NCBI GenBank assembly: GCA_964616145.1
Contig: CAZTRD010000003.1
Location: forward strand, 5,892 to 69,891
Length of the DNA stretch: 64,000 nucleotides
Direction: 5' to 3'
From: an uncultured Candidatus Saccharibacteria bacterium
Lineage (GTDB): Bacteria > Patescibacteriota > Minisyncoccia > Minisyncoccales > PEYH01
Part shown: in pieces, positions 1 to 64,000 of the stretch
Numbering within the stretch: position 1 is the first letter of the stretch
How the letters are laid out: each line of letters opens with the position of its first letter
Position numbers and translations under genes: made by a program
Notes under the pieces: model-generated
Databases searched by the model: none
Told to the model about the DNA's origin: nothing
Seen by the model: the letters and a program-made list of their open reading frames with translations, nothing else

Positions 1-264
1 ACTCTACGCGAAAGAATTGCTCAAACTGGTTATTGGAAGATAAAACTTGCTTCCGATGAAGCAACAAAACATATTAAAGTTTATTTTGTAACTCCCGATG
101 AAGACGGAACATTAACAATGAAAATACCCGCCAAGAAGGGGCGGGCAATTGTTGAGATAGATACAGATGGTAGTTATGTTTTAAGCGAAACAGATATTGA
201 AGAAAGTAATAAAGTAAAAATGTTCGATAAATTTATTGATGACTTAAAAAAACTTTTGAAGTAA
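1..264 (+). CDS. C-terminal end of an uncharacterised protein (5' part outside the window)
   Basis: Frame 1 is open from base 1 to TAA at 262-264 (...KMFDKFIDDLKKLLK*). The stop lies 4 nt before the ATG of the OLD-family gene, suggesting co-transcription. No motif recognised in the 87 visible residues. Confidence 0.45.
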   Translation, partial: TLRERIAQTGYWKIKLASDEATKHIKVYFVTPDEDGTLTMKIPAKKGRAIVEIDTDGSYVLSETDIEESNKVKMFDKFIDDLKKLLK

Positions 265-265
265 G

Positions 266-2047
266 TTGATGAAAATTTCTCATGTGAAAATTCATAACTG
301 GCGTTCCATAAAAGATCTCGATATTGATTTTAATGATATAATGATTTTTATAGGACAAAATAATCATGGCAAGTCGAATATTTTATCTGCCTTATTGTTT
401 TTTTTCGGCGAAACAAGTTGCACTGAGTTAGATTTTAACAAGGATAGCGAAGATTTATTCGTAGAAATCGAATTTAGAGATCTTGATGAACACGATAAAT
501 CGCAATTTCAGAAGTATCTAACCATAGAAAATCATATTAAAGTTAGAAAGCAGATTATAAAAGGATGTAATTTTGAATATCATGGATATCGCGAAATACC
601 GCAGGAAGATTATTTGAAGGAAGAAAAAATAAGTGACCTTACGATAAGAGATAAAATAAATTCTACGCCGTTAAGAAATTTAATTCCCGTTACTGGCAGA
701 GTAACAAAAGAGATTGTAAAGGAGGCTCAAGAGAAATATGTACAAGATAACAAATCACACCTTTCTTTTCGATATGACCTAGAAACTACAAACTTTTTAG
801 GGCTAAAGACTGTAGCACAAGGGATTTTTGGAAATGTTTTCTTTATTCCAGCGATTAAAAATGCAACAGAGGAATTTAATGTTAAAGGGAAATCTATCTT
901 TAATCAACTTTTGTCTAATGTTATCAACGAAATGTCCTCGAGTAATCAGCAATATATCAACGCCAAAGAGAAAATAGTAGAATTAACGCAAACTTTAAAT
1001 AAAAATATCTCAAATGGCTCATTAAATGAAAATAGACCAGAACAGATAACTCGACTTGAAAAGATAATTGAGGATGAACTAAAGAAATGGCACACAACAA
1101 TCAATATTGAGATAACGCCACCAGACATAGATGAAGTTTTGAAGGTTGGTACATCGGTATGGGTTAATGATGGTGTACCAACAGATGTGATCAGAAAAGG
1201 ACATGGTTTACAAAGGGCTTTAATTTTTGCCTTACTAAAGGCATGGTCGAATATTTCCAAAGAAATAAAACAAAAAGAAAAACAGTTTGCCGAGGAAAAA
1301 TCAACAAGAGAGGCATCTGAATCAAATTATTTTATATTTGAAGAACCTGAATTATATTTACATCCACAAGCACAAAGGGAATTGTTTTATTCCCTTAAAA
1401 AACTTTCACAGGTCAATAACCAAGTCCTATTATCTACTCATTCAAGCTATTTCATTGACCTTGAAATGTATAAATCCATCTGCAAGGTTTATAAAACCAA
1501 TGTGAACGAAGGAAGTAAAGTCTTACAATGTATGGAGGACTTGTTTACCCTTGATGATGATAAAAATAATTTCAATATGTCATACTGGATAAATCCCGAT
1601 AGAGGAGAATTATTCTTTGCGGAAAAAATCATTTTAGTTGAGGGACCCACCGACAAAACCATTATTCCTTATTTAGCTAAGAAACTATCCATTTTTAAAT
1701 ATGAATATACTTTGATAGATTGCGGTGGAAAAGATAATATTAAAATTTATATTCACCTATTGAATAAATTCAAATTGCCCTATATTGCAGTTTACGATAA
1801 GGACAACCAAACCATAAAAGATCTTAATGCAATAAAACTCGCTAATAAATCATCCAGAGAGATTAAAAATGCAATTAACGATGATTTTGGTAAGTCAATT
1901 ATTTTTGAAAATGACATAGAAGAAGAAATTGGCATTGTTGATGCTTCCAATAAGAACAAACCGTATTTCGCCTTAAAACATGTTTCGAACAATAGTTTTG
2001 TTGTATCCAATAATTTAAAAAATAAAATTGAAGAAATTTTTAAATGA
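266..2047 (+). CDS. OLD-family ATP-dependent endonuclease (ABC/AAA_15-type ATPase + C-terminal Toprim)
   Basis: The N-terminus MKISHVKIHNWRSIKDLDIDF..IFIGQNNHGKSNILSAL combines a RecF/SMC-like start with a Walker A. 'YFIFEEPELYLHPQAQ' is the Walker B/D-loop and 'LLSTHS' the H-loop. The C-terminal 'IILVEGPTDKTIIPYL ... YIAVYDKDN' fits Toprim E...DxD. The true start is probably ATG 269 (TTG 266 in the track). Confidence 0.8.
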   Translation: MMKISHVKIHNWRSIKDLDIDFNDIMIFIGQNNHGKSNILSALLFFFGETSCTELDFNKDSEDLFVEIEFRDLDEHDKSQFQKYLTIENHIKVRKQIIKGCNFEYHGYREIPQEDYLKEEKISDLTIRDKINSTPLRNLIPVTGRVTKEIVKEAQEKYVQDNKSHLSFRYDLETTNFLGLKTVAQGIFGNVFFIPAIKNATEEFNVKGKSIFNQLLSNVINEMSSSNQQYINAKEKIVELTQTLNKNISNGSLNENRPEQITRLEKIIEDELKKWHTTINIEITPPDIDEVLKVGTSVWVNDGVPTDVIRKGHGLQRALIFALLKAWSNISKEIKQKEKQFAEEKSTREASESNYFIFEEPELYLHPQAQRELFYSLKKLSQVNNQVLLSTHSSYFIDLEMYKSICKVYKTNVNEGSKVLQCMEDLFTLDDDKNNFNMSYWINPDRGELFFAEKIILVEGPTDKTIIPYLAKKLSIFKYEYTLIDCGGKDNIKIYIHLLNKFKLPYIAVYDKDNQTIKDLNAIKLANKSSREIKNAINDDFGKSIIFENDIEEEIGIVDASNKNKPYFALKHVSNNSFVVSNNLKNKIEEIFK

Positions 2048-2050
2048 ATT

Positions 2051-2731
2051 ATGAAGATTGAATCAACAACACTTTGGGATTTCCCTAGACAAAATTATGG
2101 AGATAAACCACATGGAAATAATAAATATAATGGCGTAACACCAGCCTTTGTTATTTGGAATTTATTGCAAAGATACACAAAAGAGAATGATCTGGTCGTT
2201 GATCCGATGTGTGGGAGTGGAACAACGATAGACGTCGCGAAAGAATTAAACCGAAAAGTAATCGGCTATGATTTGAACATTGTCCGTCCCGATGTTATTA
2301 AAAATGATTCTCGGAAAATTCCTCTCGGAGATAACTCTGTGGATTTTGTTTTTATTGATTCGCCATATTCTGATAATATTAAGTACTCAGACGACGAAAG
2401 GTGTATCGGTAAAATTTCCTGCGAGAAAACGGAATTTTACGACGAATTAGAAAAAACTGCTTCAGAAATCGTGAGAATTTTGAAACCAGGTAAGGTCGTA
2501 GGTTGGGTTATCGCCGATCAATGGATTAAAAGAAAATTCACAGCAGTTGGATTTTTATTGTGGCAAAGATTAGAAAAATATTTTGAGCCGATGGACATAA
2601 TTTGTTTAACTCGTCATAATCAAACATCGAACACAGAAGTTTGGCATAATAGAGCAAGACAATTTAATTTTTATTTGAGAGGGTTCAAATATTTATTTAT
2701 AATGAGAAAACCTGAAAAAGAAATAGTATAA
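2051..2731 (+). CDS. Small SAM-dependent methyltransferase, N4/N6 DNA-methylase-like (motif I before motif IV)
   Basis: 'LVVDPMCGSGTTIDVAKELNRKVIGYD' is the FxGxG SAM-binding motif I in the context typical of PF01555-type DNA methylases. 'VFIDSPYSD' is a (D/S)PPY-like motif IV about 50 aa downstream. The gene starts 3 nt after the OLD gene stop. At 226 aa there is no obvious target-recognition domain, so an RNA substrate cannot be excluded. Confidence 0.6.
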   Translation: MKIESTTLWDFPRQNYGDKPHGNNKYNGVTPAFVIWNLLQRYTKENDLVVDPMCGSGTTIDVAKELNRKVIGYDLNIVRPDVIKNDSRKIPLGDNSVDFVFIDSPYSDNIKYSDDERCIGKISCEKTEFYDELEKTASEIVRILKPGKVVGWVIADQWIKRKFTAVGFLLWQRLEKYFEPMDIICLTRHNQTSNTEVWHNRARQFNFYLRGFKYLFIMRKPEKEIV

Positions 2732-2748
2732 TTTTTTCAGAAAATGTA

Positions 2749-4134
2749 ATGGAAAATAATCATTCTACAGAAAAAATTATATCAGTCTCAGAATATATAG
2801 ACCTCCTAAACAATGTTTTAATAAATATCTCTGCTAAGATGATTGGTGAGGTCGGAGAGGTCGGCACGGATGCAAAAGGTCATGTATATTTTTCTATGCG
2901 GGATGAAAAGGATAAAAGCGTTATAAGATGCATCATGTGGGCTAGTAAATATACAATGTTTGGTATCAAACTAGAAGAGGGAATGAAGGTTATAATCCAT
3001 GGTCATTCTGATATCTACAAACCGAAGGGTTCTCTTTCGTTTATTGCAGATACAATCGAATTAGCGGGGGAGGGCGAATTAAAACGAAAATACGAAGCAT
3101 TAAAGAAAAAACTTTCAGAAGAAGGTTATTTTGACAAAGAGAGAAAAAAGACTATTCCTGCGTATGTAAAAAATATTGGAATAATTACTTCAAAGCAGGG
3201 CGCTGTTTTAGGTGATTTTTTAAGCAATGTAGGAAAACACGGATTCAATATTAAGTTAATAGATTCAAGAGTAGAAGGAGCAGAAGCTATACCTGATTTA
3301 TTATCTTCAATCAAAATATTCAAAAAAACTAACATTGAAGTTTTAATAATTATGCGAGGAGGCGGTTCTTTTGAAACATTGCAAGCCTTCAATAACGAAC
3401 TCCTGGTAAAGGAAATAGTAAATTTTCCAGTACCAGTTATTGCAGCGATAGGCCATGATAGAGATGTGCCTTTAATATCTATGGCCGCTGATCTGGAATT
3501 ATCAACACCCAGCATGGCTGTTCCAACATTAAATCGACCATGGGAACAAGCAGAATCATTATTAGAAAGAAAGACAACTAATATTTTTAATAGATATATG
3601 AATTTATTGGGCAATACAGAATATTCAATTGAACAATTTCTCAACAATATAATCACCAGTATAAATAATATATCGGAAAAATATAAAGAAATTCAGAATA
3701 AAATTTTTATTTCCTTCCAAATCTTTAAAAATAATTTAAATAATTTTAAACTAAAATTAGATAATTACCTACAAAGATCAATCAAGGAATTCTCCTCTTT
3801 GTTGTCTTCTGTAGATCCAGTAAAAAATATGGCTTTTTGTCTTTCGGTATTTCCAAAAAATCTAGAAATGTTTAAATACAAAATAGATAACTCGTGCAAA
3901 TCTTTAATTAATATATTTTCTGATATATTTTCCAATATTTCTCATAATTTATTAAATTTTGAAAGTATTATAAATAATAATAATCCTGAACGACAACTAA
4001 ACTTAGGCTATAGCATAGTAACCGTTAAAGGGAGAGTAATAAAAAGCATTAAAGATGTTAGCATAAATCAAGAAATAAATGTTAAAATAAAAGACGGCGA
4101 TATTATTTCAACTATTAAAAATATTAATAAATAA
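2749..4134 (+). CDS. xseA: Exodeoxyribonuclease VII large subunit
   Basis: N-terminal OB-fold region (GEVGEVGTDAKGHVYFSMRDEKDKSVIRCIMW). Core motifs 'IGIITSKQGAVLGDF', 'RGGGSFETLQAFNNE' and 'AIGHDRDVPL'. Long helical C-terminus. Followed directly by xseB. Confidence 0.85.
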   Translation: MENNHSTEKIISVSEYIDLLNNVLINISAKMIGEVGEVGTDAKGHVYFSMRDEKDKSVIRCIMWASKYTMFGIKLEEGMKVIIHGHSDIYKPKGSLSFIADTIELAGEGELKRKYEALKKKLSEEGYFDKERKKTIPAYVKNIGIITSKQGAVLGDFLSNVGKHGFNIKLIDSRVEGAEAIPDLLSSIKIFKKTNIEVLIIMRGGGSFETLQAFNNELLVKEIVNFPVPVIAAIGHDRDVPLISMAADLELSTPSMAVPTLNRPWEQAESLLERKTTNIFNRYMNLLGNTEYSIEQFLNNIITSINNISEKYKEIQNKIFISFQIFKNNLNNFKLKLDNYLQRSIKEFSSLLSSVDPVKNMAFCLSVFPKNLEMFKYKIDNSCKSLINIFSDIFSNISHNLLNFESIINNNNPERQLNLGYSIVTVKGRVIKSIKDVSINQEINVKIKDGDIISTIKNINK

Positions 4135-4138
4135 AAAT

Positions 4139-4387
4139 ATGGCAGAAAAACCAAAAGAAGAAAACTTAAATGAAAATTTAAAAAGATTATCAGAAATAGC
4201 TGATTGGTTTGATGATATGGGAGAGATAGATGTAGAAGAAGGACTTAAAAAAGTTAAGGAAGCCTCTATCCTTATAAAATCAAGCAAACAGAGGCTAAAA
4301 GAAATAGAGAATGAATTTGAAGAAATAAAAAAAGATATAAACATCGAAGAAGACAAGGAACCAGAGGATAAAAATATGCCTTTCTAA
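4139..4387 (+). CDS. xseB: Exodeoxyribonuclease VII small subunit
   Basis: 82-aa helical, acidic protein (LNENLKRLSEIADWFDD.GEIDVEEGLKKVKEASILIKSSKQRLKEIENE) with the XseB pattern. Starts 4 nt after xseA. Confidence 0.75.
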   Translation: MAEKPKEENLNENLKRLSEIADWFDDMGEIDVEEGLKKVKEASILIKSSKQRLKEIENEFEEIKKDINIEEDKEPEDKNMPF

Positions 4388-4469
4388 CAAAACCACATTA
4401 AAGAAATGTATTTGTAATAATTACTTTTTCTAGGCATTTTAATATAATAAACATAGACAACTAAATACT

Positions 4470-4582
4470 TAATTATCAAGAGAGACGGTGAGAGATTTGG
4501 CTCTGCGATCCGCCCAGCAACCCTTAAAGTCGACTGCTTTAAGAAGGTGCTAAATCCAAACCCATAAGGGAAAGATAAAAGG
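4470..4582 (+). promoter_or_regulatory. SAM-I (S-box) riboswitch aptamer
   Basis: UUAUCAAGAGAGACGGUGAGAGAUUUGGCUCUGCGAUCCGCCCAGCAACC ... AAGGUGCUAAAUCC ... CCCAUAAGGGAAAGAUAA matches the S-box core (AUCAAGAG, GGC..GAU..CC.GCAACC, GGUGCUAAAUCC). P1 pairs UUAUC 4473-4477 with GAUAA 4574-4578. Confidence 0.8.
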
Positions 4583-4602
4583 TCGATTTTTAATTAAAAC
4601 AG

Positions 4603-4632
4603 AACCTCTTTCCCAAAAAGAGGTTTAAATTT
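4603..4632 (+). terminator. Riboswitch expression platform: terminator / SD-sequestering hairpin
   Basis: AACCUCUUU (4603-4611) pairs with AAAGAGGUU (4617-4625), which contains the SD (AAGAGG) 8 nt before ATG 4634; UAAAUUUU follows. The alternative anti-terminator GGGAAAGA (4568-4575, overlapping P4 and the 3' strand of P1) is perfectly complementary to UCUUUCCC (4607-4614). This is the classic SAM OFF-switch logic. Confidence 0.65.
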
Positions 4633-4633
4633 T

Positions 4634-5059
4634 ATGAACTCAAAAGAATATAAGAATACAGTAAATAAAGATGTTAGATATACCTTTATTCCCAAATGCC
4701 TGAGATTAGAAGGATTATCGGAATATAATAACATGCCATTTAATGTTATGTTCCAAGAATTCATTACTGAAAATGACAATCTTCTTTCGGCAACTGCGAT
4801 ATACGAACCAAGCTTCTCAACATTCAAAACAGAGGGAAATATCTGTTCAATGATGTACAGAAACGCATATGGCAATGATTCATGGCTGAAAATCTCCTAC
4901 GATAACAATGAAAATATTTGGCATGGATCAAAAATAGTTGACGGCAAATGCATAGGAAAAGCATTTGGCGCTAATTGGAAAATGTTTTTTATCCATTTTA
5001 CAACTTTAGGATTATCTAATGGAGAAAAATGCAAACTAGAAAAATTGTTAATAAATTAA
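4634..5059 (+). CDS. Uncharacterised 141-aa soluble protein directly controlled by the SAM-I riboswitch
   Basis: Its ATG lies immediately after the riboswitch SD hairpin. The ORF is uninterrupted, with no family motif recognised and no TM segment. Confidence 0.6.
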   Translation: MNSKEYKNTVNKDVRYTFIPKCLRLEGLSEYNNMPFNVMFQEFITENDNLLSATAIYEPSFSTFKTEGNICSMMYRNAYGNDSWLKISYDNNENIWHGSKIVDGKCIGKAFGANWKMFFIHFTTLGLSNGEKCKLEKLLIN

Positions 5060-5084
5060 ACAAATAATTAAAACAGCAGAATAT

Positions 5085-5260
5085 GTAAAGCGGGGGAATC
5101 CGGATAGAACATGCTAGATTATTGCTGATTTAATATTAGACGAATATCTGAAGCAAGATCTATATTCCAGAGAGCACTAGAGGTATTTGGCAGCCATGAT
5201 TTGATTACTATCGCAGGAGAAGTAACGGGCAGGGGATTTAAGAATTATGATCGGCTATGC
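5085..5260 (+). pseudogene. metK: Decayed N-terminal fragment of S-adenosylmethionine synthetase
   Basis: From 5085 the translation reads VKRGNPDRTC*IIADLILDEYLKQDLYSR, compared with the MetK consensus V(S/T)EGHPDKICDQI(S/A)D.ILDE.LK.DP.(A/S)R. After a frameshift at about 5170 it reads RALEVFGSHDLITIAGEVTG (RVACET...G....AGEITT). After a second shift it reads RIMIGYAKK (..IKEIGY). There are two in-frame stops, two frameshifts and an internal deletion, and the remaining ~1 kb of metK is absent. Confidence 0.65.
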
Positions 5261-5363
5261 TAAAAAAATCCTGAATTACTACCAATGGAAACGGTTTTAA
5301 CTAAAATCATTTAACTTTACTTAGGCAGTTTTTGTGTTAGAATTAGAATAATATATAAAAAAT

Positions 5364-6620
5364 ATGAATAAAAAAATCTTACTGATTAGTTTAATCATTC
5401 TTCTGCTTGCCGGCTTTGCCACAGCTTCATTATTAATGTTTCCTTATCATCCAGACGAACCACCGCTAGCAGATGATACCGGATCAACGCAGAATGGTAT
5501 TGAAGCAGTAGTAAATGCCAATAATCAATTTGCTTTTGATGTATATTCTGAATTAAGCAAATCAGAAACAGGCAATATCTTTTATTCCCCTTATAGCCTA
5601 TCCGCTGCCCTGGCTATGACATATGAGGGAGCTAATGGAGAAACTGCCGCGGAGATAAAATCAGTTTTGCATTATCCTGAAATTGATATCTTAAGGCCTA
5701 ACTTTGCAGCAATTTATAATGATATTAATAAGGAATCAAAGGATAATATATTAAAGACAGGCAATGCATTATGGGTCCAGCAGGATTATCAATTGCTTCC
5801 TGACTTTCTAACCCGGGTAGAAAGTTATTACGGAGGAAAAGCAACCAATCTTGATTTTGTTGAATCCTTAGAACCGTCTAGAAAAACTATTAATGCCTTT
5901 ATTGCCGGACAAACCAATAACAAGATTAAAGAACTAATTCCTCAGGGAATCCTTGATGCCATGACTCGGTTGGTTTTAACCAACGCTGTCTATTTTAAGG
6001 GAACTTGGGAATGGCAATTTGAACAATCCAAAACTTTTACTGACGATTTTAAGGTAAATGACAATACCGTAGTTCAGGCCGAAATGATGCGTATGAAGCC
6101 TGACAAAACGACGTTTAATTATGCTAATACTGATAGCTGGCAGATTCTGGAATTGCCATATAAAGGAGATGAAATTTCAATGCTGATTCTTTTGCCGACC
6201 AGTAATCTTGATAGCGTTGAAACAAAGCTAACAGCAGAAAATCTTAATCAATTAAAATCTGAATTAAAAGAAACTAAATTAGATTCAATCATTCTGCCAA
6301 AATTTGAATTCAATTCCAAGTATTTTATGCAAGAAGCATTAAGCGCTATGGGCATGCCTACTGCTTTTTCTCCATCGGCGGATTTTTCAGGGATGACAGG
6401 CAATAAAGATTTGCTTATCGATTCTGTTATTCACGAAGCCTATATCAAAGTAAATGAAGAGGGAACCGAGGCGGCAGCTGCTACTGCTGTTACAATGAAA
6501 TTAACAGCCATTAGTCCGCAAAATGTTTTTAATGCCGATCATCCATTTATCTTTTTAATCCAGGATAAAGATAATGGCAATATCCTGTTTCTAGGCAGGG
6601 TAGTTGATCCCACTCAATAA
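5364..6620 (+). CDS. Serpin (serine protease inhibitor) with N-terminal signal/anchor helix
   Basis: 'NQFAFDVYSEL ... NIFYSPYSLSAALAMTYEGANGETAAEI' is the serpin N-terminal signature. The inhibitory-type hinge/RCL is 'NEEGTEAAAATAVTMKLTAISP' and the C-terminal signature is 'FNADHPFIFLIQD'. The N-terminal KKILLISLIILLLAGFATASLL is hydrophobic. Confidence 0.9.
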   Translation: MNKKILLISLIILLLAGFATASLLMFPYHPDEPPLADDTGSTQNGIEAVVNANNQFAFDVYSELSKSETGNIFYSPYSLSAALAMTYEGANGETAAEIKSVLHYPEIDILRPNFAAIYNDINKESKDNILKTGNALWVQQDYQLLPDFLTRVESYYGGKATNLDFVESLEPSRKTINAFIAGQTNNKIKELIPQGILDAMTRLVLTNAVYFKGTWEWQFEQSKTFTDDFKVNDNTVVQAEMMRMKPDKTTFNYANTDSWQILELPYKGDEISMLILLPTSNLDSVETKLTAENLNQLKSELKETKLDSIILPKFEFNSKYFMQEALSAMGMPTAFSPSADFSGMTGNKDLLIDSVIHEAYIKVNEEGTEAAAATAVTMKLTAISPQNVFNADHPFIFLIQDKDNGNILFLGRVVDPTQ

Positions 6621-6637
6621 TTTAACATAAAGATAAC

Positions 6638-7768
6638 ATGAATAACATCTCAGATAAAATTATAGAAATGAGCTTTCCCAAATTAATAGTAGTGGCTATA
6701 ATTATTACTGTAATAATAGTGATAATTGCAAAGCTGGCCCAAAAAGCCAAGAGGGCCAAGGCAATAGCCAGCCTGAATGCTTCCTATGCAAAAACTCCGT
6801 ATCTGGCAGAAACTGATTTAGTTAAAGAATTGGGTTATCAGACTAATGCCGGCGATGAATCGCTTTTCCCTTCCGCAAGCCAACCGGCCGAAGAAATTAG
6901 TCTCAAAACTTATCAAGATCCAGAAGAAAAATTAGCTGATTACCGTACATTTGATTTTGATTATACTAATAAAGACAACCCGCTTCTTGAAAAAGAGCTT
7001 TTTTTGCAGTTAGAAAAAATACTCGCGCGTTATGGCCTAACCCGTGTTAAAAAGAATCCGCAGGCAGTCATTAGTATGAATTTTTTCATTGGTAAAAAAG
7101 AGCAATATACTCCTCCAACCACAGTAATAAGCACAGAAACTCAGTATGTTTGGAATACTGGCTTTATTGGCTGGAATATGGGAGGATTTACTTCTGCCAT
7201 ACCGATTACTAAATCAACCACCACTCCAGGATATACCACCATTAGCTATTACACCAATATCCGCATTAATATTTTAAATCATGCTAAATTATCATCAGGC
7301 AAGAAACCAGAAACTCCGCCATTAGTCTGGCTAGGCGAAGCTGACAGCGAAGGACCAAATTCTGATATTCGCTTCATTGCGCTTATAATGTTTGAAGCTC
7401 TGGCCAGCCATTTATCTAATCAGCCATTGGCAGTTTCAAAATTTTTAGTGTGCCGTTTCCGTTATGGAGGATTAGGATTGGGATTTGACCCAAACGATTG
7501 GCGCATAATCCGCTATATCGAACCATCTTCAATTGCAGACGATAATAATCTCAAACCCGGGGATATCCTGATTAAAATTAATGATAATAGTCCCAGCCGA
7601 GCTTTTACGGCTTCTAAAGATCAAAACCCGTATTTCCTGCATGTTCTATCTAATCCCGGCAAATCAGATGTAAAATTATTAATCAAGTCAGGGGCTACCG
7701 GTAAAAAAATATCACTTTCTTTAAAGCCTCGTTTAGAAAATCGCTATGTGAGAGTTGACGATAAATAA
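6638..7768 (+). CDS. Membrane-anchored protein with C-terminal PDZ-like domain
   Basis: N-terminal TM helix (FPKLIVVAIIITVIIVIIAKL). The C-terminal 'GLGLGFDPNDWRIIRYIEPSSIADDNNLKPGDILIKINDN' looks like a PDZ carboxylate-binding loop and core. The middle region is unassigned. Confidence 0.5.
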   Translation: MNNISDKIIEMSFPKLIVVAIIITVIIVIIAKLAQKAKRAKAIASLNASYAKTPYLAETDLVKELGYQTNAGDESLFPSASQPAEEISLKTYQDPEEKLADYRTFDFDYTNKDNPLLEKELFLQLEKILARYGLTRVKKNPQAVISMNFFIGKKEQYTPPTTVISTETQYVWNTGFIGWNMGGFTSAIPITKSTTTPGYTTISYYTNIRINILNHAKLSSGKKPETPPLVWLGEADSEGPNSDIRFIALIMFEALASHLSNQPLAVSKFLVCRFRYGGLGLGFDPNDWRIIRYIEPSSIADDNNLKPGDILIKINDNSPSRAFTASKDQNPYFLHVLSNPGKSDVKLLIKSGATGKKISLSLKPRLENRYVRVDDK

Positions 7769-7880
7769 AAGGCGTAAATAATAAAATTTATTATTTTCCC
7801 TATCTATCCTTTGATTGAAAATCCTAAGAGTTTTTGAAGGAGTAATATAAATTTCGTTAATGAATTAGTAAAATGATTTT

Positions 7881-8000
7881 ATGGAACCCCTAGCTTCAAA
7901 GATAAGGCCAAAAACATTAAAGGACTTTGTAGGCCAGGAGCATTTGGTTGGGGAAGGGAAACCATTAAATATTGCAATAAAACCGCTAAAGAATGTTTAG
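7881..8000 (+). pseudogene. rarA: Displaced 5' fragment of rarA (first 34 codons, then 5 unrelated codons and TAG)
   Basis: 7881-7983 aligns to 10595-10697 (103 nt, 5 mismatches). It translates to MEPLASKIRPKTLKDFVGQEHLVGEGKPLNIAIK, identical to the RarA N-terminus, then diverges (PLKNV*). Confidence 0.85.
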
Positions 8001-8041
8001 TAGAGAAATGTATTTAATAATAATCTTTAACGTTTTAGACT

Positions 8042-8064
8042 AATCGCTTAAAAGCGATTTTTCT
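8042..8064 (+). terminator. Intrinsic terminator after the rarA fragment
   Basis: AATCGCTT-AA-AAGCGATT perfect 8-bp stem followed by TTTTCT. Confidence 0.55.
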
Positions 8065-8069
8065 ATTCA

Positions 8070-8097
8070 TTGACTTATATATAAAAAATGGTAGTCT
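8070..8097 (+). promoter_or_regulatory. Sigma70-type promoter of high-GC cassette A
   Basis: TTGACT (8070-8075), a 16-nt spacer, then TAGTCT (8092-8097) preceded by TGg (extended -10). Confidence 0.5.
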
Positions 8098-8128
8098 TGG
8101 ATTAGATTCCAACGAGTAAGGAGGACTT

Positions 8129-8644
8129 GTGATGGGAGAGAAGAAGGAGCACTTCGACGCTGTAACCTTGGCTTTCGTAGCCATCGCCATCGCCTGTGCC
8201 ATCTTCGGCAGTCTGGCCGCAGGGCTTATCCCTGCCAGAGAAGCGGGATTCGCCCTACTATCGTGGGCTGCTACTGGTCACGTGATCACGCTGATCTGCG
8301 TCATCATCCAACACGAGACCAACGCAGCTGTCGTACTCTTCGTCTTCATGGGCTTCTGGATCTGCGCTGGACTGGGTCTCAGCTTCTTGTCATCGCATGG
8401 ACTGCACAGGCTTCTGATGGTGATCGAGCCCACGCTGCTGGCTATCACCTTCCTGTGGCAGTTCTTGTACCGGAACAAGCGACAGCTGAGGTGCGTTCTC
8501 CTAGGCTTGGCCTGGGTAATCCTATGGCTCTTTGTCTCCAAGTTCATTCCCCAGTTAGGCGTGATGACGCCATACTGGGTGTGGGCTCTGGGCCTCTATC
8601 TGCTTCTATTGGCATTCTGGCGAAGACTGCACCCGGCAGGATAG
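8129..8644 (+). CDS. High-GC cassette A: 171-aa polytopic (about 6 TM) membrane protein, no recognised family
   Basis: GC jumps to ~55 % (hand count). AAGGAGGA lies 7 nt before ATG 8132 (GTG 8129 in the track). Codon third positions are G/C-rich. Six hydrophobic stretches are present (e.g. VTLAFVAIAIACAIFGSLAAGLI, AAVVLFVFMGFWICAGLGLSFL). Confidence 0.7.
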   Translation: MMGEKKEHFDAVTLAFVAIAIACAIFGSLAAGLIPAREAGFALLSWAATGHVITLICVIIQHETNAAVVLFVFMGFWICAGLGLSFLSSHGLHRLLMVIEPTLLAITFLWQFLYRNKRQLRCVLLGLAWVILWLFVSKFIPQLGVMTPYWVWALGLYLLLLAFWRRLHPAG

Positions 8645-8666
8645 AGGCACGATGATGCTCAACAAT

Positions 8667-8706
8667 GCACGGCACTAACCTTCGGGTTGGTGCCGTGTTC
8701 TGATTT
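8667..8706 (+). terminator. Intrinsic terminator of cassette A
   Basis: GCACGGCACUAACC-UUCG-GGUUGGUGCCGUG forms a ~14-bp GC-rich stem with a UUCG loop, followed by a U-rich tract (uucugauuu). Confidence 0.75.
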
Positions 8707-8757
8707 AATATATAATAATTTTGAACTATCTGATTTAATGTTACAATACAATGAATC

Positions 8758-9534
8758 ATGAACCTAATTCAAACCCAAGCTAAAGAAATCTTCACCAAAA
8801 CCAAACTACTTGGTTGCGATTGGGTGATTAATCAATATGTAGGCTGCGATCATGCCTGCCTCTATTGTTATGCCAAATTCATTTCTCGCTGGAAACCTCT
8901 AGATTATGGAAAATGGGGGACATGGGTAGAAGCAAAGATAAACGGAGGGGAATTAGTAAAGAATAGATATGTGAAAGGATTGGCATATATGAGTTCAATT
9001 TCTGATCCATACCAATCTATTGAAAAGGAATTGAAATTAACCAGAAAGATTCTGGAAAATCTTGATAAAAGAATCCATCTTATCATTCAAACCAAATCAG
9101 ATTTGGTTTTAAGAGATATTGATCTATTTAAACAATTTCAAAACATTGAAATTGGTTTTACGATAAACAGCTTTAATGGAATTTCAAAAGAAATTTTTGA
9201 ACCTTTTTCCGTTTCCAATGAAAAAAGAATAGAAGCTTTAAGGATTTTGAAGGAAAACGGATTAAAAACCTTTGTTTTTGTCAGCCCTATTATTCCTGGA
9301 TTGATAGACTTAAAGAAAGTAATTGATAATACCAAACAATTTACTGATTATTATTGGTTTGAATTCATTAACGTAAAAGCTGCGGGAAAGGAATTTATAG
9401 AAGCATTAAAAAAACATTTTCCTGAAAGCTATAATGTTTTAAATGATAAAAATGAATTCTTAAAATTCATTGCAGAATCAAAACAAATTATTTCTTCTCA
9501 AAACATTAATGTTAGGGGAATAGAAATACATTGA
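8758..9534 (+). CDS. Radical SAM protein (COG1533/SplB-like 'DNA repair photolyase' family)
   Basis: CxxxCxxC cluster motif 'GCDHACLYCYAKF' near the N-terminus, in the context INQYVGC...CYA typical of COG1533. About 258 aa TIM-barrel size. Confidence 0.6.
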   Translation: MNLIQTQAKEIFTKTKLLGCDWVINQYVGCDHACLYCYAKFISRWKPLDYGKWGTWVEAKINGGELVKNRYVKGLAYMSSISDPYQSIEKELKLTRKILENLDKRIHLIIQTKSDLVLRDIDLFKQFQNIEIGFTINSFNGISKEIFEPFSVSNEKRIEALRILKENGLKTFVFVSPIIPGLIDLKKVIDNTKQFTDYYWFEFINVKAAGKEFIEALKKHFPESYNVLNDKNEFLKFIAESKQIISSQNINVRGIEIH

Positions 9535-9574
9535 TTTTACAGATATTATTAAGAGTGGTAATATAAAGCATAAT

Positions 9575-10591
9575 ATGAAATTCCCTAGAACAAAGAAAAT
9601 AATATTCGTTAATAACAAAGGTGGAGTAGGAAAAACCACTTTGGCTTTTAATTGCGCGGTTTCTTTCGCAAAACAAGGATATAAGACAGTTCTAGTTGAT
9701 TTAGATCCCCAATGTAATCTGACCAGGCTTGCTATGGGCGAGCACTTCTACGAAAAAACCCTATTCTCAGATTCAGAAAAAACCATATATGACGTCTTGC
9801 GTGGAGTAATAGAGGGGGGATCCGATGTTAATATAGATGTTCAATTTTTACCAGTAAAAGCAAGCAGTAATCTTACATTACTCAAGGGAGATATTAGGCT
9901 TTCCTTATATGAAAGCATATTAATGTCCGCCTATGGACAAGCAGCAGCCGGAGCTCCCATAGGATATTTTCAAACAAGCGCGATAGATCGTTTTTTAAGA
10001 GAAAAGGGGCTAAGCGAACAGATAGATATTTTTGTCATAGACACGTCTCCAAGCTTAGGAATACTTAATGAAATAATCCTATTAGGGGCCGACTATTTTG
10101 TAGTGCCAATGATGCCAGACGCATTTAGCGTCCAAGGAATAGAGAATCTAGGAATAGTCTATGAACGCTGGAAGGCACTATGGCGCAATACCGCTAAGGC
10201 GCTTTCCGGAGATACTGAAACAAAATTCGTTCTTAACGGAGATCCGCTTTTTATAGGATATATTGTAAACTCTTACAATGTATATGGTCATCAGCCCATT
10301 GCTGATCATAGAATCTGGATGGGAAAAATTCCAGAAAAAGTAAAAAAATACCTCTCAGAAAAGCACTGCCGCAACGGGTTAGTAGAACAGAGCTGGAAGC
10401 AACCACTTCAAATTATTCAAGATTACGGTCGCATTCCGGCAAAATGCCAAGAATTAGGCGTAGCTATTTTTGATCTTGATCCGCAGTTAATAGCAGAGCA
10501 TCAGCAAGGTACGAAAGACAACATAGAGAAATCAAAAGAAGAATTTGATAATCTATCCAAAGCTATTATAGAAACACTTTCCGTCTATTAG
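9575..10591 (+). CDS. ParA/MinD-superfamily ATPase with long C-terminal extension
   Basis: Deviant Walker A 'NNKGGVGKTTLAFN', 'VLVDLDPQCNLT' and Walker B 'IFVIDTSPSLG'. 338 aa. The stop lies 3 nt before the rarA start. Confidence 0.75.
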   Translation: MKFPRTKKIIFVNNKGGVGKTTLAFNCAVSFAKQGYKTVLVDLDPQCNLTRLAMGEHFYEKTLFSDSEKTIYDVLRGVIEGGSDVNIDVQFLPVKASSNLTLLKGDIRLSLYESILMSAYGQAAAGAPIGYFQTSAIDRFLREKGLSEQIDIFVIDTSPSLGILNEIILLGADYFVVPMMPDAFSVQGIENLGIVYERWKALWRNTAKALSGDTETKFVLNGDPLFIGYIVNSYNVYGHQPIADHRIWMGKIPEKVKKYLSEKHCRNGLVEQSWKQPLQIIQDYGRIPAKCQELGVAIFDLDPQLIAEHQQGTKDNIEKSKEEFDNLSKAIIETLSVY

Positions 10592-10594
10592 TAA

Positions 10595-10697
10595 ATGGAA
10601 CCATTAGCTTCAAAGATAAGGCCAAAAACATTAAAGGACTTTGTAGGCCAGGAGCATTTGGTTGGAGAAGGAAAACCTTTAAATATTGCAATAAAAC
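10595..10697 (+). repeat. Right copy of the 103-bp rarA-5' direct repeat (left copy 7881-7983)
   Basis: 98 of 103 positions are identical by manual alignment. All five differences fall on third codon positions or a Leu first position and are synonymous (ccc/cca P, cta/tta L, ggg/gga G twice, cca/cct P). Confidence 0.9.
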
Positions 10698-11725
10698 AGA
10701 AACATCTGTTTTCCTTTATCTTCTGGGGCCCTCCCGGATCCGGAAAGACAACTTTGGCTAAGATATATGCTCATAGTTTAAATGCAGACCTATATGAATT
10801 ATCTGCAGTTTCTGCTGGAAAAGCAGATATCAGAAAGATCGTAATGGAAAATACATTACAGCCTAAGGTTTTGTTTTTAGATGAAATACATAGGTTTAAT
10901 AAAGCTCAACAGGATTTCTTACTCCCATATGTAGAAAGAGGGGAATTGGCTCTAATAGGAGCTACTACAGAAAACCCAAGCTTTGAAGTAATTGCTCCAT
11001 TACTATCCCGTTGCAGGGTTTTTGTCTTAAACGAATTGTCGCCGGAAGAAATGGTAACAATTATCAAGCGTACAGGTTTTAAGATGGATAAAAAAGCAGC
11101 GGATTGGTTAGTTGCAATGGCTAATGGCGATGCCAGGCAAGCCATTACAATGCTTGAGAATTGTTCTGAGTTATATAAATCAATAACTGTAGATAATTTA
11201 AAGAATGCTCTTCAATCCAAATTCTTACGATATGATAAAAAAGGAGAGGAACACTATAACACCATCTCTGCTTTCATTAAAAGCATGAGAGCAAGCCAAC
11301 CAGATGCAGCCCTCTACTATTTAGCCAGAATGATTGATTCTGGTGAAGATCCTAAATTCATTGCCAGAAGAATGGTAATCTTTGCCTCTGAAGACATAGG
11401 ATTAGCTCAACCAACTGCGTTGGTTGTAGCTAATGATGTATTCAGAGCAGTAGAGAATATTGGTTTGCCAGAATGCGGAATCAATCTGGCTCATGGAGTA
11501 GCATATCTTTGCAAATGCAAGAAGAATAGAGATGCATATAACGGATACATGGCTGCGATGAAAGATGTCCAAGATTATGGAAATCTTCCTATTCCTTTAA
11601 TGTTAAGGAATCCTGAAACAAAACTAATGAAGGATTTAGATTATGGCAAAGGATATGAAAAATATTCTAAAGAAGACTATTTGCCAGAGAAATTAAAGGG
11701 AAGAAAATATTTAAGAGAGTCTTGA
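10595..11725 (+). CDS. rarA: Replication-associated recombination protein A (AAA+ ATPase RarA/MgsA)
   Basis: 'LRPKTLKDFVGQEHL', Walker A 'GPPGSGKTTLA', Walker B 'VLFLDEIHRFNKAQQD', 'GATTENPSFEV', and a C-terminal MgsA domain with 'HYNTISAFIKSMRASQPDAALYYLARMIDSGEDPKFIARRM'. Confidence 0.9.
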   Translation: MEPLASKIRPKTLKDFVGQEHLVGEGKPLNIAIKQKHLFSFIFWGPPGSGKTTLAKIYAHSLNADLYELSAVSAGKADIRKIVMENTLQPKVLFLDEIHRFNKAQQDFLLPYVERGELALIGATTENPSFEVIAPLLSRCRVFVLNELSPEEMVTIIKRTGFKMDKKAADWLVAMANGDARQAITMLENCSELYKSITVDNLKNALQSKFLRYDKKGEEHYNTISAFIKSMRASQPDAALYYLARMIDSGEDPKFIARRMVIFASEDIGLAQPTALVVANDVFRAVENIGLPECGINLAHGVAYLCKCKKNRDAYNGYMAAMKDVQDYGNLPIPLMLRNPETKLMKDLDYGKGYEKYSKEDYLPEKLKGRKYLRES

Positions 11726-11758
11726 CAGAAGTATTACCGTTGTATATACTATGGATAT

Positions 11759-12034
11759 ATGAAAACAGTAATCAATATTAAAACCGATCCGGAGGTTAAA
11801 ATTAATGCCCAGAAAATTGCCAAAGAACTAGGTATAGCTCTTAGCGATGTTATCAATGCTTCTCTCAGAAACTTTATTAGAACGCGGGAGGTATATCTTT
11901 CTGCTATTCCAAGGATGACTCCAGAATTTGAAATTTTGCTTGGCAGAGTGGAGGACGATATAAAAAGAGGAAAGAATCTTTCTCCGGCATTTTCTTCTAT
12001 GGATGAAATTAATAATTACTTAGATAATTTATGA
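11759..12034 (+). CDS. Type II antitoxin (RelB/DinJ-like)
   Basis: 91-aa protein directly upstream of a RelE/YafQ-type toxin and overlapping it by 4 bp (ATGA). The N-terminal ribbon-helix-helix-like segment is 'VINIKTDPEVKINAQKIAKELGIALSDVINASLRNFI'. Confidence 0.65.
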   Translation: MKTVINIKTDPEVKINAQKIAKELGIALSDVINASLRNFIRTREVYLSAIPRMTPEFEILLGRVEDDIKRGKNLSPAFSSMDEINNYLDNL

Positions 12035-12294
12035 TTTCAATTATATTCCATAGAGATTTTGAGAAGAAATATATAAAACTATCGCAGAAAGATAAACAGA
12101 GAATAAAAGAAAGAATAAGAATTTTCAAGGAAGATATATTTAATCCCATACTTAATAATCATCCTCTAGAGGGTAAATATAAAGGGTATAGGAGTATTAA
12201 TATTACAGGAGATCTAAGGATTATATATAAATTACAAAATATTAATGTTATTATTTTCGTAGCCATCAATAATCATAGCAACCTATATAAATAG
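12031..12294 (+). CDS. Type II toxin, RelE/YafQ family mRNA interferase
   Basis: 'FEKKYIKLSQKDKQRIKERIRIF...NHPLEGKYKGYRSINITGDLRIIYK' matches the RelE/YafQ pattern (HxL.G...g.....i..d.R.iy). Confidence 0.7.
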   Translation: MISIIFHRDFEKKYIKLSQKDKQRIKERIRIFKEDIFNPILNNHPLEGKYKGYRSINITGDLRIIYKLQNINVIIFVAINNHSNLYK

Positions 12295-12299
12295 AATAA

Positions 12300-12683
12300 A
12301 TGAATAAAGGAGTAAGTGCTGTAATACAGAATAATAATCAGATTCTAGTTTTAAAAAGAATAGGGAATGTAGAATTTTCTCCTGGTACTTGGGATTTCCC
12401 AGGAGGGAAGGCTTTAGAAAACGAATCTTTAAAAGACGCTTTATTGAGAGAAGTAAAAGAAGAAACTAATTTAGAGATAGAACCGGAAGAAAATTATTTC
12501 TATATCTTTCCTTATCCTAACGGACAAATCAATATTTATGCCTTTAAAGCCAAGCTAATTGGAGGGAATATAGTATTAGATAAAAAACATACAGATTTTA
12601 AATGGATTTCCAAAGATAATTGGAAAGATTTAGATTATAGCTTAAGTACCAAAGCAATAATTCAAGAATATTTTAAATCTTGA
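12300..12683 (+). CDS. NUDIX hydrolase
   Basis: Nudix box 'GGKALENESLKDALLREVKEETNL' (Gx5Ex7REUxEExGU). Confidence 0.85.
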   Translation: MNKGVSAVIQNNNQILVLKRIGNVEFSPGTWDFPGGKALENESLKDALLREVKEETNLEIEPEENYFYIFPYPNGQINIYAFKAKLIGGNIVLDKKHTDFKWISKDNWKDLDYSLSTKAIIQEYFKS

Positions 12684-12736
12684 CTCTTGAAGAATAAAAA
12701 GAGAAAATAGAGTCATATAATTAATATATTTAACAT

Positions 12737-12976
12737 ATGGCAGGTTTAGTTATTCTCGGTTTAGTACTTATCGTTCTGGGTTGGGCCCTACAAGCATTCT
12801 TTACGTATAAAGGAGAAAGAGAAATACATATGCTTTTCCTTATCTGCTACGTATTAGGAGCATTTATTCTAGCTCTTGATGGATATCTTGAGAGTTCATG
12901 GCTTCCAGCAGTGCTTAATACCTTAGCTGTAATAGGTGTGGCATTGGTGATAAAAAAGATAGGGGTTAAAAAATAG
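12737..12976 (+). CDS. Small membrane protein (79 aa, 3 hydrophobic helices)
   Basis: MAGLVILGLVLIVLGWALQAFF, MLFLICYVLGAFILAL and LPAVLNTLAVIGVALVI. No family recognised. Confidence 0.5.
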   Translation: MAGLVILGLVLIVLGWALQAFFTYKGEREIHMLFLICYVLGAFILALDGYLESSWLPAVLNTLAVIGVALVIKKIGVKK

Positions 12977-12989
12977 ACAGGATAGGTTT

Positions 12990-13030
12990 AAAAACAGAAC
13001 GGGAGGGGATCGTAGTCCTCTCCCGTTTAC
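12990..13030. terminator. GC-rich hairpin between convergent genes (bidirectional terminator)
   Basis: AACGGGAGGGGA-ucguag-UCCUCUCCCGUU forms a ~12-bp stem with one G-U pair. A T-run follows on the minus strand (ctgtttttaaa) and a weaker one on the plus strand (tttacgttt). Confidence 0.65.
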
Positions 13031-13998
13031 GTTTCCTCGCTGTACGACACTTCCCAGTCCGATGTTCCAGACGGGAAGACCTCTGCGACGATGTAGTCCT
13101 TCTGGGCATCCAGACCGGTAGTGATGAGGAGCTCAATCCCGCCAAGTCTGCCAGAAGGGTCTCCCAGCGTTTCTGCCTGAGCGGCGACCTGGCACTCGAC
13201 AGGATCTGTCGCAATTTCAAGACCAAGAAGTTGTCTGAGATCGTAATAGAACCAATCCCTGACTGATCCATCGATCTTCTTGAGAGCTATTGCCAGCAGG
13301 TACAAAGGCCACTTTTCAGCAACCTCTTGCACCGCTTGCACTCCTTTCAGATCGGGGAATTTCTTTTTGCTCTCGAAATTGAATGTCCCTATGTAGCTAT
13401 AGAGCGCCACCCAGACGAATCTGGAAAAACCCTGAAGCTGATATTGCAGTTTCTTGTTCCCGTTAATCTCAGCCCAGAAGATATCGCGCACCAATAGAGC
13501 ATCTTCCCTTGAGAAGGTGAATCTCACGCCCCTAGGGACAGGAATTTCCACCTGTCTAGATCTAAGGGTTTTGATTCTTCTCCCGGGCAGATAGACTCTA
13601 TTGATTCGAATATTGTGGGTTGGAGATTTCCACGTCATTACCGTTACCCTGGTTATCCTTTGGATCAGCGTGAAAAGTTGCGGAGCAACTAGGAGGTATT
13701 GCTCTTCTGACAGAACTGCTTGTTTCTCGCGTCGAGGTATATATGATTCTCTCGGCAGTTTATCTCTGCCGTCGGACTTGTGATACGGCCTCGTGCGCCA
13801 GAGACCAATTTCCATCAGAACAGCTTGCTCGCTAGTACCGTCATGAACACCGACTACCGCTATCACATCCAATCTGGCTCGAGGATTCTCCGTGACCCTA
13901 AAAGAGGCATTGCCAGGATCTATGATGATCAGATACCTGGCATTTCTTTCAATGGTCTCCACGTCCCGTCTTGCTCTCTCTGGATCGAACCCTGACAT
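13027..13998 (-). CDS. High-GC cassette B: 324-aa soluble protein, no recognised family
   Basis: About 57 % GC (hand count). AGGAGGGAGG lies 7 nt upstream of the ATG at 13998 (MSGFDPERARR...). The longer track ORF (to 14091) adds 31 codons made of the AT-rich promoter region. An open frame of over 320 codons in GC-rich DNA is very unlikely by chance. Confidence 0.7.
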   Translation of the reverse strand: MSGFDPERARRDVETIERNARYLIIIDPGNASFRVTENPRARLDVIAVVGVHDGTSEQAVLMEIGLWRTRPYHKSDGRDKLPRESYIPRREKQAVLSEEQYLLVAPQLFTLIQRITRVTVMTWKSPTHNIRINRVYLPGRRIKTLRSRQVEIPVPRGVRFTFSREDALLVRDIFWAEINGNKKLQYQLQGFSRFVWVALYSYIGTFNFESKKKFPDLKGVQAVQEVAEKWPLYLLAIALKKIDGSVRDWFYYDLRQLLGLEIATDPVECQVAAQAETLGDPSGRLGGIELLITTGLDAQKDYIVAEVFPSGTSDWEVSYSEET

Positions 13999-14062
13999 TG
14001 ACTTTCCTCCCTCCTTTCGCATTTCAGCGAGTTTTTTGTACAAGGTGCAGAAATGATATTTC

Positions 14063-14091
14063 ACCTTAAAGGGTATATAAAAAAATGTCAA
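14063..14091 (-). promoter_or_regulatory. Sigma70-type promoter of cassette B
   Basis: On the minus strand: TTGACA (14091-14086), a 17-nt spacer, then TAAGGT (14068-14063). Confidence 0.45.
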
Positions 14092-14129
14092 ACATTGCTT
14101 TTTGGTTCTTTACTGCTAATATTTAATCA

Positions 14130-14501
14130 ATGGAAAGAATTGAATTTGAACAATTAGTAGAAAAAGGGGTTCTTTTAATTCCTAGAAAATTCAGACATTT
14201 GATGAAAAATGTCAGCATTGTAATTGATGATTATCCAACTCAAGAACAATTAAGAAAATCTCACATTAGATCCGGTTCCACGCTATTAGGCCTGTATGAA
14301 GGAATCCCTCAGACCCATAGAGATACTGGTTATGCTAATGTATTGCCAGACAAAATTACTATTTTCCAAAAAGCAATAGAAAGTATGGCTCATGATCCGA
14401 TATCGATAGAAAAACTGGTAGCAGATACCGTATGGCATGAAATAGCTCATCATTTTGGATTAAATGAACAAGAAATCAGGAATGCTCAAAGAAATGTTTA
14501 A
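14130..14501 (+). CDS. Zincin-like metallopeptidase family protein (DUF1025/Zincin_1-like)
   Basis: C-terminal 'TVWHEIAHHFGLNEQEI' contains the HExxH motif, in a ~120-aa protein with 'LLGLYEGIPQTHR', typical of this family. Confidence 0.7.
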   Translation: MERIEFEQLVEKGVLLIPRKFRHLMKNVSIVIDDYPTQEQLRKSHIRSGSTLLGLYEGIPQTHRDTGYANVLPDKITIFQKAIESMAHDPISIEKLVADTVWHEIAHHFGLNEQEIRNAQRNV

Positions 14502-15639
14502 ATTTGAAATAGAAAAAACTTCCAAAAAGAGCAAGGCAAGAGTTGGAACAATTACAACTCCTCATGGAAGGATAAAAACCCCTGCCTTTATCCCGGTAGC
14601 TACCTTTGGAGTAATTAAAGGAGGTTTGGATTTCAAGGATTTTGAGAAAACCAAGGCTCAATGCCAGATTACCAATACTTTTCACTTCATTGATCTTGAT
14701 AGGACTAAAGAAGTCAAGAATTTTGGCGGATTGCATAAATTCTTTAATTGCAACAAGCCAATTTTTACTGACTCAGGAGGATTTCAAGTATTTTCTTTGG
14801 GAAAGGGTGCAGAATTTGGTTTGGGAAAAATCGGTTCCATTTTTCCTGAAAAAAGAAATAAAGAGAAAACTTCTGCAAATCTTGTAAAAAGAATAGGGGA
14901 TAAGGGAGTATTCTTTAAATCACCGAAAGATGGAAGAGAAATATGGCTTACTCCGGAATCTTCCGCTTTAGCCCAAAAAGAATTAGGAGCTGACTTCATA
15001 TATCTTTTTGATGTTTGCGGATCTCCCTTAGATGGCAAGCAAACCACAAAAAGGGAGATGGAATTAAGCCATGAATGGTTTAAAAGGTTTTTAAATACAA
15101 AAATATCCTTAAATCAAAGGGTTTTTGGAATTATTCAAGGAGGGATTTATAGGGACCTGAGGATTAAATCAACAGAATTTGTAAACAATCTTGACGTATT
15201 CGGAATAGCTATTGGCGGAGCTTTAGGAAAGAAAAAAGAAGATATGTATAAGACAATATCTTGGGTAAATGAAAGGATTGACTGGCAGAAACCTCATCAT
15301 TTATTAGGAATAGGGGATTTGGATGTAATGGAGAAGATAATCAAATTAGGAATTGATCTTTTTGATTGCGCCCTGCCAACAAGGATTGCCAGACATGGAG
15401 TAGCTTTAACATCCAAAGGCCCTATAGATTTAAAGAAGTCCGTCTTAAAGGATAGATTCAAACCATTGGATAAAGATTGCAAATGTTTTGCCTGCCAAAA
15501 CTATACTCAGGCCCAGATTAATTTCCTTTTCAAATCAAAGGAACAATTAGCCGGACGGCTATTAACTATTCATAATCTGTATTTCATTGAATCTCTTTTA
15601 GAGAAAATCAGAGAAAAGATAGAGGATAACAAGTTTTAA
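14494..15639 (+). CDS. tgt: Queuine tRNA-ribosyltransferase (tRNA-guanine transglycosylase)
   Basis: 'MFKFEIEKTSKKSKARVGTITTPHGRIKTPAFIPVAT' is the Tgt N-terminus. 'FTDSGGFQVFSL' and 'GIAIGG' are present, and the zinc site is 'CKCFACQNYTQAQINFL...H'. The track ORF starts at 14464; in-frame ATGs at 14482 and 14494 fit the family N-terminus better and shorten the overlap with the upstream gene. Confidence 0.85.
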   Translation: MFKFEIEKTSKKSKARVGTITTPHGRIKTPAFIPVATFGVIKGGLDFKDFEKTKAQCQITNTFHFIDLDRTKEVKNFGGLHKFFNCNKPIFTDSGGFQVFSLGKGAEFGLGKIGSIFPEKRNKEKTSANLVKRIGDKGVFFKSPKDGREIWLTPESSALAQKELGADFIYLFDVCGSPLDGKQTTKREMELSHEWFKRFLNTKISLNQRVFGIIQGGIYRDLRIKSTEFVNNLDVFGIAIGGALGKKKEDMYKTISWVNERIDWQKPHHLLGIGDLDVMEKIIKLGIDLFDCALPTRIARHGVALTSKGPIDLKKSVLKDRFKPLDKDCKCFACQNYTQAQINFLFKSKEQLAGRLLTIHNLYFIESLLEKIREKIEDNKF

Positions 15640-16562
15640 AATTTTAAGAAAGAGGAGTGAGGAGTTTGAATCTTTCTAAAATAGTAAAACTGTTTTTTCA
15701 AATCAGCTCCTGGGGGCCCGTTTTGTATTCTATCTAAAAACTTCTGCAGATTTTTGTACTTTCCCTGTCCTATGATTTCAATAAAGTCATTTTCAATATT
15801 TTTTGCTTTTCCTTTGATATCAAATCTCTTTGCCCATAATCTTGCATAATTCCTGAATCCGATTCCTTGGACTGTCCCTTGGGCTTTAAAATATATTTCA
15901 AGATCATCTTCCTGAAATGTTTTTAAATCTATCGCCTCATTGATAGTGAATCTGTCTACTTTAATCCTGGTCAAAGAATTAAGAAGACCTCCTGTATTCA
16001 ATAGATTCCCTAAATCATTGGCTAAGCTGCGGATATAGTAACCGGAACTGACCAAAAGCTCTAATTTTACAATTGCATAATCTTTCTTGATTGAATAATC
16101 AAGAATTTTGTATTCAAAAAGTTCTACTTCTTTTGGTTGCAATTCAAATTCTTTTCCTTCCCTGGCTAATTTGTAAGCCGGGATACCAGATATTTTAACC
16201 GCAGAATATTTTGGAGGAGTTTGTTTTCTTTTTCCCAGAAAAGAATTTAAAGATTTTTCAATTTCTTTTTTTGCAGGAAATTCTTTTACATTTAATTTCT
16301 CTACATTACCTGTAATATCATATGTATCTGATCTGCTTCCTAAAAGAATTTCAGCAATGTATTGCTTTTTGCTGTTTTTCAATATCGTATTTAAAACGCT
16401 GGTAGCGTTCTTGCCAATGGCAACGATTAAAACTCCCTTTGCAAAAGGATCTAAGGTTCCCCCATGCCCTATGGTTTTTTCATTAAGCCTTCTCTTGAGA
16501 AAATTGACTACATCAAAGGAAGTCCAAGTCTCCGGTTTATTAATAACAGCTATTCCTCTCAT
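15636..16562 (-). CDS. truB: tRNA pseudouridine-55 synthase fused to a C-terminal acylphosphatase-like domain
   Basis: The N-terminal 'GIAVINKPETWTSFDVVNFLKR...IGHGGTLDPFAKGVLIVAIG' carries the TruB motifs, including the catalytic Asp. The C-terminal ~90 aa 'YFKAQGTVQGIGFRNYARLWAKRFDIKGKAKNIENDFIEIIGQG' matches both acylphosphatase signatures (V.G.VQGVGFR ; G.v.N..dG.Ve). Confidence 0.8.
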   Translation of the reverse strand: MRGIAVINKPETWTSFDVVNFLKRRLNEKTIGHGGTLDPFAKGVLIVAIGKNATSVLNTILKNSKKQYIAEILLGSRSDTYDITGNVEKLNVKEFPAKKEIEKSLNSFLGKRKQTPPKYSAVKISGIPAYKLAREGKEFELQPKEVELFEYKILDYSIKKDYAIVKLELLVSSGYYIRSLANDLGNLLNTGGLLNSLTRIKVDRFTINEAIDLKTFQEDDLEIYFKAQGTVQGIGFRNYARLWAKRFDIKGKAKNIENDFIEIIGQGKYKNLQKFLDRIQNGPPGADLKKQFYYFRKIQTPHSSFLKF

Positions 16563-16605
16563 ATTTCTGCATTTTTGCAGATTATTTTAAATATGGCAAT
16601 AATGA

Positions 16606-16634
16606 TTGACTAAAATTGTTTAATTGATTAAGAT
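16606..16634 (+). promoter_or_regulatory. Sigma70-type promoter of cassette C
   Basis: TTGACT (16606-16611), a 17-nt spacer, then TAAGAT (16629-16634). Confidence 0.55.
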
Positions 16635-16666
16635 TTACAAGAACACTCGTCCGCAAAGGAGATACC

Positions 16667-16945
16667 TTGAGCAAACAGAAGCGCACCGGCAGGAAAGATG
16701 CCCCTACTGTCCTGGAGATTCTGCTAAGGCATTCAAGCATTACTGATGCCTCAGCAAAGACGCTCTTCGACGGATCGGGCATAGGAGACGATCGCAGTGA
16801 CTTTGCTGCTATCGCCGGGGAGATCAACTACTACTTCGCGCCCAGGCCATCGATTGATCCAAGCTGGATGAAAACATTGGCGACGACCCCGGGGATCAGG
16901 TTCAATGTCTTGATCGATAGGGTCGAACATGACCGAACAAGGTAG
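16667..16945 (+). CDS. High-GC cassette C: 92-aa protein, no recognised family
   Basis: AAGGAG lies 5 nt before the TTG start at 16667. About 55 % GC (hand count). The ORF spans the whole GC-rich block and is followed by a strong terminator. No TM segment. Confidence 0.55.
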   Translation: MSKQKRTGRKDAPTVLEILLRHSSITDASAKTLFDGSGIGDDRSDFAAIAGEINYYFAPRPSIDPSWMKTLATTPGIRFNVLIDRVEHDRTR

Positions 16946-16961
16946 TCATACAACGGGCACC

Positions 16962-17000
16962 GACGCCTGAGGCCAAAAACCTCGGGCGTCTTCCTTTTTT
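16962..17000 (+). terminator. Intrinsic terminator of cassette C
   Basis: GACGCCUGAGG-ccaaaaa-CCUCGGGCGUC forms an 11-bp stem with one G-U pair, followed by UUCCUUUUUU. Confidence 0.8.
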
Positions 17001-17027
17001 CATACAATCAAGTAATATTTAAAGAGT

Positions 17028-19955
17028 ATGGTAAAGAAAAATGAATCAATATATCTTGAAGGGTTAAATCCAGAACAGATAGAAGCTGCTACTTTTGGCA
17101 ACGGACCTCTTCTAATTGTTGCCGGAGCTGGAACAGGGAAAACCACAGCCATTACTAAAAGAATTGCCTACCTGATAGAAAAGGGGCTGGCTAAATCAGA
17201 AGAAATCCTAGCTGTAACATTTACAGACAAGGCAGCACAGGAAATGGAAGAAAGGGTGGATAAAACTCTGCCTTTTGGATATCTGGATCTATGGATTTCC
17301 ACATTTCATTCTTTTGCCCAAAGAATTCTAGAACAGCATGGATTAGATATTGGTTTGCCTAATAATTTTAAGATACTAGATGATACAGCTGCTTGGCTGC
17401 TGATAAGGAAAAATCTTAATCTTTTTGATTTGGACTATTACAAACCAATGGGCAATCCCACTAAATTCATTTCAGCAATGCTTGATCATTTTTCCAGATG
17501 CAAGGATCAAGGAATATATCCTGATGAATATGTTTTGTATGCTGATAAGTTTAAGGGTGATGAAGATGAAAAAAACAGATTAAAAGAAATCTCTAGCGCA
17601 TACAAAACATATCAGAACCTATTACTTCAAAACAACTATCTTGATTTTGGAGATCTAATAATGTATTGCTTGAAACTCTTTAAAGACAGACCAAAGATAT
17701 TAAAAGAATATCAGGATAAATTCAAATATATTCTTGTGGATGAATTCCAGGATACTAATTGGGCTCAATATGAATTGATTAAAATGATAGCCCATCCAAG
17801 AAATAACATTACTGTCTGCGCAGATGATGACCAGGCAATATATCGCTGGAGGGGGGCATCTTTTAACAATGTTTTGCAATTCAGCAAGGATTTTGAAAAA
17901 GCAAAACAGATAGTTTTAATTAAAAACTACCGCTCAGGACAAAACATATTGGATCTGTCATATGGATTCATTCAATTAAACAATCCCAATCGTTTGGAAT
18001 TCCAGTTAAGCCAGGAAAAAGAAATCGCCAGTCAGGCAAAAAAGAAAGGATTAAAGATTAATGAATTCAAAGCAGTAAGTAAAAAACTTACTGCAGAGAT
18101 TGAACCCTTGGCAATGATTGAAAATCTGCATTTTAAAACATTGGAAGAAGAGAATAGGGGAGTGGCTGATAAGATAGAGGACTTAATGAGAGAAAAGAAG
18201 GCTCAATCATTGTCTGATTTTGCAATCCTTACAAGATCCAATGATGCGGCCCAGCCATTCATTAAAGAATTGGAAAGAAGGGGAATAGCTCATCAATTCT
18301 TGGCATCAAGAGGACTATATGCCCAGCCTATAATCATGGATGTGATAGCATATTTTAAATTATTGGATGATTATCATGAAAGCCCGGCTGTATTCAGGAT
18401 ATTAACTTCTCCGATATTAAACATTCCATATCAGGAGCTAGCTAAAATATCATATGTTGCCAGAATTAAAACCTGGTCATTGTATGAAGTATTGTTAAAT
18501 ATCAATTCCGTCTATGATATTTCTTTGGACTCCAAAGAAAAAATCAGAAAGTTTATCCAGCTGGTAGAAAGCCATACAAAGATTGCCAAAGAAAAAACCA
18601 TAACTTCTCTTTTAATACATTTTCTTAATGAATCTTTGTATCTTAAATATCTGGTTAAGAATAACAAGCAAAGAGAAATCTCTTTGTTAAATCAATTCTT
18701 AAAAAAGATTAAGCAATTTGAAGAAAGCGAAGCAGATCCAAGCTTAAAGAATTTCGTTAACCTATTAAATCTGGAAATTGAGGCAGGGGAATTGGGGAAT
18801 CTGGAAACTAATCTGGAAGAAGGGCCTGATACCGTGAAGATAATGACAATACATGGAGCAAAAGGATTGGAATTTCCTTTTGTTTTTGTTGTAAATCTAG
18901 TAGACAGAAGATTTCCAACAGATCAAAGAAAAGATCCGATAGAACTTCCAGAAGAATTAATCAAAGACATTCTTCCTTCCGGAGATATTCATCTCCAGGA
19001 AGAAAGAAGATTATTTTATGTTGCCATGACCAGAGCTAAAAAGGGACTGTTTTTCTGCTGGGCAGATGACTATGGCGGCCAAAGAAAGAAAAAACCATCT
19101 CTTTTCCTATATGAATTAGGTTTGGTTAAGGAAGAAACTATTCCGTCTCAGCAAATATTGTTTGAACAGCCAAAAGAATTAGTAAAACCGGATAAAGAAG
19201 TAAGGTTGCCTTCATACTTTTCATATACCCAGATAGCCGCATTTGAAAGATGCCCGTTGCAGTATAAGTATGCGCATATTTTAAATATTCCAAGAGCCGG
19301 AAGTGCAGTTTTCAGCTTTGGAAAAACAATGCATGCAACTTTCCAGCATTTCATTGAAGAAGTGAATAAAGCTGGAATAGATAAAATGACTTTAAAGCGT
19401 TTGCTGGAAATATATGAGGAACAATGGATTGATGAATGGTATGAATCCAAAGAACAAAAAGAAAGGAGATTTGAATCCGGAAAGAAATCCTTGGAAGAAT
19501 TCTTCAAGGATTTCAAGGAGAAAAAACCCAAGTCCTTTATCTATCAGGGACAGCCTGCTTTGGAATTATCTTTTGTATTAAAGATTAATAACTATCCTGT
19601 TAAAGGACAGATAGACAGGATTGATGATACAAAAGAGGGAATTGAGATAATTGATTACAAAACAGGCCAGTTAAAGGATAAATTGGATAAAGATGATAAG
19701 CAGCAATTATTGATCTATCAACTAGCTAGTCAGGACGTGTTGAAGATAAATCCTGCCAGATTAACATATTACTATGTTGATCATGCAAAGAAGATGTCTT
19801 TTGTTCCCACCAAACAAGAATTAGAAGAATTCAAAGAAAATATTTCTAAAAAGATAGAAGAAATACAACATAGCGATTTTGCTCCCAATCCCAGCGAATT
19901 TAATTGCAAATTCTGCGATTTTAAAGATATTTGCGAATTTAAAAAATTAAATTAA
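17028..19955 (+). CDS. UvrD/PcrA-family helicase with C-terminal PD-(D/E)XK (Cas4/AddB-like, Cys-cluster) nuclease domain
   Basis: Helicase motifs 'AGAGTGKTTAITKR', 'ILVDEFQDTN', 'NYRSGQNIL', 'MTIHGAKGLEFPFVFV' and 'EERRLFYVAMTRAK'. The C-terminal region has 'FERCPLQYKY', 'GQIDRID...IEIIDYKTG' (D...D/ExK) and 'CKFCDFKDIC' (Cys cluster). Confidence 0.85.
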   Translation: MVKKNESIYLEGLNPEQIEAATFGNGPLLIVAGAGTGKTTAITKRIAYLIEKGLAKSEEILAVTFTDKAAQEMEERVDKTLPFGYLDLWISTFHSFAQRILEQHGLDIGLPNNFKILDDTAAWLLIRKNLNLFDLDYYKPMGNPTKFISAMLDHFSRCKDQGIYPDEYVLYADKFKGDEDEKNRLKEISSAYKTYQNLLLQNNYLDFGDLIMYCLKLFKDRPKILKEYQDKFKYILVDEFQDTNWAQYELIKMIAHPRNNITVCADDDQAIYRWRGASFNNVLQFSKDFEKAKQIVLIKNYRSGQNILDLSYGFIQLNNPNRLEFQLSQEKEIASQAKKKGLKINEFKAVSKKLTAEIEPLAMIENLHFKTLEEENRGVADKIEDLMREKKAQSLSDFAILTRSNDAAQPFIKELERRGIAHQFLASRGLYAQPIIMDVIAYFKLLDDYHESPAVFRILTSPILNIPYQELAKISYVARIKTWSLYEVLLNINSVYDISLDSKEKIRKFIQLVESHTKIAKEKTITSLLIHFLNESLYLKYLVKNNKQREISLLNQFLKKIKQFEESEADPSLKNFVNLLNLEIEAGELGNLETNLEEGPDTVKIMTIHGAKGLEFPFVFVVNLVDRRFPTDQRKDPIELPEELIKDILPSGDIHLQEERRLFYVAMTRAKKGLFFCWADDYGGQRKKKPSLFLYELGLVKEETIPSQQILFEQPKELVKPDKEVRLPSYFSYTQIAAFERCPLQYKYAHILNIPRAGSAVFSFGKTMHATFQHFIEEVNKAGIDKMTLKRLLEIYEEQWIDEWYESKEQKERRFESGKKSLEEFFKDFKEKKPKSFIYQGQPALELSFVLKINNYPVKGQIDRIDDTKEGIEIIDYKTGQLKDKLDKDDKQQLLIYQLASQDVLKINPARLTYYYVDHAKKMSFVPTKQELEEFKENISKKIEEIQHSDFAPNPSEFNCKFCDFKDICEFKKLN

Positions 19956-19959
19956 ACAT

Positions 19960-20337
19960 ATGAACTATGATAAATTGTTCGGCTACTTGCTATTGCTATT
20001 AGGAATCGTAATCATTTTACTTTCTTTATTCTATTCCTTTAAAATATTTACAGGAAAAACATCAGCTCCTGATATTTTCAAAAAAGAGATTGCCATATCG
20101 CAGGATAAAACAATAGATCAGAAGAATCTAACTCAGGAAAATATGCAGGACTACGTTTCCCAAACAGTGAAGAATAGCATAGAAACGGTTCTTCCTGAGA
20201 ATTTCACAACAAGAGTGATAAATCTGGCTTGCTGGGGCGTATTTGCCGGTATAGCGATAATGGCCGGAGGAAAGATAGGGAATTTAGGGATAAATTTAAT
20301 CACTAAAAGCAGAAAATCAGAATTAAAAGAAGGTTGA
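19960..20337 (+). CDS. Small membrane protein (125 aa)
   Basis: N-terminal TM (LFGYLLLLLGIVIILLSLFYSF) and C-terminal TM (LACWGVFAGIAIMAGG). No family recognised. Confidence 0.5.
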   Translation: MNYDKLFGYLLLLLGIVIILLSLFYSFKIFTGKTSAPDIFKKEIAISQDKTIDQKNLTQENMQDYVSQTVKNSIETVLPENFTTRVINLACWGVFAGIAIMAGGKIGNLGINLITKSRKSELKEG

Positions 20338-20361
20338 TTTTTAATGAAAATCTTGTAGAAT
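20334..20361 (+). promoter_or_regulatory. Sigma70-type promoter of cassette D (overlaps the stop of the upstream gene)
   Basis: TTGATT (20334-20339), a 16-nt spacer, then TAGAAT (20356-20361). Confidence 0.5.
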
Positions 20362-20425
20362 AGTAATCAGCTCTTCAAGAAGGAGGTGAGGTGCCATTAC
20401 CGCAGTAATTGCGATCCTGAAGGGC

Positions 20426-20914
20426 ATGTGGGCAGTTTTACTCGGTGGCGCGCTAGGAGTTGGCGCATGGAGATTCAACGGTGTGCCGTTCGAACAGGCT
20501 TGGATGACGCTGGTAATTTACAGCGTCGTTGTCATCCTGCTGGTTTTCTTTTTCGTTAACATGGCCGAGAAGCTGTGGGAACGAATCAGAGAGACTGATC
20601 TGGGGCAGTCAATCGAACGGACAAGGATGGCATCCCAGATACAATCTGTCATAGGGCTGTTGAGAAACCACAACAACGGCACTAGCCAGATGAAGCACAA
20701 CGTCAAGAAAAAGTTGCTCAAGACAGCTCCCTGGCTAGTAGTACTCTTGTACTACTTGCCGATCCCAGTAGTCGGAGATGCTGTAGTTATTCTAGCCAAA
20801 GCATTAGTAGACACGAAAGTGTTGAAAATGCGATGGGTACTCCCGGTACTCTTCGGGGGAGTTATCTTCAAGAGTTGGATCACCTGCGTGATCTGGTACC
20901 AAAAACCTCTATGA
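20426..20914 (+). CDS. High-GC cassette D: 162-aa 4-TM membrane protein, no recognised family
   Basis: About 52 % GC (hand count) with a G/C3-rich frame. Hydrophobic helices include AWMTLVIYSVVVILLVFFFV, PWLVVLLYYLPIPVVGDAVVILA and WVLPVLFGGVIFKSWITCVIW. The start is uncertain. The AGGAGG at 20381-20386 is 40 nt from ATG 20426. The frame is open back to 20390, and an in-frame ATT at 20396 would have ideal SD spacing. Confidence 0.6.
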   Translation: MWAVLLGGALGVGAWRFNGVPFEQAWMTLVIYSVVVILLVFFFVNMAEKLWERIRETDLGQSIERTRMASQIQSVIGLLRNHNNGTSQMKHNVKKKLLKTAPWLVVLLYYLPIPVVGDAVVILAKALVDTKVLKMRWVLPVLFGGVIFKSWITCVIWYQKPL

Positions 20915-20953
20915 GAAACGGCAAGGCCAAAAGTCATGCCGTTCTCTATTTTT
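20913..20953 (+). terminator. Intrinsic terminator of cassette D
   Basis: GAG(A)AACGGCA ... UGCCGUUCUC stem (7 bp + 3 bp with one bulge) followed by UAUUUUUAU. Confidence 0.65.
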
Positions 20954-20960
20954 ATCAACA

Positions 20961-20990
20961 TTGACAATAACTCATCTTTAATGATATAAT
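20961..20990 (+). promoter_or_regulatory. Consensus sigma70 promoter of cassette E
   Basis: TTGACA (20961-20966), an 18-nt spacer, then TGaTATAAT (extended -10; TATAAT at 20985-20990). A 10-bp stem-loop (CAGCACAUCG-uaag-CGAU(c)GUGCUG, 20996-21020) sits at the predicted 5' end of the transcript. Confidence 0.65.
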
Positions 20991-21033
20991 ATAGGCAGCA
21001 CATCGTAAGCGATCGTGCTGAAAGGAAGGTTAT

Positions 21034-21258
21034 ATGAACGAGGTTCAGTTAGAAGATGTTAGATGCGACATTCGTGTCATCACGGATGTAGGCATCTGCG
21101 TCTTCGAAAGAACCTCCTCTGGGTCGTTGGGTCGCCTAAAGATGAAAGACGATCCGTCAACCGATGAGGGGGAAGTAAGGAAACTGGGCCTCCTAGCGCT
21201 TGCCGAACAGAGGGAATGTACTTTTGTCGGCTACGCGCTCAAGGAGGGCGATCGCTAG
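21034..21258 (+). CDS. High-GC cassette E: 74-aa acidic soluble protein, no recognised family
   Basis: AAGGAAGG lies 5 nt before the ATG. About 55 % GC (hand count). A strong terminator follows immediately. Confidence 0.55.
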   Translation: MNEVQLEDVRCDIRVITDVGICVFERTSSGSLGRLKMKDDPSTDEGEVRKLGLLALAEQRECTFVGYALKEGDR

Positions 21259-21307
21259 CCGCCACGAGTCAAACAGACACACGACTCGTGGCGAGCTTTC
21301 TTTTTTA
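21259..21307 (+). terminator. Intrinsic terminator of cassette E
   Basis: CGCCACGAGUC-(12-nt loop)-GACUCGUGGCG forms an 11-bp stem (21260-21293), followed by AGCUUUCUUUUUU. Confidence 0.8.
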
Positions 21308-21350
21308 ATCTCATTCATGTTAAGATAGAAGAATTAATTATTCATACAAC

Positions 21351-21644
21351 ATGGATTATCTATACACTATCATCGGAGGGTTAGGCGGTGGAACGGTAAG
21401 GGGATTAATCGGATATGTAAAACATCAATTTGCATACAAGCAAGTTGATTTTAAGTTACCATACTTTTTTGTAATGATTTTTCTTTCCGGAGTAATCGGA
21501 ACGCTATGCGCTGCCGCCATAGACAAATCAGACATTGCCGGTATAATTAGTAGCCCGGCCATATCATTCATTGTCGGATATGCCGGAGGCGATTTTTTAG
21601 ATAACATATACAAGATATTAATCAGAAAAAAAGATGCAGTATAA
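21351..21644 (+). CDS. Small membrane protein (97 aa, 3 helices)
   Basis: Gly-rich N-terminal helix (LYTIIGGLGGGTVRGLIGYV), then YFFVMIFLSGVIGTLCAAAI and ISSPAISFIVGYAGG. Overlaps the next gene by 11 nt. No family recognised. Confidence 0.5.
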   Translation: MDYLYTIIGGLGGGTVRGLIGYVKHQFAYKQVDFKLPYFFVMIFLSGVIGTLCAAAIDKSDIAGIISSPAISFIVGYAGGDFLDNIYKILIRKKDAV

Positions 21645-22416
21645 TAATATTGATTGGTTTAAAAGCAAGCATGGACATGAAGTTGGAGGTTTCTGGGTTC
21701 CGAGAGTTACGGCAATTACAGAAATAATCAACAAACCGGCATTGCTTAAATACTATGCCCAGCAGGAGAGCTTTGAAGCAGCCCAGGTGTTGCTTAAAAA
21801 TTCCGCTAATTGGGGAACAAAAACTCATGCAGCAATAGAGCAATTGTTAAAAGGAGAAGAAATTGAACCTAATACACAAATAGCTCCGTCTATACAGGCA
21901 TTCAATGATTGGTTTTCCCAATACAATGTATCGATAACATCTCCGGAAGAAGATATTGAAAGAATGATTTTTGATCCCGATAACTATTACGCCGGAAGAA
22001 TGGACGCGTTAATAGAGATTAACGGAGAATTAGGAATTTTGGATATCAAAACCGGAACAGGAATCTGGGAAGAATACTATCTGCAGACAGCTGCCTACTT
22101 AAATGCATATAATAAGACGGCTCCGTCTCAAAGAATTGCAGACAAAAGATGGATACTGAGGGTGGAACAATATCAGGAGTGCGTTTTTTGCGGAGCTAAA
22201 AAAAGGGGGAAGAGCGGAACCGATGTGATTAAGGGAGGAAATACGTATTGCACTCATCAATTCGGTCCAGAAAAAGGTATTTTTGAATTCAAGGATTTGC
22301 CGGATAATGAGCATGATATCGAAGCATTCCTTAATGCTCAGAAATTATGGGAATGGTATAATCAAGACAATCTTAAAAAGATCAAAAATTATCCAAAGAA
22401 ATTAAAAAATGACTGA
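21634..22416 (+). CDS. PD-(D/E)XK (RecB/Cas4-like) nuclease with inserted Cys-rich segment
   Basis: 'YYAGRMDALIEINGELGILDIKTGTGIWEEYYLQTAAYLNAY' gives D ... (D)IK ... QxxxY, the RecB-family nuclease core. An inserted 'CVFCGAKKRGKSGTDVIKGGNTYCTHQF' is zinc-ribbon-like. Confidence 0.65.
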   Translation: MQYNNIDWFKSKHGHEVGGFWVPRVTAITEIINKPALLKYYAQQESFEAAQVLLKNSANWGTKTHAAIEQLLKGEEIEPNTQIAPSIQAFNDWFSQYNVSITSPEEDIERMIFDPDNYYAGRMDALIEINGELGILDIKTGTGIWEEYYLQTAAYLNAYNKTAPSQRIADKRWILRVEQYQECVFCGAKKRGKSGTDVIKGGNTYCTHQFGPEKGIFEFKDLPDNEHDIEAFLNAQKLWEWYNQDNLKKIKNYPKKLKND

Positions 22417-22963
22417 GCAGGAAGCTAAAAAACTATTATCAGAAAAGGTAAAAAACAAAAATCTTGTTAAGCATTGTTTGGCTGTCGGAGTAATCATGGA
22501 GGGATTGGCAGAGAAATTAAACCAAGATGCAGCAAATTGGAAAATAGCGGGGATTCTTCATGACATTGACTATGAAACAACCAAAGATGATCCTCAAAAG
22601 CATTCTTTGGAAGGAGCGGCAATCCTGGAAGCTATGGGGCTTTCAAAAGAAATCACCGAGGCGGTAAAAACCCATAATGAAATGCATGGGATAGCTCCTG
22701 ATTCGTTGATGGCTAAGGCCCTGTATGCCTGCGATCCTTTGAGCGGATTGATCGTGGCAGCCACTTTGGTTTTGCCAACAAAAAAAATCTCTGATTTGAC
22801 TGCAGATAATATTGTAAACAGATTCTATGAAAAATCTTTTGCCAGGGGGGCAAATAGAGATATCATTGCCAAATGCCAGGACTATTTAAATCTTTCTCTG
22901 AAAGATTTTTCAAGCATTGGCTTGGAAGCAATGCAAAAAAATTCTCAAGAGCTTGAACTATGA
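22409..22963 (+). CDS. HD-domain phosphohydrolase
   Basis: 'HCLAVGVIMEGLAEKL ... AGILHDIDYE' gives the H...HD motif. 184 aa. Overlaps both neighbouring genes (8 nt and 4 nt). Confidence 0.7.
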   Translation: MTEQEAKKLLSEKVKNKNLVKHCLAVGVIMEGLAEKLNQDAANWKIAGILHDIDYETTKDDPQKHSLEGAAILEAMGLSKEITEAVKTHNEMHGIAPDSLMAKALYACDPLSGLIVAATLVLPTKKISDLTADNIVNRFYEKSFARGANRDIIAKCQDYLNLSLKDFSSIGLEAMQKNSQELEL

Positions 22964-24213
22964 AATTCGCTGCTGATTTTCATATCCATTCTAAATATTC
23001 AAGAGCCACATCTTCAAGATCAAATCTTGAAGGTTTCGGGCAAAAAGCTATAGAGAAGGGGATTATGGTGATCGGAACAGGAGACTTTACCCATCCTTTG
23101 TGGCTTAAAGAAATGAAGGAGAAATTGGAACCGGCAGAACCGGGACTTTTTACTTTAAAGGACTCTTTAATCCAAACAAGATTCATTCTGACTTCTGAAA
23201 TCAGCTGCATCTATACCAAGAACAATGGTGTGAGAAAAATCCACATTGTTGTTTTGGCTCCAAGTTTTGAAAGCGTGGAAAAAATTAATACTCAATTGGG
23301 ATGGATCGGAAATTTAAAATCAGACGGCAGGCCCATTCTTGGCCTGGACGTAAAAGAATTGGCAAAGATCGTATTGAATGCCGATTCTGATAATGTTGTC
23401 ATGCCTGCTCATGCCTGGACCCCTTGGTTTGGAATATTCGGATCCAAGTCCGGTTTTGATTCTTTGGAAGAGTGTTTTGAAGACTTAACTCCGCAAATAT
23501 TCTGCATTGAAACAGGATTGTCTTCTGATCCTTTGATGAATTGGCAGATATCAAAACTGGACAGAATCACTTTGATTAGCAATTCTGATGCCCATTCTCC
23601 TGAAAAATTAGGAAGAGAAGTAAATGTCTTTGATACGGATTTATCGTATAAGGGGATTATCGATGCTATAAAAACAAAGGATAAATCAAAATTTCTTTAC
23701 ACCATTGAGTTCTATCCCGAAGAAGGAAGATATCACTATGACGGGCACAGATTATGTAATATTTCTTTGACTCCAGAAGAATCAAAAAAATATAATAATA
23801 TTTGCCCTGTTTGCGGAAAACCAATGACTCTTGGCGTTTTAAACAGAGTAAATCAATTGGCTGACAGAAAATATGGTTTTAAACCCGAAAATGCTATACC
23901 ATACAAAAGTTTAATTCCTTTAGAAGAAGTGATAGCTGATGCTTTGGGACAGAATGTTGGGACAAAACTGGTTGTAAACGATTACAATCAATTGATTTCA
24001 ACATTCAAAACAGAATTTAATATCTTAGAGAATGTAACGGAGAAAGATTTGATGGATAGTACTAAAGAAGCGATAGCCAAAGGAATAATCAAAGCAAGGT
24101 CCGGACAGGTTCAGATAGAGCCGGGCTATGATGGGGTTTTTGGAAAGGTAAAGATATTTTCTAATCAGGAGATTAAGAGAAATATTCCCAGCCAGGAAAC
24201 TCTTTTTTCCTGA
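22960..24213 (+). CDS. Endonuclease Q-like protein (PHP domain + zinc finger)
   Basis: N-terminal 'ADFHIHSKYSRATS ... GIMVIGTGDFTHPLW' matches the EndoQ/PHP start. 'PAHAWTPWFG' and 'SNSDAHSPEKLGRE' are present. The zinc finger is 'CNISLTPEES...CPVCGKPMTLGVLNRV'. Confidence 0.7.
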   Translation: MKFAADFHIHSKYSRATSSRSNLEGFGQKAIEKGIMVIGTGDFTHPLWLKEMKEKLEPAEPGLFTLKDSLIQTRFILTSEISCIYTKNNGVRKIHIVVLAPSFESVEKINTQLGWIGNLKSDGRPILGLDVKELAKIVLNADSDNVVMPAHAWTPWFGIFGSKSGFDSLEECFEDLTPQIFCIETGLSSDPLMNWQISKLDRITLISNSDAHSPEKLGREVNVFDTDLSYKGIIDAIKTKDKSKFLYTIEFYPEEGRYHYDGHRLCNISLTPEESKKYNNICPVCGKPMTLGVLNRVNQLADRKYGFKPENAIPYKSLIPLEEVIADALGQNVGTKLVVNDYNQLISTFKTEFNILENVTEKDLMDSTKEAIAKGIIKARSGQVQIEPGYDGVFGKVKIFSNQEIKRNIPSQETLFS

Positions 24214-24254
24214 TTGACTTAAATGAGTTTTAAACATATATTAAAGTAATCAAT

Positions 24255-25526
24255 ATGGCTAAAAAGCGATTAAAACCTAAAAGAAAAACTGTTAAGAAAA
24301 CTCTTAAGGTTAAAGCAAAACCAGTTGCTCCAGTAATTGAGCAATTAAAAAATCCCAAGGTCAAAGTTATCGGCATAGGGGGAGGGGGTTGTTCTATTGT
24401 CAGTGAAATTGCCAAGATTTTTGCAACAAAGAGATTGCCATCTCATGGCGCTCCTGAATTCATTGTAGCCAATGTTGATTACAAGGCCTTAAAAGTTGTC
24501 CCTCATCAAACCAAAAAATTCTACTTTGGCCAGGATATTACTTACGGATTAGGATGCGGAATGAATCCTGACTTAGGAGAACAAGCCGCCAATCAGGTTA
24601 AAGAAAAAATCAAGAAAGAATTAAGCAAGGCAGACCTTTGCATATTCATTTCTTCTCTTGGGGGAGGAACAGGATCCGGAGCCACTCCGGTTTTTGTGGA
24701 AGCAGCTGCTTCTTTAAATCTGATCAATATTGGAATATTGACCCTTCCTTTTAAATTTGAGGGGGGAAGAAGAATGGGAATAGCTAAAGATGCCGTCAAG
24801 AAGATTAAAACTGGATTGAATGCTTTTTCTGTAATTCCTAATCAAAAGATTTTTGAGATAATTGATGCCAAAACATCTTTAAAGGACGCCTTATCCTCAA
24901 TGAACAGAATTTTAGCTCAGAATCTGGAGGGGCTGATTGATTTGGTATATTCAACCGGAACAATTAATCTTGATTTTGCTGATTTAAGAAGCGTTTTAAA
25001 AGAGAAAGACAGATCTGCTTTTCTTGGAAGCGCAACAGCTAGCGGGAATAACAGGGCAAAAAGAGCGGTTGACCAATTAACCAAGAATCGTTTGCTGGAC
25101 TACAAATTTGAAACAGCTCAGAAATTTCTCTTTAATATCGCTGGCTCAAAGACTATGAAAATGAGGGAGGTTGAAGAGGTCTGCAAAAACATTTTCCAAT
25201 TCAATCCCAAAGCCCAGATAATATTTGGGATAACTCAAAAGCCGGAAATGAAAAACAAGATCAGGGTAACCTTGTTGGCCGTGGAAGGAGAAACGCCAAA
25301 AGAAGAAAAACCTCAGGAAGTAAAAGAGGTTAAGAAAACAAAAGGAAAGAAGGGAAAAGGCAAGAAAGATGAAGCGAAGAAAGCAATTCCGAAAACAACA
25401 TCAAAGATTAGGATAAGGAGAAATGCTTTGGATCTGCATCAAATGGCAAAAGACAGCGAAGATGAGCTTTTGGAAGAAGAAAAGAAATGGGATATTCCGG
25501 CATTTTTAAGAAAATCAAAAGCATAA
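24255..25526 (+). CDS. ftsZ: Cell division protein FtsZ (basic N-terminal extension, Lys-rich linker)
   Basis: 'VIGIGGGGCSIV' and the tubulin signature 'GGGTGSGATPV', plus 'NLDFADLRSVL'. The C-terminal peptide 'WDIPAFLRK' resembles the conserved FtsZ C-terminal tail. Confidence 0.9.
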   Translation: MAKKRLKPKRKTVKKTLKVKAKPVAPVIEQLKNPKVKVIGIGGGGCSIVSEIAKIFATKRLPSHGAPEFIVANVDYKALKVVPHQTKKFYFGQDITYGLGCGMNPDLGEQAANQVKEKIKKELSKADLCIFISSLGGGTGSGATPVFVEAAASLNLINIGILTLPFKFEGGRRMGIAKDAVKKIKTGLNAFSVIPNQKIFEIIDAKTSLKDALSSMNRILAQNLEGLIDLVYSTGTINLDFADLRSVLKEKDRSAFLGSATASGNNRAKRAVDQLTKNRLLDYKFETAQKFLFNIAGSKTMKMREVEEVCKNIFQFNPKAQIIFGITQKPEMKNKIRVTLLAVEGETPKEEKPQEVKEVKKTKGKKGKGKKDEAKKAIPKTTSKIRIRRNALDLHQMAKDSEDELLEEEKKWDIPAFLRKSKA

Positions 25527-25529
25527 AAA

Positions 25530-26393
25530 ATGAATGAGATTACAAGGGCGATAGTTCCAATTTCTACTTTTAATTCTAAATTCCTGCCGCTTTCGCGGAT
25601 TTTTCCTAAAGCGGCTTGTCCTGTTGCAGACAAACCGATAATTCATTATCTGGTTGAAGAAATTAGAAATTCAGGGATAAATGAAATTGTTTTTGTTTTG
25701 GATTCTTCTAAAAATACGATATTAAGATACTTTGATAGTCCGAAGGATTTTGAAGCAGTTTTAAAGAAAAATAACAGAGAAGATGTTTTAAAAGATTTGG
25801 AAGAACTTTCCAAATTAACAAAGAATTTAAAGATTGTGACGATTAATCAAGCAAGGCCTGTGAGTAGTGCTCATGCAATACTTTTAGCAGCTGAGAAAAC
25901 TTCTTTTGCTTCAGCAGCAATTCTTTTTGCCGATTATCTGATAGATGCAGAGGAGCCCTGCACCAGTCAATTGATCAAGATATTTAAAACCTCCCAAAGA
26001 CCGATCTTGGGACTAGCCAGAGTTGGGAAGGATAGAGAATACAATACGGTTGATGTTGAGATAATCGCCAAAAGAGTTTCTAAAATCAAGCAGATTCATT
26101 TAGCCAATTCAAAACATTCTTCTGAATTGGGAATAATCGGAAGATATATTTTTACCAAAGAATTTTTTGAATATTTAAAACAGGAAAAAAATCATTTGAA
26201 GGAAAATCTTGCTATTTTTGATGCTTTTAACAAGATGATGGCTGATGGAAAGAGCATCTATGGTTATGAATTTGAAGGAACAATGCTAGAATGTAATAAT
26301 AAGATAAACTGGATGAAAGCCAATGCCTATTACTCTTTGAAAGATTCTAGGCACGGTTCTGAAATTAAATCTTTTATCAAAAAAATCATATGA
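25530..26393 (+). CDS. Sugar-nucleotidyltransferase (GalU/UTP-glucose-1-phosphate uridylyltransferase-like), divergent
   Basis: 'AIVPISTFNSKFLPLSRIFPKAACPVADKPIIHYLVEEIRNSGINEIVFV' aligns with the GalU N-terminus (A.IPAAGLGTRFLPATKA.PKEMLP.VDKP.IQY.VEEA). The Gly-rich loop GxGTR is replaced by STFNSK. Confidence 0.55.
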   Translation: MNEITRAIVPISTFNSKFLPLSRIFPKAACPVADKPIIHYLVEEIRNSGINEIVFVLDSSKNTILRYFDSPKDFEAVLKKNNREDVLKDLEELSKLTKNLKIVTINQARPVSSAHAILLAAEKTSFASAAILFADYLIDAEEPCTSQLIKIFKTSQRPILGLARVGKDREYNTVDVEIIAKRVSKIKQIHLANSKHSSELGIIGRYIFTKEFFEYLKQEKNHLKENLAIFDAFNKMMADGKSIYGYEFEGTMLECNNKINWMKANAYYSLKDSRHGSEIKSFIKKII

Positions 26394-27334
26394 CAATTCA
26401 CGGATTCTACGACACCATCATTATCGGAGGAGGACCGGCGGGAATAACTGCCGCTCTTTACGCTGCCAGGCAGAAAATGAATGCTTTAATCGTTACCAAG
26501 GCATTCGGAGGACAGATTACAAGAAAAGTTACTCCGGTAGAAAACTGGCCGGGCATAGTTCAGATAACAGGAACTGAATTGATTCATAATTTTCAGAAAC
26601 ATTTAAGAAGACATAAGATTGATATTGAGAGAGACGAAGTTTCAAAAATTAAAAAAGTTAAAAACTATTTTTGCATTACGACAAAAAGTAAAAATCATTT
26701 TAAAACATACTCGGTAATTGTAGCTACTGGAGCAGACCCAAGGCAATTGGAGGTTGAGGGAGAACAGCATTTTGTCGGCAAAGGGGTCAGCTATTGTCCT
26801 TTATGCGATGGTCCTTTGTTTTATAATAAAGATGTGGCTGTAATTGGAGGAGGGAATTCTGCTTTGGAAGCAGTAATACTATTATCTAAATATACAAAAT
26901 CTGTGACCATTCTTGAATCCCAGGATAAATTGGCGGCTTTTAGGGATCTGCAGGACAGGGCAATGGCTACAAAAAAGGTAAAGGTATTGACTAATATAAA
27001 AGTATTAAAGATTGAAGGGAACAAAACAGTAGAAAAAATAATCTTTGAGGATAAGCTGACAAAGAAGAAAAAGGAATTGGCAATAGATGGAATATTTATC
27101 GAGATAGGGAATCAACCGGCAACATCCTTTTTAAAGGATTTGGTTGATTTCAGTAAAAAAGATGAGATAAAGATAAATCCGAGAAATTGCGAAACTAGAA
27201 CTGAAGGATTGTTTGCCTGCGGAGATGTAACAGATGTATTTCCAAAACAGATAGTTGTTGCTGCCGGGGAGGGAACAAAAGCAGCAGTCAATGCATATAA
27301 TTATGTACAAACAGTAAAAAATGCTGGGGCTTAA
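26390..27334 (+). CDS. trxB: Thioredoxin-disulfide reductase
   Basis: FAD motif 'IIGGGPAGITAALYAAR', redox-active 'CPLCDG', NADPH motif 'VIGGGNSALEAV' and C-terminal 'GLFACGDV'. Confidence 0.9.
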   Translation: MTIHGFYDTIIIGGGPAGITAALYAARQKMNALIVTKAFGGQITRKVTPVENWPGIVQITGTELIHNFQKHLRRHKIDIERDEVSKIKKVKNYFCITTKSKNHFKTYSVIVATGADPRQLEVEGEQHFVGKGVSYCPLCDGPLFYNKDVAVIGGGNSALEAVILLSKYTKSVTILESQDKLAAFRDLQDRAMATKKVKVLTNIKVLKIEGNKTVEKIIFEDKLTKKKKELAIDGIFIEIGNQPATSFLKDLVDFSKKDEIKINPRNCETRTEGLFACGDVTDVFPKQIVVAAGEGTKAAVNAYNYVQTVKNAGA

Positions 27335-28583
27335 TCCTAAAATTAAATCAGTTGTTGCCAGAGAAATACTGGATTCAAGAGGGAATCCTACTATTGAAGT
27401 GAAAATGGAAGCAGGGGATTTTTCTGCTAAAGCCAGCGTTCCTTCTGGCGCATCGGTAGGAGAAAAAGAGGCAAAAGAATTAAGAGATGGAGATCCAACC
27501 AGATTTTCTGGTTTAGGAGTATTAAATGCGGTTAATAGTATAAATGAAAAAGTATATAAGTCATTGATCGGGTGTGATCCTAAAGATCAGAAAAAAATAG
27601 ATGAGATTTTAATTAATCTTGATGGAACAAAAGATAAATCAAAATTAGGAGTCAATACTATTGCAGCCATTTCCATGGCTGCTGCAAGATTGGGAGCCAA
27701 TACAAAGAATTTTCCTCTATGGAGGCATATAGCTCAGATTGCCCAATCAAGCAATATTAATTCTCCCAAGCTTCCAAAACCGGCTTTTAATATTGTAAAC
27801 GGAGGAGCTCATGCTGGAAGCGAACTTCCTATCCAGGAATTCATGGTGGTTCCATATTTTGATTCCATTGAAAGCAATATCAGAGCCGGAGCAGAAATTT
27901 ATCATCATTTAAAAAATATCATCAAGGAAGAATTTGGAAAAACAGCGACAAATATTGGAGATGAGGGGGGATTTGCTCCTCCTACATCATCTCCATACGT
28001 GATTCTTGAATTGATAATGAAAGCAATTAATAGATTGCCAAACAGAAGCTCGGAGATTAAATTGATTCTTGATTGCGCCGCTTCCCAATTTCAGAAAGGC
28101 GGACAGTATATTATGTCCAATCAAATCTATTCCAATAATGGCTTATTGGAATTCTACAAAAACCTCATCTTTAAATATCCGATTATAGCCCTGGAGGATC
28201 CCTTTGATGAAAATGATTGGAAAGGATTCCAAATGATTCAGGAGGAATTCGGAAAAAAGATAACGGTAATCGGTGATGATCTTTTGACTACCAATGTTTC
28301 AAGGATAATAGAGGCAAAAGAAAAAGCCGCCTGCAATGGAGCAATAATAAAAATAAATCAGGTAGGGACTGTAAGCGAAGCAATTGAGGCCGTAAGTACA
28401 GCTAAATCATTTGGCTGGCAGATAATGGTATCTCATAGATCAGGAGAAACTTGTGATGATTTTATCTCTGATTTCTCCGTAGGAATCAGCTCTAATTTCA
28501 TTAAAGCCGGAGCTCCGGCCAGAGGAGAAAGAGTAGCTAAGTATAATAGACTGCTTGAGATAGAAAAAGAATTACAGATATAA
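27321..28583 (+). CDS. eno: Enolase
   Basis: 'ILDSRGNPTIEV', 'SVPSGASVGEKEA' and the signature 'IKINQVGTVSEA...SHRSGET'. Confidence 0.95.
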   Translation: MLGLNPKIKSVVAREILDSRGNPTIEVKMEAGDFSAKASVPSGASVGEKEAKELRDGDPTRFSGLGVLNAVNSINEKVYKSLIGCDPKDQKKIDEILINLDGTKDKSKLGVNTIAAISMAAARLGANTKNFPLWRHIAQIAQSSNINSPKLPKPAFNIVNGGAHAGSELPIQEFMVVPYFDSIESNIRAGAEIYHHLKNIIKEEFGKTATNIGDEGGFAPPTSSPYVILELIMKAINRLPNRSSEIKLILDCAASQFQKGGQYIMSNQIYSNNGLLEFYKNLIFKYPIIALEDPFDENDWKGFQMIQEEFGKKITVIGDDLLTTNVSRIIEAKEKAACNGAIIKINQVGTVSEAIEAVSTAKSFGWQIMVSHRSGETCDDFISDFSVGISSNFIKAGAPARGERVAKYNRLLEIEKELQI

Positions 28584-28587
28584 TCAT

Positions 28588-29784
28588 ATGAAAAAAATAA
28601 TATTCATTGTAATTGATGGAATGGCCGATAATCCAGTAAAATTATTTGGCGGAAAAACTACTTTGGAAGCGGCTAGAACTCCAAATCTTGATCTTATGGC
28701 AAAGAACGGGCTTTGCGGATCTTTGGAGCCATTCATGTTTGATGAGCAGGAAGCGCCGACTTCCGAAGATACCCATATTGCTCTTTTTGGTTTTGATCCG
28801 AAAAGATACAGCCAGGGCAGGGGAATATTTGAGGCCCTGGGAGCCGGAATTCCTTTAAAATCAAGGGATGTGGCTTTAAGGATTAATTTTGCTACGGTTG
28901 ATAGCAATTTAACCGTTAAAGACAGAAGGGCCGGGAGGATAGAAAATACGCAAACCCTAATCAATGATTTAAACAGGATAAAGATAAAGGGAGTGAAAAT
29001 ATTTGTAAAAAAGGCCTGGGGACATAGGGCAGTATTAAGATTAAGGTCTGATAAGGATATCTCTCCTGAAGTTACGAGCAATGACCCAAGAGAAATTTCA
29101 AAGCAGCCCTTGAAGTTTAAGGCAAAGAATAAGACGAGGTCCGCTATTTTTACAGCTCAAGTTCTAAATGAATTTATTTTAAAATCCCACGAAATATTAA
29201 AAAATAATTTTATCAATCAGGAAAGGAAGAAATTAGGGCTTCCTCCTGCTAATTTCTTGCTTTTGCGAGGAGCTGGAAGATTTAAAAAACTTCCTTCCTT
29301 TAAAAAGGTTTGGGGATTGAAGGCCTGTTGTATAGCTGGAGGAAATTTATATAAGGGAATAGCTAAATTCCTTGGGATGGAATTGATAAAAGTAAAAGGA
29401 GCTAATGGGGGAATAGATACCAATCTTAAGGAAAAGATTCTTACTGCTAAAAAATGCTTGAAGAAAAATGATTTTATCTTCTTGCATATAAAAGCGGCTG
29501 ATTGCTTGGCAGAAGACGGAAATTGCGCAGGGAAGAAATCATTTATTGAGAAAATAGACAGGCATTTAAAACCATTGCTTGATCTGAAGAATTCATATAT
29601 AATAATAACTTGCGATCATAAAACAGCTTGCGAGAAAAAGATGCATGCTAAAGGAAATGTTCCTTTCTTGATATATGGAGACGGAAATAACGGGATAGAA
29701 AGCTTTTCTGAAGACAGCTGCAAGAAATTAGTCATGCCAGCCAGGTCTTTTATCAAATTCATTCTTGATTTGCAAAAAAAATAA
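28588..29784 (+). CDS. apgM: Cofactor-independent phosphoglycerate mutase, archaeal type
   Basis: 'IFIVIDGMADNP...GKTTLEAARTPNLD' and a C-terminal 'ITCDHKT' metal-binding motif. About 400 aa, adjacent to eno. Confidence 0.8.
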   Translation: MKKIIFIVIDGMADNPVKLFGGKTTLEAARTPNLDLMAKNGLCGSLEPFMFDEQEAPTSEDTHIALFGFDPKRYSQGRGIFEALGAGIPLKSRDVALRINFATVDSNLTVKDRRAGRIENTQTLINDLNRIKIKGVKIFVKKAWGHRAVLRLRSDKDISPEVTSNDPREISKQPLKFKAKNKTRSAIFTAQVLNEFILKSHEILKNNFINQERKKLGLPPANFLLLRGAGRFKKLPSFKKVWGLKACCIAGGNLYKGIAKFLGMELIKVKGANGGIDTNLKEKILTAKKCLKKNDFIFLHIKAADCLAEDGNCAGKKSFIEKIDRHLKPLLDLKNSYIIITCDHKTACEKKMHAKGNVPFLIYGDGNNGIESFSEDSCKKLVMPARSFIKFILDLQKK

Positions 29785-29874
29785 TATCTGCTAATATTAA
29801 AAATAAAAAGACAGGGGAAGAGAGTAGATAATTAAAATTAATCATCTATCATCAACACTCTGTTCTAAAAACAT

Positions 29875-30855
29875 ATGGAAAAACAAAAAGGTATAACCTT
29901 TGCAGTGATAGCCCTAGAAGCCCTAGCAATTATTGTCTTAGGCGCTCTATTACTCCAATCAGGAGGAAGCATAGTAGGAATGTCTGCTGATAAAGCAGGG
30001 AAGTTGGCAGTTGATTACATCAACGAAAACTTCGGAAACGGAGAAAAACCAGCTTCTTTTATATCTGCTTCTTCGGAGAGTGGCGTGTATAAGATAGTGT
30101 TAAACTACAGCGGAACAGAATACACTTCCTACGTTACCAAGAATGGAAAACTTTTCTTTACAGAGGGTATCAATATGAAGCCAGCAGAAGCTAAGGAATT
30201 TACAAAAACAGACAAGCCGACCATAGATTTATTTACCATGGCCTTCTGTCCATTCGGCAATGAGGCAGAAGCTACTATAATGCCTGTTGTTGATTTATTA
30301 GGAGATAAAATAAATGCTAATCTCCATTATATTTTCTATGGAAATTATGGAAATCCAGAACAATCTTCAGAATATTGCTATGATGAAGAGAGAGTATATT
30401 GTTCAATGCATGGAATTCAGGAGTTGAATCAGGATATCAGAGAATTATGCGTTGCTAAATATGAACCAAGCAAATTATGGGACTTTATCGCAGATATCAA
30501 TGCTGATACAGATTCTACTAATGTAGATAGTAAATGGGAGGGGATTGCGACAAAGCTTGGAATTGATACGGCTAAGATCAAGGATTGCTACAAAAACGAA
30601 GCTGAAACATTCTTAAAATCAGAAATGGAATTGACTGGCAAAGAATATCCAGTTCAGGATCCAGCCCAAAACAAAGGAGAAGGGGAATCAAAGATAGCCG
30701 GTTCGCCAACATTTGTAATCAATGGAATGATTTACAGCGGAGCGAGAACTCCAGAGGATGTGAAACAGGCTATTTGTTCTGCTTTCAAAACAGCGCCGGC
30801 AGAATGCAGCCAGGAATTAAACGCTACATCAACTGCTGCTGATGGATCCTGCTAA
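29875..30855 (+). CDS. Membrane-anchored DsbA/thioredoxin-fold protein (CPFG instead of CxxC)
   Basis: N-terminal TM helix. 'DLFTMAFCPFGNEAE' occupies the position of the CxxC motif. The C-terminal 'AGSPTFVINGMIYSGARTPEDV' is the DsbA-family cis-Pro region. Confidence 0.55.
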   Translation: MEKQKGITFAVIALEALAIIVLGALLLQSGGSIVGMSADKAGKLAVDYINENFGNGEKPASFISASSESGVYKIVLNYSGTEYTSYVTKNGKLFFTEGINMKPAEAKEFTKTDKPTIDLFTMAFCPFGNEAEATIMPVVDLLGDKINANLHYIFYGNYGNPEQSSEYCYDEERVYCSMHGIQELNQDIRELCVAKYEPSKLWDFIADINADTDSTNVDSKWEGIATKLGIDTAKIKDCYKNEAETFLKSEMELTGKEYPVQDPAQNKGEGESKIAGSPTFVINGMIYSGARTPEDVKQAICSAFKTAPAECSQELNATSTAADGSC

Positions 30856-30860
30856 TCGAT

Positions 30861-31100
30861 ATGGCTAAAATAAAGGTATATTCAACCCAGATGTGTCCCT
30901 ATTGCGTAATGGCAAAAACATATCTTAAGGATAAAGGATTTGAATACGAGGATTTGGATGTTTCTTCAAACCCAGAAGCCTTAAAGGAATTGCAAGCTAA
31001 AACCAATGCCTTAAGCGTACCGGTACTGGATATAGATGGGGAGATAATAATGGGATTTGATAGAGATAGAATAAATACATTGCTTGGAATTAAGGAATAA
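30861..31100 (+). CDS. Glutaredoxin-like protein (NrdH/YruB type)
   Basis: 'KVYSTQMCPYCVMAKTYL' carries the CPYC active site. 'SVPVLDIDGEIIMGFD' follows. 79 aa. Confidence 0.85.
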   Translation: MAKIKVYSTQMCPYCVMAKTYLKDKGFEYEDLDVSSNPEALKELQAKTNALSVPVLDIDGEIIMGFDRDRINTLLGIKE

Positions 31101-31110
31101 ATAGAATACA

Positions 31111-31145
31111 AACCCATCGCTGAAAGGCGATGGGTTTTGTTTTAT
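31111..31145 (+). terminator. Intrinsic terminator
   Basis: AACCCAUCGC-ugaaag-GCGAUGGGUU perfect 10-bp stem followed by UUGUUUUAU. Confidence 0.8.
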
Positions 31146-31170
31146 CTTCAAATGCTATATAATTATATAT

Positions 31171-31788
31171 ATGCTTAATCTTGAAAAAACCTTAGAGTTG
31201 TTGAAAAAGTACGATATCCCTTTTGCCCAAACAAGAAAGGTAAAAAATCTTTCTGAAGTTCTTTTGTTTGTTAAGGAATATGATTATCCTGTTGTTTTAA
31301 AAATATTCTCAGAAAAAATATTGCATAAAACAGACAAAGGAGGCGTGTTTACCAATCTTAAAACCGAGGAAGAGGTTAAAAAAGCATTTCTGGGTCTTCA
31401 AAAGAAATTCCCAGGGATAGATATTTTGGTACAAAAACATATTCCTGGAACATATTTGATTGCTGGAGCAAAAAATGATCAAACTTTTGGTCCAACCATA
31501 TTATTCGGTTTGGGAGGTATTTTTGTAGAGATATTGAAATCAACAACAATCAGATTGGCTCCTGTTGATATGGCTGAGATTAAAAAAATGATAAAGGAAA
31601 ATTCAGGTTTTCCGATAATTTCCGGAGCTAGGGGACAAAAACCCATTAATTTTAAAAAATTAGAAAAAGTATTATTTAATCTTTCAAAAATGATTTGTTC
31701 TGAAACAAATATTAAAGAAATTGATATCAATCCGTTGGTTGCCAATGAAAAAGAAATAATAGCGGTGGATGTGAAAATAATAACATGA
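31171..31788 (+). CDS. ADP-forming acetyl-CoA synthetase, ATP-grasp (beta) subunit
   Basis: The ATP-grasp_5-like sequence 'YPVVLKIFSEKILHKTDKGGV' and 'GPTILFGLGGIFVEILKSTTIRLAP' is typical of the Acd beta domain. Overlaps the alpha subunit gene by 4 nt. Confidence 0.75.
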   Translation: MLNLEKTLELLKKYDIPFAQTRKVKNLSEVLLFVKEYDYPVVLKIFSEKILHKTDKGGVFTNLKTEEEVKKAFLGLQKKFPGIDILVQKHIPGTYLIAGAKNDQTFGPTILFGLGGIFVEILKSTTIRLAPVDMAEIKKMIKENSGFPIISGARGQKPINFKKLEKVLFNLSKMICSETNIKEIDINPLVANEKEIIAVDVKIIT

Positions 31789-33125
31789 ATTTAGATAAAG
31801 TATTCAATCCAAAAAGCGTAGCGATAATAGGGGCAAGTCAAAAAGCTTTTACCGTAGGTTTTGGCTTAAGCTACAATCTTTTTGAAGGAAAGAAATACAG
31901 AAAAATATATTTTGTTAATCCTTTCCAAAAACAGATATTTAAGAATAAAACATACGCCTCCGTAAAAGACATCAAAGAAAAGATAGATATGGCTGTCATT
32001 GCCGTACCGGCTGCTATTGTGGGAAAAGTATCTGTCGAATGCGTTGAGAAGAAGGTAGGAAGTGTAGTAATTATCAGCGCTGGATTTTCTGAAATTGGCA
32101 AAGAAGGGAAAATATTAGAGGAAAGGATTAAAAACATATTTGAAGCAGCCAATATTCCTTTGATCGGACCCAATTGTTTGGGGATAATAAGACCATCAAT
32201 ACAGTTTAATGCTACTTTTGCCCCTTCAACTCCAAAAAAAGGGGACATAGCATTCATTTCTCAATCGGGAGCATTGATAGATTCTGTAATCAGCCAAACT
32301 TTAAAAGAAAATTTTGGATTTTCATTGATTGTTTCATATGGAAACGAGGCAGGGGTAACTTTGCCTGAATTCTTGGAGTGGGCGGGGAGAGATAAGGAAA
32401 CAAAAGTAATTGTTTTGTATATTGAAGGATTAAAAGACGGAAGAAAATTCTTTGAGACCGCTAAAAAGGTATCAAAGAAAAAACCCATAATAGTTTTAAA
32501 AGGAGGGAAAAGCAAAAAGACATTAAAAACAGTTGCTTCGCATACTGGAGCATTAGCCGGAAACAATCAGATATATTCTGCAATGTTTAAACAGGCAGGG
32601 ATCGGGCAGGTAGATTCATTGGAGGAGCTATTTGATGCTGCCAAAGTATTATCCTGGCAGCCAAAATGCAAAAATGGCATAGCTGTTATTACAAACGGCG
32701 GGGGAGCGGGCATATTAACGGCTGACTATTGCGATAAGTTCAATATTAATCTTCCCTCGTTATCTTCTTTTACTAAAAAGATGATAGAAAAAAGCGGGAA
32801 AATGCATCCTGCCTGGTCTAAAGATAATCCGATAGATATAGTAGGAGATGCATTGAGCGACAGATATGCAATAGTTATTGATGCGGCTTTGAAACAGAAA
32901 AATATCAATGGATTGATTGTCATACAAAGTGCTCAGATAATGACTGAATCAAAGAAGAACGCTCAGGCGATCATACAAGCAAAGAAAAAATATCCGTCAA
33001 AACCAATTATTGCCGTGTTCATGGAAGATAACAAAGAAGTTTCTCAATTATTAGAGAAAAATAATATACCTAATTATTCAGATCCTCTAAGAGCAGTAAG
33101 AAGTTTTAAAGAATTAATTAATTAA
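31785..33125 (+). CDS. ADP-forming acetyl-CoA synthetase, CoA-binding/ligase (alpha) subunit
   Basis: 'FNPKSVAIIGAS' is the CoA-binding start. 'GPNCLGII', 'IAFISQSGAL' and 'ASHTGALAG' (phosphohistidine loop) are present. Confidence 0.85.
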   Translation: MNLDKVFNPKSVAIIGASQKAFTVGFGLSYNLFEGKKYRKIYFVNPFQKQIFKNKTYASVKDIKEKIDMAVIAVPAAIVGKVSVECVEKKVGSVVIISAGFSEIGKEGKILEERIKNIFEAANIPLIGPNCLGIIRPSIQFNATFAPSTPKKGDIAFISQSGALIDSVISQTLKENFGFSLIVSYGNEAGVTLPEFLEWAGRDKETKVIVLYIEGLKDGRKFFETAKKVSKKKPIIVLKGGKSKKTLKTVASHTGALAGNNQIYSAMFKQAGIGQVDSLEELFDAAKVLSWQPKCKNGIAVITNGGGAGILTADYCDKFNINLPSLSSFTKKMIEKSGKMHPAWSKDNPIDIVGDALSDRYAIVIDAALKQKNINGLIVIQSAQIMTESKKNAQAIIQAKKKYPSKPIIAVFMEDNKEVSQLLEKNNIPNYSDPLRAVRSFKELIN

Positions 33126-33128
33126 GAT

Positions 33129-35510
33129 ATGAAAAAACAAAAATTTGTATATTGGTTTAAAGAGTTAGATCATAATGATGTGCCGCTAGTCGGAGGAAAA
33201 AACGCTTCTTTGGGAGAAATGTATCAAATATTGACTAAAAAAGGAATTAGAATTCCTAATGGTTTTGCCGTAACCGCTGATGCGTATTTTTACTTTTTAA
33301 AGAAAGCTAAAATATTTCAGGAGATTTCTCATATCATTAAAAAAGAATTTAACCCCAAAAGCATAGATAGCTTGCAAACTACGGGTAAGAGGGTAAGGAA
33401 CTTGATATTGAATGCTTCCATGCCAAAGGAATTGGAAGATGAGATAGCAAAAGCATACCAAAAACTATCTAAATCATATGGATTAAAAGATGTTGATGTG
33501 GCAGTAAGATCCTCTGCTACCGCAGAGGACTTGCCAACAGCTTCTTTTGCCGGACAACAGGAAACATATCTAAATATTTCCGGGGAGAAAGATCTCCTAT
33601 TATCTGTTAAAAAATGCATGGCTTCTCTTTTTACAGACAGAGCCATAGCTTACAGAGAAGAAAAGGGATTTAATCATTTAAAGATTGGGTTATCAGTCGG
33701 GGTGCAAAAAATGGTGAGGTCTGATTTGGCTTCTTCCGGGGTAATATTTACTCTGGATACGGAAACAGGATTTCCAAATGTAGTATTGATTAATTCCATC
33801 TGGGGGGTAGGAGAATTGATTGTTCAGGGAAAAATCACTCCTGATGAATTCTTTGTTTTTAAACCGGCGTTAAAACAGGGATATAAATCAATTATTGTAA
33901 AAAACTTAGGGAGAAAAACCAAGAAATTAATTTTCAGGCCGAAGGGAGGATTAAAACAGGTAAATGTTGTTAAAAGCAAACAGTTAATTTTCTCTTTAAA
34001 TGACGATGAGATAATTACTTTAGCAAAATGGGCTTGTCTGATAGAAGATCACTATTCTAAAGTATCCAAAAAATGGATGCCTCAAGATATTGAATGGGCA
34101 AAAGACGGACAAACCGGCCAATTATTCATTGTTCAATCCAGGCCAGAAACAGTTCACAGATCTGTCGGGAAAACCGTTTACAGAGAATATGAATTAAATA
34201 CTAAAAAAGAGCCGATTCTTAAAGGAATAGCGATAGGGGATAAGATTGGACAGGGAAAGGTAAGATTAGTTCCTGATATTTCTAAAATGAACCAGTTTAA
34301 ACCAGGAGAAATATTGGTAACCAAGATGACTGATCCTGATTGGGTTCCAATCATGAAAATTGCCTCTGCTATTATCACTGACGAGGGCGGAAAAACAGCT
34401 CATGCCGCAATTGTAAGCAGAGAATTAGGAATTCCCTGCATTGTCGGCACCAAGAATGCGACTGAAGTGTTAAAGAACGGACAGTATGTAACCATTGATT
34501 GCAGCCAAGGTCAGGGAGCAAAAATATATGACGGAAAGATTAATTACAAAGTGCATGAGTATAATCTGAAAAAGATTCCAAAGACAAAGGTGAAAGTCAC
34601 TGTAAACATCGGATCTCCGGAAATAGCTTTTAAGACCTCCTTCTTGCCAGTCAAAGGAGTTGGATTGGCCAGAGAGGAGTTCATCATCGCTCAGAAGATA
34701 AAGGTTCATCCTTTGGCTTTGTATCATTTCAATCATTTAAAGGATAGGACATTAAAAAACAAGATTGAAAAGATTACTGTTGAGCATAAGGATAAAAAGG
34801 AATATTTTGTCAAAGAATTAAGTGAAGGAATAGCTCAAATTGCCTCTGCTTTTTATCCACAACAGGTGATTGTGAGATTTTCTGATTTTAAAACCAATGA
34901 ATATGCTCAGCTGATCGGAGGAAAGTTATTTGAACCGGAGGAAGGCAATCCGATGATTGGCTGGCGAGGAGCATCAAGATACTATGATTCAACTTTTGCT
35001 CCGGCATTCCTGATGGAATGTCGGGCCATCAGAAGAGCCAGGGAGGTATTTGGATTAAAGAATATAGCTGTGATGGTCCCTTTCTGCAGGACAGTGGAAG
35101 AAGGAAAGAAAGTCATTGATTTGATTATCAAGTCAGGAATCAAAAGAAAAGACGTTAAGATATATGTAATGTGTGAAATTCCTTCAAATGTGATCCTTGC
35201 TGAGGAATTCTTAAAGATATTTGATGGAATGAGCATCGGTTCAAATGATTTGACCCAATTGGTCGTAGGAGTTGATAGGGATAATGCTGAAATTGCTTCA
35301 ATTGCCGATGAAAGAAACGAAGCAGTGAAGAAACTCATCTCTCAAGTAATCCAGGTTTGCAAAAAGAAAAAGAAATATTCCGGAATATGCGGAGAAGCGC
35401 CATCTACATATGTAGAATTTGCCAAGTTCTTGAGCAAAGAAGGGATTGAAAGCGTATCTTTGACTCCCGATGCCGTCATTAAAACAATTATGAACTTAGG
35501 CAAAAAATGA
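33129..35510 (+). CDS. ppsA: Phosphoenolpyruvate synthase (pyruvate, water dikinase)
   Basis: 'VGGKNASLGEM', 'VAVRSSATAEDLPTASFAGQQETYLN', the phosphohistidine 'GGKTAHAAIVSRELGIPCIVG' and the C-terminal PEP-utilising 'SIGSNDLTQL'. Confidence 0.95.
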   Translation: MKKQKFVYWFKELDHNDVPLVGGKNASLGEMYQILTKKGIRIPNGFAVTADAYFYFLKKAKIFQEISHIIKKEFNPKSIDSLQTTGKRVRNLILNASMPKELEDEIAKAYQKLSKSYGLKDVDVAVRSSATAEDLPTASFAGQQETYLNISGEKDLLLSVKKCMASLFTDRAIAYREEKGFNHLKIGLSVGVQKMVRSDLASSGVIFTLDTETGFPNVVLINSIWGVGELIVQGKITPDEFFVFKPALKQGYKSIIVKNLGRKTKKLIFRPKGGLKQVNVVKSKQLIFSLNDDEIITLAKWACLIEDHYSKVSKKWMPQDIEWAKDGQTGQLFIVQSRPETVHRSVGKTVYREYELNTKKEPILKGIAIGDKIGQGKVRLVPDISKMNQFKPGEILVTKMTDPDWVPIMKIASAIITDEGGKTAHAAIVSRELGIPCIVGTKNATEVLKNGQYVTIDCSQGQGAKIYDGKINYKVHEYNLKKIPKTKVKVTVNIGSPEIAFKTSFLPVKGVGLAREEFIIAQKIKVHPLALYHFNHLKDRTLKNKIEKITVEHKDKKEYFVKELSEGIAQIASAFYPQQVIVRFSDFKTNEYAQLIGGKLFEPEEGNPMIGWRGASRYYDSTFAPAFLMECRAIRRAREVFGLKNIAVMVPFCRTVEEGKKVIDLIIKSGIKRKDVKIYVMCEIPSNVILAEEFLKIFDGMSIGSNDLTQLVVGVDRDNAEIASIADERNEAVKKLISQVIQVCKKKKKYSGICGEAPSTYVEFAKFLSKEGIESVSLTPDAVIKTIMNLGKK

Positions 35511-35992
35511 CAGAAAATACTGATTTTGTAAATTTCGGAACATATCTTAACTACGAGGCAGATATTTTAAAACAGGAATTGGAAAAGAATAATATTGCTG
35601 TTAAGACATTGTATCCAGGCACTCCTCTTGGCAAAGAAAGTGCTGGGGATACTGGCTGGACTTCTTACACTTTACTTATCCGCGAATGTGATATAGAAAA
35701 AGCTAATGGGATAAAAGAGGGGATCGGAATAGAGGTTGCCAAGACAATTCCTTTTGTTCCTACTTCAAGATCAATAGGAAAACCTAGCGCTACGAAATTT
35801 CTCACGGCAGCGGGAATAATATTTTTCTTGGCTGCGATGGCTACCGGGATATTTGCTGGAAAATATATTTTAAGCGTTACTTTCTTATTAACATCCATAG
35901 CCATGTTTACTATTAATAACCTCTTGATCGTTATCCCTAAAAAAGAAAAATATGAACAACACAAACAGGAAGATAATAATAACAGGGGATAG
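35507..35992 (+). CDS. Uncharacterised protein with two C-terminal TM helices
   Basis: Soluble N-terminal ~95 aa, then FLTAAGIIFFLAAMATGIFAG and LSVTFLLTSIAMFTINNLLIVI. No family recognised. Confidence 0.45.
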   Translation: MTENTDFVNFGTYLNYEADILKQELEKNNIAVKTLYPGTPLGKESAGDTGWTSYTLLIRECDIEKANGIKEGIGIEVAKTIPFVPTSRSIGKPSATKFLTAAGIIFFLAAMATGIFAGKYILSVTFLLTSIAMFTINNLLIVIPKKEKYEQHKQEDNNNRG

Positions 35993-36944
35993 GCCCACGG
36001 GAAAACTGCATCTGGGACACTATGTGGGATCTCTGAAAAAAAGAGTTGAACTGCAAGATAAATATGATTGCTATTTCTTTTTAGCTGATTATCAGGTTTT
36101 AGGAGATCAGATGGGAAAACTGGGAATGATCAAAGAAAATATCAGAGAAATAGTATTGGACTATCTTTCTGTTGGAATTGATCCTAAAAAATCAACTATA
36201 TTCATTCAATCTCAGATTCCAGAAATAGCTGAGCTGAATCTTTTGTTTTCAATGTTGGTAACCTTATCCAGAGTAAAAAGGAATCCTACTGTTAAAGATG
36301 AAATGAAGGCCTCTGAGATTAAGAGGGCCAGTGTTGGATTTGTAAGCTACCCAATATCTCAAGCAGCAGATATCCTTAGTGTTATGGCTAACTATGTTCC
36401 CGTAGGTAAAGACCAATTACCCCATATTGAGCTTACAAGAGAAATTGCTTCCAGTTTCAATAGGAAATTTGGAAATGTTTTTCCCATACCGGAAGCGATA
36501 TTGAGTTCAACTCCGATGTTAGTTGGATTAGATGGCCAGAAAATGAGTAAATCGAGGAATAATGCGATATTTCTTTCTGATTCCGCAAAAACAGTTGAAG
36601 AAAAAGTAATGAAAGCCATTACTGATACTAAAAAAGTAAGATTGGGGGATAAAGGACATCCTAAAGTTTGCAATATATATAAATACTATGAGGCATTCTT
36701 TCCAGAGAAGGCTAAGGAGATAAAAGGACTATGCGAGAGCGGAAAAATTGGCTGCGTTGAATGCAAAAAACAGATGGCAAAAATGTTAAATGAATTTTTA
36801 GACCCTATCAGAGACAAAAGAGAAAAATTCTCAAAACAAAATGGTTTGATTGAAAGCATCCTGGAAGAAGGAAGAAAGAAAACTCAGGAAAAAACCTCTA
36901 AAACCTTATCCCTTGTGAAAAAAGCAATGGGAATGGATTATTAA
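35952..36944 (+). CDS. trpS: Tryptophan--tRNA ligase
   Basis: 'TGDRPTGKLHLGHYVG' (HIGH region), 'KMSKS' and 'GKDQLPHIELTREIA'. Confidence 0.9.
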   Translation: MNNTNRKIIITGDRPTGKLHLGHYVGSLKKRVELQDKYDCYFFLADYQVLGDQMGKLGMIKENIREIVLDYLSVGIDPKKSTIFIQSQIPEIAELNLLFSMLVTLSRVKRNPTVKDEMKASEIKRASVGFVSYPISQAADILSVMANYVPVGKDQLPHIELTREIASSFNRKFGNVFPIPEAILSSTPMLVGLDGQKMSKSRNNAIFLSDSAKTVEEKVMKAITDTKKVRLGDKGHPKVCNIYKYYEAFFPEKAKEIKGLCESGKIGCVECKKQMAKMLNEFLDPIRDKREKFSKQNGLIESILEEGRKKTQEKTSKTLSLVKKAMGMDY

Positions 36945-36951
36945 AATCTTA

Positions 36952-37611
36952 CTATTTTAGTTTGGGTCTATATTTTTTCCACCAGATCCAGGAAAAAATA
37001 GCGGCTAACACACAAGTAATTAAGAAAACGATTACGAAAGTAATTGTTTTGATCTTAATCCCGTTACCAAGATAAGCTAGAGCCAAAGCTCCTCCTGTTT
37101 GCCCAAATACATTCGCCATGATAAATGGCAATAATTTAATCTTGGAAGTACCAGCTATATAAGACATCTCATCGTCTGGGAATAATGGGACGTAATAAAT
37201 CAAAAACAGTAAAAATGATCCACCTTTTTCCCAAAACTTATCGTATTTAGCAAGATTTTCTGGTTTAACTAATTTTTCTACAATAGGTCTTCCAATTGTT
37301 CTGGATATTAAGAATGCAATAAAGTGCCCTATCACTCTACCAATATAGTTTAATAGAAAACCATACCAAGTGCCAAAAATAAATCCTCCTGCCAAACCAA
37401 CGGCATAATGACTTACTGGAGTTAATACCACTTGGATAATCTGTAATAAAACAAAAACTATTGGAGCCCAAATACCAAAACCAATAATGTAATTTCTAAT
37501 AACATCCTTGCTGGAGAATAAAGACGATGGAAACAAATACCCCCATAGCAAAAAAACTATTATTGGTAATAAAGTTATTATAGAAAAAAGTATTTTTTGT
37601 TTTTGAGACAT
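36952..37611 (-). CDS. TVP38/TMEM64 (DedA-related) family membrane protein
   Basis: Six predicted TM helices. The 'YYVPLFPDDEMSYIAGTSKI' segment resembles the SNARE-associated/DedA core. Confidence 0.6.
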   Translation of the reverse strand: MSQKQKILFSIITLLPIIVFLLWGYLFPSSLFSSKDVIRNYIIGFGIWAPIVFVLLQIIQVVLTPVSHYAVGLAGGFIFGTWYGFLLNYIGRVIGHFIAFLISRTIGRPIVEKLVKPENLAKYDKFWEKGGSFLLFLIYYVPLFPDDEMSYIAGTSKIKLLPFIMANVFGQTGGALALAYLGNGIKIKTITFVIVFLITCVLAAIFSWIWWKKYRPKLK

Positions 37612-39998
37612 TATGCTTGAATCTTTTTTACAGCCATTATTTTTTCTATCAATGGCAGATATTTTTGTAGCCTATCTCTTTCTTTTGTTTCTATTGTAAT
37701 GCTTTCTATTTCTGCCTTAACAGAAATCTTTTGCTCTGATTTGTATTTTCTGATTTGTTCTATTGCTTGAATTGCATTTTCAAAATCTTTTCCTTCTTTT
37801 GGAAAACTGAATAGTTCTTTGTTTTCCGGAAGAATCAAAAGATGAATGCTTTCTATTTGTTCTTTATTTTTAAAGAATTCTTGGTATATTTCTTCTGTGA
37901 TAAATGGAATGATAGGGGAGTAGAGCTTCAAAAGATTTAATAATAGGTAGTATAGGGCATATTGGACGCCCTTGTCTTTGTTTTCATATACTCTAGCTTT
38001 GATGATTTCTAAATAATTATCGCAAAAATCTGACCAAAAGAATTTATCTAATGAATCCTTGGCTTTAGAATATTCGTATTCGTCCATTTCCTTGTAATAT
38101 TCCTTTGTCATCAAAGAAAATTTGTTTAAAATCCATTTATCTTCATCTTGAAGTAGTTTTGTATCCGCACTTTCCATTGAATAGTTTCCTAAATGCAGGG
38201 TGCAGAATTTAAAAGCATTCCATAGTTTTGTAACCAATCTCTTTCCGTTTTTTATCTCTTCCTCATTGAATTTCAAATCATCTCCTAATGAGGCCTGGCT
38301 GGCCCAACAGCGCAAAGCATCAGCCCCATATTGATTTATTACTGTTTCCGGCTCAATTACATTTCCCTTTGATTTAGACATTTTTTCTCCTTTGGGATCC
38401 AAAAGAAAACCAGAAACAATTATCTCTTTAAAAGGAATGCTTTTAAAATGCAGATATGAGCGGACCATGGTATAGAAAAGCCAGAAGTTGATAATATCAT
38501 GGGCTTGAGGACGCATAGACATGGGAAAGGCCTTCTTCGCTGTTTTTCTATCAAATCTGGATAATACTATCTGCGGAGTTAAAGAACTTGTCATCCAAGT
38601 ATCTAAAATGTCTGTCTCGGGAATAAATTCATCTGACCCGCAGGAACATTTTGTTTTTGGTTTAGCTGATAGGGGATCAATCGGTAATTGATCTTTATCC
38701 GCCACAATGATTTTTTTGCAATTCTTGCAATACCAAGCAGGTATTGGAATGCCAAAATATCTTTGTCTTGAAAAGCACCAATCCCAGGAAAGACCATTAA
38801 TCCAGTTATCCAATCTGGATTTCATGAATTTAGGCCTCCAGATCATTTTGCTGGATTGTTTTAAGAATTGATTTCTTAAATCAAGATATTTAACAAACCA
38901 TTGATTGGTCGGAAGTATTTCAATCTCTGTCTGGCATCTTTCGTGAACATTTACAGTATGTAATATTTTCTTTTGAGATTTTAAGAGATTCAATTCCCTT
39001 AATCTTTCTGTAATCTTTGCCCTAGCTTCTTTGATTGACAGACCAGAAAATTCTTTGGCTAATTCATTTAATTTTCTGTCTTTTGTGATGGAAATTTTTA
39101 ATGGAAGATTGTGCTTGAAATACCATTCCATATCTGTTTTGTCTCCAAAAGTACAGGACATTACAATTCCTGTTCCTTTGTTAATATCTACCTTATCATC
39201 AAACAGGATAGGGACTTCTTGATTAAAGATCGGAACAATGGCTGTTTTTCCTATTAAATATCTTTTAGATTCATCTGATGGATGAACAAAAATGGCAACA
39301 CAGCTGGGCAATAGCTCTGGCCTTGTGGTTGAGATTAAAATCTTTTCTCCTGAAGTCAAGCTGAATTCAATATCATTAAAGAATGTTTCTATCTCTTTAT
39401 CTTCCAGCTCTGCCTGGGCAATGGCTGTCTGACATTCTGGACACCAGAGCATCGGCATTTCCTTCTTATATATCCTCCCTTTATTATACAGATCCAAAAA
39501 ATATTCCTGGCTTAATTTCTGAACTTCCGGGCTGATGGTTGAGTAGGCATTATCAAAATCACAGGATAATCCTATTCTTTTCCATCCAGCTACAAAATCA
39601 GGCAATATGTCTTTTATCGTTTTCTGGCATAATTCAATAAATTTTTCTCTGCCTAATTGGAATAATGTAACATTGTTTATTTTTTCTACTAATTTTTCCG
39701 TCGGCAGTCCGTTATTATCCACTCCAAACGGGTACAAAACAGAAAACTCCTTCATCCTTTTGTATCTTGCCGTAATATCGGTATGAGTATATGAAAAAGC
39801 ATGGCCTAAATGCATTTTGCCGCTCATAGTTGGCGGGGGAGTATCAATAGAAAAAATCTTTTTACTTTTTGGATTAAAGGCAAAGATTTTCTCTTTTTCC
39901 CAGAATTCCTGCCATTTGGGTTCAGAAATCTTAAAATCGTAATCTTTATTCATTTTTTTGAATTTATCCATTATATATGGAAAATCTGATTTTCTCAA
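37611..39998 (-). CDS. valS: Valine--tRNA ligase (archaeal-type)
   Basis: 'IDTPPPTMSGKMHLGHAFSYTHTDITARYKRMKEFSVLYPFGVDNNGLPTE' (HIGH region, archaeal ValRS pattern), an editing domain, 'KMSKSKGNVI' and a C-terminal anticodon-binding/coiled region. Confidence 0.8.
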   Translation of the reverse strand: MRKSDFPYIMDKFKKMNKDYDFKISEPKWQEFWEKEKIFAFNPKSKKIFSIDTPPPTMSGKMHLGHAFSYTHTDITARYKRMKEFSVLYPFGVDNNGLPTEKLVEKINNVTLFQLGREKFIELCQKTIKDILPDFVAGWKRIGLSCDFDNAYSTISPEVQKLSQEYFLDLYNKGRIYKKEMPMLWCPECQTAIAQAELEDKEIETFFNDIEFSLTSGEKILISTTRPELLPSCVAIFVHPSDESKRYLIGKTAIVPIFNQEVPILFDDKVDINKGTGIVMSCTFGDKTDMEWYFKHNLPLKISITKDRKLNELAKEFSGLSIKEARAKITERLRELNLLKSQKKILHTVNVHERCQTEIEILPTNQWFVKYLDLRNQFLKQSSKMIWRPKFMKSRLDNWINGLSWDWCFSRQRYFGIPIPAWYCKNCKKIIVADKDQLPIDPLSAKPKTKCSCGSDEFIPETDILDTWMTSSLTPQIVLSRFDRKTAKKAFPMSMRPQAHDIINFWLFYTMVRSYLHFKSIPFKEIIVSGFLLDPKGEKMSKSKGNVIEPETVINQYGADALRCWASQASLGDDLKFNEEEIKNGKRLVTKLWNAFKFCTLHLGNYSMESADTKLLQDEDKWILNKFSLMTKEYYKEMDEYEYSKAKDSLDKFFWSDFCDNYLEIIKARVYENKDKGVQYALYYLLLNLLKLYSPIIPFITEEIYQEFFKNKEQIESIHLLILPENKELFSFPKEGKDFENAIQAIEQIRKYKSEQKISVKAEIESITIETKERDRLQKYLPLIEKIMAVKKIQA

Positions 39999-40077
39999 GA
40001 AAACTTATCATTAGAACATAAATTCTCTTTATTGCAACCCTTTACCTATTGCTTAAAAGAATATAATATGGAGGAAT

Positions 40078-40434
40078 ATGAAAAAAATAGTTTTAATTGA
40101 AGATGAAAAATATCTTGTAGATATTTATCTTAAAAAATTGGAAAATGAAGAATTAAAACTTTTTGCTTTTACCTTGGCCGAAGAAGCGGAAAAAACGATA
40201 GAAAAAGAAAGGCCAGATTTGATCATTCTAGATATTTTACTTCCAAAGGAAGACGGATTAACTTTTCTTGAGAGATTGAGAAACAAAGGGGACAATACTC
40301 CCGTTATCATCCTTTCTAATTTTGAGGATAAATCATATCGTCTGAAGGCAAAAGAGTTAAATGCTAAGGAATACTATTTAAAGACCGATTACACTCCTTC
40401 GCAAGTAGCAGAATTAATCCAACAATATATATGA
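40078..40434 (+). CDS. Stand-alone response-regulator receiver domain (CheY-like)
   Basis: 'KIVLIEDE', 'DLIILDILLPKEDG' (phospho-acceptor Asp), 'PVIILSN' and 'EYYLK'. 118 aa with no output domain and no kinase in the window. Confidence 0.8.
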   Translation: MKKIVLIEDEKYLVDIYLKKLENEELKLFAFTLAEEAEKTIEKERPDLIILDILLPKEDGLTFLERLRNKGDNTPVIILSNFEDKSYRLKAKELNAKEYYLKTDYTPSQVAELIQQYI

Positions 40435-41837
40435 AAAGAACATTGATAGCGGAAGCCAGTAAAAAAGTAGGAGAGAGCATTAAAGTATGCGGATGGATAA
40501 AAACATATAGGTCTCATGGAAAAATCATTTTTATTGATTTAAGAGATATTTCCGGAATATTACAGGTAGTGATTCTTCCTGAGTTGCCTTCAGATGTTTT
40601 AAAGATAGCAAAAGACATGAGAACCGAATGGGTTGTAGAAATTATCGGAAAAATTAACAAAAGGCCTGGGGGGACGCAGAATCAAAACCTTACTACGGGA
40701 GATATAGAGATGACTGCGGAAAGCATAACTGTATTATCTGAAGCAAAAACATTGCCTTTTGATATAAATACGGATGGATATGAAGTGAATGAAGAATCAA
40801 GAATGAAATACAGATATGTTGACTTAAGAAGAGAAAGATTAAAAAGGAATTTAATTTTTAAACAAGAATTTTTGCATTTTGTAAGAACATTCTTAAAGGA
40901 CAGGGGATTTATTGAAATAGACACTCCGTCTTTGACAAAATCTACTCCTGAAGGAGCAAGAGATTTTCTAGTTCCATCCCGTCTACAACCTGAAAAATTC
41001 TATGCTCTTCCTCAAAGTCCTCAGCAATACAAACAGCTTTTAATGGTTGCGGGCATTGAGAAATATTTCCAGATTGCTAAATGCTTTAGAGATGAAGATC
41101 CCAGAGCTGACAGACAAGCAGAATTTACTCAAATGGATTTAGAAATGAGTTTTGTAGAAGAAAAAGACGTAAGGGATTTAATCGAAGAACTATTGATTAA
41201 AACAGTTCAAACGGTTGCTCCGGATAAGAAGATACAGGAAATTCCATTCCCTGTGATTACATATAAAGAGGCGATGGAAAAATATGGAATAGACAGGCCT
41301 GATTTAAGAAAGGATAAAAAAGATAAAGATCTATTAGCTTTCTGCTGGGTGATAGATTTTCCATTCTTTGAAAAGGATAAGGAAGGGGGGTGGACATTCA
41401 CTCATAATCCATTCTCTGCTCCCAAGCCGGAATTTATTGATGATTTATTGAAAAAGAAAAATGTTGAAAAGATACTGACTACTCAATATGATATTGTCGT
41501 GAATGGCTGGGAGATAGGAGGGGGAAGCATTAGGAGCCATACTCCGGAAATTCTAGAATCGGTATTTGAGGTTATGGGATTCAAAAAAGATAGGATTAAG
41601 AATAATTTCGGCCACATGATGGAAGCTTTTAGCTATGGAACCCCTCCTCATGGAGGGATTGCCTGGGGAGTAGATAGAATATTATCTATTCTTTTAAATG
41701 AAGATAGTATAAGGGAAGTGATAGCGTTCCCGAAGACAGGGGATTCAAGGGATTTGATGATGGATGCTCCGTCTGTTGTAGATCCAAAACAATTGGAAGA
41801 ATTGCATATTAAAACAGTAGCGCCCAAGAAGAAATAA
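40431..41837 (+). CDS. aspS: Aspartate--tRNA ligase (bacterial-type core, no GAD insertion)
   Basis: OB fold 'VCGWIKTYRSHGKIIFIDLRDISG', motif 2 'FRDEDPRADRQAEFTQMDLEMSF' and motif 3 'GTPPHGGIAWGVDR'. Only 468 aa. Confidence 0.9.
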   Translation: MKRTLIAEASKKVGESIKVCGWIKTYRSHGKIIFIDLRDISGILQVVILPELPSDVLKIAKDMRTEWVVEIIGKINKRPGGTQNQNLTTGDIEMTAESITVLSEAKTLPFDINTDGYEVNEESRMKYRYVDLRRERLKRNLIFKQEFLHFVRTFLKDRGFIEIDTPSLTKSTPEGARDFLVPSRLQPEKFYALPQSPQQYKQLLMVAGIEKYFQIAKCFRDEDPRADRQAEFTQMDLEMSFVEEKDVRDLIEELLIKTVQTVAPDKKIQEIPFPVITYKEAMEKYGIDRPDLRKDKKDKDLLAFCWVIDFPFFEKDKEGGWTFTHNPFSAPKPEFIDDLLKKKNVEKILTTQYDIVVNGWEIGGGSIRSHTPEILESVFEVMGFKKDRIKNNFGHMMEAFSYGTPPHGGIAWGVDRILSILLNEDSIREVIAFPKTGDSRDLMMDAPSVVDPKQLEELHIKTVAPKKK

Positions 41838-41841
41838 GAAG

Positions 41842-42771
41842 ATGTTTTTACCTAAAACTTTTTTAAAGATTTTTTTGTTGGTTATTCTTTACTTAGCTGT
41901 TTTTCTATTCATTCTTTTTTTTCCAAAAATATTTCATGGAGAATATATAACAGGAAATTCCTGTAATCTGCCACTAAGCGAATCTTTTAAAAAATATGAT
42001 GATTCGTTTTTGAAATTAAACGCTCAATCAGCAATCTCAATAGAATATGAAAATGGGATATATCATATTCTCTATGAAAAAAATCCAGACCAAAAATTGC
42101 CTATTGCCAGTTTAACAAAATTGCTAACCGGATTAGTTGCAATTAATGAATACAGTTTAGAGCAGAGGATTGTATTCTCCCAAGAATCAATAGATATTCC
42201 AGAGAATACTGGACTATACATGGCTGATCAGGTTTTTGAAGTAAGTGATCTATTAAATTCAATGCTGATTGAATCCAGCAATGATGCTGCCTGGGAGATT
42301 TCAAGAATTGAAGGGAATGATAACTTTGTTTACTTAACGAATGAAAAGGCAAAAGAATTAAAAATGAATGATTCTTTGTTTTTTGATCCGGTAGGACTGG
42401 ACCCTGATTACTATGGAAAGGATATTAATTTTTCCACTGCCAGAGATTTAACGAAATTAATAGCTGGAATATTAAAAGAGCAAAAATTAATGAAAATATT
42501 GGGAACAAGAGAAGCTGATATATATCAAAGCAATGGCATATTCCATCATACGGCATTTTCTACGAATAAAATGCTTTTTGATTACAACACTTCTGTAATT
42601 GCAGGGAAAACTGGAAGTACTCCTTTGGCAAAAGAGTGCCTATTAATCATTGCCAAACATCCAAAATATCCAAATGCATACATTATCAATGTAATCTTAG
42701 GATCTGAGAAAAGATATGAAGATATGGACAATTTGATTAATTGGATAAACAATAACTATATACGACTATGA
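41842..42771 (+). CDS. D-alanyl-D-alanine carboxypeptidase (S11 PBP5-like)
   Basis: SxxK 'IASLTKLL', SxN 'SSNDAA' and KTG 'GKTGST'. N-terminal TM anchor. Confidence 0.85.
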   Translation: MFLPKTFLKIFLLVILYLAVFLFILFFPKIFHGEYITGNSCNLPLSESFKKYDDSFLKLNAQSAISIEYENGIYHILYEKNPDQKLPIASLTKLLTGLVAINEYSLEQRIVFSQESIDIPENTGLYMADQVFEVSDLLNSMLIESSNDAAWEISRIEGNDNFVYLTNEKAKELKMNDSLFFDPVGLDPDYYGKDINFSTARDLTKLIAGILKEQKLMKILGTREADIYQSNGIFHHTAFSTNKMLFDYNTSVIAGKTGSTPLAKECLLIIAKHPKYPNAYIINVILGSEKRYEDMDNLINWINNNYIRL

Positions 42772-43853
42772 ATAGAATCCCGACATACCTATATGATCCG
42801 GAATTAATATCTAATGTGTTAAAAATATTTGGTTTGGGAGCCATATCTTTTGTTGCCGCATTTTTTGCAGCTCCTGCCTTAACTAATTTTTTGTATCGCC
42901 ACAAGCTTTGGAAAAAAACAGCTAGGGACACTTCAATTGACGGGAAAACGTTAGAAGTATTTACTAAATTCCATAAAGAAAGGGAAACAAGCGTACCAAG
43001 ATTCGGAGGATTGTTGGTTTGGGCAGTACCTTTAGGAATTGCCGCAATATTTGTCATTCTATCCAGGACTCATTGGCCAGTATTTGAGAAGTTGGATTTC
43101 TTTTCTAGGTCTCAAACTTGGTTGCCATTTTTTGCATTAATAATGGGCTCTTTTATTGGTTTATTAGATGATTTCTTGCAAACAAAAGGAAAGGGAAAAT
43201 ATATCGGCGGGGGATTAAGTTTAAAAACAAGATTACTGGTAATGGCTTCCATAGGGCTCATTGCCGGGGTATGGTTCTTTTTTAAGCTTGATTGGAGAAC
43301 TTTGCATATACCAGGATATAGAGATGTATGGATAGGGCTATGGTATATACCTTTGTTTGTGATAACAATGCTGGCTACATATTCGGGGGGAGTAATAGAT
43401 GGATTAGATGGGCTCGCTGGAGGAAGTTTTGCAACAATATTTGCGGCTTTTGGAGCGATAACATTTTTTAAGGGCCAAGTGGATCTATCTGCTTTTTGCG
43501 CTGTTGTGGCTGGCGCTATTTTAGCATTTTTATGGTTTAACATACCTCCTGCCAGATTCTATATGGGAGAAACAGGAGTAATGGGACTATGCGCTGCTTT
43601 AACTGTAGTAGTTTTTCTTTCTGACTCCGTATTATTGCTTCCCATTATTGGAATCCTCTTGCTGTTAGAAGCAGCTTCTGTAATTCTGCAGCTTTTATCA
43701 AAGAAGTTTTTAAAGAGAAAGATATTTTTGGCATCTCCTCTGCATCATCATTTTGAAGCCAAGGGTTGGCCCCAATACAAGATAACGATGAGATTTTGGG
43801 TAATAGGGATAATTGCAGCAATGGTTGGGATAGCCATCAGCTTATTCGGATAA
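42768..43853 (+). CDS. mraY: Phospho-N-acetylmuramoyl-pentapeptide transferase
   Basis: Polytopic membrane protein with 'GLLDDFLQ', 'NLVDGLDGLAGG'-like 'GGVIDGLDGLAGG' and 'PLHHHFE'. Confidence 0.9.
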   Translation: MNRIPTYLYDPELISNVLKIFGLGAISFVAAFFAAPALTNFLYRHKLWKKTARDTSIDGKTLEVFTKFHKERETSVPRFGGLLVWAVPLGIAAIFVILSRTHWPVFEKLDFFSRSQTWLPFFALIMGSFIGLLDDFLQTKGKGKYIGGGLSLKTRLLVMASIGLIAGVWFFFKLDWRTLHIPGYRDVWIGLWYIPLFVITMLATYSGGVIDGLDGLAGGSFATIFAAFGAITFFKGQVDLSAFCAVVAGAILAFLWFNIPPARFYMGETGVMGLCAALTVVVFLSDSVLLLPIIGILLLLEAASVILQLLSKKFLKRKIFLASPLHHHFEAKGWPQYKITMRFWVIGIIAAMVGIAISLFG

Positions 43854-43854
43854 T

Positions 43855-45084
43855 ATGGATAAAGTCAAAAATTTAAGAAAAAAATATCCTAAGTTTGTTT
43901 ATTCAAACTATTCCTATCGTTTTTTAAAGAATAATTTAGAAATCGTTTTTGATTTTCAAACAAAACCGGATTTAAAATTCAAAACAAAAATTGTAATCAA
44001 GAATGTGAAAGAAAAGAGGGGATTGGATAATTTAATTTTCCATTTAGGGCTGATAGAAATGTTCAATTACTGGAAAGCTACCTGCTCTCCGGAAATTATG
44101 ATACAGGCAGGATATTTAAATGCTGATGGAGTTAAATTCTTAAAGAGGATAATATTTAACGGAATGGGCCAGTATTTCTATGAAAACAAAATTAATTATC
44201 TTTCTAAAGATTTTTTAAAGATTACGATTAATTCTAGGAATAAATTAGGGATTAATAATCAAAAGAATAATGTAAAGAAGATATTAGTTCCTATCGGAGG
44301 GGGGAAGGATACTCCAACAACCATAGAACTATTGAGAGATGATGAAAATACATTAAATGGATTCATTTTAAATCCTAGAAAATCTCAATCAGAGATAGCC
44401 AAAATCGGGAAATTAAAAGAAGCAATTATTGTTGAAAGGAAAATTGATCCAAAACTGTTGGAATTGAATAAAAAGATAGGCTTAAACGGCCATGTCCCGT
44501 TTTCCGCCTTTTTATCCTGCCTAAGCTTGATAATCGCAACCCTTACTAATGCAAGCAGAGTGGCTTTTTCCTGGGAAAAAAGCTCAAATGAGCCAAATGT
44601 AAAATATCTTGGCAAATGGATAAATCATCAATGGTCAAAAAGCATGGAATTTGAGAAACTATTCAATTCATATGCCAGAAAATATCTGACAAAGAATGTA
44701 GAAATATTCTCTCCAACCAGAAATTTTACTGAATTGCAAATTGCCGAAATATTTACTAAGCTAGGAAGATATCATAAGGCATTTTTGAGCTGCAATAATG
44801 CTTACAAAATTGATTCAAAGAATAATGAATGGTGCGGAAAGTGTCCTAAATGTTTATCCGTCTATCTATATCTCTATCCTTTTTTAGGAAAAGAGAAATT
44901 GAAGAATATTTTTAAGAAAAACTTGTTTGAAGATAAAAAATTAATTCCTTTAATGAAACAGTTGATAGGGAAAGAGAGGTTTAAGCCGTTTGAATGCGTT
45001 GGAACGATTAAAGAAAATAGAAAAGTATTTGAAATCATTAAAAAACAAAATAAAGATAAAAATAACATTTTATTAAAAATATGA
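43855..45084 (+). CDS. Uncharacterised protein with PP-loop-like motif and C-terminal Cys motif (possible MurL-type epimerase; inference only)
   Basis: 'KKILVPIGGGKDTPTTIELL' resembles the SGGxDS PP-loop. 'WCGKCPKC' lies near the C-terminus. Starts 1 nt after mraY and overlaps the next gene by 4 nt. Confidence 0.45.
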   Translation: MDKVKNLRKKYPKFVYSNYSYRFLKNNLEIVFDFQTKPDLKFKTKIVIKNVKEKRGLDNLIFHLGLIEMFNYWKATCSPEIMIQAGYLNADGVKFLKRIIFNGMGQYFYENKINYLSKDFLKITINSRNKLGINNQKNNVKKILVPIGGGKDTPTTIELLRDDENTLNGFILNPRKSQSEIAKIGKLKEAIIVERKIDPKLLELNKKIGLNGHVPFSAFLSCLSLIIATLTNASRVAFSWEKSSNEPNVKYLGKWINHQWSKSMEFEKLFNSYARKYLTKNVEIFSPTRNFTELQIAEIFTKLGRYHKAFLSCNNAYKIDSKNNEWCGKCPKCLSVYLYLYPFLGKEKLKNIFKKNLFEDKKLIPLMKQLIGKERFKPFECVGTIKENRKVFEIIKKQNKDKNNILLKI

Positions 45085-47078
45085 CAGAACAAATACCAAA
45101 ACCAGTTGAATATAATCGGTTCAGTTCTTTAAGAGGAATTATTAAGGCCGGAGCGTTTTTAACTTTGTTGGCTCCGCTTTTAGTATGCAATAAATTCTTT
45201 TTCCCTTTTGTCGGACCCAAAAGCATATATTTTATGGCTGTGGTTGAGATAATATTTTTTGCTTGGATAATTTTGGCAATATTTGATAAATCATACAGGC
45301 CAAAGATTAATGCTTTAACAATATCAATCCTTGTATTTCTATTGATAATCACTTTAAGTGGGGTTTTGGGAGTAAATCCATCAAATTCTTTCTGGTCAAA
45401 GCATGAAAGAATCACCGGGCTTTTAATGATGTATCATTTGTTTGCGTATTTTCTGGTTTTAAAATCAACATTCAAAGATAGGAAGGAATGGATGTGGTTG
45501 TTATATGCTTCAATAGGAGTCGGGGTATTAGTATCAATATTAAGTTTTAGGCCCGAATTAATCAAGTTAAGTAGTGCTAGCGCTAGGGGCGGAGCTACTT
45601 TGGGAAATAGTAGTTTTTTAGGAAGTTATCTTCTATTTAATTTTTTCTTTGCTTTCTTTGCCTTGATCAAGTCAAAGAAGTTTTGGAAATTACTGTGGCT
45701 TGGCTGCATGATATTATTTTTCTTGTCTATCCTGTTGAATGGAGCTAGGGCAGCTACTCTTGTGTCTATTCTAGGATTGATTCTAATTGGATTGTTCTGG
45801 ATTTCTTTTGTAGCAAAACAGAAATGGATCAGGTGGGCGGGTAGGGGAGTAATAGTCATTTTAATCTGTCTTGGTTGCATTGTTATGTTTTTGGTAACTC
45901 AAAAAGATAGCTTTGTCCAGAAACTCATGATTGAACATACTATGGGAAGCAGATTAATCACACTTCGCTCATCCTGGGGAGCATTTAAAGCTAAACCATT
46001 GTTAGGATGGGGTTGGGAAAATTTTGATTCTATCTGGACGAAATATTACGATCCATCATCGCCAACAACAATGGGAGGAGGGGAATATTGGTATGATAAA
46101 GCGCACAATGTAGTTGCAGAAACTGCTGCAACTTCTGGTATTTTAGGTCTATTGTCATATTTAGGCATTTTTGTAACAGTTTTTATTATTTTGATAAAAA
46201 GGTTTTTCAAGAAAAAAGATTTCTGGCTGCCAGCTATTTTTAGTTCTTTGCTCATGGCTTACTTTTTGCAGAATCTGACTGTATTTGATATGATCTCCAG
46301 TTATATTGTCTTATTCCTGTCTTTGGCTTTTATAGATTCTCTGTATAAAGAAGAAAAAGAATATCCCAACATTGATTTATCAACATTAAATATTGGATTA
46401 AGTTTAATTGCTTTAGCATGCTTAATTGCTTCTTTGATATTCTTTGTGATAAATCCCTTGAAATCTTCCGCCTATATCTCTAAGGTAGGCATAGCAGAAA
46501 ATTCAACAGAGAGATTGGGATATTACAAGGCCTCAATATTAACTTCCCTACTAGGAAGATTCCAGAATAGGGCTTTTCTGGCAAGAGAAACCTTGGTTCT
46601 TTCTAGATCTTCTGCGCTTGAGCAAATTAATCCGGAAAATTTCTCCCAAGAAGTTAATTTCATCACTCAGGAATTGGAAAAAACGGTAAAGGAAAGCAAA
46701 TATGATTTAAGGTCCAGAATGGATTTATCTCAGATATATGCGGCTAGGGCGGTTTTCTTCAAAGAATCGTTTGAAAAAGCTCAAAAACTTGTTGATGAAA
46801 CTTTGACATTGTGTCCAAATAATCAGCAGGCTCTATGGAATGCCGCTCAAATGGCTGCCTATCAAAAGGAATATGATAAGACGATGGAATATGCTCAAAA
46901 AGCCATTGATGTAGCTCCAAATCTAGCTGAATCATATTATACATATGTAAAATTGGCATTTTTGACTGGACAGAATGAGCTAGCATACAAAATGGCAGAG
47001 GAAAGCAAAAAAACTATTAATACTGTTGAATTTGAGAAGAAAATGCAGACAATTTTAGATGAATATTCCAAGAAATAA
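45081..47078 (+). CDS. O-antigen ligase/Wzy_C-like polytopic membrane protein with C-terminal TPR-like repeats
   Basis: At least 10 TM helices with a central 'LNGARAATLVSILGLILIGL' segment and a large loop 'GWGWENFDSIW...YDKAHNVVAETAATSGILG', typical of Wzy_C/O-antigen ligase-like proteins. The C-terminal ~200 aa are helical repeats (ALWNAAQMAAYQKEYDKTMEYAQKAIDVAPNLAESYY). Confidence 0.6.
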   Translation: MTEQIPKPVEYNRFSSLRGIIKAGAFLTLLAPLLVCNKFFFPFVGPKSIYFMAVVEIIFFAWIILAIFDKSYRPKINALTISILVFLLIITLSGVLGVNPSNSFWSKHERITGLLMMYHLFAYFLVLKSTFKDRKEWMWLLYASIGVGVLVSILSFRPELIKLSSASARGGATLGNSSFLGSYLLFNFFFAFFALIKSKKFWKLLWLGCMILFFLSILLNGARAATLVSILGLILIGLFWISFVAKQKWIRWAGRGVIVILICLGCIVMFLVTQKDSFVQKLMIEHTMGSRLITLRSSWGAFKAKPLLGWGWENFDSIWTKYYDPSSPTTMGGGEYWYDKAHNVVAETAATSGILGLLSYLGIFVTVFIILIKRFFKKKDFWLPAIFSSLLMAYFLQNLTVFDMISSYIVLFLSLAFIDSLYKEEKEYPNIDLSTLNIGLSLIALACLIASLIFFVINPLKSSAYISKVGIAENSTERLGYYKASILTSLLGRFQNRAFLARETLVLSRSSALEQINPENFSQEVNFITQELEKTVKESKYDLRSRMDLSQIYAARAVFFKESFEKAQKLVDETLTLCPNNQQALWNAAQMAAYQKEYDKTMEYAQKAIDVAPNLAESYYTYVKLAFLTGQNELAYKMAEESKKTINTVEFEKKMQTILDEYSKK

Positions 47079-47155
47079 GTTATCCACAGAACTAAAGATA
47101 AAACATTTTGACTAGTAATGATATAATATAATTTAGAGAACTAATATCATAATAT

Positions 47156-48067
47156 ATGAAACAATCTGCAATAATAGCCGTATTGTTTTGGTCAATTATG
47201 GGGGTTATAATTTGTATTTCCATTTTATCAACATCTAGTGTTATTGCCGATACTGACACTGCCAATACATTAACGGAAATAGGAAATGCGACTCCAACTG
47301 TTGTTATTAATAGCGTAACTGGTCCAATAACGCTACTTGAAAATGGACATACGGCAATTGCTTGGGCAACAAGTACAGTAACTGATAATAATGGATGTGA
47401 CGAAGTAGATTTTGCAACATCTGTCGTCGCTGTTTTTTACGACAGCGCTGCAGTAGCAACAAGTTGCTCTTCCAATGGAAGAAATTGTTATCCAAGTGCA
47501 AGTACAACGTGTGCTGTAAGCGCGGGTGATACTTGCGATGGCGTAGGAGATACCAGCGTCGAATGGTCTTGCTATGTTAATCCATGGCATTACGCTAACG
47601 ATGCTGCTACTTGGAAATGGTATATAGCGGCATCTGATGCTGCTAATACGGGATCTAGTACGAGCGATACAGTTACTGTAAATCCTTTGCTTGCTCTTGA
47701 TGTAACAGAGGGTACAATAGATTATGGAACTTTGGCTCTAAATACATTATCTGCGCAAAGCACAACAACTGTTGTCAATACTGGTAATGATACAGCAATG
47801 GATGTGGGTATCAAAGAAAGTGCTGCTTTCACTTGCACTTTAGGAAACATAACCTCTACCTATCAGCATTATTCTCAATCAGGTGGATTCTCATATGGAG
47901 ATGGAACTGTATTATGGTCAACCAGCACGCAATCATTGAATGCAGACATAGCTCAGGGTGAAAATGGAAGCGAAACTCCTTCTGAAGCTGTTTACTGGTT
48001 GTTGACTACTCCTGCTGATGGCGTATCTGGATCTTGCAGTGGTACAAACTATTTTGAAGCTCAATAA
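47156..48067 (+). CDS. Secreted Thr/Ser/Ala-rich, Cys-containing surface protein
   Basis: Signal peptide (AIIAVLFWSIMGVIICISILSTSSVIA/DT). Composition is beta-rich. The C-terminal 'EAVYWLLTTPADG' is reminiscent of the WxL-domain end motif (weak). Confidence 0.55.
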   Translation: MKQSAIIAVLFWSIMGVIICISILSTSSVIADTDTANTLTEIGNATPTVVINSVTGPITLLENGHTAIAWATSTVTDNNGCDEVDFATSVVAVFYDSAAVATSCSSNGRNCYPSASTTCAVSAGDTCDGVGDTSVEWSCYVNPWHYANDAATWKWYIAASDAANTGSSTSDTVTVNPLLALDVTEGTIDYGTLALNTLSAQSTTTVVNTGNDTAMDVGIKESAAFTCTLGNITSTYQHYSQSGGFSYGDGTVLWSTSTQSLNADIAQGENGSETPSEAVYWLLTTPADGVSGSCSGTNYFEAQ

Positions 48068-48100
48068 ATCCTGTTTGTGTAAATAGATTTAATATTTAGT

Positions 48101-49081
48101 ATGAAATCTTTGTTTGATCGTTTTGCAAAATATATTATTTTTCTGTCTGTAATTTTTTTTGTATTTCCTTTAATCACTAGGGCCGGTTTTGGTTTGTCTC
48201 CGGGGAATATAAATATCAATAATGCTTTAAGGGGATCATCTTTTGAAAAAGTTTTTGTAATTTCAAGATCTGACCCTGTGGGGAATTTAATAGTAACAGT
48301 AGAACCGCTCGGAGATACTGCCGAATGGTTTCAATTTGACAGGGGAAACAAATTTACATATCCGGAAGGAGAAAAACAATTTCCGATAAAATCTGTTGTA
48401 ACTATTCCGGGAGGAACTCCCAATGGTACATATACCGGAAAGATACGATTCTCTGGATCCATGGATACCACGGGCAATACCGAGGGAGCAAGCGTCGGGA
48501 TTACTATGGGAGCATTAGCTGATATCAGCGTCACTGTTACGGATAAAGAGATTAAGGGATTCAGATTAATTGGCTTACAAGCTGAAAAAGCGGTTGAGGG
48601 AGAACCTTTGGTTCTGTCTCTCACTTTGGAAAATACCGGTAATGTGGATATCCAGCCCAGCTATATCATTGCAGAGCTTTTTGACAAATTCTATAAACTA
48701 CAATTAGCTACATTCAGGGTTTCTAAATTCAATGGATCAGTCAAGGTAGCAAGCTCTGGAAAAGTTTTAGCTACGGTACCATGGACAATTCCGGACGCAG
48801 GAAATTATTGGGCTGAGGTTTCTATCTTCGGCGATCAAAATCAATTAGTAGCAAAAGAGAAGTTACCGTTTGATGCAGTTGCTGGGACGGGATTATTGGC
48901 ATTTGTTGATAAAAACTCTGCAATATATTTCATAATGGGAGGGGTAATAATCTTTTTAATAATCATAATTGTTATTTTTGCCATACTTTTGATCAATACA
49001 AGAAATAAACAAACAAAAGAATTAGCAGAGATGACCAAACATTTAATGAAGTTGGTGAAAAACAAAAATGGAAGAAAATAG
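48101..49081 (+). CDS. Surface protein with N-terminal signal peptide, CARDB/DUF11-like beta domains and C-terminal TM anchor
   Basis: Signal 'IIFLSVIFFVFPLITRA'. 'PLVLSLTLENTGNVDIQPSYI' is a CARDB-like strand pattern. The C-terminal 'IYFIMGGVIIFLIIIIVIFAILLINTRNKQ' is a TM anchor with a basic tail. Confidence 0.55.
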   Translation: MKSLFDRFAKYIIFLSVIFFVFPLITRAGFGLSPGNININNALRGSSFEKVFVISRSDPVGNLIVTVEPLGDTAEWFQFDRGNKFTYPEGEKQFPIKSVVTIPGGTPNGTYTGKIRFSGSMDTTGNTEGASVGITMGALADISVTVTDKEIKGFRLIGLQAEKAVEGEPLVLSLTLENTGNVDIQPSYIIAELFDKFYKLQLATFRVSKFNGSVKVASSGKVLATVPWTIPDAGNYWAEVSIFGDQNQLVAKEKLPFDAVAGTGLLAFVDKNSAIYFIMGGVIIFLIIIIVIFAILLINTRNKQTKELAEMTKHLMKLVKNKNGRK

Positions 49082-50950
49082 TAAAAAAAAAATTGTTTAA
49101 TTCTTTTATTTTTATTCTTTTTTATAGGAATATCTTTTGTTAAAGCGGATAGCGATACGACAAATACCTCAGCACAGGTTATAGATATAACAGGACCAGT
49201 AATTAGTAATATAAGTTCAACTATATTAAGCAATAGTTCTGTTTCTGTTACCTGGACTACTAATGAACTAAGCACTTCTGTTGTTGATTATGGAAAGACC
49301 ACGGCTTTGGGGTCAACCGAGAGCGATCTTTTATTAGTAACCTCTCATTCTGTTACATTAAACGATCTATCTAGCGGCACAACTTACTATTACAGAGTAA
49401 GCAGCGCTGATTTGTCTGGAAACAGTACTACGGATAACAATGGCGGCAATTTCTACGCCTTTACAACTCCGTCTAATAATTTTATTCCTCCACCGAGCAG
49501 TGGAGTATCTACTCCTAAAATTTTAGAAATAGACGAGAGCAAAATACTTTTAAATAATAATTCTGAATTTACTAAAGGCCTGATGATAGAGATTATTTTA
49601 AATCTAACAAATGTAAGCAAATTCAAGATAGGGAACAGTAATAATTTAAATAGCGAAACTTGGCAAGAATTTGTACCGAAAACTTCTAAAAAGATCTCTG
49701 AGGAGGATGGAAAGAAATCAATATATTTTCAATTCCAAAACGATGAGGGATTAGCTAGCAATGTGATAGAGAAAACTATTGTCTTAGATACAAGCCCTCC
49801 ATCCGCTCCTACTAATCTAAATGTGAAATATGTAGAAAATTATGTAGAAACCAGTTTTCAGAAGCCAAGCGATGGAGATATTGCCGGATACAGATTATTT
49901 AAAAGCACTTCTGGTTTTGTTTACAATCCGTTAGGTAATGAGCAGATAATTTTAGATGGCAAAGCCGAAAGCACAATAGATAGAGATATAAGATCCGGGA
50001 GAAAATATTATTATTCCGTATTCTCCTATGACTATGTCAGAAATTATTCATCTCCAGCCGTAGCAGAGATTATCATTCCTCCATATGCATCGGAAGGAGA
50101 AGAAATAATATCTACTGATAAAGGCATAAAAACTTTTGAGTTGGAACCGCAAAAACAAAATCTGAAAATAGAAATAGGGGATAAGCTGGAAGATCTTTCT
50201 ATTTCTCAGAAAAGTTTTCATTATCTAGAAAATTCTCCAATCAATATTACTATTCCAGAAAATAGTTTTCTAAGAGATTCTGACGCTTTGGTATTAAAAG
50301 TAGGGGCAGAATTGTTGTATGGCCTGCAAAGGATAGAACATGTCTGGACTGCCAAAATCGATGTTCCCGGGAAACAAACAAGCTATCTTTTAACGCTGGA
50401 GGTGATTAGAAAAGATGGCACTAAGGAAATAATAGAATTGGGGCAAGTATTAGTAGATCCTTTTGGATATGTATACCAGGATGTAATAGAGCCGCATTTA
50501 AATTTATTCAAGGATGGGTTTTGGTCCTGGGAAAAAGCTCACAAACAAAACAGATTAGAGAAGGTAAAAGTATTTCTGTATCAATACAATGATTCATTAA
50601 AAGATTGGCAGCTCTTTGAGGCTAGCAGATATGGACAGAAAAACCCTCAGATTACGACCAAAGAAGGGGCTTACGGATTCCTTGTTCCCGAAGGGTCATA
50701 TTATCTTGAAGCCATTAAGATTGGTTTTGGGGAAAAAACAACAGAGTCATTTGAGATACGGGATCAAATAGTAAATAAAGATATTGAATTATCATCTATC
50801 ACCATTCATTGGTGGCAGGTAGATGAGAATAGGGAAGTTATTCTATTAATTATTCTTCCTATTGTTGCAATAATTGCTATAATAATTATAAAGGCAATAA
50901 AAAAACGCAGAAAAGTTAAAATTGTCTATGATGGTTTCTCAATTAAATAG
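49068..50950 (+). CDS. Large FN3-domain surface protein with C-terminal TM anchor; start separated from the body by a frameshift in the A10 tract
   Basis: The frame of 49307-50950 is open back to 49085. It reads KKNCLILLFLFFFIGISFVKA/DSDTT (signal-peptide h- and c-regions) but has no start codon. ATG 49068 (GGTGA 9 nt upstream) reads MEENSKKKIV* in another frame. One extra A, or two fewer, in the A10 tract joins them. FN3-like 'VSVTWTTNELSTSVVDYGKTTALG...TTYYYRVSSADLSGN'. C-terminal anchor 'VILLIILPIVAIIAIIIIKAIKKRRK'. Confidence 0.6.
49083..49092 (+). repeat. A10 homopolymer at the 5' end of the FN3 surface-protein gene
   Basis: Ten consecutive A residues lie between ATG 49068 (MEENSKKK...) and the long downstream frame that opens at 49085. 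Confidence 0.9.
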
Positions 50951-52250
50951 AAAATCTATTGCCTGGTTTATCGCTGGAATAATATTTCTGGTTTTTGCGT
51001 TTGCTGGTTTTTCAAAAGCGCAGACAACTCCCGGTTTGCAGATTTTGTTATCAGGAAAATTGATTGATGCGGAAGGAACAACAGAGCAGACAGGAAAATT
51101 CAATATAAGTTTTGCCCTGTATGAAACCGCATCTTCTACTGATAACATATGGAGTGAAGTTTTCAGCGGAGATAACAAAGTAATAGTTGAAAATGGTATT
51201 TTTCAGGTAAGTTTAGGATTGCAGAATCCTTTTAATGTTGATTTTGAAAACAACACATATCTTTTAGGGGTAAGCATTGGGGGAACAAGCGATGTTCCTC
51301 AATGGGATCAAGAAATGACCCCTCGTATTCAAGTAACTACTTTAAAAAATCTTTTATTCTCTGGAAAAATAATAATGACAGAGGAAGAATTGGTAAATGC
51401 TTTGATTGAAGAATTTAAGAATAATACATCAAGCACAGATAAATTGACTCAAACAGCTTTCATTAATTTCTTAAAACAAAAACTTGCTCAGGCCGGAACA
51501 AGCGCTGTTATCATTTCTCCCAATACTATCAGCCTACTATTAGAACAAGTGTTAAAAATACAAGAAGATTATGAACAAAGCCTAGAAAAACAAACTTTCT
51601 GGCAATCATTGTTAAATTTCTTTACAAAGATATTTGACGCTATTGCTGAAAAATTAGGAAAAATATCTGATAAGATAACTGAGATATTTTACAGATTAGA
51701 TACCATAGATCGGGGAATTTCAAAGATTATTAATATTCTTGAAAACCAGAACCCCCAGTCAGCAAGTCTTGCTCCAACAATTTTGCCAACCGTTGATCAA
51801 CAATCAAGCATTAATTATGATGCAAATTTCTTAGTCAAAGATCTCGGGAAAATCATACTTAGAACTGGAGAAACAACTATTAGAGTATTTTCTCAATACA
51901 TTACAGAAAATACTAAAATATTTGTATTACCAATAGAAGAAATACAAGATATTTGGTGGATATCTGACAGAAAAATAGGTGAGTATTTTGAAATATCTAT
52001 TACTCAATCTCAGGGCCAAGATTTGGATTTTGAATATTGGATAATAGTTCCTAAAAACGAACTACCTCAGGAGATAATAATCATTCCTGAAACGCCAACC
52101 CCGGAAATAATTCCTACAGAATCTGCGGTTGAGCCCCCAGTAGTAGAAGAAACACCACAAGAAATACCAATAGAAAGCGTTGAAAACCCGCCAGTAGAAG
52201 AACTTCCCGAATCAATTCCAGAAATTGAGGAAGCAGCAAACCCGCTCTAG
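50922..52250 (+). CDS. Secreted protein with C-terminal Pro/Glu-rich repeats
   Basis: Signal peptide 'IAWFIAGIIFLVFAFAGFSKA/QT'. The C-terminal 'PETPTPEIIPTESAVEPPVVEETPQEIPIESVENPPVEELPESIPEIEE' is low-complexity. No family recognised. Confidence 0.55.
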   Translation: MSMMVSQLNRKSIAWFIAGIIFLVFAFAGFSKAQTTPGLQILLSGKLIDAEGTTEQTGKFNISFALYETASSTDNIWSEVFSGDNKVIVENGIFQVSLGLQNPFNVDFENNTYLLGVSIGGTSDVPQWDQEMTPRIQVTTLKNLLFSGKIIMTEEELVNALIEEFKNNTSSTDKLTQTAFINFLKQKLAQAGTSAVIISPNTISLLLEQVLKIQEDYEQSLEKQTFWQSLLNFFTKIFDAIAEKLGKISDKITEIFYRLDTIDRGISKIINILENQNPQSASLAPTILPTVDQQSSINYDANFLVKDLGKIILRTGETTIRVFSQYITENTKIFVLPIEEIQDIWWISDRKIGEYFEISITQSQGQDLDFEYWIIVPKNELPQEIIIIPETPTPEIIPTESAVEPPVVEETPQEIPIESVENPPVEELPESIPEIEEAANPL

Positions 52251-52262
52251 CGGGTTTTTTGA
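52238..52262 (+). terminator. Intrinsic terminator ending the surface-protein cluster
   Basis: AAACCCGC-ucua-GCGGGUUU stem followed by UUUUUG. The stop codon lies in the loop. Confidence 0.8.
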
Positions 52263-52289
52263 TTCTGTTTTTTATGTTAATCTAAAAGC

Positions 52290-53660
52290 ATGGATTTTAA
52301 ATTCCTGGAAAACAAAGAGGTTTTAATATTGGGCCTTGGCAGAGAAGGGGAGGCGACTTTTAAATTATTAAGAAAAGTATTTCCAGATAAGATATTTTTT
52401 ATCGCTGATCAAACAGAATTTAAAAAATTACCAATTAGATTAAGGAGGCTATCAGAAGCAGATGGTAATGTAATTTTATCCTTGGGTAAAAATTATTTAG
52501 AGATAGTAAAAAATGTCCAAGTTATTTTCAAAACTCCCGGGATTCCGGAAAAAATATTAGCTCCTTATCTAAATGATAAAATTAATGTCCTATCAGAGAT
52601 AGAAATATTTTTACAGGAGAAAAAACAAAATTGCATAGGAATTACGGGAACAAAGGGAAAGAGCACTACTTCTTCTTTGATTCATCATATTTTAAAAAAT
52701 AGCGGCATTAAATCAAAACTAATTGGAAATATCGGGAAACCCGTCTTTACGTATCTAGAAACAAAAGGCAGGGGGAAATTCGTAATAGAGCTTTCTTCTC
52801 ATCAATTAAATAGAGTAGAAACAAGTCCGCATATCGCCGTATTCTTAAATATATTCAGAGAACATTTGGATTATTACAATAATTTCAATGAATATTTTGA
52901 AGCAAAACAAAACATATTCAAATGGCAGGCGAAAAATGATTATTATATTTACAATAGCGATTTTAAACAATTAAAAGAACTCGCGAAAAAAAGCAATGGT
53001 CATTTAATTTCTTTTGGATTTGAGGGAAAACCAAAAGTTCATTTAAAAGATAACTGGATTTATTATTCAAATCAAAAAATATTAAATAGGGAAGATATAT
53101 CTCTCAAGGGCAATCATAATGTTTTAAATACCATGGCGGCGATCGCCGTTGCCAAGATATTGAAGATTCCTAACAAGAAAATAGAAAAAGCAGTTAAAAC
53201 ATTTAAACCGCTAAAACATAGGATGGAACTATTCGCTACCTATAACGGAGTGAATTTCTACAATGATTCTATCGCCACTATTCCAGAGGCCACGATACAA
53301 ATGATAAATTCAATACCTAATATAAATACCCTTATCCTGGGGGGCCTTGATAGGGGACAGGATTTTCAATCTCTGGCCTTGAAAATAATCCAGAAAAAGA
53401 TCAGGAATGTGATACTTTTACCGGAAAATGACAAAAAGATAGCTGAAGCTATTGCCAAAACGAAGGGTAGAAAACCAAAAATATATTTTGCTAGGAATAT
53501 GAAAGAGGTAGCTAAAATATCTTTTGCCAATACCAAAGAAGGTGCTTGCGTTTTATCTCCGGCTTCTGCCAGCTATAATCTGTTTAAGAATTTTGAGGAT
53601 CGGGGAAATAGATTTAAAAAGAGTATTAAGAATTTGATAAAAAATGAGCAAAACAGTTAA
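52290..53660 (+). CDS. murD: UDP-N-acetylmuramoylalanine--(D/L)-glutamate ligase
   Basis: N-terminal Rossmann 'VLILGLGREG', the Mur ligase P-loop 'GITGTKGKSTT', and 'LELSSHQL' and 'NVLNTMAAIAVA' segments. Confidence 0.85.
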   Translation: MDFKFLENKEVLILGLGREGEATFKLLRKVFPDKIFFIADQTEFKKLPIRLRRLSEADGNVILSLGKNYLEIVKNVQVIFKTPGIPEKILAPYLNDKINVLSEIEIFLQEKKQNCIGITGTKGKSTTSSLIHHILKNSGIKSKLIGNIGKPVFTYLETKGRGKFVIELSSHQLNRVETSPHIAVFLNIFREHLDYYNNFNEYFEAKQNIFKWQAKNDYYIYNSDFKQLKELAKKSNGHLISFGFEGKPKVHLKDNWIYYSNQKILNREDISLKGNHNVLNTMAAIAVAKILKIPNKKIEKAVKTFKPLKHRMELFATYNGVNFYNDSIATIPEATIQMINSIPNINTLILGGLDRGQDFQSLALKIIQKKIRNVILLPENDKKIAEAIAKTKGRKPKIYFARNMKEVAKISFANTKEGACVLSPASASYNLFKNFEDRGNRFKKSIKNLIKNEQNS

Positions 53661-54744
53661 AAAAGAAAATCCTGATTTTATTCTGATTATTTCTTCCTTT
53701 CTTTTGATAATGCTTGGATTTATAGCTTTGGCTAGCGCATCAGGACCTATATCTATTGAGCTTACGGGAAATAGCTTTTATTTCCTAAAGCATCAATTAA
53801 TTTATGGCCTTATTCTCGGCCTGATAGCGATGTTTATTTTTTATAAATTGAAACCTGATTTTTTCAGAAAATATTCTTTTATCTTTTTTGCTGCTACTGT
53901 ATTACTAGCTTTGGCTGTTTTTCTTCCAAAGATAGGATCTATAGTTTCTGGTGGGAGAAGATGGATAGAAATATTTGGAGTCAGTTTTCAACCATCGGAA
54001 TTTTTAAAACTTGGCTTCATTTTATACTTGTCTGCCTGGGTTCATAAATTTAAAGATTCAAAAGAAAAATTCAAAACTGTATTGATCCCGTTTCTTATTA
54101 TTTTATTATTAGTTTCAACAATTCTAATTCTTCAAAAGGACTTGGGAACTCTAATTATAATCTTTACTATTAGTGTTTTCATATATTTCACTGCCGATAC
54201 TCCATTTTCTCATACCGCCATTATTATTGTTTTAGCTCTTCTTGCATTTGTTTACCTTATCTTTTTTGAACAATACAGAGTCAATAGAATGATGGTTTTC
54301 TTGAATCCTGAGCTGGATCCCCAAGGAGCAGGGTATCATATAAAACAAGCGATAATATCTGTGGGATCTGGCGGATTATTCGGCAGAGGTTTAGGATTGG
54401 GAGAACAACGCTTCGGATTTATCCCAGAACCGACAACTGATTCTATCTTTGCAATTTTTGGAGAGGAAGCTGGATTCGTAGGAACATTTTCTATTGTTTT
54501 ATTGTTTATTGTCTTCGCCTGGAGAAATATTAAGATTGCCAAGGAGCAGAATAATGAATTCTATAGATCTGTAATAATTGGAATAACGACATGGTTCGTA
54601 ATTCAAGCTATAGTTAATATGGGCTCAATGATAGGGATATTGCCGTTAACTGGAATCCCTTTAACCTTTCTAAGCTATGGGGGGTCAGCTCTCTTAAGCG
54701 AATTAGCAGCTTTAGGAATATTATTAAACATATCCAAGAAATAA
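53644..54744 (+). CDS. ftsW: SEDS-family peptidoglycan polymerase FtsW/RodA
   Basis: Ten TM helices with 'FQPSEFLKL', 'QKDLGT', 'TDSIFAIFGEEAGFVG' and 'LPLTGIPLTFLSYGGSA'. Confidence 0.9.
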   Translation: MSKTVKKENPDFILIISSFLLIMLGFIALASASGPISIELTGNSFYFLKHQLIYGLILGLIAMFIFYKLKPDFFRKYSFIFFAATVLLALAVFLPKIGSIVSGGRRWIEIFGVSFQPSEFLKLGFILYLSAWVHKFKDSKEKFKTVLIPFLIILLLVSTILILQKDLGTLIIIFTISVFIYFTADTPFSHTAIIIVLALLAFVYLIFFEQYRVNRMMVFLNPELDPQGAGYHIKQAIISVGSGGLFGRGLGLGEQRFGFIPEPTTDSIFAIFGEEAGFVGTFSIVLLFIVFAWRNIKIAKEQNNEFYRSVIIGITTWFVIQAIVNMGSMIGILPLTGIPLTFLSYGGSALLSELAALGILLNISKK

Positions 54745-54748
54745 ACAT

Positions 54749-55879
54749 ATGAAAATTGTATTTACTGGAGGAGGAACTGGCGGGCATATTTTTCCGATAA
54801 TAGCCATTGCCAGGGAGTTAAAAACAATTTGTTTCAACAAAAAAGAAAGATTAGAAATGTTTTTTGTTGGCCCCGGGGACAATAATTTAATAAAAACTTT
54901 TTCTAAAGAGAATATTTTTGTAAAAATTATCCCTGCTGGAAAATTAAGAAGATATTTTTCATTAGAAAACATTTCTGATATATTGTTTAAAATTCCTGCT
55001 GGAATTTTTAAAGCAACGATGTTTTTAATAAAAGCCAGGCCGGATATTGTTTTCAGCAAGGGGGGGTTCGGATCATTGCCAGTGGTCTATGCCGCAAAGA
55101 TATTAAGCATACCGGTGATAGTTCATGAATCGGATGCAGCCGTAGGGTTAGCCAACAGAAAAGCATTCAAATCAGCCAAGATTATCATCACCGGCTTTCC
55201 TTTATCTGATAATTTAATTCCCAAAGAGAAGGCGATATTCTTAGGAAATCCTTTAAGAAAAGAATTGCTGAACGGCAGCAAAGAAGAGGGGATTAAGATA
55301 TTTAATATTACCCAAGAGAAGCCAATTCTTTTGATTTTTGGAGGATCCCAGGGAGCGGTGAGAATAAACAACGCTGTGTTGGAAGCATTGAATAAAATCT
55401 TGGATTTATTTGAGATAATCCATCAATGCGGAGAAACCAATTATCAAGAAATGAAAAATCAAACAAATATAATATTTCAGCAAAATCCGGAAAAGGAGAA
55501 ATATTATCATTTGTATGGATTCTTAAATGAGGAACAAATGAAGCATGCTTTTAAAATATCAAATTTGATTATCACCAGAGCTGGCGCTGGAATCATTTTT
55601 GAGGTCTTGGCCTGCGGAATTCCAAGCATTTTGATTCCATTGAAAGAATCTGCTCAAGATCATCAGCAAAAAAATGCATACTTTGTCCAAGAAAGGGGAG
55701 CGGGGATAGTAATAGAAGAACAGAATCTAATGCCCAACTATTTGATTGAGAGATTGAAAGGATTTTTCTCTTCCCCTGATCTTTCAAAGCAGATGTCCAA
55801 GAAAGCATTGGAGATATCAATGCCAAATTCCGCCTATCGAATAGCAGACCTTATCATTGACTTTGTAAAGAAAAACTGA
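54749..55879 (+). CDS. murG: UDP-N-acetylglucosamine--N-acetylmuramyl-(pentapeptide) pyrophosphoryl-undecaprenol GlcNAc transferase
   Basis: 'FTGGGTGGHIFP', 'IFGGSQGA' and 'RAGAGIIFEVLACGIPSILIP...DHQQKNA'. Confidence 0.9.
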   Translation: MKIVFTGGGTGGHIFPIIAIARELKTICFNKKERLEMFFVGPGDNNLIKTFSKENIFVKIIPAGKLRRYFSLENISDILFKIPAGIFKATMFLIKARPDIVFSKGGFGSLPVVYAAKILSIPVIVHESDAAVGLANRKAFKSAKIIITGFPLSDNLIPKEKAIFLGNPLRKELLNGSKEEGIKIFNITQEKPILLIFGGSQGAVRINNAVLEALNKILDLFEIIHQCGETNYQEMKNQTNIIFQQNPEKEKYYHLYGFLNEEQMKHAFKISNLIITRAGAGIIFEVLACGIPSILIPLKESAQDHQQKNAYFVQERGAGIVIEEQNLMPNYLIERLKGFFSSPDLSKQMSKKALEISMPNSAYRIADLIIDFVKKN

Positions 55880-55892
55880 TTTAATATATTAT

Positions 55893-57479
55893 ATGGAGGA
55901 TTTAGATTTAAAATTTGAAAGTCCTAGAGTAAGAATAGCGCCGTCTCCAACGGGAACTTTGCATATTGGAACAGTAAGATCCGCATTATTTAATTATCTT
56001 TTCAGCCAGAAATATGGCGGCAAATTTATCCTGCGAATAGAGGATACGGATACAGCCAGATCAGAGGAGAAATGGGTAAAAGATATCGTTGATGGATTAA
56101 AATGGCTGGGGATTAGTTGGGATGAAGGTCCGAATCCAGAAAACTCTCAAGAGGATATCGGGGAATTTGGTCCATATCGTCAGATCAAAAGAAAGAAGAT
56201 ATATGCAAAATATATTCAAAAACTTTTAGATGAAGGCAAGGCATATTATTGTTTTTGCACAGTTGAAGAATTAGAAGCGCAAAAACAATATTTGATGAGC
56301 ATAGGAAAGCCACCGATATATAGTGGTAAATGCAGGGATTTAACCAAAGCTCAGGTAGAAGAAAATTTAAAGAATAAAAAACCATATGTGATTCGTTTAA
56401 AAACTCCCAAAGAGAAAATTGTTTTCGAAGACTTAGTTCATGGAAAAGTAGAAACAGATTCAGAATTATTGGGAGATATTGTGATAGCTAAAGGATTAGA
56501 TAACCCATTATACAATCTAGCTGCAGTAATAGATGATTTTGAAATGCAAATCACTCATGTTATCAGAGGAGAGGATCACATTTCCAATACTCCAAAGCAA
56601 ATCCTCTTATATCAAGCATTGAATCTTAAAATTCCTCAGTTTGCCCATATTCCATTGATTCTAGGATCGGATAGAAGCAAGTTAAGCAAACGCCATGGAG
56701 CAGTTTCCGTGAATCAATATAGGGAGGAAGGATATCTTCCGGAAGCTATAATAAATTTTATTGCTTTTTTGGGCTGGAATCCCGGGGATAATAGGGAAAT
56801 ATATTCTATCAATCAATTGATCAAGGATTTTTCATTAAAGAATTGCCATAAATCGGCTGCGGTCTTTAATCCTCAGAAACTATTGTGGCTTAATGGTTTT
56901 TACATCCGCCAAAAAAATCTTACAAAATTAACAGAATTATGTATTCCATATTTAATTAAGGCGGGATTGATTAAAGAAATAAAGGATACGGAAAAATTAC
57001 CTCCGGTTTTTGGACAAGAGCCAACAGGACAAAAATATTTGATTTTAGAAACAAAAGAAATGACTGACAGCATAGCAATAGAGAAAATGATTTTATTGTA
57101 TCAAGAAAGATTAAAGATTTTATCTGAAATCGCTGATTTAACAGATTTCTTCTTTAAAAAAGATTTAGATTATAATCCTAAACTATTAAAATGGAAAGAT
57201 GCAGATAATGATATGATATTGAAGGCCTTGAATCTTTTGGAAGAAAAACTTTCTTCTGTTGAAGAATCTGATTGGAGAAAACAAACACTTTTAGATTTAA
57301 TTGGTCCGGAAGCAGAAATATTTAAAGATGGTAATAGGGGTTATCTGCTATGGCCCCTAAGAGCTGCTTTGTCTGGAAAAGATGCATCTGCTGGACCATT
57401 TGAGATAGCTGAAGCGCTTGGAAAGGATAAAACAATGGAAAGAATCGTAAAAGCCAAAGAACTAGTTGCCAAGGGTTAG
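55893..57479 (+). CDS. gltX: Glutamate--tRNA ligase
   Basis: 'RIAPSPTGTLHIGTVRSALFNYL' (HIGH), 'ILRIEDTD' and 'KLSKRHG' (KMSKS). Confidence 0.9.
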   Translation: MEDLDLKFESPRVRIAPSPTGTLHIGTVRSALFNYLFSQKYGGKFILRIEDTDTARSEEKWVKDIVDGLKWLGISWDEGPNPENSQEDIGEFGPYRQIKRKKIYAKYIQKLLDEGKAYYCFCTVEELEAQKQYLMSIGKPPIYSGKCRDLTKAQVEENLKNKKPYVIRLKTPKEKIVFEDLVHGKVETDSELLGDIVIAKGLDNPLYNLAAVIDDFEMQITHVIRGEDHISNTPKQILLYQALNLKIPQFAHIPLILGSDRSKLSKRHGAVSVNQYREEGYLPEAIINFIAFLGWNPGDNREIYSINQLIKDFSLKNCHKSAAVFNPQKLLWLNGFYIRQKNLTKLTELCIPYLIKAGLIKEIKDTEKLPPVFGQEPTGQKYLILETKEMTDSIAIEKMILLYQERLKILSEIADLTDFFFKKDLDYNPKLLKWKDADNDMILKALNLLEEKLSSVEESDWRKQTLLDLIGPEAEIFKDGNRGYLLWPLRAALSGKDASAGPFEIAEALGKDKTMERIVKAKELVAKG

Positions 57480-57502
57480 ATAATTTTTGTATAATATATA
57501 AT

Positions 57503-57787
57503 ATGGCAAGAATAAATAAAAAAATATTGGGATTCTCTATATTGCTTTGTATCCTAGGGTTAACCTTGATGCCGGTTTTGGTAAGTGCTAATATTACGTC
57601 ATCGACCTCATCGTTATACGACCTGGATTCGATAGACATCAACAAAGTAGGGGAGAGCTCTAAAAACTTCTTGCAAAAGATGTTTGATAAGATAGAAAAT
57701 TGGTGGAATTCTCAGGGATCAAGTTGGGTAAAAAATATTTATTACAAAATTGTTGCGTTCTTGAATAAGACCGTAGTTATAAAATAG
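57503..57787 (+). CDS. Small secreted protein (94 aa)
   Basis: Signal peptide 'ILGFSILLCILGLTLMPVLVSA/NI'. No family recognised. Confidence 0.45.
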   Translation: MARINKKILGFSILLCILGLTLMPVLVSANITSSTSSLYDLDSIDINKVGESSKNFLQKMFDKIENWWNSQGSSWVKNIYYKIVAFLNKTVVIK

Positions 57788-57874
57788 GCAGGAGAATGCG
57801 TCGCAGAAGTCATCAAATTTAGCGTTTAAAGGCCTTTGTGAGCGATTTTAGACCGAAACACGGGGAAAAGGTCA

Positions 57875-57903
57875 TTGACAGGGGTTTTGCCCCTATATAT
57901 AAT
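57875..57903 (+). promoter_or_regulatory. Consensus sigma70 promoter upstream of the recombinase pair
   Basis: TTGACA (57875-57880), a 17-nt spacer (containing GGGGTTTTGCCCC), then TATAAT (57898-57903). The TTG 'start' of the track ORF is the -35 hexamer. Confidence 0.6.
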
Positions 57904-57946
57904 GAATATTGTTACTGAGTATAATAACTCTTACACTCATAAATAC

Positions 57947-59320
57947 ATGCTGAAAAGCCATCTTCCTATAGCAAAACACATACCGTCATTTTTAAATTAT
58001 TGCGATGATAAGGGTCTTTCAGAAAAAACTAATATTAATTATGAATCTTTTTTGAAAAGATTTTTAAAATGGTTGGAAAAAGAAAATAAAAATAATCTAC
58101 TTCCCCATGAACTTACTGTCACCGATATTAATTCTTATAAAACATATTTATCCTCCTTTTCGGGCAAAAACGGCCAAACGCTTAAAACAATTACACAAAA
58201 CTACTATTTAATCGCTTTAAGGGCTCTTATGAGCTATTTTACGGTGAAAGACATAGAATCAATCCCTTTTAGCAAGATACATCTTTTAGAAAATAAAAAA
58301 ATCAGAAAAGATATAAATTTGCTTGACCAAAATCAAATCAGACAACTTTTAACATCTCCTAGCACGCTAAATTCTATTGGCTTACGCGATAGAGCTATCT
58401 TGGGAATATTAATTTATGGCGGTCCGAAGGTTGATCAATTGAAAAATCTTAATAAAAACCAGATCGAGCAGGACGAATTTATTCCGAAAGAGGTTCTCCA
58501 GATGGTTAAAGCATATTTAAGAACCAGAGATGACGACTGTGAGGCTTTATTTATTAATTATCGTCATGGAAAACATATTCATGAGAGATTGACATCTCGT
58601 TCTATACAAAGAATTATTAATTATCATGGAAAAAAAGTTAAACTACCCTTTCCTATTACTCCGGAGGCGTTAAGGTGGTCCCGCGCTTATGCTCTTTTGA
58701 ATAAAAGAGTTGAGATTGAAAAAGCGTATTCTCACAGAATATTTACGATTAAAGATTATAGTAGCACAAAAATTACATCAAATTTTATTGACAATCCCAA
58801 AGCAATAAAAATCCCCTCCCCTACTTGGTATATTGTTGAAAATATCATTGAAAAAGAAATATCCTGGCTAAGGAGCACTCTTTCTTTCTTGCCTGAAGGA
58901 TATAAATTAAATCCTTCTTTCTTAAGATGCGATGATTGTATTTTAAGAAAAATAGCAATTTTAATTGCAAGCGGAACAGTTAAGGCAACTCAATTTGAAG
59001 GCAAAAATAATGAAGATATGTGGAACGGTCTTATAAAGGAACCCGGTCTTAAAAGGTTAAGTAGCCATGGACAGGAATGGCATAAAAAAATGATGGATGT
59101 AGTTCATGGATATTTTAATTCGAAAAATTATAAGGTAGTCTCGGAACCGGCTCTAAATTATGGGCGCGCAGATTTAGAGGTTTATTCAAATCATGAAAAA
59201 ACTATTGTTGAGGTCGGGACCGTTTCGTTGTATAAACTTTGGTACAATCTTTCAACAATGAAAAATGTTAATTTCTTAATTATCCCCTCTGAAAACGTAA
59301 TTATAGAATTTAATACATGA
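57947..59320 (+). CDS. Tyrosine-recombinase-like protein with degenerate catalytic residues and an extra C-terminal (possibly nuclease-fold) domain
   Basis: The N-terminal SAM-like core-binding domain is 'FLNYCDDKGLSEKTNINYESFLKRFLKW'. 'GLRDRAILGILIYGGPKVDQLKNL' has Lys where the family has the catalytic Arg (GLRxSE). 'ITPEALRWSRAY' replaces HxLRH. 'IEKAYSHR' retains a Tyr. The extra ~170 aa end in 'YKVVSEPALNYGRADLEVYSNHEKTIVEVGT'. Start taken at ATG 57947, downstream of the promoter. Confidence 0.6.
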   Translation: MLKSHLPIAKHIPSFLNYCDDKGLSEKTNINYESFLKRFLKWLEKENKNNLLPHELTVTDINSYKTYLSSFSGKNGQTLKTITQNYYLIALRALMSYFTVKDIESIPFSKIHLLENKKIRKDINLLDQNQIRQLLTSPSTLNSIGLRDRAILGILIYGGPKVDQLKNLNKNQIEQDEFIPKEVLQMVKAYLRTRDDDCEALFINYRHGKHIHERLTSRSIQRIINYHGKKVKLPFPITPEALRWSRAYALLNKRVEIEKAYSHRIFTIKDYSSTKITSNFIDNPKAIKIPSPTWYIVENIIEKEISWLRSTLSFLPEGYKLNPSFLRCDDCILRKIAILIASGTVKATQFEGKNNEDMWNGLIKEPGLKRLSSHGQEWHKKMMDVVHGYFNSKNYKVVSEPALNYGRADLEVYSNHEKTIVEVGTVSLYKLWYNLSTMKNVNFLIIPSENVIIEFNT

Positions 59321-59324
59321 TCAA

Positions 59325-60266
59325 ATGGAAAAAAACCCACTTCCTAAATTGGATGATTTTCTTCTAAATTTACAGGTGAACAATCTTTCTCAAGAAACGG
59401 TCTATAATTATGAAAGAGATTTAGAAGTATTCCAAAATTTCCTGCAAGAAATAAATATTGATTTTGATAATGTTAATAAAATGACTATTCTTAATTACAA
59501 GGCCTATTTGGTATCACGAGACCGAAAAACTCCTAAAAAACATCTGGGAGAGAAAAAACTTAATGAATATTCTATTAATAGAATGCTATCCTCCTTGCGA
59601 TCTTATTTCAAATATCTTGTAGATATGGATTACGACTCCCCTATTTCTCCCGAATCTATAAAACTTATAAAAACAACTCGTAAACATCCCCAGGTGGCGG
59701 AATTCAATGAAATCGTAAAATTAATAGAATCCCCTAGCCATATGGAGAAAAATAAACAAATAGCAGCAAGGAATCGCGCTATGTTAGAAATGCTCTTCTC
59801 TACCGGCATGAGAATCTCAGAATTAGTCGGATTAAAAACTACTCAAATCGACAATTCTGGACGTATTTTTATTTTGGGGAAGGGGAAAAAAGAAAGATTT
59901 GTCTATTTGACAGCTCGGGCACAAGAATATCTGAAACAATATTTGGATATAAAAGGTCCAGCTTCTTCACCATTTCTTTTTGTCCCCTATCGTGGAAGAA
60001 ATGTAGGAAAAAAGGATAAAAAAATATCAGCAAATTATTTGCAAGAAAAAATAAAAAAATATAGAGAATTATTAGGCATCAATATTCCTATATCTGCCCA
60101 TTCATTACGTCATGGATTTGCGACTTATTTGGCTGAGAATGGCGCAAATCCTGCGGCAATACAAATATTATTAGGTCACGAATCATTAGATACTACAACT
60201 AGATATGTACATGCTTCGGATCGTTACGCAGAAAAAACACATCGGCAATTTCATCCCCTTAAATAA
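59325..60266 (+). CDS. Site-specific tyrosine recombinase, XerC/XerD family
   Basis: 'RNRAMLEMLFSTGMRISELVGLK' (Arg I), 'GKGKKERFVYL' (Lys), 'HSLRHGFATYL' (His-x-x-Arg) and 'LLGHESLDTTTRYVH' (His, Tyr). Confidence 0.9.
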   Translation: MEKNPLPKLDDFLLNLQVNNLSQETVYNYERDLEVFQNFLQEINIDFDNVNKMTILNYKAYLVSRDRKTPKKHLGEKKLNEYSINRMLSSLRSYFKYLVDMDYDSPISPESIKLIKTTRKHPQVAEFNEIVKLIESPSHMEKNKQIAARNRAMLEMLFSTGMRISELVGLKTTQIDNSGRIFILGKGKKERFVYLTARAQEYLKQYLDIKGPASSPFLFVPYRGRNVGKKDKKISANYLQEKIKKYRELLGINIPISAHSLRHGFATYLAENGANPAAIQILLGHESLDTTTRYVHASDRYAEKTHRQFHPLK

Positions 60267-60323
60267 AAATATTGTCTTTTATATGTCATTACAGGTATTC
60301 TCTGGCAAAAGTGGAAAACATAC

Positions 60324-60352
60324 TTGACAAGTATTTTGGCTTTTGATATGAT
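60324..60352 (+). promoter_or_regulatory. Consensus sigma70 promoter with no ORF downstream
   Basis: TTGACA (60324-60329), a 17-nt spacer, then TGaTATGAT (extended -10; 60347-60352). Confidence 0.55.
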
Positions 60353-60358
60353 GAACTT

Positions 60359-60442
60359 GTCGTTCTTGAGGATTTGCGCAAGCAAGTCTTCGAGGCGACA
60401 TAGAAACTCGCCTTAGCTTTTAGCTCGGGTGAGTTTCTTTTT
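60359..60442 (+). ncRNA. Candidate ~84-nt small RNA (promoter-to-terminator unit, no family recognised)
   Basis: The predicted TSS at ~60359 is followed by a 5' hairpin (GUCG 60359-60362 / CGAC 60396-60399, with inner CUUG/CAAG). A strong + strand-specific terminator follows: GAAACUCGCC...GGGUGAGUUUC (60403-60437) plus UUUUU. No ORF of meaningful length is present, and the next gene is on the opposite strand. Confidence 0.4.
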
Positions 60443-60448
60443 GGGAAA

Positions 60449-61255
60449 CTATATTCCTTCCCAAAGAGTTTTAAGGGAAGAATCTGATATATAGGATAAA
60501 AGATCAGCTGCTGGAATTTTTACTTCATCAGCTCCAGCAATCATTGATCCCATTTGATCATTAGAAAATTGGATTAACATTTCTTCTTTGTTGAATCCGA
60601 AATTAGAAAAGTTCTCTTTTTGGGCACTTGTTGTATTTTTAATCCAATTTACGATTTCTTTATCGCTGGAAGAATATACGTTGGTCAACTGTTGAGAAGT
60701 TGTAGCGGCAAGAAAAGACAAGTAGTCGCTTTCCTGGTTAAAAATAGTATCAAGAGTTAATTCTTTTGAATTAGCTATATCATAATTTAGAACTTTGCTT
60801 TCTATAACTAGATCAGTAGCTCCGGATAAATACTTGCTGTATGTTATTCGTATGCTGAATAATGATTCTGAAAAGAATATGGCCTCGTATTCTCCCTCCA
60901 AGGAACTTTGCATAGTTTCAGTTGTTTCTTTAGGAAGATCTGCTTTAAAATCATTTATCAAATCATCTAGGGATTGCGTAATAAAAAGATTGGCAACCTC
61001 TTGTTTTTGAGAATCCTTTAAATCCACAATAACTGGCTTTTCAAGATAGATAGAATACTGATCTTGATTATCTTCAATGATTTCTTCTCCAATAGTAGCA
61101 AGCTTTTCTTCAACTATCACTGTTTCCTGCTGACTGTTTTTTGTATCAGTTTCTTTATCGCTATTCCTCCCGTATCTTGGGAAGATAAAAGTTGAGGATA
61201 CCATTATTATCAATATCCCGGCTATGTATAATAGGATTCTGTTTCTTGGAGTCAT
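60449..61255 (-). CDS. Membrane-anchored protein (possibly DUF3298/DUF4163-like)
   Basis: N-terminal TM 'ILLYIAGILIIMVSSTFIF'. The remainder is soluble; 'FSIRITYSKYLSGATDLVIESKVLNYDIANSKELTLDTIF' weakly recalls DUF3298. Confidence 0.4.
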   Translation of the reverse strand: MTPRNRILLYIAGILIIMVSSTFIFPRYGRNSDKETDTKNSQQETVIVEEKLATIGEEIIEDNQDQYSIYLEKPVIVDLKDSQKQEVANLFITQSLDDLINDFKADLPKETTETMQSSLEGEYEAIFFSESLFSIRITYSKYLSGATDLVIESKVLNYDIANSKELTLDTIFNQESDYLSFLAATTSQQLTNVYSSSDKEIVNWIKNTTSAQKENFSNFGFNKEEMLIQFSNDQMGSMIAGADEVKIPAADLLSYISDSSLKTLWEGI

Positions 61256-61268
61256 TTTTTAATATTAA

Positions 61269-61775
61269 TTAAGGTTGTAATATATCCTCTGTTCTGCCAT
61301 CAATTGAAACAATCACTTCTTCAACTGCCGGAAATTGTTTTAAGGTTGTTACTATTTGCGACATAATCATTGCTACCATGCAAGAACCTCCTATCCCCTC
61401 TTCCAATTTCTCGTTGAAATCAATTTTGAGAGTTCCGTCTTCAATGGATATCTTTTGAATCTCCACTCCTTTATTTATTCCAGTTATATATCCTTGAGAC
61501 TTTTCTTCGTCGGTTGGTCCCTTTAATAATTCTTCTACAGTGGCTTTGGCTATTTGAGGGATTGTTTTGATTTCTCTTCTCACTGGATACACTAATTTAC
61601 AATCCATTGTTTGAGGATTCATAATCGTATTACCAAAGAACACGCGAACCTCTGTTTTTTCCTCTTGCTCGTTCTTAATTATGGCTTTTTGAGTAAAGAT
61701 ACCAATAATTATTATTCCCACCAAGAGAACTGCAAAACTAAGAGGAACAATGAATTTTTTCATGTTATAGTCCAA
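61269..61775 (-). CDS. GerMN-domain protein (membrane-anchored)
   Basis: N-terminal TM, then 'VRVFFGN...CKLVYPVRREIKTIPQIAKATVEELLKGPTDEEKSQGYITGINKGVEIQKISIEDGTLKIDF', the pattern of GerM/Gmad2-type domains. Confidence 0.6.
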   Translation of the reverse strand: MDYNMKKFIVPLSFAVLLVGIIIIGIFTQKAIIKNEQEEKTEVRVFFGNTIMNPQTMDCKLVYPVRREIKTIPQIAKATVEELLKGPTDEEKSQGYITGINKGVEIQKISIEDGTLKIDFNEKLEEGIGGSCMVAMIMSQIVTTLKQFPAVEEVIVSIDGRTEDILQP

Positions 61776-63180
61776 GTCCTAGGATGTAAATTATAAAATA
61801 AGATAGTACGACAAAAAGGATTGAGAATAGAGGGATAAACAAGATTTTCCTCCAATCAGACATTCTAAATCCTCCTACCCTGTATCCCCTCTTTTGCAAA
61901 GCATAAAACAGTTCTTTATCCTCAAGCTTTATCGCTTTGGTCCTGACAAAGATAGTAGCGATAATCAATCCTAGTAAAGTTAAACAATTAGATAATCCTA
62001 ACACTAGGAATTTCCAGAAACCATTCTTTCTTCTTGCTTCTCTGAAACAAATTAGACCTGCAATCAAACCAACCAGAGCTGAAAGGATAATGAATATGAT
62101 GACAAATAGGATGACGGGATGGAAATATATGAATGAAGCGTAATCTACGCCAGCCGGAGCCCCTTTATTAATCCATAAATCCTCTGAAAGCAACTTTGAC
62201 GGTGAATTGATAGTTATCTTTGTATATTTTACAAAATCAGCAGAATCTTGATTGCTGTAAAATATTTGAGGATTCTTACGGCTATAGTGATCAATGAAAT
62301 AATCTACTGTTGCATATGGTTCTATATCCTTGAATATTTCTGGACTGACAAATCCTTTTACCAAGACAGTGGTCGGGATAACTTTGCTTTCATATACACT
62401 GGTTGGCATTAAAGGATAATATGCTTGATCTGTGGGGAATGCCACAAAAACTCCTTTATTTCTTTTTTTGTAATAATTGTATGAATAATCATATTCGTAG
62501 ATATCCGTAGTACTGGTAGCATTGGCAATACTATTTTCCGTTAACCAGGAGACGACAAAAGTAAAATCTTTCCCGATATAGTTGCTTAAGACCGGTATAG
62601 ATCCTTCGACTACATTCAGATTTTTACTCTTTAAATAATTATATAATCCAAAGCTTGTTTGGGCTGTAAGGATTTCTGTAGTAATTCCCTCTTTTTCCAG
62701 ATGCTCATATACTACAACATCTTGTTTTATCGTATCCCCTGCTGTCGCTGCTCCTAGTTCAGGAAGTGCGCTTGTTGGCGCAGAACTATAATAATGCCGT
62801 TGAGGAAAAAATAATGGATAACCTTGGGTAATACCCAATGCAAATCTTATATCTCTAAGATTACTTTCTGCTGCCGAGGAAACATCTTGGCCATACCAAT
62901 CAGGGAATGTATCAACCACATCTATAACAACTTTTTCCGGTTTAGCAGGAACAGGAAAAAGCCACACTCCGCTTCCAGTATCTTCTTTCAAACCAACACT
63001 GATAATCATTTTCTGCACTCCTTTTTCAAAATTGATATATGCAAGCTGGCTCTCCTCATCTCTAAACCTCCAATGATCGTAATCCGGCCAGATTACCATT
63101 CCGTCTGCTAATACAAACAAAGGAGCTATAAAGGAAAATATTGAGAGAAATATTAAAGTTTTTAAAAATGTTTTTTTCAT
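61765..63180 (-). CDS. Uncharacterised exported protein with three or four C-terminal TM helices
   Basis: Signal peptide 'LKTLIFLSIFSFIAPLFVLA', a ~330-aa extracytoplasmic part, and a C-terminal polytopic region (VILFVIIFIILSALVGLIAGLICF, LVLGLSNCLTLLGLIIATIFV, ILFIPLFSILFVVLSYFIIYILG). Confidence 0.5.
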   Translation of the reverse strand: MKKTFLKTLIFLSIFSFIAPLFVLADGMVIWPDYDHWRFRDEESQLAYINFEKGVQKMIISVGLKEDTGSGVWLFPVPAKPEKVVIDVVDTFPDWYGQDVSSAAESNLRDIRFALGITQGYPLFFPQRHYYSSAPTSALPELGAATAGDTIKQDVVVYEHLEKEGITTEILTAQTSFGLYNYLKSKNLNVVEGSIPVLSNYIGKDFTFVVSWLTENSIANATSTTDIYEYDYSYNYYKKRNKGVFVAFPTDQAYYPLMPTSVYESKVIPTTVLVKGFVSPEIFKDIEPYATVDYFIDHYSRKNPQIFYSNQDSADFVKYTKITINSPSKLLSEDLWINKGAPAGVDYASFIYFHPVILFVIIFIILSALVGLIAGLICFREARRKNGFWKFLVLGLSNCLTLLGLIIATIFVRTKAIKLEDKELFYALQKRGYRVGGFRMSDWRKILFIPLFSILFVVLSYFIIYILGLGL

Positions 63181-63185
63181 ATTTT

Positions 63186-63659
63186 TTAATTTATTTTTAA
63201 TAATTCAACTTCAAAAATTAAAACGGAATTTGCCGGAATGGACCCTATAGGCGTACTTCCGTATCCATATTCCGGCTGTATTGTTAGTTTCCTTTTCTCT
63301 CCCACCTTCATTCCCAAAACTCCCATATCCCAACCCTTGATTACTTTTCCGGCTCCTAAAACAAATGAAAACGGTGTTCCTCTATCCACGCTAGAATCAA
63401 ATTTTATTCCATTTTCCAGAGTACCGGTATAATGTACTGTAGCCGTATCCCCATTTTTTATCTCCTGCCCACTCCCCTCTTTTAATATTTGAATGTCTAA
63501 TGGTTTTTTTGTTTCGTCTGTCATATCATTTGATATGTTTATTTGTATATTTTGCCAGCCATCGGGATTAGTTTCTTTATTATATGTAAAAATGAATATG
63601 ATTATCCCTATTACAAAACCAATAGAGATAAGTAAAAGAATATACCAGTTCCTTTTCAT
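63186..63659 (-). CDS. FKBP-type peptidyl-prolyl cis-trans isomerase (membrane-anchored)
   Basis: '[65 protein letters not shown]' is the FKBP core. N-terminal TM helix. Confidence 0.9.
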
Positions 63660-63876
63660 ATTGTTTTGTTAATAATAGCTCATTCTAGCAGAAAACCATC
63701 TATTGTTTAAGGGGCTTGGATATATTGGAATTCCAGGGGCCTTTTTTCTGTTTTGTTCAGAATAATCCAGATGCAAGAGAAGACAAACATAGCTATTAGA
63801 AATATCAAAAACCCCAAGTATATTTTCTCTCTATACTGTTTGACTATTTTTTTGATTTCTGCTAATATTTTCATAT

Positions 63877-64000
63877 ATGTCAAAGACAAAAGCTTCAGGA
63901 ACAACTAGTTTGGGGAGAGATTCCCGCCCCAAGTACCTTGGCATTAAAGCCAGCGGAGGACAACCTGTTAAAGCAGGTATGATTATTGTCAAACAAAGAG
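63877..64000 (+). CDS. rpmA: 50S ribosomal protein L27 (5' part; runs off the window)
   Basis: ATG 63877 gives [41 protein letters not shown], matching the L27 pattern (GST.NGRDS..KRLGVK..GG..V.AG.IIVRQRG). Confidence 0.85.

Follow-up and report, generated by a model that had tools for sequence, protein, structure and literature searches.

The first genes of the window (the whole 64,000-nucleotide stretch of DNA analysed, from an uncultured Candidatus Saccharibacteria bacterium) probably belong to a horizontally mobile type II restriction-modification operon with the layout M1 – R – slot – M2. M1 and M2 are predicted methyltransferases, R is a predicted restriction endonuclease and the slot holds OLD, a predicted nuclease. 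OLD would thus be the cargo that the slot carries in this genome, one of about 19 interchangeable types.

Anatomy of the locus

The sequence-only reading described a candidate defence module that is cut by the window edge and might be larger than what is visible. It listed three genes with spacers of 4 and 3 nt, among them an OLD ABC-ATPase/Toprim protein and a 226-aa methylase with DPMCGSGTT and DSPY motifs. All of these features are present in the sequence, and extending the contig leftward gave M1 and the rest of R. To read left of the window we used the parent contig (L001), whose overlap with the window is identical. The gene order there is tRNA-Gln, M1, R, OLD, M2 and xseAB (Table 1), and the spacers M1–R, R–OLD and OLD–M2 are 4, 4 and 3 nt long. 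The latter two lie at positions 265-268 and 2048-2050 of the window.

Table 1. Features of the locus, in window coordinates unless the parent contig L001 is named
Feature	Position	Strand	Remarks
tRNA-Gln(TTG)	L001 4127-4199, left of window		precedes M1
M1, predicted SPPY methylase, 422 aa	L001 4258-5526, left of window		upstream of R
R, predicted BsaWI-family type II restriction endonuclease, 222 aa	L001 5531-6199; 3' end (residues 136-222) is window 1..264	+	Pfam RE_BsaWI
OLD, predicted Class-1-like ABC ATPase-Toprim nuclease	269..2047	+	Pfam AAA_15, OLD-like_TOPRIM; PADLOC Old
M2, predicted second methyltransferase, 226 aa	2051..2731	+	Pfam N6_N4_Mtase; PADLOC MTase_II PDLC03376
xseA	2749-4134	+	Pfam Exonuc_VII_L 5.9e-58
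xseB	4139-4387	+	Pfam Exonuc_VII_S

The locus had also been described as a small defence islet beside xseAB, and it does lie between housekeeping genes, with dnaX/tRNA-Gln on one side and xseAB on the other. The start of xseA follows the M2 stop by 17 nt. In the closest relative, whose xseAB is 73% identical, a different gene is found upstream and the cassette is absent. We regard xseAB as housekeeping genes that bound the inserted cassette on its right and do not belong to the system. A scan of the operon for promoters and terminators stayed at the chance level (33 promoter-like sites versus 30.5 expected), and none of the four proteins (M1, R, OLD and M2) reached the cut-off of any NCBIfam family.

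The restriction endonuclease

The part of R inside the window is an 87-codon C-terminus in frame 1 (1..264, with the stop codon TAA at 262-264). The sequence-only reading correctly took it for a gene truncated by the window, but it is not an unknown one: the fragment matches Pfam RE_BsaWI at 5.8e-19, and full-length R does so at 9.3e-33 (112.9 bits, cut-off 26.2). A profile built from 17 homologues matches BsaWI itself (PDB 4ZSF) at 9.2e-5, with SSKvtlRER aligned to SKtsiRDR. The profile was needed for this match, as a PDB search with the single sequence returned nothing. R is therefore predicted to be a type II PD-(D/E)XK endonuclease of the BsaWI/CCGG family.

Besides the RE_BsaWI domain, R keeps the catalytic E, D and K and the contiguous R-(D/E)-R motif for CCGG of BsaWI and the type IIP/IIF enzymes of this family (NgoMIV, Cfr10I, Bse634I and AgeI; PMC4652773). 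The catalytic residues E92, D145 and K165 of BsaWI have E58, D114 and K134 as their counterparts in R, and R138-E139-R140, encoded at nucleotides 7-15 of the window, aligns with the CCGG-readout motif R169-D170-R171. D114, K134 and the RER motif are invariant among the 17 homologues. R is smaller than BsaWI (222 versus 272 aa), and two methylases accompany it. In the alignment, K85 of BsaWI, which contacts the outer base (the outer W base pair), corresponds to A51, and D175, the fourth catalytic and second acidic residue, corresponds to T144, with no acidic counterpart there. These two differences make both the flanking specificity of R and its fourth catalytic residue uncertain.

Neither CCGG nor WCCGGW is avoided in the 64-kb host window, which has 147 and 57 such sites, respectively (22 WCCGGW are expected at order 1). 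A set of 61 cassettes shows no depletion of CCGG either, when compared with GGCC, GCGC or CGCG. The 4.4-kb cassette of L001 itself has no CCGG, but this is not general among cassettes. Since avoidance is absent from both the host window and the cassettes, the target of R, CCGG-containing sites, stays a prediction, and the site counts have no bearing on specificity.

The two methyltransferases

M1 has the motifs DPFGGCGTT (residues 62-70) and SPPY (residues 252-255), and an insert of about 125 aa that looks like a target-recognition domain. M2 is homologous to the core of M1 (BLASTP 4e-11) without this insert. Its motif I, DPMCGSGTT, occupies residues 51-59 (nt 2201-2227) and its motif IV residues 103-106 (nt 2357-2368), where D-S-P-Y replaces the canonical x-P-P-Y.

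The structural evidence on M2 is equivocal. An AF2 model (pLDDT 76) gives a single, bare Rossmann domain, in which motif I precedes motif IV and a target-recognition domain is not recognisable. The best Foldseek matches of this model are Trm11 tRNA m2G10 methylases (E 9e-10, TM 0.53), and one source labels an M2 homologue as "TRM11 family". These observations could suggest that M2 is a Trm11/RsmD-like RNA methyltransferase of the m2G type that merely travels with the cassette. However, the Foldseek matches are generic class I methylases with TM of about 0.5, so the fold does not separate a DNA from an RNA substrate. In sequence, M2 matches Pfam N6_N4_Mtase (PF01555) far above threshold (1.6e-23, 84.3 bits, cut-off 26.7) and the PADLOC type II model MTase_II PDLC03376, which has equal length and the same motif order, at 3e-29 (100.6 bits). 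Among proteins of solved structure, those closest in sequence are DNA N4C/N6A methylases. Moreover, in many phyla M2 occurs strictly together with R and M1 in a mobile cassette. We therefore consider an RNA substrate very unlikely.

Instead, M2 is predicted to be the second DNA methylase of the M1-R-M2 operon, part of the restriction-modification system and not an antidote to OLD. The earlier suggestion that the methylase provides self-protection thus fits restriction-modification logic, but the protection would belong with R and M1 rather than being directed against OLD. Likewise, the methylase is conserved independently of OLD, as had been considered, but not as an rRNA or tRNA methylase.

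Type II restriction-modification systems with two methyltransferases are known, for example DpnII with DpnM and DpnA. As in M1-R-M2, DpnII-type operons have one endonuclease and two amino-methyltransferases, of which the second is small. The present operon differs in that motif I precedes motif IV in M2, which has no recognisable target-recognition domain, and in that the M1 and M2 genes flank R and the cargo slot.

The OLD nuclease

The OLD reading frame runs from an ATG at 269 to a stop at 2045-2047. The length of 593 aa given previously is obtained with an in-frame TTG at 266, but 592 aa is likely since homologues start with MKI. In Pfam, OLD matches AAA_15 at 3.3e-37 and OLD-like_TOPRIM at 4.3e-18, and the suggested PADLOC run, which also returned the M2 match given above, assigned it to "Old" (9e-74). 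A profile of 25 homologues matches the Class 1 OLD protein of Thermus scotoductus (TsOLD, 6P74) at 3.6e-33, GajA at 2e-10 and the OLD protein of retron Eco8 at 9e-7.

The alignment with TsOLD places every catalytic residue named in PMC7049728. In the ATPase, Walker A K35, Walker B E358, D-loop H365 and H-loop H391 correspond to K34, E276, H283 and H310 of TsOLD, and all four are invariant in the 25 homologues. In the Toprim domain, the metal-A ligands E458, D510 and D512 align with E377, D431 and D433, and the metal-B ligands D462, D549 and E551 with D381, S478 and E480. The catalytic residues of both domains are invariant or nearly so in the homologue alignment. OLD is thus a predicted Class-1-like nuclease whose catalytic residues are all intact.

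Other classes of this family fit less well. OLD is one unsplit ORF, without a UvrD/GajB helicase downstream and without a retron reverse transcriptase or ncRNA, and no helicase or separate Toprim gene occurs within 6 kb in L001. Its PADLOC matches to GajA and AriA are weaker than that to "Old". Since its neighbours are R and M2, the Gabija, PARIS and retron readings were rejected. A MADS-like reading was also rejected: the NCBIfam MAD3 match scores 42.6 bits against a cut-off of 420 and reflects generic ABC-ATPase similarity.

Known Class 1 proteins (P2 Old, TsOLD, Vibrio cholerae Vc OLD and E. coli YbjD) are, like OLD, single polypeptides of about 590 aa that combine an ABC ATPase with a Toprim domain. 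They likewise have all ATPase and two-metal Toprim residues and lack a GajB helicase, a retron reverse transcriptase and a split gene. TsOLD is the best structural relative by sequence, although identity is low and only the profile gives 3.6e-33, mainly over residues 355-568. Candidate activities for OLD are DNA nicking, exonuclease activity and tRNA cleavage. Class 1 was defined as single genes away from other defence genes (PMC10568477). By contrast, OLD lies 4 nt after R and 3 nt before M2.

A cargo slot between R and M2

We surveyed M2 in 80 species-representative loci, the best 80 of 358 matching GTDB loci, in which M2 is 81-95% identical to that of the window. ORFs in related loci were called mechanically. 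The hosts in this set span many bacterial phyla and include one archaeal MAG. Upstream sequence sufficient for a judgement is available at 74 loci; at 71 of these, R lies directly upstream of M2, and M1 nearly always precedes R.

The genes are not spaced evenly. Among 62 complete cassettes, the gap between M1 and R is at most 41 nt in all but one, and only one exceeds 200 nt, whereas the gap between R and M2 exceeds 200 nt in 36. This second gap is either empty or contains one of about 19 cargo types, which are tightly packed and co-directional with the operon. The main cargo ORFs are all on the + strand; they start 1-13 nt past the R stop and end 0-10 nt ahead of the M2 ATG. The cargo is a different one, or missing, even where R and M2 share about 90% identity with those of the window. 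The cargoes include HNH nucleases, a trypsin-like protease (Trypsin_2), an MBL-fold pair, Schlafen/SLFN_AlbA_2 proteins and a Z1/ResIII helicase. Some match the PADLOC candidate families PDC-S45 (5e-102), PDC-M48B and PDC-S50, which were themselves drawn up from genes lying inside other defence systems (bioRxiv 10.1101/2024.01.29.577857). Many cargoes, roughly a dozen proteins, lack any family match. The R-M2 junction is a recurrent insertion slot for cargo, much of it of defence type.

The GC content of the cassettes is 0.27-0.38 irrespective of that of their flanks (0.26-0.51). Given this independence and the unrelated contexts in which it is found, the cassette has probably spread by horizontal transfer. 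There is no evidence that phages carry it: phage and plasmid collections contain no close M2 homologue (best 31% identity), and no relatives of R were found in IMG/VR.

OLD occupies the slot in five independent contigs (L001, L002, L167, L088 and L089, of which L088 and L089 are partial). An HTH gene lies upstream in L002 and L167, and L002 also has a recombinase. The sequence-only reading raised the possibility that OLD and its methyltransferase are a new OLD class. This would be a two-gene system for self/non-self discrimination in which M2 marks host nucleic acid against OLD. Only 3 nt separate the two adjacent genes, and M2 comes after OLD in all five OLD-bearing cassettes. However, the OLD gene occurs in 0 of the 80 M2 loci (best 80 of 358, at species level), and about 18 other cargo types adjoin M2 just as OLD does. 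The M2 proteins of OLD cassettes do not form a distinct clade, being 94-95% identical to that of the window whether or not OLD is present. A survey of OLD homologues likewise yielded no conserved linkage: only the OLD clade at >=77% identity sits in the M1-R-M2 cassette, the close homologues in L090 (79%) and L168 (76%) are elsewhere, and homologues at <=71% identity never have M2. An OLD-methylase class is thus most improbable, and we dropped it as a false lead.

We also doubt strongly that OLD is a passenger without a defence role, either a decaying selfish insertion or a repair or recombination factor tied to xseAB. Its cassette does adjoin xseAB, and a non-defence role is reported for an archaeal OLD-family ATPase (PMC12796447). 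However, the adjacency to xseAB is not kept in the other OLD-bearing cassettes, whose flanks are unrelated between genomes. In the four cassettes that have the whole gene on the contig (78-100% identity), OLD is neither shortened nor altered at any catalytic residue, and the other cargoes of the slot are defence-type.

OLD relatives and restriction-modification operons

Relatives of OLD are repeatedly found inside or beside restriction-modification operons of type I-like, IIS, IIG and III systems. For example, OLD lies between HsdM-like and HsdS genes in L090, the gene order is Mod – OLD – Res in L164, and an AlwI-like R, M and OLD occur together in L121. OLD relatives in L003, L006 and L169 are also nested in or abut such operons. 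The genes flanking OLD in L090 match mad2/mad5. Across these contexts, the flanks of OLD have no DNA homology beyond the ORF that would point to a mechanism of transfer.

This recurrence in or beside operons of at least four types raises the possibility that OLD acts as a guard, by analogy with PrrC in EcoprrI. R, M1 or M2 would hold OLD in a latent form, or OLD would sense the state of these proteins. OLD would fire once restriction is disabled by an anti-restriction protein of a phage (a DNA mimic, or an inhibitor of the methylase or endonuclease), causing back-up abortive infection. Anti-defence proteins of phages are the known triggers of ABC-ATPase defence proteins: P2 Old responds to RecBCD inhibitors, PARIS and Gabija to Ocr, and PARIS and PrrC to Stp. 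The spacers of 3-4 nt suggest translational coupling and a fixed stoichiometry, and the PrrC/EcoprrI precedent has been treated previously (bioRxiv 10.1101/2024.01.29.577857). However, unrelated cargoes (HNH, protease, MBL-fold and helicase) share the slot, so an interface specific to OLD with R or M2 is not required. Moreover, close OLD homologues (76-79%) occur in other contexts, including L168, where no restriction-modification genes were called within 5 kb. At most of the 84 OLD loci surveyed, the neighbours are variable and unrelated (157 of 229 neighbouring ORFs are singletons). We therefore consider a guard role possible but unlikely.

Comparison with embedded defence genes

Defence genes embedded in multi-gene defence systems have been surveyed under the term "guilt-by-embedding", with PrrC in the type Ic system EcoprrI as the classic case; four host types were covered, namely Hma, BREX, DISARM and type I restriction-modification (bioRxiv 10.1101/2024.01.29.577857). 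The OLD cassette shares with these a defence-type gene that is nested, co-oriented, between the genes of another system. Cargo differs between homologous host systems, likewise in M1-R-M2 cassettes. PDC-S45, PDC-M48B and PDC-S50 are common to that survey and the R-M2 slot, and its embedded genes include ABC-ATPase/Toprim proteins (HEC-01 and HEC-04), like OLD. The host differs, being a compact type II operon with two methylases, and insertions are confined to a single junction, R-M2, with near-zero spacers. We conclude that the locus is a type II variant of the known pattern of embedded defence genes.

Possible mechanism and significance

M1, R, OLD and M2 would be transcribed as a single operon. 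R would cut unmethylated incoming DNA at CCGG-containing sites, while host DNA would be methylated. By analogy with other Class 1 proteins, OLD may form a second layer, an ATP-dependent Toprim nuclease that, when triggered, would nick or degrade DNA or cleave tRNA; its independence from the restriction-modification genes is assumed. Through embedding, OLD would be co-regulated and co-transferred with the restriction-modification genes, whose addictive nature would stabilise it. What is directly observed is the gene order, its conservation, the intact catalytic motifs and the turnover of slot content.

A more speculative extension, which we put forward only tentatively, is that M1-R-slot-M2 is a promiscuously transferred carrier of defence effectors. 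The 3' end of R and the 5' end of M2, both conserved, might serve as recombination arms for cargo swaps. As the protective methylase lies downstream, it would force read-through of the cargo, so loss or silencing of the cargo would be costly and addiction would extend to the passenger. In that case, the dozen or so unmatched cargoes might represent new anti-phage genes, and OLD might be a PrrC-like guard that fires on inhibition of restriction.

In place of an OLD-methylase class, the locus now has a concrete anatomy, and the embedding pattern is extended to a small type II operon whose single-junction slot is unusually sharp and has a high cargo turnover. The slot provides a list of candidate defence genes, so far uncharacterised, most of them from groundwater and candidate-phyla (CPR) lineages that are uncultivated. 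The definition of Class 1 OLD proteins as solitary is called into question by Class-1-like proteins that are repeatedly nested in several types of restriction-modification operon. Owing to this nesting, a back-up role of OLD in restriction also becomes open to direct testing.

Gene content of the cassette

The window opens inside a gene for a BsaWI-type restriction endonuclease (R), which is followed, across spacers of 4 nt and 3 nt, by genes for an OLD nuclease (OLD) and a 226-aa methylase (M2). A sequence-only reading described three tightly packed genes here, and its ORFs, spacers, families and motifs are all present. However, the first gene, which that reading called unknown, can be assigned, as the 87-residue fragment by itself matches Pfam RE_BsaWI (5.8e-19). 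The middle protein matches Pfam AAA_15 (3.3e-37), OLD-like_TOPRIM (4.3e-18) and the PADLOC model 'Old' (9e-74), and is an OLD family nuclease. M2 scores 84 bits with Pfam N6_N4_Mtase, and has the motifs DPMCGSGTT (residues 51-59) and DSPY (residues 103-106).

We found the OLD protein on a longer recorded contig, and 13.7 kb of this contig (L001) is identical to the window across their overlap, with window position 1 at L001 position 5936. The gene order in L001 is dnaX, tRNA-Gln(TTG), a first methylase (M1), R, OLD, M2 and xseA, which begins 17 nt past the M2 stop codon.

Features of the window and of related loci
Feature	Location	Strand	Remarks
R, 3′ end, 87 residues	window 1-264, frame 1	+	window opens inside gene; stop TAA 262-264
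OLD, 592 aa	window 269-2047	+	ATG start; alternative in-frame TTG at 266 gives 593 aa
M2, 226 aa	window 2051-2731	+	ATG start; Pfam N6_N4_Mtase
Sigma-70-like match	window 2675-2703 (L001 8610-8638)	+	TTGAGA, 17 nt, TATAAT; 11/12
SAM riboswitch	window 4470-4581	+	Rfam RF00162; 55 bits vs gathering score 44.4
141-aa ORF	window 4634-5059	+	no Pfam match
Serpin, then DUF4136 protein	window 5364-7768	+	418 aa (Pfam Serpin as recorded for L001) and 376 aa; 17-nt gap
171-aa ORF	window 8129-8644	+	very hydrophobic; no Rfam match
tRNA-Gln(TTG)	L001 4127-4199		5′ of M1
M1, 422 aa	L001		N6_N4 methylase; DPFGGCGTT residues 62-70, SPPY 252-255
R, full protein, 222 aa	L001		RE_BsaWI 9.3e-33
KTSC-OLD-343-aa module	L006 5786-8832		also in L108, L110, L111, L118, L120, L123, L129, L131
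OLD homologue nested in type III-like genes	L164 182-6701		between Mod and Res
OLD homologue in type I-like genes	L090 790-6435		between HsdM/IIG-like methylase and type I specificity subunit (HsdS); flanking genes also match mad2 and mad5 of MADS
Disrupted cassette	L029 3970-8769
Helicase and xseA of closest relative	L173 1518-6872		xseA 540 aa, extra HRDC domain; preceded by 1189-aa AAA_11/AAA_12 helicase with MTES_1575 nuclease-like domain
Plasmid M2-like gene	NZ_CP125877.1 26404-27294 (L171)		orphan 'DNA adenine modification methylase'

A profile of 17 R homologues matches BsaWI (structure 4ZSF), and aligns E58, D114 and K134 of R with the catalytic E92, D145 and K165. In addition, R138-E139-R140 is aligned to R169-D170-R171 of BsaWI, a type of motif that reads out CCGG in CCGG-family enzymes. 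The predicted target of R is likely to have a CCGG core. K85 of BsaWI (outer base pair) and D175 have no counterpart in R at the aligned positions, and so the prediction is confined to this core.

The best solved relative of the OLD profile is the Class 1 enzyme of Thermus scotoductus (TsOLD; 3.6e-33), with GajA and the retron Eco8 OLD ranking well behind. The ATPase residues K35, E358, H365 and H391 are all in place, and the Toprim metal ligands are complete (E458, D510, D512; D462, D549, E551). M2 and the catalytic core of M1 are homologous (4e-11), but the ~125-aa insert between motif I and motif IV of M1 is missing from M2. The AF2 model of M2 shows no more than a Rossmann domain, and the structural neighbours of this model are generic class I methylases (Trm11 first, TM 0.53). 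We argue from sequence family and context that M2 is a putative DNA methylase.

Surroundings of the cassette

The M1-R-OLD-M2 block also occurs in unrelated surroundings (L002 and L167), where an HTH gene precedes it and where, in L002, a serine recombinase lies farther upstream. Two other loci with the block, L088 and L089, are partial contigs. The nearest matches of the host xseA are Patescibacteria sequences, and the xseAB genes of the closest relative (73% identity) lack the cassette and follow a helicase gene. The site 5′ of xseAB may, in this lineage, be a spot for variable defence genes.

The region's best sigma-70-like match is within the 3′ end of M2, 46 nt before xseA. It may be that xseAB is driven from inside the inserted cassette, with the promoter scan overall at chance level. 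Just downstream of xseB, a SAM riboswitch sits ahead of the 141-aa ORF. The serpin and DUF4136 pair is unusual for a probable Patescibacteria genome. The 171-aa ORF lies in a block of ~50% GC, in a genome region of ~35% GC, and could encode a membrane protein that was acquired recently.

M2 is linked to R, not to OLD

The sequence-only reading had proposed OLD plus a methylase as a new OLD class. In a survey with one genome per GTDB species, 358 loci have an M2 relative, and we fetched the best 80 (81-95% identity). No OLD homologue occurs in these best 80 of 358 loci. R, by contrast, is upstream of M2 in 71 of the 74 loci with enough upstream sequence, nearly always with M1 before it. Whether OLD is present or not, M2 is 94-95% identical to that of the window, and the M2 proteins of OLD-bearing cassettes form no separate clade.

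The converse survey covered 80 OLD-homologue loci from metagenomes and several fetched by exact protein. Only homologues of at least 77% identity sit between R and M2, those of L090 and L168 (76-79% identity) are outside this position, and in the surveyed loci M2 is never beside OLD homologues at 71% identity or below. In substance, then, across the surveyed loci the methylase is conserved independently of OLD, OLD has no conserved linkage with it, and the proposed class is not real.

Among OLD homologues at 50-57% identity we noted a recurrent module of three abutting genes, encoding a 71-aa KTSC-domain protein, OLD and a ~343-aa protein without Pfam or PADLOC match. It could represent a multi-gene OLD system not yet described.

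A slot for variable cargo

In 62 complete cassettes, the gap between M1 and R is at most 41 nt in 61. The gap between R and M2 is at most 54 nt in 26 cassettes, 200-300 nt in 18 and 0.4-2.3 kb in 18. The ORFs in filled gaps are on the operon strand, starting 1-13 nt past the R stop and ending 0-10 nt ahead of the M2 ATG. The flanks of this slot are strongly conserved in DNA, such that R ends in ...FIDDLKKLLK* and M2 begins with M.IESTT.

Clustering of the cargo gave about 19 types. Among these are three distinct HNH proteins and a trypsin-like protease (PADLOC PDC-S45, 5e-102). Others comprise two proteins: an MBL-fold protein plus a membrane protein (PDC-M48B), a Schlafen/AlbA_2 protein plus partner (PDC-S50), and a Z1/ResIII helicase plus partner. 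About ten proteins have no family match. The commonest occupants are small proteins of 75-95 aa without Pfam or PADLOC match, which fall into two families, one of ~95 aa (L017, L044, L061, L072, L077, L079, L081, L083) and one of ~92 aa (L039, L042, L070, L075, L080). Possible roles are those of regulators, antitoxins or minimal effectors. Where R and M2 are ~90% identical to those of the window, the cassette is empty or carries OLD, HNH, AlbA_2, protease or an unknown protein, and therefore cargo turnover is fast.

An HTH controller-like gene stands 5′ of M1 in 15 of 61 cassettes, and is absent from the window's own. In the disrupted cassette of L029, an HTH gene is followed by an M1 fragment of 98 aa, a pair of inserted ORFs (468 and 304 aa), an M2 truncated at its N-terminus and a 359-aa ORF whose N-terminus is ABC-ATPase-like (MRISKLTINNFRC...GDNATGKTS).

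Cassette GC is constant at 0.27-0.38 while flank GC varies from 0.26 to 0.51, and the recorded hosts of the best 80 of 358 M2 loci belong to many bacterial phyla and include one archaeal MAG. Since the GC of the cassette does not follow that of its flanks and the hosts span many phyla, horizontal spread is indicated, although MAG binning easily misplaces mobile DNA. Across these MAGs (e.g., L066, an Altarchaeum MAG; L065, Leptospiria; L074) M2 has 81-95% identity, so its spread is very wide and recent, unless some bins are contaminated. Colinear M2-like methylase cores (28-29% identity across residues 5-203) also occur on plasmids as orphan genes; 723 of the 753 matching plasmid records are conjugative, mostly from Enterobacteria and Vibrio.

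Proposed working and relation to known systems

The anatomy, conservation, intact active sites and slot of the cassette are established. We propose that M1, R, OLD and M2 would form one operon; scans, which performed at chance level, saw no terminator between the cassette genes. M1, R and M2 would act as a type II restriction-modification system, and OLD as a second-layer effector. Published activities of Class 1 OLD proteins are DNA nicking or degradation (TsOLD and the Vibrio cholerae OLD) and the cutting of tRNA anticodon stems (P2 Old), and Class 1 proteins can cause abortive infection.

The main alternative, which we consider unlikely, is that OLD acts as a guard in the manner of PrrC. 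To some degree this is supported by members of this OLD subfamily that recur within or next to further restriction-modification operons: between methylase and specificity genes (L090), between Mod and Res (L164), after an AlwI-like system (L121), and adjoining AlwI-like, Eco57I-like and m5C/DpnII-like genes (L003, L006, L169). However, the varied cargo in one slot speaks against a specific interface of OLD with R or M2, and the neighbours of OLD are mostly variable, with singletons making up 157 of 229 neighbouring ORFs.

By sequence, the window's OLD resembles Class 1. However, Class 1 OLD is by definition a solitary gene (PMC10568477), whereas this one sits inside a restriction-modification operon. 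The locus is an example of the known phenomenon of embedded defence genes, 96.7% of which are co-oriented with their host system (bioRxiv 10.1101/2024.01.29.577857). In the searchable literature, no embedding is described outside Hma, BREX, DISARM and type I restriction-modification; the embedding host here is a type II operon that has two methylases and a single, sharply defined slot. This slot and its unknown cargoes are a more useful outcome than the proposed OLD-methylase class.

Follow-up and report, generated by a model that had tools for sequence, protein, structure and literature searches.

A 2.7-kb three-gene packet at the start of rarA in a CPR bacterium apparently loops out and back by way of a shared rarA stretch and encodes no recombinase

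A packet of three genes, 2.7 kb in length, sits at the start of the DNA-repair gene rarA in an uncultured CPR bacterium of ultra-small size. Within the window (the whole stretch of DNA that was analysed, 64 kb) this island is bracketed by two diverged copies of the rarA 5′ end, and it can apparently loop out and back via this shared stretch of rarA without its own recombinase gene. On balance we lean towards a small circle that integrates and excises in the Campbell manner through its rarA 5′ homology, probably by means of host homologous recombination.

The direct repeat pair was located by a repeat finder at 7881–7983 and 10595–10697 (both on the forward strand; 103 nt, 95% identity, start-to-start spacing 2714 nt). 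Both copies comprise rarA codons 1–34 plus 1 nt, and their similarity ends after repeat position 103. A codon-by-codon comparison revealed differences at 5 of the 103 sites (repeat positions 9, 10, 72, 78 and 84), and all five are synonymous (CCC/CCA Pro, CTA/TTA Leu, GGG/GGA Gly twice, CCA/CCT Pro); the two methods agree on the duplication as an earlier note on this DNA had described it. The longest identical stretch within the repeats is a 61-nt core. The left, attL-type copy carries the variant bases C,C...G,G,A and opens a truncated rarA′ ORF of 39 codons (7881–8000, forward strand), which ends with PLKNV and a stop codon and is called as a 39-aa gene in contig L086. The right, attR-type copy (A,T...A,A,T) forms the start of the intact rarA/mgsA (10595–11725, forward strand, 376 aa), which is now read from the island side. 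The assignment of the latter follows from its domains, with RuvB_N/AAA, AAA_assoc_2 and MgsA_C all present, and from 85–94% identity to annotated CPR RarA. At the DNA level the first 103 nt of rarA ranked first or tied first in four of eight relatives and were among the top conserved blocks in the other four; this stretch is the gene's most conserved DNA block in most of the eight.

Synonymous changes make up 21–28% of all single-base changes in the 34 repeat codons, and the probability that five out of five differences are synonymous is about 4e-4 to 1.7e-3. By the Nei-Gojobori method all 5 differences count as synonymous and none as non-synonymous (22 S and 80 N sites), which corresponds to a dS of ~0.27 and a dN of 0. 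In the stub, four of the five changes run from A/T to G/C, against the drift expected in a 34%-GC genome. Since all five differences are synonymous and the stub changes run against the AT mutational bias, the comparison of the two copies supports the view that two functional rarA alleles met at the island site. The earlier note had read the pair as two functional alleles rather than as decay and had suggested a formal dN/dS analysis and a re-alignment; the values given above, with no non-synonymous difference on re-alignment, are in agreement with its reading.

As had been noted before, the island contains a high-GC cassette A, a radical SAM gene and a ParA-like gene that ends at the rarA start. 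Its left end is an AT-rich spacer of 59 nt (7984–8042, forward strand), which directly follows the repeat in contig L087 and had no homologue among the loci retrieved for comparison. The adjoining cassette A module (8043–8728, forward strand; limits set by homology with locus L175) starts with a palindrome or terminator-like hairpin (8042–8059), has a terminator at 8667–8698 and encodes an orphan multi-pass membrane protein of 170 aa (8132–8644, forward strand), whose sole homologue cluster is P0242 (82%). Its GC content is 0.56, with a GC3 of 0.71 versus ~0.30 for the host. A promoter-like TTGACT...TATA and the Shine-Dalgarno sequence GGAGGA are present in cassette A. Neither an attC-like imperfect palindrome pair nor IntI was found when cassette A was tested as an integron gene cassette, and it has its own promoter and terminator; four high-GC cassettes that we compared share no boundary motif. 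At the boundary of cassette A and the radical SAM gene a perfect 11-nt direct repeat, TCTGATTTAAT, occurs at 8699–8709 and 8729–8739 (forward strand).

The radical SAM gene (8758–9534, forward strand; 258 aa, COG1533 / PA0069 / "mobile pair B"-like) matched PF04055 with 48.7 bits and PHROG_13321 with 1.5e-44. It scored below the curated cutoffs of TIGR04470 (149 vs 410 bits) and NF033668 (115 vs 360), so it is related to these families but not a member. The ATPase of the ParA/MinD superfamily (9575–10591, forward strand; 338 aa) has its stop 3 nt before the rarA ATG. It matched PF13614 with 108 bits (cutoff 27) and PHROG_164 over its full length (3.8e-42), but reached only 67 bits with the curated partition model NF041546 (cutoff 180), which limits its assignment to superfamily membership. 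Its best PDB match by sequence, 3pg5, is an uncharacterised protein, and its C-terminal region was modelled poorly by AlphaFold (pLDDT 51, shallow alignment). Homologues with 70–87% identity are widespread in CPR.

Functions for mobility were searched for in the three island ORFs with Pfam, NCBIfam, PHROGs and PADLOC. No integrase, resolvase, transposase or other recombinase was found in them, and the claim that the island carries no integrase holds. In the window, recombinases are limited to two Xer-like (Phage_integrase) genes at 57875–60266, 47 kb from the island; recA is absent from the window. There were no transfer or mobilisation functions (relaxase, oriT, conjugation genes) among the three island genes, and the island contains no Rep protein, iterons, DnaA boxes or origin that would mark an autonomous plasmid, nor ParB, centromere repeats or repeated motifs. 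No tRNA, tmRNA or relevant Rfam family was found. A defence system was considered and dismissed, as PADLOC gave weak P-loop matches only. The earlier note had proposed a search for the radical SAM/ParA pair on plasmids or phages. This search yielded plasmid and phage relatives of either protein with only 27–34% identity, and no record with both among the matches listed; IMG/VR contained no match to the junction sequence and no relatives of the ParA-like or the radical SAM protein.

Both chromosomal junctions were recovered in independent assemblies. Contig L086 (ERZ27248920) covers the left junction in the order serpin, DUF4136, left copy, cassette A, and L001, L002, L088 and L089, which come from three ENA samples and one Logan run, cover the junction of ParA-like gene, right copy and rarA at 99.1–100% identity. 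In total, the junctions are reproduced in five further contigs (four ENA samples, one Logan run) with 99–100% identity. The intergenic left flank upstream of the truncated rarA copy (7769–7880, forward strand) adjoins serpin–DUF4136 in L086. A promoter-like site lies at 7755–7782, in the left flank of the stub.

A further contig, L087 (ERZ27248895; 2695 nt), which comes from another sample, consists of window positions 8047–10697 followed by 7984–8027. It thus runs from the end of the ParA-like gene through a hybrid repeat into the left end of the island, with the junction layout ParA-end/repeat/CGCTAAAG, and covers 2695 of the 2714 nt of the predicted circle. It lacks 19 nt (8028–8046), and its ends do not close on themselves. 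The repeat in L087 reads AT...G,G,A, compared to CC..GGA in attL and AT..AAT in attR, exactly as expected if a single crossover between repeat positions 10 and 72, inside the 61-nt core, had left it as the reciprocal product. As in the Campbell scheme, one homology segment would be duplicated on integration, and the junction repeats have the pattern of reciprocal chimeras. Because L087 passes the hybrid junction without a branch to attL or attR and carries two private SNPs, it suggests that the head-to-tail form dominated the sample of L087. The junction can stem either from a circle or from a tandem copy of the island, since tandem duplication gives the same junction, and an assembly-graph mis-join through the 61-nt core may also produce it. 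Contig L001 (ERZ27248937), from an assembly with k=141, starts at window position 7891, which is repeat position 11. This supports a merge of the CC path (attL) and the AT path (attP) at the expected point, if both forms coexist in the sample. Together, the attP-type junction of L087 and the break of L001 at position 11 are in line with the earlier proposal that the bracketed DNA is an integrating and excising unit.

The same proposal held that the native rarA 5′ end was displaced to the left and that the element brought a replacement. The comparison with the relatives does not bear this out: it favors the right copy at all five variable sites, with right-copy bases at 5/5 sites in L084/85 and 4/5 in L083, the closest relatives. 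The sole junction seen is a hybrid, and a single crossover in the identical core would make both chromosomal copies chimeras, so that either allele may have been the native one.

A comparison of the rarA loci of relatives, in line with a check put forward in the earlier note, revealed no empty site: none (attB) was found in any assembly or relative, and filled sites and L087 were all that exact-protein look-ups with RarA, the DUF4136 neighbour and the proteins of the three island genes returned. Neither the island nor a second rarA fragment was found in any of 80 other, species-level rarA loci or in the three closest relatives, and the same holds for a set of 85 rarA loci. Other genes adjoin the rarA ATG in the three closest relatives, and a gene 3–21 nt from the rarA ATG is the norm in relatives. 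Synteny upstream of rarA is absent among the species-level relatives, so that no equivalent of an empty site can be defined in them. The relative L175 carries the radical SAM gene and cassette A ~3 kb upstream of rarA, and the order of these modules is circularly permuted in L175 and L176, as would be expected if the DNA passes through circular or tandem intermediates. With this cargo near rarA in L175, the "island" may be rearranged resident DNA rather than an import. Given the cargo in L175, no empty site in the material examined, and no occupation in 80 rarA loci and the three closest relatives, the view that the element targets the 5′ end of rarA is unproven.

In the reading that we favor, positions 7984–10697 would be the integrated form of a circularisable unit of 2714 nt, consisting in this order of the spacer, cassette A, the radical SAM gene, the ParA-like gene and a single copy of the 103-nt rarA 5′ segment. 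The unit would enter the chromosome when its rarA fragment and the resident gene undergo one Campbell-type crossover. The crossover would duplicate the 103 nt as direct repeats, leave a dead stub of 39 codons behind the old promoter and put the ParA-like gene immediately in front of the intact rarA. Recombination of repeat with repeat would rejoin the unit head to tail. The enzyme would be the host homologous-recombination machinery, and the conserved rarA 5′ end would serve as a portable homology anchor. We consider host homologous recombination most likely because the island has no recombinase, the crossover would fall in the repeat's longest run of identity, and similar repeats elsewhere have no core motif in common; the two Xer-like recombinases of the genome could act in trans. 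We infer the free circle, the action of RecA rather than of a trans-acting recombinase, the original direction of the event and any function of the cargo. A circle of this composition has no recognisable replication or transfer function, and its persistence or its movement from cell to cell is unexplained by this reading.

Alternatively, site-specific integration might be at work, with the island as an element that is mobilised in trans. The tyrosine recombinase, either of the host Xer-like pair at 57875–60266 or of a helper element, would then recognise a core in the rarA 5′ end, and the island would be a non-autonomous passenger, like SXT at prfC or the dusA islands minus int. Direct repeats of the target gene, a restored frame and an attP-type junction are typical of such elements (PMC2791158, PMC8409611), two Xer-like genes lie within the window, and the single junction fits one fixed crossover point in positions 11–71. 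However, neither the island nor the DNA within 47 kb of it encodes a recombinase, and with the other rarA loci unoccupied there is no evidence of site preference; the repeats that flank ParA-like genes elsewhere lie in different genes without a shared core motif, and the duplicated segment of 103 nt far exceeds the need of a recombinase core. We regard this explanation as unlikely. Doubtful, too, is a single transfer or rearrangement event that put foreign or relocated DNA together with a foreign rarA 5′ piece upstream of rarA, for example by uptake from a related CPR lineage with the order cassette A–radical SAM–ParA–rarA or by homology-facilitated illegitimate recombination. Mobility would then not be recurrent, and the head-to-tail junction would go back to unequal crossing-over, with tandem amplification, or to an assembly path. 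L087 is unbranched through the hybrid junction and has two private SNPs, L001 breaks exactly at a variant boundary, and similar bracketed units as well as a circular contig recur around the ParA-like gene, all of which argue against a single event, although it would agree with the presence of cassette A and the radical SAM module close to rarA in L175, with the unclosed L087 and with the failure to find an attB. The adjacency of ParA and rarA could also be native to the donor, since genes 3–21 nt from the rarA ATG are the norm.

That the left copy arose by duplication within the genome, be it as a pseudogene in decay or as a gene for a 39-aa peptide under selection, is very improbable. Five of five synonymous differences (P < 2e-3) with four of five changes from AT to GC in a 34%-GC genome are incompatible with neutral decay, and a dS of 0.27 demands an old event, yet close relatives lack the stub. 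The open frame of the stub, its native-looking upstream region and the terminator-like hairpin behind it would fit such a duplication, but to our knowledge there is no precedent for selection on an N-terminal RarA stub. Still less credible is an artefact of assembly or binning. The window stems from a metagenome assembly, in which repeats can yield chimeric joins, but five further contigs repeat both junctions at 99–100% identity, and the copies differ at five positions and are therefore not a collapsed repeat.

The ParA-like gene was also found between diverged copies of gene ends in other genomes. In L096 it lies between diverged comM 3′ ends (81 nt, 6 synonymous and 3 conservative changes), L159, L116 and L172 have comparable arrangements, and L138, a contig with the ParA-like gene, has identical 99-nt ends and is thus circular. 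Such repeats occur 20 times per 624 kb around ParA-like genes, compared to 2 per 1107 kb around rarA genes. They affect different genes, at 5′ or 3′ ends, and have no common core motif; about 90% of the ParA-like loci are without flanking repeats. Several candidates were not counted as support, namely the repeats in L139, L140 and L167, which are REP- or terminator-like motifs, and the repeat in L112 (fmt 3′ end), in which the changes are not mostly synonymous. The ~2.7-kb contigs of the ParA-like proteins P0145 and P0223 were considered as circles and turned out to be coincidences. These loci hint at a link of the ParA-like gene to diverged conserved gene ends elsewhere, as with comM in L096. 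A tentative and rather improbable extension is that the ParA-like ATPase marks a CPR-wide class of mobile circles of 1.2–4 kb without recombinase or replicase. Imprecise excision would capture the adjoining conserved gene end (rarA, comM, tspO or the ParA-like gene itself), which would be reused as a portable attachment site for host RecA in the next lineage.

Mobile elements of CPR/Patescibacteria are barely described. A groundwater survey linked 17 of 664 plasmids to these bacteria and called their mobile-element biology an open question (PMC12023590). The rarA locus would be a testable case of DNA that enters and leaves a CPR chromosome without an element-encoded recombinase; it would use the DNA conservation of a housekeeping gene as attachment site and rewire rarA expression as a side effect. 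With the five marker bases in the repeat, the distribution of crossovers in reads separates homologous from site-specific recombination. If the link to the ParA-like gene holds, it would explain the 70–87% identity of this gene across CPR classes despite its lack of conserved neighbours. If the class of ParA circles is real, it would mean gene flow by hitchhiking on homology in bacteria that rely on DNA uptake.

Gene-end duplicates around elements, with synonymous differences between the copies, are already known from e14 at icd, SXT at prfC and the dusA islands. At the 3′ end of E. coli icd, the intact gene and the displaced fragment icdC bracket the e14 prophage (and phage 21); most differences between the two icd copies are synonymous, and the allele swap on excision shows as clustered synonymous "mutations" (PMC13626634). 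The rarA island resembles this case in its intact gene, its displaced gene-end fragment and the synonymous differences. In contrast, e14 targets a 3′ end; this prophage of 15 kb encodes an integrase, and its site-specific excision is induced by the SOS response. SXT/R391 ICEs at prfC (PMC2791158) and dusA elements (PMC8409611) enter a conserved housekeeping gene at its 5′ end and supply a new promoter and N-terminal coding sequence that keep the gene functional. They share with the rarA island the attL/attR repeats of target-gene sequence and the intact ORF of the target. However, these elements of 20–100 kb carry a tyrosine recombinase, a directionality factor and conjugation or mobilisation genes, none of which is present in the rarA island, and neither an empty attB nor repeated use of the site was found for the latter. 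The N-terminus supplied by SXT and dusA elements differs in amino acids, whereas the RarA protein is unchanged.

The ParA-like ATPase is a full-length relative (27–30% identity) of plasmid and phage ParA-like proteins (PHROG_164; Pf1, P22-like phages), but Rep, ParB, centromere repeats and an origin, as in small plasmids with a partition ATPase, are missing from the island. IMEX elements have no integrase of their own and exploit host XerCD to integrate at dif. Like them, the rarA island lacks an integrase in a genome with Xer-like genes, but its site is rarA codons 1–34 and not dif, and no dif-like core was identified there. In Campbell-type insertion, as in Hfr/F′ formation and with suicide vectors, one homologous segment of a circle gives rise to two chimeric direct repeats, and excision is the reverse reaction, for which no dedicated recombinase is needed. 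These cases are usually replicon plasmids or laboratory constructs, whereas the rarA unit is natural, 2.7 kb in size and without a replicon; we know of no description of Campbell-type insertion for such a unit in an uncultured CPR bacterium. Compared to the known gene-end duplicates, the rarA locus is unusual in having no integrase, in its tiny size, in its CPR host and in the hints that come from the ParA-like gene.

The 5′ end of rarA is present twice in the window, as a direct repeat of 103 nt at 7881-7983 (left copy) and 10595-10697 (right copy), for which a repeat finder gave a start-to-start spacing of 2714 nt. The left copy continues into PLKNV and a stop codon in a truncated ORF (the stub, 7881-8000), and the right copy is the start of the intact 376-aa RarA. 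A codon-by-codon comparison confirmed the observation of the earlier note that the copies differ at five positions (9, 10, 72, 78 and 84 of the repeat), all five differences being synonymous. Synonymous changes account for 21-28% of the possible single-base changes in these codons, and the probability of five synonymous differences out of five by chance is 4 × 10⁻⁴ to 1.7 × 10⁻³. The formal dN/dS comparison proposed in that note gave a dS of about 0.27 and a dN of 0. The truncated left copy could also stem from duplication in situ and subsequent decay. However, at four of the five variable sites the stub has G/C where the functional copy has A/T. Decay in this AT-rich window (about 34% GC) would run the other way, and we consider this origin very improbable. 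The synonymous differences, the dN of 0 and the G/C direction support the view that two functional rarA alleles met at this locus, as the earlier note had proposed.

The left junction (attL) reads ...AAAATGATTTT/ATGGAACCCCTAGC...GGTTGGGGAAGGGAAACCATTAAAT...AAAAC/CGCTAAAG and the right junction (attR) ...GTCTATTAGTAA/ATGGAACCATTAGC...GGTTGGAGAAGGAAAACCTTTAAAT...AAAAC/AGAAACATC. The junction of an excised unit (attP) would join the ParA flank to the island-left flank, and an empty site (attB) the DUF4136 flank to the rarA body. Other assemblies yielded contigs with 99.1-100% identity to the window: L086 covers serpin, DUF4136, stub and cassette A (a high-GC orphan module at 8043-8728), L001 runs from the stub to TruB, and L002, L088 and L089 cross the junction between the ParA-like gene (9575-10591) and rarA. 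That the repeat arises from faulty assembly is hardly credible. Another contig, L087 (ENA ERZ27248895, 2695 nt), corresponds to window 8047-10697 followed by 7984-8027, in the order end of the ParA-like gene, repeat, left end of the island. The predicted circle measures 2714 nt, of which this contig spans 2695. The repeat it carries is a hybrid, with the AT of the right copy at positions 9-10 and the G, G and A of the left copy at 72, 78 and 84, and a single crossover within the 61-nt identical core gives exactly such a product. L001, from a k=141 assembly, begins at window 7891, that is repeat position 11, the node at which the CC-path of attL should meet the AT-path of attP; this start is independent of L087. 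Both contigs provide good, though assembly-level, evidence for a circular or tandem form.

The hybrid junction is explained most economically if attP was AT..GGA and attB CC..AAT, which would make both chromosomal copies chimeric. The left copy had been taken as native, which fits poorly with the relatives, since L084/85 carry the right-copy bases at all five variable sites and L083 at four of five. The comparison of rarA loci proposed in the earlier note thus did not favour the left copy as native, and it gave no empty site, either in 80 species-representative loci or in the closest relatives (L083 and L084/85 at 94% RarA identity, L177 at 88%). In none of these loci does the neighbourhood of rarA include the ParA-like gene, the radical SAM gene, cassette A or another rarA fragment. 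In the closest relatives the gene directly before rarA encodes a Fic, glycosyltransferase or HD protein and stops 5-10 nt short of the rarA ATG; homology to the window begins at this ATG. Of all rarA blocks, the first 103 nt show the highest conservation at the DNA level in most of the relatives examined (ranking first, alone or tied, in four of eight), which makes them a plausible homology anchor between lineages.

With 85-94% identity to RarA of Nealsonbacteria/Paceibacteria-type Patescibacteria, RarA of the window places the host among the CPR bacteria. RarA of this CPR type is also 70-76% identical to RarA on Acidobacteriota (Pyrinomonadaceae) contigs, including the complete chromosome CP065003.1 (loci L043, L035, L044, L064, L072 and others, with rarA at 8001-9100 in most), which points to a transfer of rarA between phyla or to mis-binning. 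Among strain variants, tight SNP clusters lie within rarA (window 10894-10921 and 11020-11055, compared with L002 and L088; 13 of the 17 mismatches of L088 are in rarA) and look like short allelic recombination tracts. Just 3′ of rarA the window has a RelB/YafQ toxin-antitoxin pair (11759-12294) and L083 a nucleotidyltransferase-type pair instead (2931-3351), so both rarA flanks are variable. No tRNA genes were found in the window.

Cassette A is self-contained, with a hairpin, promoter-like site, GGAGGA, a 170-aa multi-pass membrane ORF and a terminator. Its GC content is 0.56 and its GC3 0.71, versus a host GC3 of about 0.30, and among 5.8 billion proteins its homologues form one cluster (P0242, 82%). 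Four high-GC (46-56%) orphan ORF cassettes occur in this 34%-GC genome (8043-8728, 12976-14050, 16626-17000 and 20400-21300), each with an AT-rich promoter-like site, strong Shine-Dalgarno sequence and GC-rich terminator, and without Pfam, NCBIfam, PADLOC or PHROG match. The one at 12976-14050 (minus-strand ORF 13027-14091) is absent between the same flanking genes in L083. A perfect 11-nt direct repeat, TCTGATTTAAT, lies at the boundary of cassette A and the radical SAM gene (8699-8709 and 8729-8739). The radical SAM protein (8758-9534) is related to TIGR04470 ("mobile pair B") and the PA0069 family, scoring below both cutoffs. The 338-aa ParA-like ATPase is a member of the ParA/MinD superfamily with a full-length match to PHROG_164; plasmids and phages, Pf1 and P22-like phages among them, encode full-length relatives of 27-30% identity. 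Recombinase, Rep, ParB, iterons and DnaA boxes were not found in the island. Elsewhere in the window, an OLD-family nuclease (AAA_15 and TOPRIM, 266-2047) adjoins an N6/N4 DNA methyltransferase (2051-2731), and the pair is likely a defence module. As read from the sequence, the old rarA promoter would now drive a 39-codon stub ending before a terminator-like hairpin (8042-8059), and intact rarA starts 3 nt behind the ParA-like stop codon.

Across many CPR groups the ParA-like protein has 70-87% identity and a constant length of about 338 aa, but the genes next to it are never conserved. A count of direct repeats that are at least 45 nt long and lie 1-4.5 kb apart gave 20 in 624 kb of ParA-like loci versus two in 1107 kb of rarA loci. 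Such a pair encloses 8 of the 83 ParA-like genes; about 90% of the loci have none. Diverged gene ends around the ParA-like gene in other CPR metagenome contigs come from comM, a membrane-protein gene and TspO. L096 holds a 1.2-kb unit with the ParA-like gene alone between two 81-nt comM 3′-end copies (1441-1521 and 2638-2718; six synonymous and three conservative differences), and in L159 TspO-gene fragments (2-74 and 4038-4110) delimit a unit of 4 kb. L138 is a circular 2877-nt contig with identical 99-nt ends (1-99 and 2878-2976) and two copies of a gene fragment (123-236 and 1154-1267; 11 synonymous and two non-synonymous codons differ). In L116 (5046-5102 and 6963-7019) and L172 (1666-2134 and 4296-4607) fragments of the ParA-like gene itself flank toxin-antitoxin or AbiEii cargo. 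Repeats in L139, L140 and L167 were set aside as REP or terminator-like motifs, and L112 because its differences are not mainly synonymous; together with the many loci that lack repeats, these cases speak against a general rule. The ParA-like gene as a family-level hallmark of such units is a tentative lead that we rate as doubtful.

In L175/L176 (Logan runs) the radical SAM module (86% nt identity) comes first and the cassette A module (82.5%) starts 7 nt after it, the reverse of the order in the window (L175 2268-3767; L176 504-2003; window 8043-9549). This circular permutation argues for circular or tandem intermediates. Cassette A is still GC-rich in two lineages 14-18% diverged. The modules lie upstream of rarA in both lineages, in L175/L176 followed by an AP-endonuclease-like gene, an HTH gene, an M78 peptidase gene, a 181-aa ORF and then the rarA start. 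The cargo thus belongs to the rarA neighbourhood of the clade, and the island is not necessarily a fresh import.

The 2714-nt unit would integrate by a Campbell-type event through rarA 5′ homology, the same homology would serve its excision, and host homologous recombination would most likely be the agent. This is the best-supported reading, and we hold it to be probable with modest confidence. A site-specific recombinase acting in trans, from the window or from a helper element, is an unlikely agent. The candidates in the window are two neighbouring genes for Xer-like tyrosine recombinases at 57875-60266 (57875-59320, 481 aa, weak match; 59325-60266, 313 aa, XerC/XerD-like), the sole recombinases in a Pfam scan of its whole length. 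No core motif is common to the repeats around ParA-like genes. We give as little weight to a one-off transfer or rearrangement, with the head-to-tail junction produced by tandem amplification or an assembly path; L087 carries two private SNPs and does not branch to attL or attR.

Campbell-type exchange at rarA can be compared with known systems. In the classic case, e14 at icd/icdC, mostly synonymous gene-end duplicates flank an integrated element (PMC13626634), and SXT at prfC and the dusA islands insert in the 5′ end of a gene and supply a new start and promoter (PMC2791158, PMC8409611). Mobile elements of the present host group are little known (PMC12023590). Each of the known elements is defined by its own integrase, whereas the rarA island has neither recombinase nor replicase nor transfer gene, and differs in size and host group as well. 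The rarA locus works like the e14, SXT and dusA elements, yet it is not a member of them.

Follow-up and report, generated by a model that had tools for sequence, protein, structure and literature searches.

The window, a stretch of 64,000 nt of DNA from a member of the Patescibacteria (candidate phyla radiation, CPR), contains a GC-rich block of about 690 bp that encodes a compact membrane protein and is termed cassette A here. It is located between a displaced 5' fragment of rarA on its left side and a radical-SAM gene on its right side. The radical-SAM gene is followed by a gene for a ParA-like ATPase, which stops 3 nt before the start codon of the intact rarA gene (Table 1). The latter is 69-86% identical to rarA of Patescibacteria MAGs, with values of 81-86% for Ca. 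Nealsonbacteria, Paceibacterota and related genomes. Four further GC-rich ORFs are found downstream of rarA.

Table 1. Features of the cassette A region and of the neighboring GC-rich ORFs (positions counted from the first nucleotide of the window).
Feature	Position	Strand	Remarks
Displaced rarA 5' fragment	7881..7983	+	Left copy of the duplication; outside the cassette
Conserved block	8038..8731	+	About 690 bp, also present in the relative L001; comprises the upstream hairpin, promoter, leader, ORF and terminator and extends about 30 nt further
Upstream hairpin	8042..8059	+	AATCGCTTAAAAGCGATT, followed by TTTTT; terminator scan
Promoter-like site	8070..8097	+	-35 TTGACT (8070-8075), 16-nt spacer with TGG at its end, -10 TAGTCT (8092-8097); read from the sequence
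Imperfect palindrome	8097..8112		TTGGA-TTAGAT-TCCAA, 16 nt; overlaps both the -10 element and the site where transcription is expected to start; read from the sequence
Ribosome-binding site	8118..8124	+	AAGGAGG; read from the sequence; kept in L001 and L011
ORF of the six-helix membrane protein	8129..8644	+	Start GTG 8129 (171 aa) or ATG 8132 (170 aa)
Intrinsic terminator	8667..8706	+	14-bp stem (8667-8698), TTCG loop, T-rich tail; terminator scan
Radical-SAM gene	8758..9534	+	258 aa, SplB/PA0069/Rv2578c-like; Pfam PF04055; phrog_13321, E 1.5e-44
ParA-like ATPase gene	9575..10591	+	Right end of the island; phrog_164, E 3.8e-42
Intact rarA (mgsA)	10595..11725	+	Pfam MgsA_C, AAA_assoc_2, AAA
GC-rich ORF	13027-14022	-	One of four further cassettes
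GC-rich ORF	16667-16945		One of four further cassettes
GC-rich ORF	20426-20914		One of four further cassettes
GC-rich ORF	21034-21258		One of four further cassettes

An earlier note on this DNA had described the region as a mosaic island of 2.6 kb bracketed by a duplication of the rarA 5' end, and both points hold. The two rarA copies (7881-7983 and 10595-10697) are 103 nt long, 95% identical and 2714 nt apart, and the approximately 2.6 kb between them consist of cassette A (ORF 56% GC), the radical-SAM gene (30% GC) and the ParA-like gene (39% GC). Since all five mismatches between the rarA copies are synonymous, the copies do not seem to stem from a duplication in place that subsequently decayed; rather, recombination with a diverged donor seems to have joined two functional alleles. 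The rarA loci of 80 relatives were inspected for the island, and the cassette, the radical-SAM gene and the ParA gene were found in none of them (0/80). Thus, the island was inserted here, and the cassette shows no synteny with the genomes of these relatives.

Positions 8070-8706, the boundaries originally proposed for the cassette, coincide exactly with the -35 element at one end and with the tail of the terminator at the other, and comprise a complete transcription unit with promoter-like site, ribosome-binding site, ORF and terminator. Upstream of the -35 element lies the hairpin with its run of T residues, which would shield the unit from upstream transcription. The imperfect palindrome in the leader may serve as an operator or as a 5' stem-loop; it occurs only once in the window and is 100% conserved in L001. 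When the exact 19-nt sequence of the leader palindrome was searched for in JGI metagenomes, seven contigs matched, all of them with unrelated coding sequence. The start codon GTG 8129 aligns with an ATG in L001, while gene callers choose ATG 8132.

The relative L001 carries the same block in a different environment. Alignment of both regions showed that the similarity starts at the hairpin and fades about 30 nt past the terminator, so hairpin, promoter, leader and terminator stay with the ORF despite different flanks. Hardly any differences are seen in promoter, leader palindrome and ribosome-binding site, the putative promoter being kept as TTGACT...TAGATT, and the stem of the terminator is preserved by paired changes. 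An equivalent promoter-like site (TTGACG...TAGTGT) is present in the more distant L011. L001 has the identical hairpin, 35 nt past the stop codon of its radical-SAM gene. The cassette does lie directly downstream of the rarA fragment, as noted earlier; however, the hairpin in between had been taken for the terminator of that fragment, and because the L001 block carries it too, it moves with the cassette and does not belong to rarA.

The ORF represents a genuine gene on which purifying selection acts. The GC contents at its first, second and third codon positions are 0.56, 0.42 and 0.71, respectively (GC3 > GC1 > GC2). Its sole close homologue is P0002, which is found in two Logan assemblies (L001 and L002) and is 81-84% identical at the protein level. 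Comparison of the ORF with its L001 homologue revealed 24, 14 and 41 differences at the three codon positions, with a dN of 0.09, a dS of 0.49 and a dN/dS of 0.18. Moreover, three or more independent ENA assemblies show the same junctions of the cassette, which excludes an assembly chimera.

Curated models (Pfam, NCBIfam, PHROG and PADLOC) did not match the protein, in line with the statement of the earlier note that no family could be recognised; with hmmscan, no Pfam match was obtained at E <= 0.1. When 1.84 billion cluster representatives were searched exhaustively with HMMER, 19 proteins were obtained at E <= 1e-3, most of them 169-235 aa in length and three of 307-315 aa. A family this rare, which is missing from the rarA loci of all 80 relatives, is not a common, syntenic housekeeping family. 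In the family alignment, residues H50, F72, F75, W76 and L133 are invariant and F8, I18, A66, E99, Y113, L123, L126 and K137 nearly invariant. Other searches gave nothing: a scan of a 185,579-species genome collection with the single protein, which reaches close relatives only, returned no relative, scans of metagenome and viral contigs with a three-sequence alignment returned no further copies, and the BFVD collection of viral structures contained no match. Comparison of the family profile with PDB sequences found no meaningful relative, UreI chains being missed at E <= 10. Family genes with available flanks each stand alone with a promoter-like site, a ribosome-binding site and a terminator of their own, and those in seven other contexts likewise have no common neighbor.

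The structure of the protein was modeled with AlphaFold2 from an alignment of 21 sequences. The model is confident (pLDDT 94.9, pTM 0.87) and shows six helices at residues 10-29, 35-59, 63-85, 88-113, 117-136 and 140-166, which agrees with the compact six-helix membrane protein postulated before. A Foldseek search of the PDB with this model gave SatP or UreI chains as all of the best eight matches (TM-score 0.69-0.80). The predicted fold matches SatP (5ys3, 5ys8, 5zug) over the full length with TM-scores of 0.74-0.80 and UreI with TM-scores of 0.69 (6nsj) and 0.70 (3ux4), each with a probability of 1.00, and with E-values of only 0.014-0.13. The next matches were designed helical barrels, one of them with a TM-score of 0.62, and no natural protein besides SatP and UreI was found in the PDB above a TM-score of about 0.4. 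SatP and UreI are hexamers that share a fold of six helices arranged in three hairpins, every protomer being traversed by a pore (PMC4602095). Of the two options considered in the earlier note, a transporter or an immunity-like protein, the predicted fold supports the former.

At the sequence level, the support for homology to SatP is weak. Profile comparison with hhalign was not significant, neither with SatP alone (E 0.13) nor with 13 SatP homologues (E 0.029, probability <2%); the SatP profile is shallow because all homologues of E. coli SatP that were returned are at least 74% identical, all of them with PF01184. None of the 21 family members matched PF01184 or PF02293 at E <= 1 in hmmscan. 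In the hhalign register, which is not significant and misaligns helix 1, T63, F72, F75 and W76 stand opposite T63, Y72, F75 and W76 of SatP, and the near-invariant L126 stands opposite L131. This register is suggestive, since SatP has its central constriction at F17/Y72/L131 (PMC8379382) and L131 influences selectivity (PMC4602095). The signature NPAPLGL(M/S) of the AceTr family, which is located at the start of helix 1 and is essential for uptake (PMC7218280), is absent from the window protein, which reads KEHFDAVTLAFVAIA at that place. In this part of helix 1, the consensus of the family reads F-x-x-V-x-F-V-L-x-x-I, without N-P-x-P. Positive charges are concentrated at the N-terminus, in the loop between helices 4 and 5 (RNKRQLR) and at the C-terminus, and the positive-inside rule suggests that both termini are cytoplasmic, as they are in AceTr proteins.

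We consider it fairly probable that the block at 8038-8731 is an autonomously transcribed, horizontally acquired unit for a 170-aa, six-helix inner-membrane protein that has the SatP/UreI fold and is channel-like. By analogy with these channels, the protein most likely serves as a pore that admits a small solute. A narrow passage would lead through the six-helix bundle of each protomer, and the protomers would probably assemble into hexameric rings. The solute would be polar or a weak acid, with acetate, formate, lactate, urea, amides and ammonia as candidates, and would move down its gradient through a passive or proton-modulated pore. The conserved residues probably line or gate this pore: I18 (helix 1), F72 (helix 3) and L126 (helix 5) may form a central hydrophobic constriction corresponding to F17/Y72/L131 of SatP, and H50, E99, Y113 and K137 are candidates for selectivity or gating. 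For I18, we infer its part in the constriction from pseudo-three-fold symmetry. The neighborhoods give no hint to the substrate, and the nine further genomic contexts read have no neighbor in common.

Two channel families are close in predicted structure. SatP/YaaH belongs to the AceTr family (GPR1/FUN34/YaaH, PF01184, TC 2.A.96) of hexameric acetate-succinate channels. Like these, the protein comprises about 170-190 aa with six transmembrane helices, has termini that are probably both cytoplasmic and is encoded by a stand-alone gene; in the tentative hhalign register, its stretch 'T...F/Y-x-G-F-W' in helix 3 and its conserved Leu in helix 5 also come to lie opposite the SatP residues named above. 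Unlike the AceTr proteins, however, it shows only 12% identity, no PF01184 match, a non-significant profile-profile comparison and no NPAPLGL(M/S), and its family has conserved polar residues of its own (H50, E99, Y113, K137). UreI/AmiS (PF02293, TC 1.A.29) comprises the proton-gated urea channel and putative amide channels. The similarities here are the size and the predicted six-helix hairpin-repeat fold (TM-score 0.69-0.70), and a pore within each protomer of a hexamer would be expected by analogy (PMC4602095). In contrast to UreI, there is no sequence match and the long periplasmic loop is missing. The termini of UreI are periplasmic, whereas the positive-inside rule would place those of the window protein in the cytoplasm. 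Urease or amidase genes were found neither near the window copy nor in the nine other contexts. Because the AceTr signature is absent and sequence-level support for homology is weak, we file the protein in neither AceTr nor AmiS/UreI; we regard its family, which is rare and unannotated, as a new one for which the SatP/UreI channel fold is predicted.

If the model is right, a third, sequence-unrelated family is added to this channel fold, and its own invariant polar residues may signal a different substrate or mode of gating. Being small, compact and rare, the family is tractable for structure and flux studies. CPR bacteria rely on the exchange of small metabolites with hosts or neighbors, and an acquired channel for small solutes is therefore a plausible adaptive gene. 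The significance is modest: this is a new family and not a new kind of system, and current concepts are unchanged.

The composition of the cassette deviates strongly from its surroundings. The window has 35% GC overall and 50-57% between 8050 and 8700. The GC3 of the ORF (0.71) compares with 0.25-0.32 in the adjoining genes, and outside of the five GC-rich cassettes, no ORF in the window exceeds 0.44, nearly all being at 0.20-0.37. The protein is affected as well, with a GARP/FYMINK ratio of 1.18 in comparison to a window median of 0.57, and it clusters with the family members of GC-type composition. Distant members are native in composition, whether their genome is low in GC (L006, L007, L009, L010) or has 56% GC (L015). 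GC-rich copies in low-GC surroundings are present in L001 (57% in 32%) and in L011 (50% in 35.5%), the latter being 48% identical. Codon and amino-acid composition point to a gain of cassette A from a GC-richer donor. At four-fold sites, the window copy has AT where L001 has GC 14 times, and the reverse is found four times; this asymmetry suggests that the window copy is drifting toward AT, that is, toward the composition of the host.

Alternatively, the high GC content could be kept by selection, on codon use for expression or on mRNA stability, in a lineage resident in low-GC CPR genomes; the function of the protein would be the same. Three copies in low-GC genomes are indeed still GC-rich (window 56%, L001 57%, L011 50%) at 16-52% protein divergence, and the GC-rich stretch closely matches ORF and terminator, the promoter and leader being AT-rich. 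We compared the data with a neutral model in which the cassette and the radical-SAM gene have been co-resident since the split of the window and L001 lineages and the cassette decays at the rate of the radical-SAM gene. The model needs an ancestral GC3 between 0.82 (four-fold sites) and 0.97 (all synonymous sites). For all synonymous sites, it predicts an AT/GC discordance of 0.36, while 0.20 was observed; four-fold sites alone (0.30 predicted, 0.24 observed) do not reject it, and their 14:4 asymmetry suggests drift toward AT. Selection alone also has to account for the shift in amino-acid composition in addition to the synonymous sites. In addition, the favored codons (CTG, GCC, GGC, GTC) are those of a GC-rich genome and go beyond C-ending pyrimidine pairs, and four unrelated orphan genes nearby are equally anomalous, which fits better to a foreign gene pool. 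We therefore consider maintenance by selection unlikely as the full explanation and prefer a gain from a GC-richer donor, to which selection for high GC or repeated transfer may contribute, because the L011 copy is GC-rich too and the neutral model overpredicts the discordance for all synonymous sites.

In L001, the orthologue of the radical-SAM protein is 89.5% identical, but the order of the two genes is opposite: the approximately 690-bp block lies 3' of the radical-SAM gene, ahead of a gene of the AP-endonuclease-2 family, whereas in the window the block is found on the 5' side of this gene, right after the rarA fragment. To explain the reversed order, one may assume that the block moved, that the two genes passed together through a circular or tandem intermediate, or that an ordinary rearrangement took place. 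If 3' sequence of the radical-SAM gene persisted on the left side of the cassette, it would speak for a tandem or circular intermediate; but the local alignment there scored no better than shuffled sequences, and such a remnant was therefore rejected.

This adjacency raises the question of whether both genes form a two-gene module, with the membrane protein transporting the substrate or product of the radical-SAM enzyme or providing immunity. An orthologous 258-aa radical-SAM gene adjoins the cassette in both carrier genomes, the synonymous divergence of both genes is comparable (cassette 0.49, radical-SAM gene 0.77), and radical-SAM genes are also adjacent to two distant members (L006, L010). 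However, the latter encode proteins of 371-373 aa, are convergent and are dissimilar to the window gene in tblastn, and the neighbor is absent in L007, L009, L011 and L015. The linkage is confined to two closely related genomes, where common descent could account for it, and the cassette is separated by its own upstream terminator, promoter and downstream terminator. The enzyme itself is akin to DNA-repair-type proteins (SplB/PA0069/Rv2578c) and to a phage family, not to peptide maturases, and its scores against NCBIfam TIGR04470, NF033668 and NF038135 were all below the cut-off. The immunity-like option of the earlier note is unsupported, and a partnership of the two proteins appears improbable to us; we keep to the reading of a channel encoded by a unit of its own.

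The four other GC-rich ORFs have a GC3 of 0.52-0.62, and each has an AT-rich promoter of the TTGAC type, a strong ribosome-binding site and a GC-rich terminator; none matched a family model. All five cassettes had been regarded as having the same design, which is true for these generic features (promoter type, ribosome-binding site, terminator and GC-rich ORF); boundary repeats common to them were not found. The GC-rich orphan cluster provides a clean case for the expression of foreign genes and slow compositional drift in reduced, AT-rich genomes. A general association of GC-rich orphans with rarA in Patescibacteria was considered and rejected, since such a gene was found beside rarA at only two of about 40 loci of other low-GC Patescibacteria.

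One could imagine a pool of insulated single-gene GC-rich cassettes that circulate among CPR genomes, their GC-rich coding being kept by selection. Each would consist of an upstream terminator, an AT-rich promoter, a strong ribosome-binding site, a GC-rich ORF and a strong terminator, and cassette A would have been caught at two positions around the same radical-SAM gene. If true, this would be an undescribed way for ultra-small bacteria to carry and relocate accessory genes; we consider it very unlikely. It is likewise very unlikely that the cassettes are units of a dedicated mobility system, integron-like or other, by which cassette A hopped across the radical-SAM gene. The presence of five self-contained GC-rich units within 13 kb, the location of the hairpin-bearing block on opposite sides of the radical-SAM gene in L001 and the window, and an 11-nt direct repeat, TCTGATTTAAT, at the right boundary of cassette A (8699-8709 and 8729-8739) would be consistent with such a system. 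But the five cassettes have neither a boundary repeat nor an imperfect inverted-repeat (attC-like) element in common, no integrase or transposase was found in the island, and viral and JGI metagenome collections yielded no further copies. An integron cassette is a promoterless ORF with an attC site beside an integrase, whereas the units described here have their own promoter-like site and intrinsic terminator. Furthermore, the reversed order is explicable by a tandem or circular intermediate or an ordinary rearrangement, and the radical-SAM remnant failed the shuffle test.

A survey of 125 Patescibacteria genomes reported hundreds of islands and transferred genes (PMC12455944). Like the single-gene islets of these genomes, cassette A is compositionally deviant and non-syntenic, and the region holds toxin-antitoxin, ParA-like and phage-related genes. 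It differs from them in that it consists of one gene only, about 0.7 kb in size, whose deviant part is trimmed precisely to ORF and terminator behind an AT-rich promoter, and in that four similar units are present within 13 kb.

We assign a negligible probability to a reading in which the cassette holds no true ORF and its GC-rich stretch stems from a structured non-coding RNA or from a chimeric assembly: RNA genes are a frequent cause of GC-rich islands in AT-rich genomes, and several frames are open across the cassette, stop codons being scarce in GC-rich sequence, but neither an Rfam family nor a tRNA or tmRNA (ARAGORN) was detected in the cassette region, third-position differences predominate at a dN/dS of 0.18, the protein family is conserved across phyla with a confident six-helix model, and both the junctions and the homologue recur in independent data (at least three ENA assemblies and two Logan runs, respectively). 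The sole Rfam match, a SAM riboswitch, is located elsewhere in the window.

The island that carries Cassette A, the GC-rich unit for a six-helix membrane protein, is bracketed by two copies of the rarA 5' end. Comparison of these copies (window 7881-7983 vs 10595-10697) revealed five mismatches, 5/5 of which are synonymous, and an 8-nt sequence, ATTAGTAA, is repeated just 5' of the start codons in both. Together, these two features of the sequence suggest that the island arrived via recombination that involved a functional, diverged allele of rarA, and not by in-place duplication followed by decay. The other two island genes encode proteins with strong phage-family matches: for the radical-SAM protein (window 8758-9534) this is phrog_13321, at E 1.5e-44, and for the ParA-like one (9575-10591) phrog_164, at E 3.8e-42. 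In NCBIfam, the radical-SAM protein comes closest to 'radical SAM mobile pair protein B', a match below the cut-off.

An imperfect palindrome (TTGGA-TTAGAT-TCCAA, window 8097-8112) overlaps with the -10 element of Cassette A and with the position at which transcription is expected to begin. It is conserved to 100% in L001, one of the two assemblies with the only close homologue, despite 14% divergence of the ORF, and could be an operator. At the right boundary, an 11-nt direct repeat, TCTGATTTAAT, was observed: its first copy (8699-8709) forms the terminator tail of Cassette A, and the second (8729-8739) is located at the end of the similarity to L001, just 5' of the extended -10 element of the radical-SAM gene, TGTTACAAT.

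In this only close relative (L001, 2268-3790, and L002), the cassette lies 3' of an orthologous radical-SAM gene, which has a 4-nt overlap with a gene for a DedA/VTT-domain protein; neither ParA nor rarA is present in the locus neighbourhood. Two distant members of the family (L006, 5344-7643, and L010, 5423-7646) are divergent from a cluster encoding an Rrf2 regulator, a cupin, a ferredoxin and a hybrid-cluster protein, and convergent with a radical-SAM gene of 371-373 aa. The gene content of these two loci may point to a setting of nitrosative or redox stress.

The window contains four more GC-rich orphan genes, with a GC content of 0.48-0.53 and a GC3 of 0.52-0.62, each equipped with a promoter-like site, a ribosome-binding site and a terminator of its own. 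Searches of Pfam, NCBIfam, PHROG and PADLOC gave no match for any of them. The top four GARP/FYMINK ratios of the window belong to Cassette A and the genes at 13027-14022, 16667-16945 and 21034-21258.

Further GC-rich orphan genes of the window and the features that distinguish them
Feature	Window coordinates	Strand	Basis
GC-rich orphan gene	13027-14022	-	GC, codon composition
GC-rich orphan gene	16667-16945	+	GC, codon composition
GC-rich orphan gene	20426-20914	+	GC, codon composition; GARP/FYMINK only 0.76
GC-rich orphan gene	21034-21258	+	GC, codon composition

Such genes are rare at the rarA loci of other Patescibacteria, with two cases among about 40 low-GC loci. A Yanofskybacteria locus with 41% GC (L076) contains a 165-aa orphan ORF (8168-8662, -) with 64% GC, a GC3 of 0.79 and an N-terminal membrane anchor, and a second, weaker case was found in a genome deposited as uncultured Ca. 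Saccharibacteria (L081, 2178-2420, -).

Cassettes D and E adjoin a pair of genes at window 21351-22416 that may be a prophage remnant. The first is a small ORF whose likeness to a holin is weak and below threshold (Pfam LydA holin, E 0.012), and the second encodes a PD-(D/E)XK/Cas4-like exonuclease (phrog_298, E 7.8e-25). Directly 5' of the disrupted rarA site, window 5364-7768 encodes a serpin of full length (Pfam E 1.6e-119) and then a DUF4136 protein, which has a weak PDZ match below the cutoff. Further upstream in this Patescibacteria genome, a riboswitch of the SAM-I class (window 4470-4581, +; Rfam RF00162, 55 bits, E 5.9e-10) is located just 5' of an uncharacterised 141-aa ORF (4634-5059).
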